In this document: one piece after another, positions 1 to 5,882 of the stretch | How positions within the stretch are numbered: the stretch's first letter is position 1 | Layout of the letters: the number at the start of each line of letters is the position of its first letter | Virus record (IMG/VR): IMGVR_UViG_3300029521_000128 | Location: 1 to 5,882 of that record | Direction: 5' to 3' (one strand) | DNA: 5,882 bases | From: a virus | Lineage: Duplodnaviria > Heunggongvirae > Uroviricota > Caudoviricetes | Notes under the pieces: generated by a model | What the model saw: the letters and a program-made list of their open reading frames with translations, nothing else | The model's database searches: none | What the model was told of the DNA's origin: nothing | Translations under genes and position numbers: made by a program

Positions 1-362
1 CGGGAATATCTACGGCAGCAAGCCAGTAATGGGTTAAGTGATAACAGGTGTCTGGAAATATAGGGGCAAATCCAGGTGGTTGTTGCTTTCCCGTTGCTGA
101 AAAAGAAAACGCCAGACTGTTAGCCGGGTATCAGTTATCTGGAGAAATTTTTAAATACCTCACAATTCAGGCGGTTGACTGTTGTCTGGTTTGCGGGGAG
201 TTTGTTAAAAGAAACTGGCATGGTGAATCCCCCTGTGCGGAGGGGCAATCAGCAACTGGTGTTTTGTCACCGACCCTTATCCTTTCTGTGCGGGTTCAGG
301 TGCTGATACTGAACTCACCGGGAGGCACCCGGCATCATGCAATGGCACATAGCGCCACTCTC
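1..362 (+). promoter_or_regulatory. Structured non-coding leader upstream of a tR'-like terminator; possible late-promoter (pR'/qut-proximal) transcribed region
   Basis: No ORF with an RBS. Several short hairpins (CCCCT/AGGGG near 228-244; GTTCAG/CTGAAC at 294-315; CCGGG/CCCGG at 322-336). The 9-mer ATGGGTTAA at 29-37 matches the initial transcribed sequence of lambda pR' as I recall it. Position is immediately 5' of a strong terminator and upstream of the late genes. Confidence 0.3.
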
Positions 363-398
363 CAGCCCCTCTCCGGAGGGGCTGTTTATATTGATTTT
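363..398 (+). terminator. Rho-independent terminator (tR'-like), perfect 9-bp GC-rich stem plus T-rich tail
   Basis: CAGCCCCTC (363-371), loop TCCG, GAGGGGCTG (376-384), then TTTATATTGATTTT (385-398). Confidence 0.8.
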
Positions 399-416
399 GT
401 CAGATGTGAGTAAACT

Positions 417-448
417 CCTTATGGACTTTGTTGTTTTAGTCCATAAGG
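417..448. repeat. Perfect 11-bp inverted repeat (hairpin) overlapping the 3' end of the reverse-strand ORF
   Basis: CCTTATGGACT (417-427), 10-nt loop TTGTTGTTTT, AGTCCATAAGG (438-448). No adjacent T-run on either strand, so more likely an RNA-stability or recombination-junction structure than a classic terminator. Confidence 0.6.
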
Positions 449-754
449 ACATATTTGCAGAGTGCAACGGTTATTAAAGCATTCATTCAATACGTTATCT
501 GTATTTGTAGGACATTCCTGGCTGTTTTTGATTAAATTCCAGAATGTTTTATTGAATGGTACTACGTTGTAAATGGTTAAAGGTAGCACTTTGTTATTGA
601 GCATGATACCTGTGTGAGTCAGTGTAAATATACTTTCAGGAGGTAAGAAAGCATCCGATTGATACCAGATTATTAATTTTATTTTACTCCATATGACTGA
701 AAAAGATATTCCGCATGATGGCTGGATAACTGTATCAATCACAATCCACTTCAT
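419..754 (-). CDS. Hypothetical protein (111 aa), Ile/Asn/Lys-rich with 5 Cys, encoded in an AT-rich insert; function unknown
   Basis: Intact ORF on the - strand. On the coding strand the start is preceded by AAGGAA at 6-nt spacing (...ACAAGGAAACTAA ATG AAG TGG...). Local GC is roughly 33% against roughly 50% in the flanks. No recognisable domain. Confidence 0.45.
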
Positions 755-1014
755 TTAGTTTCCTTGTTTATGTCTTGCTGGTGATGTTCTGAAAAGTATA
801 AATGATATTTTTGAATGTAAACCATAGAGCAGAATTATTTTTCTGATGTTGTTTATTGTTTATTTAAATGCAGGGTGGTTTATATCTCGTCTTGTAGTTT
901 ATCCATGCATATCTGCTTGATGATGAGGTTTTTATTTAAGGTATGGTTTTGTGTTTTTTCTGTATTACATGTCAGGTATTTTAAAGAATTATTTTTCAGA
1001 TGGTGGAAAGAACC

Positions 1015-2976
1015 ATGGCATTTAAACACTATGATGTTGTCAGGGCGGCATCGCCGTCAGACCTTGCGAAACGACTGACACAAAAACTGAAGGAGGGGTG
1101 GCAGCCATTTGGCAGTCCGGTGGCCATCACGCCTTATACCCTGATGCAGGCCATTGCGGCGGAAGGTGATGTCACCACACCTGTGGTGGTGAAGCCGTCG
1201 GATGGAGAAGGCGCAGTTATCAGCACCACCAGCAACCCGGAGTATTACTTTGTTGTTGCCCTGGCCGGGCAGTCAAACGGTATGGCGTATGGTGAAGGGC
1301 TTCCGCTGCCGGAGACATATGACCGTCCGGACCCGCGTATTAAACAGCTGGCGCGTCGCAGCACTGTCACGCCGGGTGGTGCGTCCTGTAACTACAATGA
1401 CATTATTCCTGCGGACCACTGCCTGCATGATGTTCAGGATTTGAGTAAGTTTTCACACCCGAAAGCCAGCGCAGCTCAGTATGGATGCGTGGGGCAGGGA
1501 TTACATATCGCGAAGAAATTGTTGCCGTTTATTCCGGCGAATGCCGGTATTCTTCTGGTTCCGTGCTGCCGTGGTGGTTCTGCATTTTTGGCGGGCGATG
1601 AAGGTACCTTCAGCGAATCCACCGGCGCAAGCGAGACCTCGGCACGCTGGGGTGTAGATAAGCCACTGTACAAGGACCTGCTTACCCGTACTCAGGCCGC
1701 ACTGAAGGCCAACCCTAAAAATATTCTGCTTGCAGTGGTCTGGATGCAGGGCGAGTTTGATTTGAAACAGGGTGCATACGCCACTCAGCCGGGGCTGTTT
1801 GATTCCATGGTGGAAAAATATCGTTCTGACCTGTCGGAATTCGGAGGTCAGTGTCTCGGGGGCTCTCCGTCATCAGTTCCCTGGATTTGTGGCGACACGA
1901 CCTACTACTGGAAGCAGACTTATTCTTCGCAATACGATGCGGTGTATGGTGCATACAAGACGAAATCCGCAAAAAAAATCTTCTTTGTGCCGTTTATGAC
2001 GGATGAAAACGGGCGAAATGTGGGTACCAACGAGCCGTCAGAAGATCCGGATGTTGCGGATATTGGGTATTACGGAGCCGGTGGTCGAACGGACGCCAAA
2101 ACCTGGACGACGGCTGACCGTAAAACGCATTTTGGATCATGGGCACGTCGTGGGATTATTTCCGACCGTCTGGCAACGGCGATTCTTGTGCATGCCGGGA
2201 GAAACGCTGAATTCATTACCGGAAAACAGCCTGATACGGTGAAGCCCACCGGACCTTCCGGTGAAGGTACGGAGAGAGAGCCGGGAGCCCCGGTCAGTAA
2301 CCGAACCCTGATGAGTCTGCTGGCGTCCGGCGAAGACCTGGCATCACAGGGCTGGCGCTATTATCACAAACCGGCGAGCGGAGACAATGTTAACAAAAAC
2401 ATTGCTGAAGCGGTGGTCAGTGATGCGGGGGCTACGGGAGGTAAGGCCCTGCAACTGAATAAACCGGAAAACCACATCTGGTTTCTGGAGCATGATGCAG
2501 CCGGACAGGGAGTGGAGTTACTGAAGAAGGGGGGACGTGTGAGCGTACGGTTTAAGTTGCCGGGTTCACTGGTGCCGAATCAGTTTGCCCTGGGCATTTA
2601 CTGGCAGTTGTCGTCCCTGCCGGAGGGAGTGACGCTGGCAGAGGAAGGCAACGACATGCTGATGTCCTTCTTCCTGCAGACGGATGCGACGAACCTGAAC
2701 GCGATGCACCACAAGAAGCCGAATGCGAAGCTGGATACGTTCGGGGTCTTTGATAACGGATGGCACACACTGGCTTTTGAGTTTGCCGGAAACAACAGCA
2801 TTCAGGTGACGCCGGTACTGGATGAGAAACGGGGGACGCCGTTCACACTGGTGAAATCTCCGGCATCAGGGGCGGCGGACAAACTGCAACTGACAGGCAT
2901 ATCAAAGGCGGCGACATATACGCTGCTGATTGACAGTGTGAAGGTGGAAGTGAACAACGCGGATGCTGCGGCATGA
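1015..2976 (+). CDS. nanS-p: Prophage-type sialate (9-O-acetyl-Neu5Ac) O-acetylesterase, NanS-p-like: N-terminal DUF1737-like region, SGNH/SASA esterase core, C-terminal carbohydrate-binding-like domain
   Basis: 653-aa ORF (658 aa if the ATG at 1000 is used). GQSN serine motif in VVALAGQSNGMAYGEG, typical of the SASA/DUF303 esterase family. Size and position (downstream of tR', upstream of S) match the large yjhS/NanS-like ORF of Stx-type lambdoid phages. Start at 1015 preferred because the purine-rich GGTGGAAAGAA lies 3-8 nt upstream; the ATG at 1000 has no SD. Confidence 0.85.
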   Translation: MAFKHYDVVRAASPSDLAKRLTQKLKEGWQPFGSPVAITPYTLMQAIAAEGDVTTPVVVKPSDGEGAVISTTSNPEYYFVVALAGQSNGMAYGEGLPLPETYDRPDPRIKQLARRSTVTPGGASCNYNDIIPADHCLHDVQDLSKFSHPKASAAQYGCVGQGLHIAKKLLPFIPANAGILLVPCCRGGSAFLAGDEGTFSESTGASETSARWGVDKPLYKDLLTRTQAALKANPKNILLAVVWMQGEFDLKQGAYATQPGLFDSMVEKYRSDLSEFGGQCLGGSPSSVPWICGDTTYYWKQTYSSQYDAVYGAYKTKSAKKIFFVPFMTDENGRNVGTNEPSEDPDVADIGYYGAGGRTDAKTWTTADRKTHFGSWARRGIISDRLATAILVHAGRNAEFITGKQPDTVKPTGPSGEGTEREPGAPVSNRTLMSLLASGEDLASQGWRYYHKPASGDNVNKNIAEAVVSDAGATGGKALQLNKPENHIWFLEHDAAGQGVELLKKGGRVSVRFKLPGSLVPNQFALGIYWQLSSLPEGVTLAEEGNDMLMSFFLQTDATNLNAMHHKKPNAKLDTFGVFDNGWHTLAFEFAGNNSIQVTPVLDEKRGTPFTLVKSPASGAADKLQLTGISKAATYTLLIDSVKVEVNNADAAA

Positions 2977-2977
2977 T

Positions 2978-3015
2978 AAAAAAAGGCCGCCAGCGGCAGG
3001 AATGGAAGCTGGCGG
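2978..3015 (-). terminator. Possible minus-strand intrinsic terminator just downstream of the nanS-p stop
   Basis: 8-bp perfect stem CCGCCAGC (2987-2994) / GCTGGCGG (3008-3015) with a 13-nt loop. On the + strand it is preceded by A7 (2978-2984), i.e. followed by U7 when read on the - strand. No T-run on the + side. The loop is longer than typical. Confidence 0.3.
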
Positions 3016-3112
3016 AGGTAATCCCAATGGAGAATGTAAAGAAAAGATGCTTTCGTATATCGGTTTTTTAAATGAAAACAGTTCTCATTGTCAACCATAA
3101 CGGTAAGAAATT

Positions 3113-3295
3113 ATGACATTTATTCATCAGGTGATGCTGTACTTCTGTACGGCAGTCTGTGTTATGTATCTTCTTTCGGGTGGGTACAGGGCAGTGCGCG
3201 ATTTCTGGCGCAGGCAGATTGATAAAAGGGCCGCTGAGAGAATCAGCGCCAGTCAGTCAGCCGGAAGCAAACCCGAAGATCCGCTCATTCCGTAG
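3113..3295 (+). CDS. Hypothetical small membrane protein (60 aa), one predicted TM helix followed by a basic tail
   Basis: ORF with a hydrophobic segment VMLYFCTAVCVMYLLSGGY and a C-terminal RAVRDFWRRQIDKR region. Weak SD (GGTAAG) 5 nt upstream. Could be spurious. Confidence 0.3.
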   Translation: MTFIHQVMLYFCTAVCVMYLLSGGYRAVRDFWRRQIDKRAAERISASQSAGSKPEDPLIP

Positions 3296-3332
3296 TCACT
3301 TTCTTGACAACACCTTTCAACGAGAAAATCCC

Positions 3333-3578
3333 ATGTCAGAAATCACATCCCTGGTCACTGCTGAGGCAGTGAAGGAAGTCCTGCGCTCTGAAGAAGTCCT
3401 GAGCGCACTGAAACAGAAACTCCGCCAGAACCTTGAGTCGCGTCTTGATGCAGAAGTGGATGCCATTCTGGATGAGCTGCTGGGCGTACCAGCGGTTCCG
3501 GAGCCGGAAGGTATCGCGGGTGACGGGAGTGCTTCAGATGGCGGTGAACCCACACCTGACAGCGACATGATGATGTAA
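3333..3578 (+). CDS. Hypothetical small acidic protein (81 aa), predicted helical with an acidic Gly/Pro/Asp-rich tail
   Basis: ATG at 3333 inside the longer track ORF 3159-3578. Codon usage resembles neighbouring late genes. Weak SD (GAG about 8 nt upstream). Co-oriented with and 76 bp upstream of the holin. Confidence 0.5.
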
Positions 3579-3654
3579 GCCTGCGCAAGGGACCATCGGT
3601 GTGTGCCGGTGGTCTTTATATTGTTGTGAGCTTCCGGATAACGGGAGACGGGGT

Positions 3655-3870
3655 ATGTACCAGATGGAAAAAATCACAACAGGTGTGTCATACACCACGT
3701 CAGCGGTGGGAACGGGCTACTGGTTCCTGCAGTTGCTGGACAGGGTTTCCCCGTCTCAGTGGGCGGCAATAGGCGTGCTGGGGAGTCTGCTGTTTGGGCT
3801 GCTGACATATCTGACTAACCTGTATTTCAAAATCAGAGAGGACCGTCGTAAGGCTGCACGGGGAGAGTAA
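3655..3870 (+). CDS. S: Class II holin (pinholin), phage 21 S21-like, 71 aa with dual-start motif
   Basis: Translation [71 protein letters not shown]. Two TMDs: a weakly hydrophobic Gly/Thr/Ser-rich TMD1 (SAR-like) and a hydrophobic TMD2, then a charged C-terminus. Met1/Met4 dual start. Strong SD GGGAGACGGGG upstream. Closely resembles the S21 / Stx-phage S holins from memory. Confidence 0.9.
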
Positions 3871-3874
3871 TTCA

Positions 3875-4219
3875 ATGACTCAAAACTATGAACTGATTGT
3901 GAAAGGGATCCGCAATTTTGAGAATAAAGTTACGGTAACTTTAGCGTTACGGGACAAAAAACGCTTTGACGGTGAAATTTTTGACCTGGACATCTCGCTG
4001 GACCGTGTTGAAGGTGCCGCGCTGGAGTTTTATGAGGCAGCAGCCAGAAGGAGCATCAGACAGGTCTTCCTGGATGTTGCTGCCGGGTTATGTGAAGGGG
4101 ATGAGCAGTCGCCGGAAAAGCGCCCCGTAATTTTAGAGGCGCAGGATGTGTTGATAACCTACAGAGGAAAACTACCGGGAATAATTACGGGTTCTCTGAA
4201 GAGTCCGCCGAAATGGTAA
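3875..4219 (+). CDS. Hypothetical soluble protein (114 aa) inserted between holin and endolysin; function unknown (possibly DUF826/ydfR-like by position only)
   Basis: ATG 5 nt after the holin stop, with SD GGGAGAG (3861-3867) at about 9-nt spacing, suggesting co-transcription or coupling with S. E. coli-like codon usage. No TM segment and no recognisable catalytic motif. Confidence 0.6.
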   Translation: MTQNYELIVKGIRNFENKVTVTLALRDKKRFDGEIFDLDISLDRVEGAALEFYEAAARRSIRQVFLDVAAGLCEGDEQSPEKRPVILEAQDVLITYRGKLPGIITGSLKSPPKW

Positions 4220-4457
4220 TTTTACCAGCATATTTTTCATCCAGTAATACAGCAAGCCGCCTGAAAGAGTCTTGTTGTTCCTGAGACCATTTGGGATTGC
4301 ATGATTCAAACTGGATTGATGCCAGCGTTGATTGCATCTGTTCCCTTGGAATTGAGAATGCCAGATATGAGAAGGCGACGGTAAGGGTATTCACGTCTTC
4401 CCGAAGCCTGGAAATGCTGTCGAGCAACTCCTGTAGAGAAATGGTGTTATTGTCCAT
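4185..4457 (-). CDS. Hypothetical protein (90 aa) on the opposite strand, convergent with the 114-aa ORF and overlapping it by 35 bp; function unknown
   Basis: Intact - strand ORF. On the coding strand AGGA lies 7 nt upstream of ATG (...CATGAGGATTATTT ATG GAC AAT...). Candidate -10 TACAAT further upstream. Predicted mostly helical, no TM. Contains some rare codons (AGG, CTA). Confidence 0.5.
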   Translation of the reverse strand: MDNNTISLQELLDSISRLREDVNTLTVAFSYLAFSIPREQMQSTLASIQFESCNPKWSQEQQDSFRRLAVLLDEKYAGKITISADSSENP

Positions 4458-4562
4458 AAATAATCCTCATGATTGTATTGACCTGTTAGCAGCCTGAGGC
4501 AACAGGCTGGAACTGATAAACATATCCAGGGCTCAGAAACCGATAAATCCTGATAAATATCC
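4458..4562. promoter_or_regulatory. Divergent intergenic region between the - strand 90-aa ORF and the endolysin, with direct and inverted repeats; candidate promoter/operator region
   Basis: Near-identical direct repeats CTGATAAACATATCC (4512-4526) and CTGATAAATATCC (4549-4561), plus a third GATAAA at 4542-4547. Inverted repeat CCTGTT (4483-4488) ... AACAGG (4501-4506). For the - strand gene a -10-like TACAAT (complement of 4473-4478); the only -35-like hexamer (TTGCCT) sits 19 nt away, so the promoter is weak or uncertain. Confidence 0.3.
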
Positions 4563-5096
4563 ATGAACGCAAAAATCAGATACGGCCTGTCGGCTGCCGT
4601 TCTGGCGCTGATTGCCGCTGGTGCGCCTGCGCCTGACATTCTCGACCAGTTTCTGGATGAAAAGGAAGGTAACCACACCACGGCATACCGTGATGGCGCG
4701 GGTATCTGGACCATCTGCCGCGGTGCCATCCTGGTGGATGGCAAACCTGTCGTTCCGGGCATGAAGTTGTCGAAGGAAAAATGCGACCGGGTTAACGCCA
4801 TTGAGCGTGATAAGGCGCTGGCATGGGTGGAGAAAAACATCAGAGTGCCATTGAGTGAACCCCAGAAAGCGGGGATCGCGTCATTCTGTCCGTACAACAT
4901 TGGTCCCGGTAAGTGTTTCCCGTCGACGTTTTATAAACGAATTAATGCAGGTGATCGCAGGGGAGCGTGTGAGGCGATTCGCTGGTGGATTAAGGACGGT
5001 GGCAGAGACTGCCGTATCCGCTCAAATAACTGTTATGGTCAGGTATCCCGTCGTGACCAGGAGAGCGCGCTGGCGTGCTGGGGAATCGACAGATAA
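4563..5096 (+). CDS. R: SAR endolysin (signal-anchor-release lysozyme, T4-lysozyme/GH24-like muramidase), R21/Stx-phage R type
   Basis: 177 aa. N-terminal Gly/Ala-rich weakly hydrophobic SAR domain GLSAAVLALIAAGAPAP. Catalytic E-x8-D-x5-T triad in EGNHTTAYRDGAGIWT. C-terminal half (NIGPGKCFPSTFYKRINAGD...WWIKDGG) is typical of lambdoid SAR lysozymes. Confidence 0.92.
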   Translation: MNAKIRYGLSAAVLALIAAGAPAPDILDQFLDEKEGNHTTAYRDGAGIWTICRGAILVDGKPVVPGMKLSKEKCDRVNAIERDKALAWVEKNIRVPLSEPQKAGIASFCPYNIGPGKCFPSTFYKRINAGDRRGACEAIRWWIKDGGRDCRIRSNNCYGQVSRRDQESALACWGIDR

Positions 5097-5185
5097 GCAG
5101 AATATTTTGCTGAAAAATAAGGCATGGCCACGCGGGCGGATAACATGAAATCCTGCGAACTGGCGAAACGTAAGTGAATAAAAGT

Positions 5186-5225
5186 AAAAACCCCGTTTGT
5201 TGGCACCAAGCGGGGTTTTGTGTTT
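5186..5225 (+). terminator. Rho-independent terminator between endolysin and Rz (A-tract, 9-bp stem, U-tract)
   Basis: AAAAA (5186-5190), stem CCCCGTTTG (5191-5199) / CAAGCGGGG (5207-5215) with one G-U pair, loop TTGGCAC, then TTTTGTGTTT (5216-5225). Confidence 0.7.
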
Positions 5226-5255
5226 CCTGACTCCGGAAAAGTCAAAGGAGAAAGT

Positions 5256-5393
5256 GTGTTTGATTTTAGCAAACTGATTCGGGAGATTCGAGTGATGGCT
5301 GAAAAATTATCCACCTGGAAGTTCATTCTTATCTGGCTGGTGTTTGTGATTATGGCCTCCGGTTATTTCATCGGTCAGATACGCTGGTGGTGA
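5256..5393 (+). CDS. Candidate small single-pass membrane peptide (45 aa from GTG 5256; 32 aa if from ATG 5295), stop 1 nt before the Rz start
   Basis: SD AAGGAG (5245-5250) 5 nt before GTG 5256. Translation (V/M)[44 protein letters not shown] has an amphipathic N-terminus and one hydrophobic helix. TGA at 5391-5393, Rz ATG at 5395. Below the ORF-track size cutoff, so absent from the supplied track. Confidence 0.35.
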
Positions 5394-5394
5394 A

Positions 5395-5862
5395 ATGAAC
5401 CGCGTACTGTGCGTGGTCATCATTGCCCTGCTGGTGGCCTGTGGTGCGCTTAGTCTGGGGCTGAATCATTACCGTGATAACGCCATTACCTACAAAGCCC
5501 AGCGCGACAAAAATGTCAGAGAACTGAAGCTGGCGAACGCGGCAATTACTGACATGCAGATGCGTCAGCGTGATGTTGCTGCGCTCGATGCAAAATACAC
5601 GAAGGAGTTAGCTGATGCGAAAGCTGAAAATGAAACTCTTCGCGCTGACGTTGCCGCTGGTCGTAAGCGCCTGCGTATCAACGCCACCTGTCCAGGTCCC
5701 GTGCGTGAAGCCACCGGCACCGCCCGCGTGGATAATGCAACCGGCCCCCAACTGGCAGACACCGTTACACGGGATTATTTCACCCTCAGAGAGCGGCTGA
5801 TGACGATGCAGAAGCAACTGGAAGGGGCGCAGGAATATATCCGTACTCAGTGCCTGAAATAA
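5395..5862 (+). CDS. Rz: Rz i-spanin (inner-membrane spanin subunit), lambda Rz-like
   Basis: 155 aa. N-terminal TM helix [20 protein letters not shown] followed by a coiled-coil periplasmic domain. Long stretches ([65 protein letters not shown]) match lambda Rz as recalled. Confidence 0.92.
5615..5800 (+). CDS. Rz1: Rz1 o-spanin (outer-membrane lipoprotein spanin subunit), embedded in the +1 frame of Rz
   Basis: 61 aa. Signal peptide with lipobox LVVSAC (Cys20). Pro-rich mature region [32 protein letters not shown], very similar to lambda Rz1. SD GAAGGAG (5601-5607) 7 nt upstream. Lies entirely inside Rz in a different frame. Confidence 0.9.
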
Positions 5863-5882
5863 GTTTTGTTGATGCGCCGTAT

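Follow-up and report, generated by a model that had tools for sequence, protein, structure and literature searches.

What kind of gene occupies a short AT-rich segment in the late region of a lambdoid prophage, and how might it act on the host? The segment lies near the left end of the window (the whole stretch of 5,882 nucleotides that was analysed), which is identified as the late region of a lambdoid prophage by its gene content, using the list of open reading frames and Pfam. An earlier note on this DNA had described about 600 bp with a GC content of about one-third. The GC profile bears this out, with 32% against flanks of 50–55%. GC is 0.321 at 395–1014 and 0.319 at 419–1014, as opposed to 0.500 on the left (1–394) and 0.548 in nanS-p on the right (1015–2976). 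The lowest-GC 596-nt stretch in the entire window begins at 400, with 0.317 against a median of 0.51 for all 596-nt stretches, and the maximal AT-rich segment is 385–1038. The note's view that this is separately acquired cargo, oriented opposite to the late operon, is supported inside this lambdoid late region.

We conclude that the gene on the reverse strand of this segment is iraL, a prophage-borne stabiliser of RpoS whose function had been characterised before. With a probability of roughly 0.93, we take 395–1014 to be the iraL cassette of a lambdoid prophage, making an RssB anti-adaptor that stabilises RpoS during growth. The cassette and its neighbours comprise the following features.

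189–393, plus strand: STnc100-family prophage sRNA, left border of the cassette (Rfam RF02076, 133.5 bits against a gathering score of 47, full-length model 1–206).
416–449, minus strand: perfect inverted repeat of 12 bp with a 10-nt loop, arms 416–427 and 438–449 (repeat search, RNA folding).
419–754, minus strand: iraL, coding for an RssB anti-adaptor of 111 aa in the IraM/IraL family (identity to CFT073 IraL, NCBIfam, PDB, dN/dS).
755–787, minus strand: iraL 5'UTR, 33 nt, from the transcription start at 787 to the ATG (match to the 5'RACE sequence).
795–821, minus strand: iraL sigma-70-type promoter, TATACT at 800–795 (−13 to −8) and TTTACA at 821–816 (−34 to −29) (computed geometry; identical in CFT073).
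822–1014, no strand assigned: right part of the cassette, AT-rich (~30% GC) intergenic or regulatory DNA from the iraL promoter to the nanS-p start (GC profile).
1015–2976, plus strand: nanS-p, late-operon gene and right neighbour, with DUF1737, SASA esterase and DUF6645 domains (Pfam PF08410, PF03629 and PF20350; RefSeq start equivalent to 1015).

The open reading frame at 419–754 is intact, starts with ATG and encodes 111 residues on the minus strand. Its Shine–Dalgarno sequence, AAGGA at 765–761, stands 6 nt ahead of the start codon, in agreement with the good ribosome-binding site that had been noticed before. IraL is the IraM paralogue of uropathogenic E. coli CFT073 (c1429), encoded on the potB prophage island, and it has been characterised experimentally as an RssB anti-adaptor that stabilises sigma-S in log phase (Hryckowian 2014, mBio, PMC4045071). 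The window protein shares 110 of 111 residues with it, the sole difference being L59 here against V59 in CFT073, and 62% of its residues with K-12 IraM. A gene counts as iraL when its nucleotide identity to the entire CFT073 coding sequence reaches 95% or more (PMC4045071); we found 99.1%, as against 70% to K-12 iraM. Over a longer interval, 330–1060, the DNA has a mean column identity of 99% with CFT073, and positions 789–921, which include both promoter hexamers, are identical.

According to the earlier note, the protein has no recognisable domain. Only Pfam agrees with this: scans of IraL and K-12 IraM at E <= 0.01 and at E <= 10 gave no family. The homology and profile search that the note had proposed recovered the NCBIfam model NF007393 (IraM; 161.4 bits over a curated cutoff of 121, residues 1–110 on profile positions 1–113 of 114) and, in the PDB, chain 8twd_A of IraM with RssB (E = 1.2e-31, residues 1–78); CFT073 IraL was reached through the literature. 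PHROGs assigned the protein to phrog_4407, which is listed as function unknown. The protein is IraL, all but one of its residues being those of the characterised CFT073 protein (PMC4045071).

An AlphaFold model of IraL, built on 13 family sequences, has a pLDDT of ~80–90 for residues 1–80, with seven strands and a helix at 69–77, and Foldseek superimposed it on 8twd_A with E = 2.5e-9, a TM score of 0.90 and an rmsd of 1.2 Å. Residues 1–78 are predicted to form a PmrD-like antiparallel beta-barrel plus a C-terminal helix; a PmrD-like fold has been described for IraM (PMC10844676). Ten of the 14 IraM residues listed in that paper as contacting RssB are identical in IraL. All five are kept in cluster I, which contacts the N-terminal receiver domain of RssB, three of five in cluster II, which contacts its C-terminal domain (changes T13S and L75I), and two of four in cluster III, whose partners in RssB are the linker and helix alpha-8 (changes H63N and I64V). 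[quoted passage not shown] Position 59 lies two residues ahead of contact cluster III and is I, V or L among the paralogues.

The CFT073 protein interacts with RssB by co-purification and two-hybrid assay, it raises the level and half-life of RpoS in log phase, and its deletion is complemented from the native promoter (PMC4045071). [quoted passage not shown] We infer that the window allele behaves like CFT073 IraL, a transfer made over the single conservative substitution L59V.

The published 5'RACE sequence ACATCACCAGCAAGGCATAAACAAGGAAACCA (PMC4045071) aligns with the window from 787 downward with two mismatches, which puts the transcription start at 787 on the minus strand. The promoter was placed from this sequence and not from a consensus scan; the sigma-70 consensus scan missed the published iraL promoter and returned two other weak minus-strand sites, a count below shuffle expectation. 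Over the −100 to +33 fragment just three bases (−1, +15 and +31) separate the window from CFT073, none of them in the promoter hexamers, and the CFT073 version of this fragment complements a delta-iraL mutant (PMC4045071). The iraL subtype also calls for an upstream region at least 96% identical to that of CFT073 and free of the −35 mutation of the JJ1886 iraL2 type; the 99% mean column identity and the unchanged hexamers agree with this.

At the 3' end of the gene the earlier note had seen an 11-bp perfect inverted repeat. A perfect repeat is indeed present there, its arms 100% complementary, but its length is 12 nt. It spans the last iraL codons and the stop codon (419–421), and in a 116-nt context the minus-strand RNA folds into a structure of −43.7 kcal/mol (z = −5.8 against shuffles) of which the repeat hairpin is a part. 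This hairpin was considered as an intrinsic terminator and rejected. The terminator scan called no minus-strand intrinsic terminator for iraL, and we do not name the hairpin one because no U-tract follows it. It would presumably end or stabilise the iraL mRNA.

On the far side of the promoter, the right part of the cassette contains a 21-nt direct repeat whose plus-strand copies are 90% identical. One copy, AGAATTATTTTTCTGATGTTG at 831–851, is ~45–65 nt away from the iraL start on its upstream side; the second, AGAATTATTTTTCAGATGGTG at 985–1005, lies just ahead of the nanS-p ribosome-binding site. The repeat may be a chance product of AT-rich DNA.

Several other explanations of the gene have to be weighed against the assignment to iraL. 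AT-rich DNA easily yields open reading frames, and this one has no Pfam family, so that the segment might be plain intergenic DNA with a fortuitous frame. The earlier note had made its own proposal depend on conservation of the frame in related loci, and the frame is conserved: 13 further family members, down to 55% identity, are full length and in frame, with 29 invariant positions. Nei–Gojobori dN/dS is 0.13 against CFT073 iraL (two synonymous and one non-synonymous difference), 0.19 against K-12 iraM and 0.11 against the phage 1717 allele, with an overall range of 0.10–0.19 and dS > 1 between paralogues. On this comparison the open reading frame is a genuine gene, maintained by purifying selection. 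Its product scores above the cutoff of a curated family model, the structure of a paralogue has been solved by crystallography, and genetics and biochemistry have been done on a 99%-identical protein (PMC4045071), which leaves the fortuitous frame a negligible chance. Scarcely more probable is a PmrD-like connector that protects another response regulator, such as PmrA, in place of RssB. The predicted fold does match PmrD structures (4hn7, 2rqx and 2jso, TM 0.70–0.75, with 0.75 for 4hn7), and homologues bear the precomputed Pfam tag PF11183, which we take to be the PmrD family, although direct hmmscan of IraL and K-12 IraM against Pfam-A gives none. Over the same 78 residues, however, identity is 14–22% to PmrD and 65% to IraM, and RssB binding and an RpoS phenotype have been published for IraL (PMC4045071). 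Another rival is a plain equivalent of K-12 IraM, that is, a PhoP/PhoQ-induced RpoS stabiliser specific to Mg2+ starvation and binding both RssB domains. The two proteins fall under the same NF007393 model, are 62% identical and share a predicted fold, and RefSeq and phage records use the IraM name; the database labels behind this reading are 'anti-adapter protein IraM' and 'RpoS stabilizer during Mg starvation'. Nevertheless, homology to K-12 iraM upstream of the ATG fades within a few tens of bases and is gone beyond the promoter region, the search for a PhoP box upstream of iraL found isolated half-sites only and no direct repeat with 5-nt spacing, and the four substitutions at contact positions all fall in clusters II and III, where IraM meets the C-terminal domain and linker of RssB. 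We consider this equivalence improbable.

A further alternative concerns expression: the cassette, as the earlier note suspected of such AT-rich cargo, might be silenced by H-NS and matter only under de-repressing conditions. The AT content is well above average (32% GC as against ~50% for the window), with GC of 30–34% and T-rich tracts upstream, and warming CFT073 from 23 to 37 degrees C raises iraL mRNA by 1.6 log2 (PMC12890032). According to its title, Battesti 2012 (PMC3347191) reports H-NS regulation of the K-12 paralogue iraM. On the other side, mid-log LB cultures of CFT073 transcribe iraL from a mapped start, and RpoS falls when the gene is deleted (PMC4045071). Loss of Fur affects IraL as well, with higher levels in a CFT073 fur mutant according to published data, though the best Fur-box match, 11/19, was reached in 965 of 1000 shuffles and is not above chance. 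Silencing of this kind has a real share of the probability and is, on balance, unlikely. Its complete form is contradicted by the log-phase expression of CFT073 IraL (PMC4045071), and H-NS acting as a modulator of iraL is plausible.

Returning to the iraL cassette, where in the prophage does it sit? The earlier note had placed it between a tR'-like terminator and nanS-p, in the slot that holds stx. The terminator, at 363–384 and followed by a T-run, is real (9-bp stem with seven GC pairs in the terminator scan), but it belongs to the STnc100 sRNA and is not tR'. In phage 933W, pR', qut and tR' candidates are annotated right after Q, followed by tRNAs, stx2AB, STnc100, AsxR on the minus strand and nanS-p. 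In the coordinates of our 933W sequence (L006), STnc100 is at 3778–3983, AsxR at 3985–4037 (minus strand) and nanS-p at 4190, and tR' lies ~2 kb upstream of the STnc100 terminator. STnc100 precedes AsxR in 933W, and it precedes the ira gene in CFT073, ATCC 25922, phage 1717 and EH2201. The order in phage 1717 (Stx2c) and EH2201 (Stx2a) is stx2AB, STnc100, a 107-aa IraM-family gene on the minus strand and nanS-p, and in the Stx phages STnc100 stands immediately 3' of stx2B. In the window, the hexamer TTGACT stands at 176–181, immediately 5' of the STnc100 sRNA.

Comparison of the interval between terminator and nanS-p among lambdoid prophages, another check that the note had suggested, delimits the insert. 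In a three-way alignment of the window, phage 1717 and 933W, the common sequence runs from about window position 160 to the end of the STnc100 terminator, and 933W rejoins 4 nt before the nanS-p ATG. The interval is ~205 bp with AsxR in 933W, and ~620 bp with the ira gene and its promoter in the window and phage 1717; positions 822–1014 are missing from 933W and have homologous DNA in phage 1717. In window coordinates, the place of stx is upstream of about 150. stxAB is found between Q, tR' and the tRNAs on one side and STnc100 on the other, on the late-operon strand; the ira gene does not occupy this position but follows STnc100 and is encoded on the other strand. One phage can carry both stx and an ira gene, as phage 1717 and EH2201 do. 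A tRNA scan of the window found none; the Ile/Arg/Arg tRNAs of CFT073 and the Stx phages are further upstream, beyond the window.

A convergent slot for anti-sRNAs in lambdoid prophages has been described (Tree et al., 2014; PMC4104026), and it is in this slot, and not in the stx slot, that the cassette sits. An anti-sRNA of the AsxR/AgvB type was considered as the occupant and rejected; a protein-coding gene stands there, and an Rfam search of the window for AsxR and AgvB (RF02703, RF02702) gave no match at E <= 1. The interval from the STnc100 terminator to the nanS-p ATG is a swappable slot for minus-strand cargo, with the ira version present in the window, CFT073, ATCC 25922 and phage 1717. 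The right neighbour, nanS-p, is intact here, carries a frameshift in ATCC 25922 and has been reduced to a DUF1737 stub by truncation in CFT073, and iraL with its promoter is retained in all three.

Among 5426 complete E. coli genomes, megablast with 380–1020 (641 bp) gave a match in 1446, and in 1428 the match extended over at least 80% of the query; among the matches listed the gene is always annotated 'anti-adapter protein IraM' beside a nanS-p-type esterase. With the open reading frame as query, sensitive blastn found an IraM-family gene in 4758 of the 5426 genomes. The best match was at least 90% identical, and hence of the iraL type, in 1442 records; most of the others were at ~71% (iraM) and a minority at ~77%. 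This last class is the allele of Stx phages, found in 236 of the 5426 genomes, largely O157:H7, and in 41 phage records, of which 32 are named as Stx2-, Stx2a- or Stx2c-converting. It represents a third paralogue of the family.

L004:5252–5575 (Stx2c phage 1717) and L005:5252–5575, minus strand: third IraM-family paralogue, 107 aa, 74% amino acid identity to IraL and 65% to K-12 IraM, 41% GC.

The third paralogue is placed directly after stx2AB and STnc100 and ahead of nanS-p, and our literature search returned nothing that treats this Stx-phage gene.

The C-terminal 30 residues of IraL have a pLDDT below 50 in the AlphaFold model, which predicts them to be disordered. The tail (residues 81–111, window 419–514, minus strand) carries the pattern C81-x10-C92-x4-C97-x4-C102, which, together with P82, I101, P103 and G105, does not vary among the 14 family members aligned, the most distant of which are 55% identical; C14, an interface residue, is not invariant among the same 14. 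The word-indexed homologue search gave Escherichia proteins only, Salmonella RssC not being recovered, and for that reason the conservation of the Cys motif is stated within Escherichia. The corresponding tail of IraM was cut off for crystallisation as proteolytically unstable and was called less conserved, and the structure paper mentions neither zinc nor 'cysteine' (PMC10844676).

These observations suggest three readings that go beyond iraL itself. The slot may be dedicated to convergent cargo, either anti-sRNAs or at least two IraM-family anti-adaptors, each reprogramming a global regulator of the host; the invariant four-cysteine tail may bind a metal or sense redox state and in this way gate the activity or stability of the anti-adaptor; and the third paralogue in O157:H7, linked to stx2c or stx2a, would, if this is true, couple toxin carriage to RpoS control. 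We put these forward tentatively and regard them as rather doubtful.

The rest of the window contains genes for DUF1378, DUF826, a P21-type holin, DUF1327/YdfR, lysozyme and Rz. A second reverse-strand open reading frame (4185–4457, minus strand, 90 aa) lies between DUF1327/ydfR and lysozyme and overlaps the 3' end of ydfR. It belongs to phrog_2411 (function unknown) and has no Pfam family; at the corresponding place CFT073 encodes a protein with 80% identity to it. Within Rz (5395–5862) an embedded open reading frame in the +1 frame (5615–5800, plus strand) has a lipobox-like LVVSAC and a proline-rich body, and looks like a nested Rz1 spanin gene.

How would the cassette act? iraL would be transcribed leftward from its own sigma-70 promoter with the start at 787, convergent with STnc100 and antisense to the late operon. 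The N-terminal PmrD-like beta-barrel of IraL (residues 1–78) would bind RssB, the response-regulator-like adaptor, and RssB so bound could not pass sigma-S (RpoS) to the ClpXP protease. RpoS would then build up even in exponential growth, leaving the general stress regulon primed. Upon induction of the prophage, Q-antiterminated late transcription would presumably interfere with iraL.

A publication of 2014 already covered the gene together with its function, promoter and distribution, RefSeq lists it by the family name IraM, and in this respect there is nothing new in the window. IraL helps to explain the high RpoS of many uropathogenic and Shigella strains during growth, and its prophage location illustrates how phages retune a core stress response. 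Phage resources lag behind, phrog_4407 being without an assigned function and the family without a Pfam model. Beside the corrected readings of the locus ('stx slot', 'tR'' and 'no domain'), some novelty remains in the equivalence with the anti-sRNA slot, the stx2-linked third paralogue, which is without characterisation in the literature searched, and the invariant four-cysteine tail.

The closest known system is CFT073 iraL. The two proteins have the same length of 111 residues, including a QQSP tail, and the genes have the same promoter and transcription start sequence; both genes belong to a lambdoid prophage, in whose late region they are flanked by STnc100 to the left and a nanS-p-type gene to the right. 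They differ in residue 59 (V in CFT073, L here) and by the three base changes in −100 to +33. K-12 IraM (YcgW/ElbA) shares the NF007393 family, the PmrD-like fold, contact cluster I and the four C-terminal cysteines, and its gene is likewise AT-rich (34% GC) and adjoins prophage DNA, that of e14. It differs in having 107 residues as against 111, 62% amino acid and 70% nucleotide identity, and an unrelated upstream region. Its induction is reported to depend on Mg2+ starvation, and it binds both domains of RssB; IraL is active in log phase and was seen to bind the N-terminal domain only.

The IraM-family gene of Stx2c and Stx2a phages (1717 gp43, phage 2851, and Stx2_EH2201, where it is called 'iraM') agrees exactly with iraL in place and orientation, lying after the STnc100 terminator and ahead of nanS-p, with homology extending through the promoter region, but it is 74% identical to IraL at the amino acid level, has 107 residues and 41% GC, and stands directly downstream of stx2AB. 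AsxR and AgvB (Tree et al., 2014; PMC4104026) occupy the same slot on the minus strand, convergent with an STnc100-type sRNA and upstream of nanS-p, and, like iraL, are cargo that rewires a regulatory network of the host; iraL, however, codes for a protein, and AsxR is an RNA sponge of 53 nt that depends on Hfq. The stxAB moron, finally, resembles iraL in being dispensable cargo that lambdoid phages carry between Q and their lysis genes, but lies on the late-operon strand upstream of STnc100, whereas iraL lies downstream of it on the opposite strand.

Follow-up and report, generated by a model that had tools for sequence, protein, structure and literature searches.

The window analysed here, a stretch of 5,882 nucleotides from the IMG/VR virus record IMGVR_UViG_3300029521_000128, contains the late region of an Escherichia coli lambdoid prophage. 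A SASA-type esterase (1000–2976) is followed by ORFs with DUF1378 and DUF826 and by the S21-type class II holin S (3655–3870, plus strand), a pinholin of 71 aa with the dual-start motif M1...M4 that matches Pfam Phage_holin_2_1 (9e-33) and is labelled ‘class II holin family protein’ in RefSeq. Downstream of the S stop codon (TAA, 3868–3870) lie, in this order, a 114-aa ORF on the plus strand (3875–4219), a 90-aa ORF on the minus strand (4185–4457), hereafter gene X, the SAR endolysin R of 177 aa (4563–5096, plus strand; Pfam Phage_lysozyme, 1.3e-23; ‘lysozyme’ in RefSeq), a 57-aa ORF and Rz/Rz1 (5395–5862). Both the 114-aa and the 90-aa ORFs are annotated in RefSeq, the latter as WP_000369850.1. 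S and R are separated by 692 bp. The ATG of the 114-aa ORF is at the fifth base past the S stop and has GGAG upstream, the 3′ ends of this ORF and of X overlap by 35 bp (4185–4219), and a spacer of 105 bp (4458–4562) extends from the start of X to the start of R. According to our alignments, the R-proximal part of the spacer (about 4503–4562) is common to cassettes lacking X. The original prediction, made from the sequence alone, had described the start 5 nt past the S stop, the Shine–Dalgarno sequences, the 3′ overlap and the spacer exactly. DUF826, a family it had proposed to check, belongs to a separate ORF upstream of S, within 3159–3578. The sequence of NZ_CM185152 is 100% identical to window positions 3600–4700, and at least 80% of this segment is held by 1045 records (1044 genomes).

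The 114-aa protein belongs to the DUF1327 family (PF07041; 7e-43, 145.2 bits versus a gathering cut-off of 25, aa 1–111), matches phrog_406 at 4e-68 and carries the RefSeq label ‘YdfR family protein’. The earlier statement that neither protein of the pair has an assignable motif is thus incorrect for this one; it does hold for X, for which searches of Pfam, NCBIfam and PADLOC returned no family match. YdfR of the K-12 Qin prophage (P76160) resembles the window protein in its DUF1327 domain, in its place between an S21-type holin and a lysozyme (gene order essQ-ydfR-rrrQ) and in sequence, with 81% identity over aa 1–74. The homologous N-domain (aa 1–72; 3875–4090) is predicted to adopt a beta-beta-beta-alpha fold (AF2 pLDDT 60–84). 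By contrast, the K-12 protein has 103 aa and its tail is unrelated from about aa 72, whereas the tail of the 114-aa window allele (aa 73–114; 4091–4219) ends in ...ITGSLKSPPKW. At the DNA level, homology to Qin covers S and the first ~70 codons of ydfR, is lost at about position 4080 and returns 13 bp upstream of the R start. Unlike in the window, the ydfR stop in K-12 overlaps the rrrQ start and there is no reverse gene. The order S-ydfR-lysozyme is the same in K-12 Qin, EDL933, O145 and BL21. We located the N-domain at 4907 places in 3649 of the 5426 complete E. coli genomes, as well as in 101 phage records, including BP-4795 and many Stx1a, Stx2c and Stx2a converting phages. This prevalence identifies ydfR as a backbone gene, not as an interruption specific to the window: in lambdoid prophages of E. 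coli, it is what usually separates the endolysin gene from the S21-type holin gene. The 114-aa gene, being a normal S-R occupant, can therefore no longer be regarded as inserted cargo, as had been proposed. S and R are adjacent in phage 21 and lambda, cassettes with which the window has the S21-type pinholin, the SAR endolysin and the Rz/Rz1 spanins in common. By comparison, ydfR intervenes in most E. coli S21-type cassettes, and X also does so in about a quarter of these. Among S21-type prophages of E. coli, a cassette interrupted by ydfR is the normal state, and such an interruption is no reason to flag a locus as unusual.

YdfR is acidic and soluble (maximum 19-aa Kyte–Doolittle hydropathy 0.69), and its predicted fold gives weak matches to dsRBDs and to phiKZ Dip. 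In a paper of 2026 (PMC13232886), K-12 YdfR was found to bind the N-terminal catalytic half of RNase E by bacterial two-hybrid and co-purification/pull-down experiments, residues 1–72 being enough for binding. RNA co-purifies with the K-12 protein, and its over-expression alters few transcripts, with no toxicity reported (PMC13232886). Judging from this orthologue, the target of the window YdfR late in infection would be RNA turnover, of the host or the phage, and not the cell envelope. Because the K-12 tail differs and few transcripts were changed, any role through RNase E might be weak or might be absent from the window allele. Expression of ydfR would come from the late promoter, together with S, R and Rz, and the gene is probably translationally coupled to S. 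The term DUF1327 itself yielded one incidental mention in the literature.

Gene X resides in an insertion of 292 bp (4211–4502), the limits of which were established by alignment to EDL933/O145-type cassettes. In EDL933, the O145 strain and 14EC020, a YdfR of 114–116 aa with the same tail is followed by R after 50–63 bp, with no reverse gene; positions 4211–4502 are missing and the flanks are conserved. A discrete indel, which the original prediction had proposed to look for in related prophages, is thus present. The insert starts directly after the codons for ...ITGSLK(S/T)PP, and the last two codons and the stop of ydfR (4211–4219) come from it. Its GC content is 0.43, versus 0.53 for S, 0.55 for R and 0.52 for the ydfR tail, with S, R and Rz at 0.53–0.55. 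The reverse orientation of the insert also fits the term ‘moron’, which had been applied to the pair as a whole: the term is appropriate for X, a discrete, low-GC and reverse-oriented indel, and inappropriate for ydfR, the usual S-R gene. The insert is found in 1207 of the 5426 E. coli genomes (about a fifth), at 1338 places, and falls into two allele classes of at least 99% and 80–90% identity. About a quarter of ydfR copies carry it; in BL21 it is in the Rac region.

Other sequences follow the same PP junction. In some alleles, it is LA, ESQP or EF and a stop codon, and in others a 64-aa in-frame extension, which gives rise to YdfR forms of 176 and 183 aa. In CUVET21-PYO5-like strains, the slot is occupied by a 79-aa reverse ORF (phrog_21218) that converges on a 104-aa YdfR ending in ...ITGC. 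This ORF was considered as a diverged X and rejected (hhalign probability 0.1%, HMM score 0 bits). Among ydfR alleles, dS is up to 1.7 in the N-domain and 0.05–0.2 in the tail. Divergent N-domains joined to a near-identical tail are the signature of a shared recombination joint, and the slot just after the conserved YdfR tail appears to be a hot spot for recombination and cargo.

The X protein is a member of phrog_2411 over its entire length (1.1e-58, aa 1–90 of 90), an uncharacterised family found in Enterobacterales only. With a pI of 4.5 it is acidic, and it lacks hydrophobic segments (maximum 19-aa Kyte–Doolittle hydropathy 0.75). The AF2 model comprises four predicted helices with a mean pLDDT of 67. 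At 58–88% identity, homologues from E. coli, Shigella, E. albertii and Citrobacter are still 90 aa long, and pairwise dN/dS values in the minus-strand frame of 10 alleles range from 0.08 to 0.41. Frameshifted alleles exist (P0049, P0051, P0061) and no promoter was called for X, as would be expected if the minus-strand ORF were an antisense artefact without a product. We consider this reading highly improbable, and the comparative data effectively refute it: low dN/dS and preserved length are accompanied by independent genes of ~90 aa in Serratia, Erwinia, Pantoea, Sodalis and other genera. Since X is under purifying selection, has kept its length and has homologues that are independent genes, it is a real, selectively maintained gene. 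This agrees with the original prediction, which had treated the ORF as genuine. The molecular activity of X is a guess, since the protein has no detectable likeness to characterised families or solved structures. A scan of 32 diverse family members against Pfam yielded scattered chance matches only, a profile search of PDB sequences returned nothing at E < 0.8, and a fold search with the model was uninformative. The only match that the family searches gave for X, 15 residues of ‘Mip’ at E = 0.037, was dismissed.

With a profile word-search we retrieved 239 X homologues, each about 90 aa long and all belonging to Enterobacterales. Only 21 family members came out of an exhaustive profile search covering 1.8 billion representatives, and a profile scan of genome contigs returned only two loci. 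Genera with members of the family include Serratia, Erwinia, Pantoea, Winslowiella, Mixta, Sodalis, Klebsiella, Atlantibacter and Brenneria; the Atlantibacter homologue matches phrog_2411 at 2.5e-17. The homologues of Serratia odorifera and Winslowiella are monocistronic chromosomal genes in the order pyrC-dinI-X-bssS-solA, and the chromosomal genes between dinI and bssS have their own terminators. LexA control of X was rejected: the window contains no CTG-N10-CAG box upstream of X, and at the Serratia and Winslowiella loci the LexA box is that of dinI, a gene with a terminator of its own. A plasmid paralogue of 89 aa, ‘Ybl58’ (e.g. WP_000976359.1), is present on 75 mostly conjugative E. coli plasmids; on F-type plasmids it follows an AIDA-type autotransporter as a solitary gene. 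Its identity to X is 58% by protein alignment and 62% by local BLASTP. Literature searches with ‘ybl58’ or the X RefSeq accessions returned neither publications nor expression data.

On the minus strand, the ATG of X is preceded at 6 nt by the ribosome-binding site GAGGA (4464–4468), which is abutted by the hexamer TACAAT (4472–4477). The segment with both elements is conserved in the BL21 and Stx2k alleles. This hexamer, the sole -10-like one, is probably the -10-like element of the original prediction. Since it abuts the Shine–Dalgarno sequence, a transcript initiated from it would lack the latter. A consensus scan called no sigma-70 promoter upstream of X, the sole minus-strand site in the interval being at 4157–4130, downstream of X and inside ydfR. 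The inverted repeat CAGCCTG-N6-CAGGCTG (4490–4509) lies upstream of X, where the insert has its right edge, and is also present in the centroid fold; hairpins of unrelated sequence are found at the same place upstream of X in Citrobacter, contig L007 and Atlantibacter. Neither this hairpin nor a minus-strand terminator candidate at 4120–4143 was better than shuffled sequences (z = -0.75 and -1.0, respectively). In the window, terminator scanning and folding revealed no convincing terminator after X, so that a transcript of X would run into ydfR and S. Together with the convergent orientation, this could mean that the insert works mainly as RNA, with minus-strand transcription through ydfR and S damping leaky holin expression in the lysogen and the protein being secondary. 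Antisense damping has precedents in lambda paQ and oop. Nevertheless, we assign this explanation a low probability, because purifying selection on the X protein is clear, its stand-alone homologues oppose no gene, the promoter scan called none for X, and the fold of the whole region was not significant relative to shuffled sequence.

The last ~8 residues of X are a read-through into the ydfR tail in the antisense direction. In the AF2 model, the confident helices end at residue 77 and residues 80–89 have pLDDT < 50; the folded part of X would thus be encoded within the insert. The 35-bp overlap is presumably incidental, with a disordered C-terminus of X reading antisense ydfR until a stop codon is reached. 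The overlap between X and its partner is 35, 20, 14 or 7 nt, depending on the lineage, and because its length varies, the overlap itself does not look like a conserved device. The tail-to-tail architecture that the original prediction had singled out, however, does recur in other genera and at other positions of the late operon. Some 95 loci of prophages or viruses have X tail-to-tail with an ORF of the 114-aa YdfR type or a remnant thereof. In contig L007, the partner of X has 61 aa and ends in ...RIIGSLITPPEL, with the same motif. The Citrobacter freundii partner, located upstream of the holin, has 63 aa and ends in ...KITGSLRAPIKL, that of C. meridianamericanus has 238 aa and the same ending, and that of Atlantibacter hermannii, located between tail genes M and L, has 71 aa and ends in ...QIFGDLKKPPSY. 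The tail motif shared by the partners of X in prophages is ...ITGSLKxPP. Its codons differ synonymously, mostly outside the overlap, which suggests that the constraint acts on the peptide. Partners outside Escherichia gave no match to DUF1327, so that only the tail motif is common to all. A YdfR N-domain in the 238-aa Citrobacter partner was considered but found no support (BLASTP E = 0.73, no DUF1327 match). In these sequence comparisons, the recurrent pairing of X with the tail hints at a functional link.

One way to explain such a link is that YdfR, or its tail, and X constitute a toxin/immunity, abortive-infection or anti-phage module, in which X made in the lysogen would neutralise or sense late proteins bearing the tail. 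Convergent X and ORFs ending in an I-x-G-S/D-L-x-x-P tail are found in Escherichia, Citrobacter and Atlantibacter, at three positions of the late operon, both partners are under constraint at the protein level, and the slot is a probable cargo hot spot which such modules do reach, as the ParDE pair just downstream of R in loci L009–L011 demonstrates. However, neither protein has a toxin or defence match in PADLOC, Pfam or NCBIfam (in PADLOC, 0 families at E ≤ 1), and the two genes are not obligately linked: about three quarters of ydfR copies have no X, X stands alone on plasmids and chromosomes, and in the same loci L009–L011 it persists beside a ydfR cut down to a tail remnant. Toxicity was not reported for over-expressed K-12 YdfR, the tail of which differs (PMC13232886). 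In view of the missing toxin, antitoxin or defence domains and of the loose linkage, the toxin/immunity or defence role put forward in the original prediction gains no support, and we regard it as unlikely.

The location of the pair inside the lysis cassette, with ydfR starting 5 nt past the S stop, also raises the possibility that YdfR and/or X tune lysis timing by modulating the pinholin or the SAR endolysin. Cassettes with X have lost the ydfR-R start/stop overlap of K-12, and R has gained an untranslated gap of 343 nt in front of it. A screen cited in PMC13232886 also ties ydfR to envelope integrity. However, phages 21 and lambda lyse without ydfR and X, and the dual start of S already supplies an antiholin. 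Furthermore, YdfR and X are soluble, acidic proteins that lack a hydrophobic or membrane-anchoring segment, X and its tail-ORF partner are also found among the tail genes of Atlantibacter and upstream of the holin in Citrobacter, and the chromosomal and plasmid homologues of X are far from lysis genes. A lysis-timing regulator, another of the functions suggested earlier, appears improbable for soluble proteins without a family match that also occur as a pair away from lysis genes.

The explanation that we favour, with a probability of roughly 60%, is that the locus combines a standard late gene, ydfR, the product of which probably acts on RNase E or RNA, with a moron, X, inserted in reverse orientation after the YdfR tail. 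The insertion would have placed X exactly after the ...ITGSLKSPP codons with a ribosome-binding site of its own. The product would be a small, acidic, cytoplasmic four-helix protein acting through protein–protein contacts. Transcription of X would oppose that of the late operon and most likely start, in the lysogen, at a promoter belonging to X itself; we infer lysogenic expression because of the orientation of the gene and by analogy with bor/iss. Like X, the bor/iss moron is a small accessory gene oriented against the late operon beside the lysis genes and present or absent between collinear prophages; in locus L016, iss is on the minus strand after Rz. In lambda, bor is reverse-oriented and expressed in the lysogen. 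By contrast, Bor/Iss is an outer-membrane lipoprotein with a signal peptide, whereas X is predicted to be a soluble acidic helical protein, and, unlike bor/iss, X sits between S and R and overlaps ydfR. Since X in prophages is always tail-to-tail with an ORF bearing the tail motif, it may be functionally linked to the YdfR tail, either by binding or by mutual antisense interference. A bolder version, which we consider a long shot, is that X and the ...ITGSLKxPP tail, which is carried by YdfR in E. coli and by small coiled-coil ORFs in Citrobacter and Atlantibacter, constitute a convergent two-gene cassette that is mobile. Lysogens would make X, and X would attach to the tail of a late protein that targets RNase E or RNA. 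If true, this cassette would be an undescribed prophage module for control of RNA decay or for exclusion of related phages by sensing their late proteins.

Much of the locus was already known: both genes are annotated, the S-ydfR-R order of K-12 is documented, and the pair is present in more than 1000 sequenced genomes. The arrangement is a fairly ordinary prophage moron and not a new kind of system. What we add is modest and consists of the limits of the insert, the demonstration that X is a gene under selection and belongs to an Enterobacterales-wide family with dinI-adjacent members, and the pairing with the tail. Nonetheless, ydfR lies next to the holin in two thirds of complete E. coli genomes, and its link to RNase E is only recent. 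The X family, which has no Pfam entry and for which we found no literature, is present in BL21, on F-type plasmids and on chromosomes of Serratia and the Erwinia group by dinI. The pairing of X with a YdfR-type tail could help to assign a function to both.

A full-length match to STnc100, an Rfam sRNA family, lies downstream of Q and upstream of the esterase gene (window 189-393, plus strand; 133.5 bits against a gathering score of 47). No tRNA genes were found in the window with ARAGORN; L001, the 100% match, has three tRNAs at the equivalent position. The stretch between this match and the esterase gene (450-1000) is AT-rich, with a GC content of 0.31-0.34, and contains a 111-aa ORF on the minus strand (419-754), for which no match was found in Pfam. 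A LexA-box-like sequence (CTG-N10-CAG), CTGTATTACATGTCAG, is located at 960-975, 25 nt before the esterase ORF's first ATG, and may be a chance occurrence. Further downstream, within the late operon, a terminator-like hairpin of 13 pairs (3588-3617, plus strand) precedes the holin start by ~40 nt.

R, the SAR endolysin gene, and Rz are likewise separated, by 298 bp (5097-5394). This interval includes a strong terminator-like hairpin, also of 13 pairs (5187-5219), directly followed by a 57-aa ORF of phrog_6632 (5220-5393). Related loci carry other cargo in the R-Rz slot: a ParD/ParE pair and a Rha-domain protein where X, the 90-aa minus-strand gene, lies beside a ydfR remnant (L009-L011), and small hypothetical ORFs in EDL933.

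Homologues of X are also found outside prophages. In Serratia odorifera and Winslowiella (L017, L020-L022 5001-5285) they are chromosomal and monocistronic, and occupy a fixed site between dinI and bssS in the order pyrC-dinI-X-bssS-solA. Protein searches returned no E. coli members of this chromosomal clade, the matches being only of prophage and plasmid type. An 89-aa paralogue, 'Ybl58', resides on F-type plasmids (L026 6007-6261, L012 2971-3240) as a solitary gene, with an AIDA-type autotransporter and its heptosyltransferase immediately 5' of it. The paralogue is present on 75 E. coli plasmids, most of livestock origin.

The slot after ydfR can have other occupants. In E. coli CUVET21-PYO5 (L016 1295-1845), and also in phage Perceval, it is filled by another reverse ORF, of 79 aa (WP_001168526.1, phrog_21218), with no detectable homology to X. 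This ORF converges with the gene of a 104-aa YdfR, and the tail of that protein, ending ...YTIKINSSDNSITGC, resembles the tails of the Citrobacter partner ORFs. Phage phiSTEC1575-Stx2k (L014 1285-3303) has the order S21-type holin, ydfR, X; next come a second and unrelated pair of holins and an M15 metallopeptidase, in place of a SAR lysozyme. Since the holin-ydfR-X arrangement occurs there without the SAR lysozyme, X keeps company with ydfR and not with R.

Follow-up and report, generated by a model that had tools for sequence, protein, structure and literature searches.

Do two genes that share their last 35 nucleotides, read from opposite strands of a phage lysis cassette, share them for a regulatory end, or is the sharing a by-product of the way the DNA was assembled? 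The question is raised by a window of 5,882 nucleotides, the whole stretch of DNA analyzed here, which covers late lysis genes of a lambdoid prophage resembling Stx phages. Within it, the 3′ end of ydfR on the plus strand and that of a small reverse gene, here called gene B, occupy the same DNA. A first-pass annotation took this as the compact arrangement of a tightly co-evolved pair, allowing cross-regulation at the RNA level. This regulatory and co-evolutionary interpretation is only partly supported: the overlap is probably a module seam at which gene B borrows its stop codon from its neighbor, a by-product and not a regulatory device.

The lysis cassette and its convergent overlap

The lysis cassette lies downstream of an esterase gene of the nanS-p type (1000-2976, plus strand; DUF1737/SASA/DUF6645, 658 aa) and begins with gene S, encoding a P21-type class II holin (3655-3870, plus strand; Pfam PF04971, E = 1.9e-32). 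The mechanical ORF for the holin opens at GTG 3601, whereas the product as annotated has 71 aa and begins at 3655; homologous records label a 216-nt CDS as holin. Next come ydfR (3875-4219, plus strand; 114 aa), gene B (4185-4457, minus strand; 90 aa), the lysozyme gene R as the next gene of the late operon (4563-5096, plus strand; Pfam PF00959, E = 1.3e-23), and Rz (5395-5862, plus strand; identified with Pfam). A lipoprotein-like ORF (5615-5800) is nested in Rz. Gene B is the sole convincing minus-strand gene of the window, and the order S-ydfR-B-R was matched by megablast against phage records in phage vB_EcoS-783R2 at 98.9% identity and in phage Chlobot at 88% identity, the annotation of each phage showing both CDS with a 35-nt overlap.

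The ydfR product belongs to the DUF1327/YdfR family (PF07041, E = 7.3e-43, 145.2 bits against a cutoff of 25 over residues 1-111; phrog_406) and is identical to RefSeq WP_000193278.1, 'YdfR family protein'. Its gene lies between the class II holin and the lysozyme, as in homologous records. A 2026 report, silent on gene B, found that YdfR of E. coli K-12 binds the catalytic half of RNase E via residues 1-72 and may bind RNA (PMC13232886); a literature search yielded no functional information on the YdfR family beyond that report. The gene B product falls in phrog_2411, a function-unknown family, with residues 1-90 aligned to profile positions 1-90 of 90 (E = 1.1e-58).

The ydfR ORF runs from ATG at 3875 to the stop TAA at 4217-4219, and that of gene B from a minus-strand ATG at 4455-4457 to a TAA that is the reverse complement of 4185-4187. 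By these ORF coordinates the convergent overlap covers 4185-4219 on both strands, and for each gene it comprises 10 whole sense codons, the stop, and two further nucleotides, so that its description as the last 11 codons of each ORF is correct with the stop counted. The sharing of 35 bp by two coding 3′ ends was likewise borne out beyond the window, in GenBank and RefSeq. GenBank record ON470626 has the same two CDS (518-862, plus; 828-1100, minus) with a 35-nt overlap, both are annotated with the identical overlap in PP925838, and complete E. coli genomes in RefSeq pair WP_000193278.1 with WP_000369850.1, 'hypothetical protein', in the same way. The overlap is therefore already known, in the sense that it is annotated in both databases.

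The length of the overlap is unremarkable, since an antisense open run of 9-11 codons is expected by chance, being found from a fraction of 0.66-0.73 of start points (antisense of ydfR; whole window). Chance does not account for the conservation of both ORFs as genes or for the recurrence of the arrangement.

Constraint in the overlap and the module junction

Within the overlap, position 1 of the plus-strand codons faces position 1 of the minus-strand codons, plus position 2 faces minus position 3, and plus position 3 faces minus position 2. Since the third codon positions in each frame lie opposite second positions in the other, none of the 63 possible single changes is silent in both. The two frames can thus be played off against each other, and the first-pass annotation had proposed a dN/dS-style comparison of the two. 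Constraint was found in the ydfR frame only, with a pairwise pN/pS of 0.43 there and 1.24 in the B frame, across 21 nucleotide positions and about 10 haplotypes, which are small numbers.

Counts of distinct variants among B-carrying haplotypes (4188-4208) followed suit. Changes silent in ydfR and altering B were seen 8 times out of 20 possible, those altering ydfR and silent in B 3 times out of 13, and those altering both 5 times out of 30. The ydfR-silent variants changed the B protein by E>K, E>V, E>G, A>E, A>V, Q>P, N>S, and N>T, of which E>K, E>V, A>E, and Q>P are radical. By inspection, about four of the ydfR-changing variants (4200-4203) came solely from L088/L089, two loci that retain no more of ydfR than a 23-aa remnant. 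In the overlap, the ydfR frame thus looks constrained and the B tail looks to be drifting, on small numbers that point in one direction. Disruption of either frame, which the annotation had named as the finding that would count against it, was looked for and seen in none of 96 loci, the check in L088/L089 being a translation of the ydfR remnant.

Both ydfR and gene B are real genes. Outside the overlap (79 codons), gene B has a pN/pS of 0.31, and its variable columns at codon positions 1, 2, and 3 number 31, 17, and 49, in a diversity set of 18 distinct 273-nt alleles that all encode 90 aa. Homologs at E < 1e-3 number 62, from Escherichia, Shigella, and Citrobacter, and are mostly exactly 90 aa long. 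A Shine-Dalgarno sequence, GAGGA (4464-4468, minus strand), stands 6 nt 5′ of the ATG; the region AGGATTATTTATG is unchanged in four diverged loci, and GAGGA-N6-ATG is invariant. More distant relatives at 25-40% identity, of 81-97 aa, were recovered in a HMMER scan of 1.8 billion representatives, and these keep the length and helix pattern in unrelated contexts.

The conservation of the B protein stops short of its C-terminus. The relatives at 25-40% identity cannot be aligned past about residue 77, and distant members of phrog_2411 match the profile over positions 1-75/79 only. An AlphaFold2 model has helices at residues 8-35, 38-52, and 59-77 with a mean pLDDT of 73, and pLDDT falls below 50 for residues 79-90, the tail encoded by the overlap, which is probably disordered according to this model. 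Two more distant B proteins, P0043 (85 aa) and P0047 (83 aa), have no such tail. The protein is thus divided into a conserved domain (residues 1-77) and a variable tail (79-90) read from the antisense of ydfR, and sequence comparison and modeling together suggest that the tail is dispensable.

Searches for a function of gene B by sequence gave no significant match in Pfam, NCBIfam, or PADLOC with the window protein or with distant members. Weak matches, such as one to Mip (E = 0.037 over 15 residues), were set aside as being at chance level, a sequence-profile search of the PDB returned nothing below E = 0.6, and Foldseek of the AlphaFold2 model against the PDB returned no match at E ≤ 0.001; the modeled three-helix fold is generic and uninformative on function. 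Single-protein scans of viral contigs with the distant B proteins P0065 and P0063 gave no match. The gene is named 'ybl58' in some records, and a literature search under that name or WP_000369850, or for ydfR together with the holin, found no paper.

Alignment with module-free loci places gene B in a reverse-oriented cargo module of about 300 bp (4211-4518; about 4211/4215 to 4508/4518). Local alignments with module-free S-ydfR-R loci, of which ON470612 and BP-4795 are examples, show homology running as far as 4210-4214 (left junction) and starting again at 4509-4519 (right junction). The module has a GC content of 44%, compared with 53% for S, 55% for R, 55% for Rz, and 49% for ydfR. A search for flanking repeats that might represent target duplications found short, chance-level matches only. 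The change between the two states could have been an insertion of B or a deletion from the loci that are now module-free.

The conserved core of ydfR stops at 4210, ending ...LPGIITGSLKSPP, and the last two codons (KW) and stop of the gene are part of the cargo module. Every ydfR core among 260 loci ends ...LPG(R/I)ITGSLKxPP, and the tail beyond it varies with the cargo: 95 of these loci carry B and 165 do not, in a sample gathered with three targeted queries and thus not an unbiased census, and the association between tail type and B is perfect. The tails after PP are KW (87 loci), EC (3 loci), EW (2 loci), E (2 loci), and KR (1 locus) where B is present, and ESQP (82 loci), LA (78 loci), or long extensions of 64-217 aa (5 loci) where it is absent. 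Among 5,426 complete E. coli genomes, the module is present in 1,117, or roughly a fifth, when called at ≥80% query coverage; about 2,500 show at least some match to the query, whether to its ydfR tail or to its part upstream of R. The Qin prophage of E. coli K-12 presumably has no gene B.

The origin of the B tail can be read from this comparison. Genes for ydfR with and without the module share the 36 nt that precede the junction, and the antisense of module-free ydfR already reads [VEA][EA]SSEN[QP] (in short, xESSENQ), followed by a stop; the last 8-9 codons and the stop of gene B are therefore borrowed from ydfR. The stop itself, TAA (4185-4187, minus strand), is the antisense of the ydfR Ile-Thr codons aTT-Acg, and every ydfR haplotype, with or without gene B, has ATT-ACN and hence the TTA of the antisense stop. 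Two strongly conserved ydfR codons supply this stop, which explains why the overlap measures 35 nt throughout the E. coli clade.

These observations fit together simply. The module joins ydfR directly past ...ITGSLKxPP, supplying the last two codons and stop of that gene. The folded part of B ends near residue 77. No stop of the module interrupts the B frame ahead of the junction, and translation therefore runs on through the antisense of the last 8-9 core codons of ydfR and ends at the TAA complementary to its Ile-Thr codons. Selection probably acts on the ydfR frame, with the 8-9 terminal residues of B a passenger tail mirroring the ydfR motif. We infer that B is moron-like, expressed alone (probably in the lysogen) and against late transcription, and that any RNA-level interference would set the late operon transcript against the whole of B and not against the 35 nt.

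The slot past ydfR also holds other cargo. In PhiR5_1 an 86-aa reverse ORF overlaps a 211-aa YdfR by 53 nt, and in Stx2-phage 86 the gene gp06 (104 aa) lies 9 nt past a 268-aa YdfR. Homology among these ORFs and B was considered and rejected (hhalign E = 0.085 and 0.49), as was the GenBank label 'DUF1823' on the PhiR5_1 ORF, which is below threshold (15.3 bits against 25 bits in Pfam).

Recurrence, transcription, and competing explanations

Among 96 measured loci, the convergent arrangement was present in 94 of the 94 with a called ydfR-like ORF at the 3′ end of B; the remaining two, L088/L089, have just the 23-aa ydfR remnant there. The compact convergent juxtaposition emphasized by the first-pass annotation also holds beyond close relatives, the overlap measuring 35, 32, 20, 20, 14, and 7 nt in diverged lineages. 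It is older than the E. coli clade and recurs where B is only 38-65% identical.

In E. albertii (L095, L096), the overlap is 32 nt, the partner is ydfR itself in an S-ydfR-R lysis cassette, and its product ends ...ITGSLKTPPE. The four other lineages are outside the lysis cassette, and there B converges on a short ORF of 61-71 aa. One is on a sequencing-run contig with IS110-family transposase genes nearby (L005; overlap 20 nt, ...IIGSLITPPEL), another on a short Citrobacter contig with an uncharacterized membrane-protein-like ORF upstream (L004; 14 nt, ...ITGSLRAPIKL). A third lies about 1.4 kb from terminase genes on the same strand, with unidentified genes between (L101; 20 nt, ...LTGDILIPLES), and the last lies between tail genes M and L (L264/265/268/269; 7 nt, ...IFGDLKKPPSY). 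All phage-borne B genes examined overlap, by 7-35 nt, a late-strand gene that ends I-x-G-[SD]-L-x-x-P-[PIL]-x-x-stop. The phage settings include at least two that differ clearly, namely the lysis cassette and the interval separating tail genes M and L, and the C-terminal motif is kept as a peptide while its codons vary synonymously. The juxtaposition of B with a motif gene is more persistent than casual insertion predicts.

This persistence speaks for a rather unlikely alternative, in which the YdfR-type protein and B form a functional two-gene module whose tail-to-tail packing was selected for linkage, for example a late-expressed effector and a prophage-expressed partner or inhibitor moving as a unit. 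[quoted passage not shown] Against such a module, ydfR occurs without B in 165 of the 260 sampled loci, B is intact beside a ydfR cut to a 23-aa remnant (L088/L089), and distant B-like genes stand alone in chromosomes (in the order dinI-B-bssS, and beside a P-type ATPase). Past some 10 residues, BLASTP also found no significant resemblance of the short partners to YdfR or among themselves (E = 0.59 or no match), and their homology to YdfR outside the C-terminal motif was rejected on that ground. The same occurrences, and the restriction of the module to 1,117 of 5,426 E. coli genomes, leave the earlier description of a tightly co-evolved pair unsupported.

A wider form of this idea would make B and the I-x-G-[SD]-L-x-x-P-P-x-x proteins (YdfR and its 61-71-aa relatives) an unrecognized module of temperate enterobacterial phages, with one gene read in the late direction and the other in the opposite direction, the second perhaps as a prophage-expressed partner or inhibitor of an RNase E-linked YdfR activity. 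Tail-to-tail locking of the two genes within late operons would be part of this picture. This is quite unlikely to be correct as it stands.

Transcription of the locus bears on the idea that the 35-nt overlap was selected as a means of mutual antisense control at the RNA level. R and Rz of lambdoid phages are expressed only by read-through, and no terminator-like site was found between ydfR and R (4219 to 4563). As ydfR is internal to the late operon with no terminator before R, the late transcript is antisense to the whole of B, all 273 nt, plus its leader. The first-pass annotation, in placing the necessary antisense pairing of the transcripts at their 3′ ends, is thus incomplete: ydfR has no 3′ end of its own at this point, and the late RNA spans all of B. 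The 35 nt add nothing specific to the pairing of the late transcript with B.

On the minus strand, a scan for a consensus sigma-70 promoter upstream of 4457 found none, nor was a terminator found 3′ of B (downstream of 4185). By eye, the sequence TACAAT lies upstream of B with TTGCCT 19 nt upstream of it, a spacing outside the range of the promoter scan; on the alignment, again by eye, phage Chlobot keeps both hexamer positions, with TTGAAT there. RNA structure downstream of B was not significant (z = -0.70), that in the B leader (z = -1.99) was set aside as well, and no Rfam family was found in or near the overlap.

A selected antisense device is very unlikely. It would be consistent with the conserved position of the overlap in all 96 B loci measured, with the lack of an intergenic spacer or terminator between ydfR and B, and with the existence of systems, among them type I toxin-antitoxin pairs like txpA/RatA, whose convergent RNAs pair at their 3′ ends. 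Against these points, the overlap differs between lineages in length (7-35 nt) and sequence, ydfR genes without a partner contain the identical DNA, the late transcript is complementary to far more than the overlap, no significant structure was detected downstream of B, and the B frame is unconstrained in the overlap.

That the 90-aa ORF is no gene but a chance ORF, or a shadow of a 68-aa plus-strand ORF (4291-4497), is extremely improbable, for although the plus frame is open for 68 codons and B has no Pfam, NCBIfam, PADLOC, or structural match and no promoter in the scan, the codon-position variability, the conserved Shine-Dalgarno sequence and ATG (the plus ORF has only a TTG start), the homologs of constant length in unrelated contexts, and the three-helix model all fit the minus frame. 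The equally low pN/pS of the 68-aa frame (0.27), which shares the wobble position of B, is of the kind that shadow frames show. Read in that frame, codon position 2 would vary more than position 1, and its stops fall at differing places in L091, L092, L094, and L004, whereas the minus-strand ORF is open throughout at constant length; it was rejected as a real gene on these grounds.

Significance and comparison with known systems

Explained as a module seam, the overlap carries little biological weight, yet it offers a clean case of a convergent overlap born at a recombination seam and a caution that a compact overlap need not mean regulation. Of practical value is the finding that the 90-aa ORF is a real and widespread gene with an uncharacterized three-helix domain, and that lysis cassettes of Stx-type and related prophages have a cargo slot at the point just past ydfR GSLKxPP. 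Residual interest attaches to the recurrent pairing of phrog_2411 proteins with genes for the YdfR C-terminal motif. If YdfR-type proteins and B did work as a pair, this would give a handle on two function-unknown families in the lysis region of medically relevant prophages.

Among the closest known systems are the morons of lambdoid phages, small autonomous cargo genes placed between late-operon genes, such as lambda bor on the opposite strand just after Rz; bor is annotated after Rz in a homologous phage record. Gene B resembles these as a small reverse ORF in a late operon, and it shows two features of morons, patchy presence with sharp junctions and a deviant base composition, here a GC content lower than that of its neighbors. 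The slot after the PP of ydfR, too, holds unrelated alternative cargo. Gene B differs in that no promoter or terminator of its own was found in the scan, which leaves the moron label short of a defining feature, in that its frame is not self-contained but takes 8-9 codons and a stop from its neighbor, and in that it stays persistently beside a neighbor with one C-terminal motif.

Tail-to-tail overlaps in bacteria are generally attributed to a lost or missing stop codon, with the 3′ end of a gene then extending to the next in-frame stop in its neighbor. The present overlap agrees with that pattern in having a non-conserved and probably disordered B extension over the constrained end of ydfR, a length compatible with chance, and constraint on one frame. 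It is distinguished by a stop that comes from two strongly conserved codons of the partner and by coincidence with the boundary of a recombination module.

Type I toxin-antitoxin pairs with cis-antisense RNAs that pair at their 3′ ends, such as txpA/RatA and bsrG/SR4 of B. subtilis, are also convergent, overlapping at the 3′ ends, and located in prophages. The likeness ends there, since neither product of the present pair has a hydrophobic toxin-like segment (maximum Kyte-Doolittle value over a 19-aa window, 0.69 for YdfR and 0.75 for B), both are soluble (B by model) with no PADLOC match, no pair-specific pairing segment is conserved, and ydfR is internal to a long operon.

The lysis cassette itself contains another case of two proteins from one stretch of DNA, the embedded spanin gene pair Rz/Rz1, whose products are functional partners. 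The ydfR/B overlap shares with it the encoding of two proteins by one stretch in a lambdoid lysis region. Rz1, unlike B, is on the same strand as its partner and fully embedded in it, whereas ydfR and B overlap in antisense and at their ends, over 35 nt, with constraint in one frame only.

B in changing genomic surroundings

The 90-aa reverse ORF B (phrog_2411; 4185-4457, − strand), which some sources name ybl58, converges on the DUF1327-family gene ydfR (3875-4219, + strand) and shares 35 nt with it. In L088 and L089 (2739-2950), two of the loci compared with the window, the 5′ two-thirds of ydfR have been replaced, leaving only a 23-aa remnant in which the GSLKxPP motif has drifted to GSLTVPP; B is still exactly 90 aa in both, and its 35-nt footprint is unchanged. 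Mosaic switches directly upstream of B are seen in two other loci, L094 (1285-2322) and L093 (1-2427). In the first, B is joined to a different lysis set, consisting of Peptidase_M15_4 and two other holin families, that stands where the lysozyme gene R would be. The second has an IS66 element directly upstream of B, and Shiga-toxin-like RIP/SLT_beta genes are present 5′ of the holin gene S in this prophage.

The slot 3′ of the ydfR GSLKxPP motif can also be occupied by other modules, as in PhiR5_1 (locus L098, 569-1412), where a 211-aa YdfR is met by a convergent 86-aa ORF with an overlap of 53 nt, and in Stx2-phage 86 (locus L099, 569-1699), where a 268-aa YdfR is followed after 9 nt by the convergent 104-aa gp06. 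No relation to B was detectable for either of these reverse ORFs.

Divergent B alleles and a functional lead for YdfR

Distant B-like genes, with 25-30% identity, are chromosomal and solitary (L266, 2501-2779; L103, 3001-3294). One of the two is flanked by dinI and bssS, with rne and pyrC on its upstream side, and the other adjoins a gene for a heavy-metal P-type ATPase. B alleles are frameshifted or truncated in a minority of records, with proteins of 50-56 aa (P0041, P0045, and P0053) and of 94 aa (P0030, P0037, P0049, and P0051). The 94-aa forms shift into the frame of a 45-aa ORF of the window (4172-4309), and their overlap with ydfR would be 48 nt.

[quoted passage not shown] A literature search on the DUF1327 family found no functional lead besides this work.

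Antisense frame and upstream region of B

The wobble-aligned antisense frame of B contains a 68-aa ORF with a TTG start (4291-4497, + strand), which is also open in several related loci. On account of an inverted codon-position pattern and of stops whose positions differ among L091, L092, L094, and L004, this ORF was rejected as a gene and judged to be a shadow of B. The region 5′ of B contains a 7-bp inverted repeat, CAGCCTG(AGGCAA)CAGGCTG (4490-4496/4503-4509), located 35 nt 5′ of the B start, with an end that coincides with the right junction (4509-4519) of the ~300-bp low-GC module carrying B. Phage Chlobot keeps this repeat in part (GCCTG...CAGGC). The repeat may act as an operator or as a processing hairpin, or may be a scar left by recombination.

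Elements in and upstream of the lysis genes

Upstream of the esterase gene, a strong full-length match (1-206) to the STnc100 sRNA family (RF02076) was found by Rfam search at 189-393 (+ strand), with a score of 133.5 bits (gathering score, 47). Directly 5′ of the holin gene, within a GTG-started extension of the S ORF, lies a terminator-like hairpin (3588-3617, + strand), whose 13-bp stem precedes a T-rich run. At the other end of the lysis genes, a 61-aa ORF (5615-5800, + strand) occupies another frame of Rz (5395-5862), with a lipoprotein-like start and a proline-rich body, and is a candidate for the embedded o-spanin Rz1. Such an Rz1 within Rz would be a functional gene overlap on one strand, in this same lysis cassette.

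Follow-up and report, generated by a model that had tools for sequence, protein, structure and literature searches.

The textbook lambdoid lysis cassette consists of four genes, S, R, Rz and Rz1. In the phage DNA analysed here (a stretch of 5,882 nt from a member of the Caudoviricetes, positions 1 to 5,882 of IMG/VR record IMGVR_UViG_3300029521_000128, hereafter the window), R and Rz are separated by 298 nt, and the locus thus raises the question of whether this interval holds a functional gene and, if so, how such a gene is carried and controlled. A preliminary description, made from the sequence alone, had noted an interval of about 300 bp with an intrinsic terminator, followed by a Shine-Dalgarno (SD) sequence, AAGGAG, and a short ORF that stops 1 nt before Rz; it had suggested that the encoded peptide could be a lysis modulator, a membrane-acting toxin-like peptide or the remnant of a gene that occupies this position in relatives. 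The interval, the SD and the 45-codon ORF were all found as described, and the hairpin was recovered both by a terminator scan and by folding (Table 1).

Table 1. Features of the R-Rz region (positions in the window; a full stop marks a feature of both strands)
Feature	Position	Strand	Remarks
Phage lysozyme R (endolysin)	4563..5096	+	Pfam PF00959, E = 1e-23; upstream neighbour
Post-endolysin spacer	5097..5186	+	Outside the cassette; common to relatives with ant here
Predicted cis-antisense RNA	5178..5257	-	About 80 nt; predicted
GC-rich hairpin	5187..5219	.	13-bp stem, 7-nt loop; U-runs on both strands; 5' boundary of the cassette
Leader	5220..5255	+	SD-occluding stem
SD AAGGAG	5245-5250	+	Upstream of GTG at 5256
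45-codon ORF	5256..5393	+	GTG start, TGA stop; 45-aa membrane peptide ending RWW
Candidate extended -10 TGCTAAAAT	5263..5271	-	Reverse complement of codons 3-6; predicted start near 5256
Internal SD-like GGGAG and in-frame ATG of codon 14	5281..5297	+	GGGAG 5281-5285; ATG 5295-5297
Weak -35 slot TCGAAT	5286-5291	-	Codons 11-12
Rz i-spanin	5395..5862	+	Pfam PF03245, E = 4e-51
Rz1	5615-5800		Inside Rz

The peptide gene and its product

The endolysin that precedes the interval has a hydrophobic N-terminus like that of phage 21 R, and the record of phage H-19B likewise notes that phage's own R as similar to phage 21 R. With regard to the short ORF, dN/dS was 0.09-0.17 in its own frame as compared to at least 0.75 out of frame, and across 80 E. 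coli-type viral loci the ORF varied at just three sites, all of them third-codon positions. Because it is under purifying selection, the ORF is more than a chance reading frame, and its substitution pattern and homologs mark it as a genuine conserved gene for a small, predicted membrane protein. The peptide matched the PHROG 6632 profile over its full length (residues 1-45 on positions 1-45 of 45, E = 1.2e-29, 102.9 bits), and an identical protein is annotated by PGAP in an O111:H8 genome (WP_000459345.1), although the gene was left unannotated in most deposited phage records. PHROG 6632 is a phage protein family of unknown function.

Both hydropathy and an AlphaFold2 model bore out the amphipathic N-terminus and single transmembrane (TM) helix that had been proposed. 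The amphipathic helix covers residues 4-17 (hydrophobic moment 0.66) and the TM segment residues 24-42 (mean Kyte-Doolittle 2.13), and the model (mean pLDDT 86) places helices at residues 4-17 and 20-44 in a helix-break-helix arrangement, with just RWW forming the C-terminus after the TM helix. A Pfam search of the peptide gave nothing at E <= 1 beyond noise and no toxin, Hok/Gef or holin family; searches of NCBIfam, PADLOC and the PDB gave no meaningful match, and literature searches by peptide sequence, RefSeq accession and PHROG number gave no match. A membrane-acting toxin-like peptide and a lysis modulator are the leading ideas for what the product may do.

Mobility, distribution and contexts of the cassette

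The reading frame proved to be conserved well beyond the window, with homologs in Pseudomonas phages as well as throughout Enterobacterales; identity between genera is 50-67%. When a Yersinia copy located between baseplate genes was compared to the window by blastn, the match covered exactly 5187-5393, and a match with an Izhakiella copy located last in a cluster of tail genes covered 5187-5391. Given homology over exactly 5187-5393 with copies between baseplate genes (Yersinia, Pantoea and phage SEN34), the hairpin, the leader and the ORF therefore move jointly as one promoter-less cassette; a promoter scan found no plus-strand promoter-like site anywhere in the window. These alignments identify 5187-5393 as a real, widely conserved mobile cassette of 207 bp and assign the hairpin to the peptide gene, with which it travels.

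In contexts of the lysis type, an endolysin (PF00959, GH19 or GH108) lies upstream of the cassette and a spanin (PF03245 or DUF2514) downstream; the cassette is next to Rz with a 1-nt gap in 77 of the 80 E. coli-type viral loci (TGA 5391-5393 and ATG 5395 in the window), and in Salmonella and E. fergusonii the same junction of stop codon, 1 nt and ATG precedes spanins of either type. In other contexts the cassette lies 3' of a baseplate spike, DUF2612 or LPD38 gene; the SEN34, Yersinia and Pantoea copies are located between baseplate spike and wedge genes and a Pseudomonas phage copy among tail genes. Since copies occur between baseplate or tail genes, the cassette is not tied to lysis genes. 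In SEN34 the endolysin overlaps the spanin directly, and in Qin of E. coli K-12 rrrQ overlaps rzpQ and the cassette is absent; data sets on K-12 small proteins and Term-seq are therefore uninformative here. In being present or absent between conserved neighbours of related phages the cassette resembles a moron, and its boundaries are sharp. Carriers of the cassette account for 872 of 5426 complete E. coli genomes (approximately 16%), many Stx1, Stx2a and Stx2c phages being among them.

Each context that was characterised is a Q-antiterminated late operon, and these genome comparisons show an association with Q. SPN3UB, SEN34 and the E. fergusonii prophage all carry a Q gene, and STnc100, an RNA of the pR' type, lies upstream within the window.

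RNA structure, the predicted antisense RNA and alternative readings

The hairpin that opens the cassette reads AAAACCCCGTTTG-ttggcac-CAAGCGGGGTTTT and is followed by TTTTGTGTTT, and its tail on the minus strand is TTTTTACTTTTAT. The latter U-tail corresponds to an A-run formed by the final ~10 nt of the spacer (AATAAAAGTA, 5177-5186), and an A-rich run is found 5' of the hairpin in every family member. The hairpin folds at -22.1 kcal/mol (z = -2.65), with 1 of 200 shuffles folding as well, and within the window the dG per strand is -18.1 for plus and -15.1 for minus. Across 17 diverse copies, 94% of the cells in the hairpin are paired and 6 of its 13 pairs are compensated; none of 500 RNA-structure shuffles reached the observed score. 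By this covariation, the hairpin is a conserved terminator-type structure, and it has the form of a bidirectional intrinsic terminator. Only 36 nt separate it from the start codon, and in this leader UUUCCU (5223-5228) and GACU are predicted to pair with AGUC and AGGAGA (5240-5251), which would bury the SD. When the 17 aligned members were folded one by one, most formed a stem that occludes the SD, and in the consensus stem of the leader (stem 2) pairing reaches 81% and 4 pairs are compensated; in the Pseudomonas leader, for example, CATG...CATG replaces CTTG...CAAG. Covariation thus supports conservation of the SD stem as well as of the hairpin.

What is new here is that frozen synonymous sites of the ORF appear to spell an extended -10 promoter on the minus strand. 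Synonymous sites are frozen at codons 3-6 and 10-12. Among 26 sequences, the degenerate third positions of codons 3, 4, 5, 10 and 12 never vary, with codons 3-5 invariant as AGC, NTT and GAT, while variation is seen at codons 7-9 and at degenerate codons of the TM segment. On the minus strand TGnTA...T is found in all 18 diverse members examined, and the gap from this -10 motif to the complement of the start codon is 4 nt in 16 of the 18. The Azoarcus copy has Ile in place of Ser5, yet retains the -10 motif as TGATAAAAT. The probability of the motif given the amino acids is 0.008-0.24. In one sequence a single TGnTAnnnT is not significant (11 found as compared to 9.7 expected), and the case for a promoter therefore rests on conservation among related sequences. 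The -35 slot, which reads TCGAAT or TCGCAA, is weak (3 of 6 positions); a rare Arg codon, CGA, is kept in 26 of 26 sequences and is the sole Arg codon that gives T-x-G at this slot. An unrelated family of 60-aa ORFs that has the same leader carries TATACT or TACACT at the identical 4-nt spacing. Homology between the 45-aa and the 60-aa family (phrog_1115) was considered and rejected (hhalign probability 0.1%), and peptides intermediate between the two families are more likely recombinants.

A transcript from the candidate promoter would be an RNA with a stem-loop at its 5' end, the part that matches the start codon and SD in antisense, and with its 3' end at the hairpin terminator with its U-tail; RNAs of 80-86 nt with the same shape were predicted in all 14 family members folded. 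A small antisense RNA is thus probably encoded opposite the peptide gene and would silence the peptide until late phage transcription, and its predicted layout over the start codon and SD resembles that of type I toxin-antitoxin (TA) systems. An Rfam search of the cassette region (E <= 5) found no antitoxin RNA family and returned only a chance, sub-threshold rimP-leader match (E = 0.99, 5177-5252, minus strand).

Several other candidates for a minus-strand promoter or for the cassette RNA were rejected. A promoter-like site at 5378..5349 on the minus strand, found by a generic scan, has a -10 (CATAAT) that is not conserved in the Salmonella or E. fergusonii copies. Among published prophage sRNAs, PasA and PasC are both located between esterase and holin and PasB in a structural operon, PasD is related to STnc100, EcOnc10, 11 and 12 lie just 3' of Rz, and EcOnc33 runs opposite the 3' end of the esterase gene. 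The Sakai prophages Sp6, Sp10 and Sp15, which were examined against an Hfq-CRAC sRNA table, have the ant arrangement in place of the cassette.

The reading that we tentatively favour, with a confidence that stops somewhat short of even, is that of a promoter-less mobile cassette (5187-5393 plus the ~10-nt A-run) of Q-antiterminated late operons, which comprises the peptide gene and a probable antisense gene of ~80 nt. From the features above we infer that an antisense RNA is made, that it has a regulatory effect and that the peptide is active. The extended -10 within codons 3-6 would serve as the antisense promoter and the hairpin as the antisense terminator. In a lysogen or in early infection, plus-strand transcription that lacks antitermination would halt at the hairpin, and constitutive antisense RNA would cover the start codon and SD of whatever sense RNA escapes termination, with the local stem that buries the SD as an additional block. 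After induction, Q-modified RNA polymerase would pass the hairpin at a high rate; heavy read-through would then out-titrate the antisense RNA and interfere with its convergent promoter. The peptide would be translated from GTG, and possibly also from ATG14, with Rz translated just behind it. Inserted in the inner membrane and with a cytoplasmic N-terminus, the peptide would act late, most likely by perturbing the membrane and hence favouring lysis or lysis timing, as HokW does in phage Sp5.

The ORF could alternatively be an ordinary accessory gene of the late operon that has a structured 5' leader and no antisense RNA, a reading that we consider unlikely overall but a serious competitor. The hairpin would then be only a plus-strand terminator or mRNA stabiliser that Q-modified polymerase ignores, the frozen codons would reflect constraints on initiation along with a dual start (45 and 32 aa), and the peptide would be a non-toxic membrane partner. 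This account draws on the internal SD-like GGGAG 9 nt 5' of ATG14: Met14 is present in 26 of 26 sequences, Glu10 is always encoded by GAG, and the 32-aa form that would start at ATG14, a possible second start, is predicted by some gene callers (P0022, P0023). The frozen codons could accordingly represent translation-initiation needs plus an internal SD for Met14. The SD-occluding stem is itself a plus-strand feature, and in most members the hairpin pairs slightly better on the plus strand, via G-U pairs. Dual in-frame starts are also known in a prophage toxin gene, sprG1 (PMC10579593). An ordinary accessory gene leaves unexplained why AGC, NTT and GAT never change at codons 3-5, why the motif persists when Ser5 is replaced by Ile, and likewise the conserved A-run 5' of the hairpin, which provides a U-tail on the minus strand, and the -10 hexamer at the same spacing in an unrelated ORF family.

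As an insertion polymorphism between conserved genes, the cassette could alternatively be a moron for lysogenic conversion or defence, with the peptide or a trans-acting antisense RNA made in the lysogen for superinfection exclusion, abortive infection or host regulation rather than for the late programme of the phage itself. Trans-targeting prophage sRNAs are found in the same late regions, and one distant homolog, a solitary copy, has ParE/RelB/HicB TA modules around it and, 350 nt upstream, a plus-strand promoter-like site. We consider this rather improbable, however, as the cassette has no plus-strand promoter, the ORF stands directly behind a terminator, PADLOC gave no match, and the abutment to Rz in nearly all E. 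coli-type viral loci looks like operon membership.

That abutment, together with the SD-like sequence for Rz that the final codons of the peptide provide (TGGTGGTGA), could also suggest a leader ORF that acts in cis only, i.e., one whose translation brings ribosomes to the Rz start by UGA-N-AUG coupling, with the SD-like GGTGGTGA supplied by the final codons and with a peptide that has no function of its own. Such a role is very improbable considering the strong purifying selection on the amino-acid sequence; in addition, the family is kept where the next gene is 8-25 nt away and has its own SD and where there is no plus-strand ORF within 100 nt downstream, and RWW is retained in homologs with TAG or TAA stops.

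Finally, the relationship to relatives with ant bears on the suggestion in the preliminary description that the interval holds a remnant. The Sakai prophages have the order R-ant-48aa-Rz and diverge from the window at the first bases of the hairpin; the R-ant interval of Sp15 matches the window at 5099-5191 (83%) and then diverges. In view of this divergence at the start of the hairpin, ant and the cassette are alternatives at one insertion point. While ant is located between R and Rz in many Stx prophages, including Sakai Sp6, Sp10 and Sp15, we regard a non-functional deletion scar of an antirepressor gene with a fortuitous ORF as refuted, since nothing in the interval resembles the ant segment, ant-type intervals are homologous to the window only as far as 5191, at the start of the cassette, the ORF is 50-67% identical across genera with dN/dS of about 0.1, and homology to copies in other contexts is sharply delimited (5187-5393).

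The conserved peptide gene adds a fifth gene, for a small membrane protein, to the lysis cassette of the E. coli carrier genomes counted above. If the proposed antisense lock is true, the cassette would represent a new family among type I TA-like systems and a compact means for the safe carriage of a dangerous membrane peptide, restrained by a terminator and an antisense RNA and freed only by antitermination, and it may matter for when Shiga-toxin phages lyse their hosts and for the release of toxin. With the signature confined to synonymous sites, mutations could also inactivate the putative promoter and leave the peptide unchanged.

Comparison with known systems

The geometry predicted for the cassette is the same as that of SymE-SymR in E. 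coli, for which Kawano et al. 2007 reportedly described a cis-antisense RNA of ~77 nt that is transcribed from a promoter a short way into the toxin ORF. SymR is said to cover the start codon and SD and to end at an intrinsic terminator within the 5' leader of the toxin, and SymE is reportedly a soluble protein of 113 aa with its own LexA-controlled promoter. By contrast, the cassette, whose antisense RNA is a prediction, encodes a 45-aa membrane peptide, has no promoter of its own for it and places a two-way terminator in the path of the sense transcript; the two systems are similar neither in sequence nor by Rfam. It is also atypical for type I TA loci to have a plus-strand terminator ahead of the toxin gene. 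With 45 aa and one TM segment, the peptide has the size and hydrophobicity of type I toxins (membrane peptides of <60 aa), although its charged N-terminal helix and C-terminal TM segment are unlike most known ones, and by sequence neither peptide nor RNA belongs to the known families (among others Hok, Ldr, Ibs, TisB and ShoB; Sok, Sib, Rdl and SymR).

With regard to small membrane proteins of lysis cassettes, the dual-start holin/antiholin genes (lambda S105/S107 and phage 21 S68/S71) offer a further likeness, in that the cassette may have an in-frame pair of starts whose products differ by a positively charged N-terminal extension. The peptide differs from holins in having a single TM segment and a 3-residue C-terminus rather than a charged C-terminal tail, and copies among baseplate or tail genes set it apart from genes with an obligate location in the lysis cassette.

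The hokW-sokW system of the Stx2 phage Sp5 was found to accelerate lysis and to double phage release (PMC8621323). It shares with the cassette a small inner-membrane peptide, a lambdoid prophage of the Stx type and an antisense promoter inside the coding region (predicted here), and hokW-sokW is released upon induction and promotes lysis and phage release, a behaviour to which the cassette is likened by analogy. In Hok, however, the TM segment is N-terminal and the tail periplasmic, and the gene has a promoter of its own, a mok leader ORF and control through fold-back of the mRNA, whereas the cassette is a 207-bp unit inside a late operon and encodes a peptide in which the amphipathic helix is N-terminal and the TM segment C-terminal; neither a Pfam Hok/Gef nor an Rfam Sok match was found in it. 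The sar RNA of phage P22, which acts on ant in immI, is, like the RNA predicted here, a short antisense RNA on a ribosome-binding region in a lambdoid late operon (epsilon34 paper, PMC2629481), and its target would be harmful if expressed at the wrong time; this target, however, is an antirepressor and not a membrane peptide, and there is no similarity in sequence or position. Genes for sRNAs of the AsxR/AgvB type (51-60 nt) have Rho-independent terminators and run against the Q-dependent late transcript at moron insertion sites (PMC4104026); they differ in being located 3' of pR' morons, acting in trans as anti-sRNAs and not overlapping the start of a small ORF, and an Rfam search of the window gave no AgvB or AsxR match.

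As in the moron concept (Juhala et al. 2000, as used in PMC2629481 and PMC4104026), the cassette is an extra, terminator-bounded gene between conserved late genes. A classical moron, however, has its own promoter upstream and its terminator downstream, whereas in the cassette the terminator precedes the gene and the sole promoter-like element faces the other way. It is possible, though we would not call it likely, that the cassette exemplifies an undescribed class of antitermination-gated, antisense-locked small-toxin modules, in which a two-way terminator both blocks sense transcription and ends the antisense RNA, the peptide serves as a lysis booster or timer made only under Q, and the same leader and antisense scaffold has come to serve at least two unrelated families of peptides in phages of Enterobacterales and Pseudomonas.

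The 45-codon gene and its surroundings

The late region of a lambdoid prophage makes up the window; no stx genes were found in it between the STnc100 RNA and the esterase, and it is thus a non-toxigenic relative of Stx phages. STnc100, a short leader RNA of the pR'-tR' type, has been tied in a 2026 preprint to the PasD sRNAs, and PasA and PasC sRNAs have been reported at the esterase-holin position, i.e., the site of window 2977-3654. EcOnc33 (Sakai 1557089-1557136), a Northern-confirmed, Hfq-bound sRNA of approximately 71 nt, lies antisense to the homologous Sakai esterase gene at its 3' end, and the window may encode an equivalent sRNA. E. coli WP7-S17-ESBL-01 carries a sequence identical to the window, in which PGAP leaves the gap between the lysozyme and 'lysis protein' genes unannotated; the RefSeq entry for that sequence lists 'lysis protein' only, leaving the Rz1 lipoprotein ORF unannotated as well.

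Features of the window with positions, strand (where assigned) and remarks
Feature	Position	Strand	Remark
STnc100-type pR' leader RNA	189-393	+	Rfam, 133.5 bits vs gathering score 47
Terminator	363-384		in STnc100 region
SASA/nanS-p-type esterase	1000-2976		
Terminator-like hairpin	2987-2999	-	just past esterase stop
DUF1378 ORF	3113-3295		between esterase and holin
DUF826 ORF	3333-3578		between esterase and holin
Terminator-like hairpin	3588-3617		directly upstream of holin
Class II holin, phage-21-type	3655-3870		
YdfR/DUF1327 ORF	3875-4219		
90-aa ORF	4185-4457	-	overlaps final 35 nt of YdfR gene; hypothetical protein WP_000369850.1; no Pfam match
Extended -10-like TGGTAAAAT	4219-4227	-	
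PF00959 lysozyme	4563-5096		
Hairpin	5187-5219		U-run right after
SD AAGGAG	5245-5250		
45-codon ORF	5256-5393		start GTG at 5256; stop 5391-5393
Rz	5395-5862		ATG at 5395
Rz1	5615-5800	+	embedded in Rz

A terminator scan and folding located the hairpin that the preliminary description had placed between endolysin and Rz, and the SD, the short ORF ending 1 nt ahead of Rz, and the amphipathic N-terminus (helix at residues 4-17, hydrophobic moment 0.66) with one TM helix (residues 24-42) were likewise present. The peptide ends in RWW, and its net charge predicts an N-in topology. PHROG 6632, a family without known function, matches it end to end (E = 1.2e-29) and is the sole family membership; searches of Pfam, Rfam, NCBIfam and PADLOC placed the cassette in no described toxin, holin or antitoxin-RNA family. 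In an O111:H8 genome, PGAP annotates an identical protein as WP_000459345.1. As databases already list the ORF as a hypothetical protein, the gene is not in itself new.

A check for conservation found homologs across genera and a dN/dS of 0.09-0.17 in the annotated frame versus 0.75 or more in shifted frames; this comparison used the Salmonella and E. fergusonii copies (67% and 82% peptide identity, respectively), from which the differences cluster at third codon positions. The peptide shows no variation across 80 E. coli-type viral contigs, in which the variable sites of the ORF are three third-codon positions only. Homologs were found in Citrobacter, Edwardsiella, Yersinia, Pantoea, Brenneria, Sodalis, Izhakiella, Trabulsiella, and an Azoarcus MAG; isolated phages with a homolog are SPN3UB, FSL SP-016, SEN34, and Pseudomonas phage YMC11/02/R656. 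When 1.84 billion representatives were searched exhaustively with a profile, only 40 clusters were obtained, all of 32-86 aa and none fused to a larger domain. The N-terminal SKLIRELRxM is the best conserved part of the family. The ORF also contains an internal GGGAG-N9-ATG14, which may yield a second, 32-aa product; two peptides are made from the prophage toxin gene sprG1.

Mobility and the R-Rz junction

Both neighbours of the cassette (i.e., hairpin, leader and ORF) can be seen in 77 of the 80 E. coli-type viral loci, and in all 77 it lies between R and Rz; the interval occurs in approximately 872 of the 5426 complete E. coli genomes. The neighbouring genes may be unrelated from one copy to another: a P22-like Salmonella prophage has an HP1-type holin, a lysozyme and Rz there, E. 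fergusonii has holin_8, a GH19 endolysin and a DUF2514 spanin, and Edwardsiella combines a GH108 endolysin with a DUF2514 spanin. Outside the lysis genes, the cassette is located between baseplate spike and wedge genes (SEN34, Yersinia, and Pantoea), behind DUF2612 or LPD38 genes (Izhakiella, Brenneria, and Symbiopectobacterium), or among tail genes (Pseudomonas phage). Nucleotide homology with the Yersinia copy covers exactly window 5187-5393, from the first hairpin base to the stop codon. Six of the 13 hairpin pairs are compensated, with 94% of cells paired; a leader stem that pairs the distal U-rich tract with the SD reaches 81% pairing and has four compensated pairs, and the Pseudomonas copy, which is 50% identical, keeps both structures. 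Judged from these alignments, the hairpin is part of the peptide gene and the two move as a unit. We are highly confident that the ORF is a real gene and that the cassette is mobile.

While the preliminary description was right to suspect a gene here, its alternative of a remnant of a gene present here in relatives did not stand: a deletion scar of the antirepressor gene ant is ruled out by the Sakai Sp15 spacer, which matches window 5099-5191 and diverges at the hairpin start. Sakai Sp6, Sp10 and Sp15 have the order R, spacer of approximately 270 nt, ant, 48-aa TM ORF, and Rz; in other relatives, what comes after the same hairpin and leader is a 60-aa ORF (phrog_1115) and then a 43-aa ORF (phrog_4906), or else a 37-aa derivative, and the junction is empty in K-12 Qin and SEN34. 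Given these alternative contents, the junction is a hot spot, and its fillings number at least four (45-aa ORF; 60-aa plus 43-aa ORFs; 37-aa ORF; ant plus 48-aa ORF), which were compared at relatives' loci L003 1598-1935, L004 1598-2096, L014 2595-3100, and L235 7742-8734; a small single-TM ORF abuts Rz at the end of every one.

Several further arrangements were observed. By eye, the 48-aa ORF resembles the 43-aa ORF. An E. fergusonii locus (L010 3660-4145) has a second, 50-aa TM ORF upstream of the cassette, ending KWW-TGA-T-ATG and followed by the apparent first four Rz codons (MSRV) and then the hairpin; from its sequence, this looks like a recombination footprint at a repeated TGGTGGTGAnATG junction. 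Chimeric peptides (P0044-P0052, loci L108-L227) join a 45-aa-family N-terminus, xSKLIRELRLM...WKF, to a 60-aa-family-like C-terminus, ...FLYGVARLIEAIKQ, despite which the two families lack profile-profile similarity. A distant 44-aa homolog (P0055; L231/L232, 400-3100) keeps the hairpin and a minus-strand -10; it is alone in an island of ParE/RelB/YafQ/HicB toxin-antitoxin modules with terminase genes adjoining, and a plus-strand promoter-like TTTACA-17-TATCAT lies approximately 350 nt upstream of it.

A candidate antisense promoter within the gene

Among 26 distinct ORF DNAs, degenerate third positions never vary at codons 3 (GAT, 25/25), 4 (NTT, 26/26), 5 (AGC, one of six Ser codons, 26/26), 10 (GAG, 24/24), and 12 (the rare codon CGA, 26/26), while codons 7-9 and degenerate TM codons show synonymous variation. 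Read on the minus strand, codons 3-6 give TGCTAAAAT, an extended -10 element, and codons 11-12 occupy the -35 slot at 17-nt spacing, where T-x-G is possible with no Arg codon but CGA. A single occurrence of the -10 motif is uninformative (11 matches in the window versus 9.7 expected); it is conservation of the motif that constitutes the evidence for the putative promoter. The motif is present in 18/18 diverse members, including those with underlying residues NSSK, HISR, and YFSK; in the Azoarcus copy, Ser5 is replaced by Ile, yet the motif is kept as TGATAAAAT. With the encoded residues and the codon usage of E. coli taken as given, its chance is 0.008-0.24 per context in the eight residue contexts computed. 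The hexamer ends 4 nt before the start-codon complement in 16 of the 18 members, and the unrelated 60-aa family, which has the same leader, carries TATACT or TACACT at the identical 4-nt spacing.

All members that were folded have a hairpin that is stable on both strands and flanked on each side by a U-run, and the upstream A-run that supplies the minus-strand U-tail is conserved. The predicted antisense transcript would start at approximately 5256, run over the start codon, SD and leader stem, and end at the hairpin; in the members examined, it would measure 80-86 nt and take a normal sRNA shape. We consider the existence of this RNA somewhat better than an even proposition. No publication on the peptide, the cassette, or an RNA located here turned up in a literature search, and the cassette architecture and probable antisense RNA appear to be undescribed.

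Proposed working and known systems

Every cassette context that could be characterised is a Q-antiterminated late operon; Q genes were found in SPN3UB, SEN34, and the E. fergusonii prophage, and the window has the STnc100/pR'-type RNA upstream. In SEN34, one Q-dependent operon runs from holin to tail fibres, with the cassette 17 kb downstream of the lysis genes. Because the late operon is Q-antiterminated, a terminator can be tolerated between essential genes, which suggests that the hairpin serves to let only terminator-resistant polymerase reach the ORF. Before induction, three locks would hold the gene silent: the terminator, the antisense RNA over the ribosome-binding site, and the SD-occluding stem. 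Q-dependent late read-through would free all three, and would also transcribe against the antisense promoter; the peptide would then enter the inner membrane. The full mechanism is offered tentatively, at slightly under an even chance.

The most likely role of the peptide would be a membrane-perturbing, lysis-promoting one, as judged by analogy with the HokW protein of phage Sp5; HokW is made upon induction, locates to the inner membrane, brings growth arrest forward by approximately 40 min and doubles phage release (PMC8621323). Equally, the conserved N-helix on the cytoplasmic side could provide a surface for protein interaction.

Among known systems, SymR/symE is nearest to the cassette in geometry and hok/sok, chiefly hokW-sokW, in biology, while P22 sar/ant and the convergent AsxR/AgvB sRNA genes provide phage precedents. 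Unlike type I toxin-antitoxin loci, the cassette has no sense promoter and places its terminator in the path of sense transcription.
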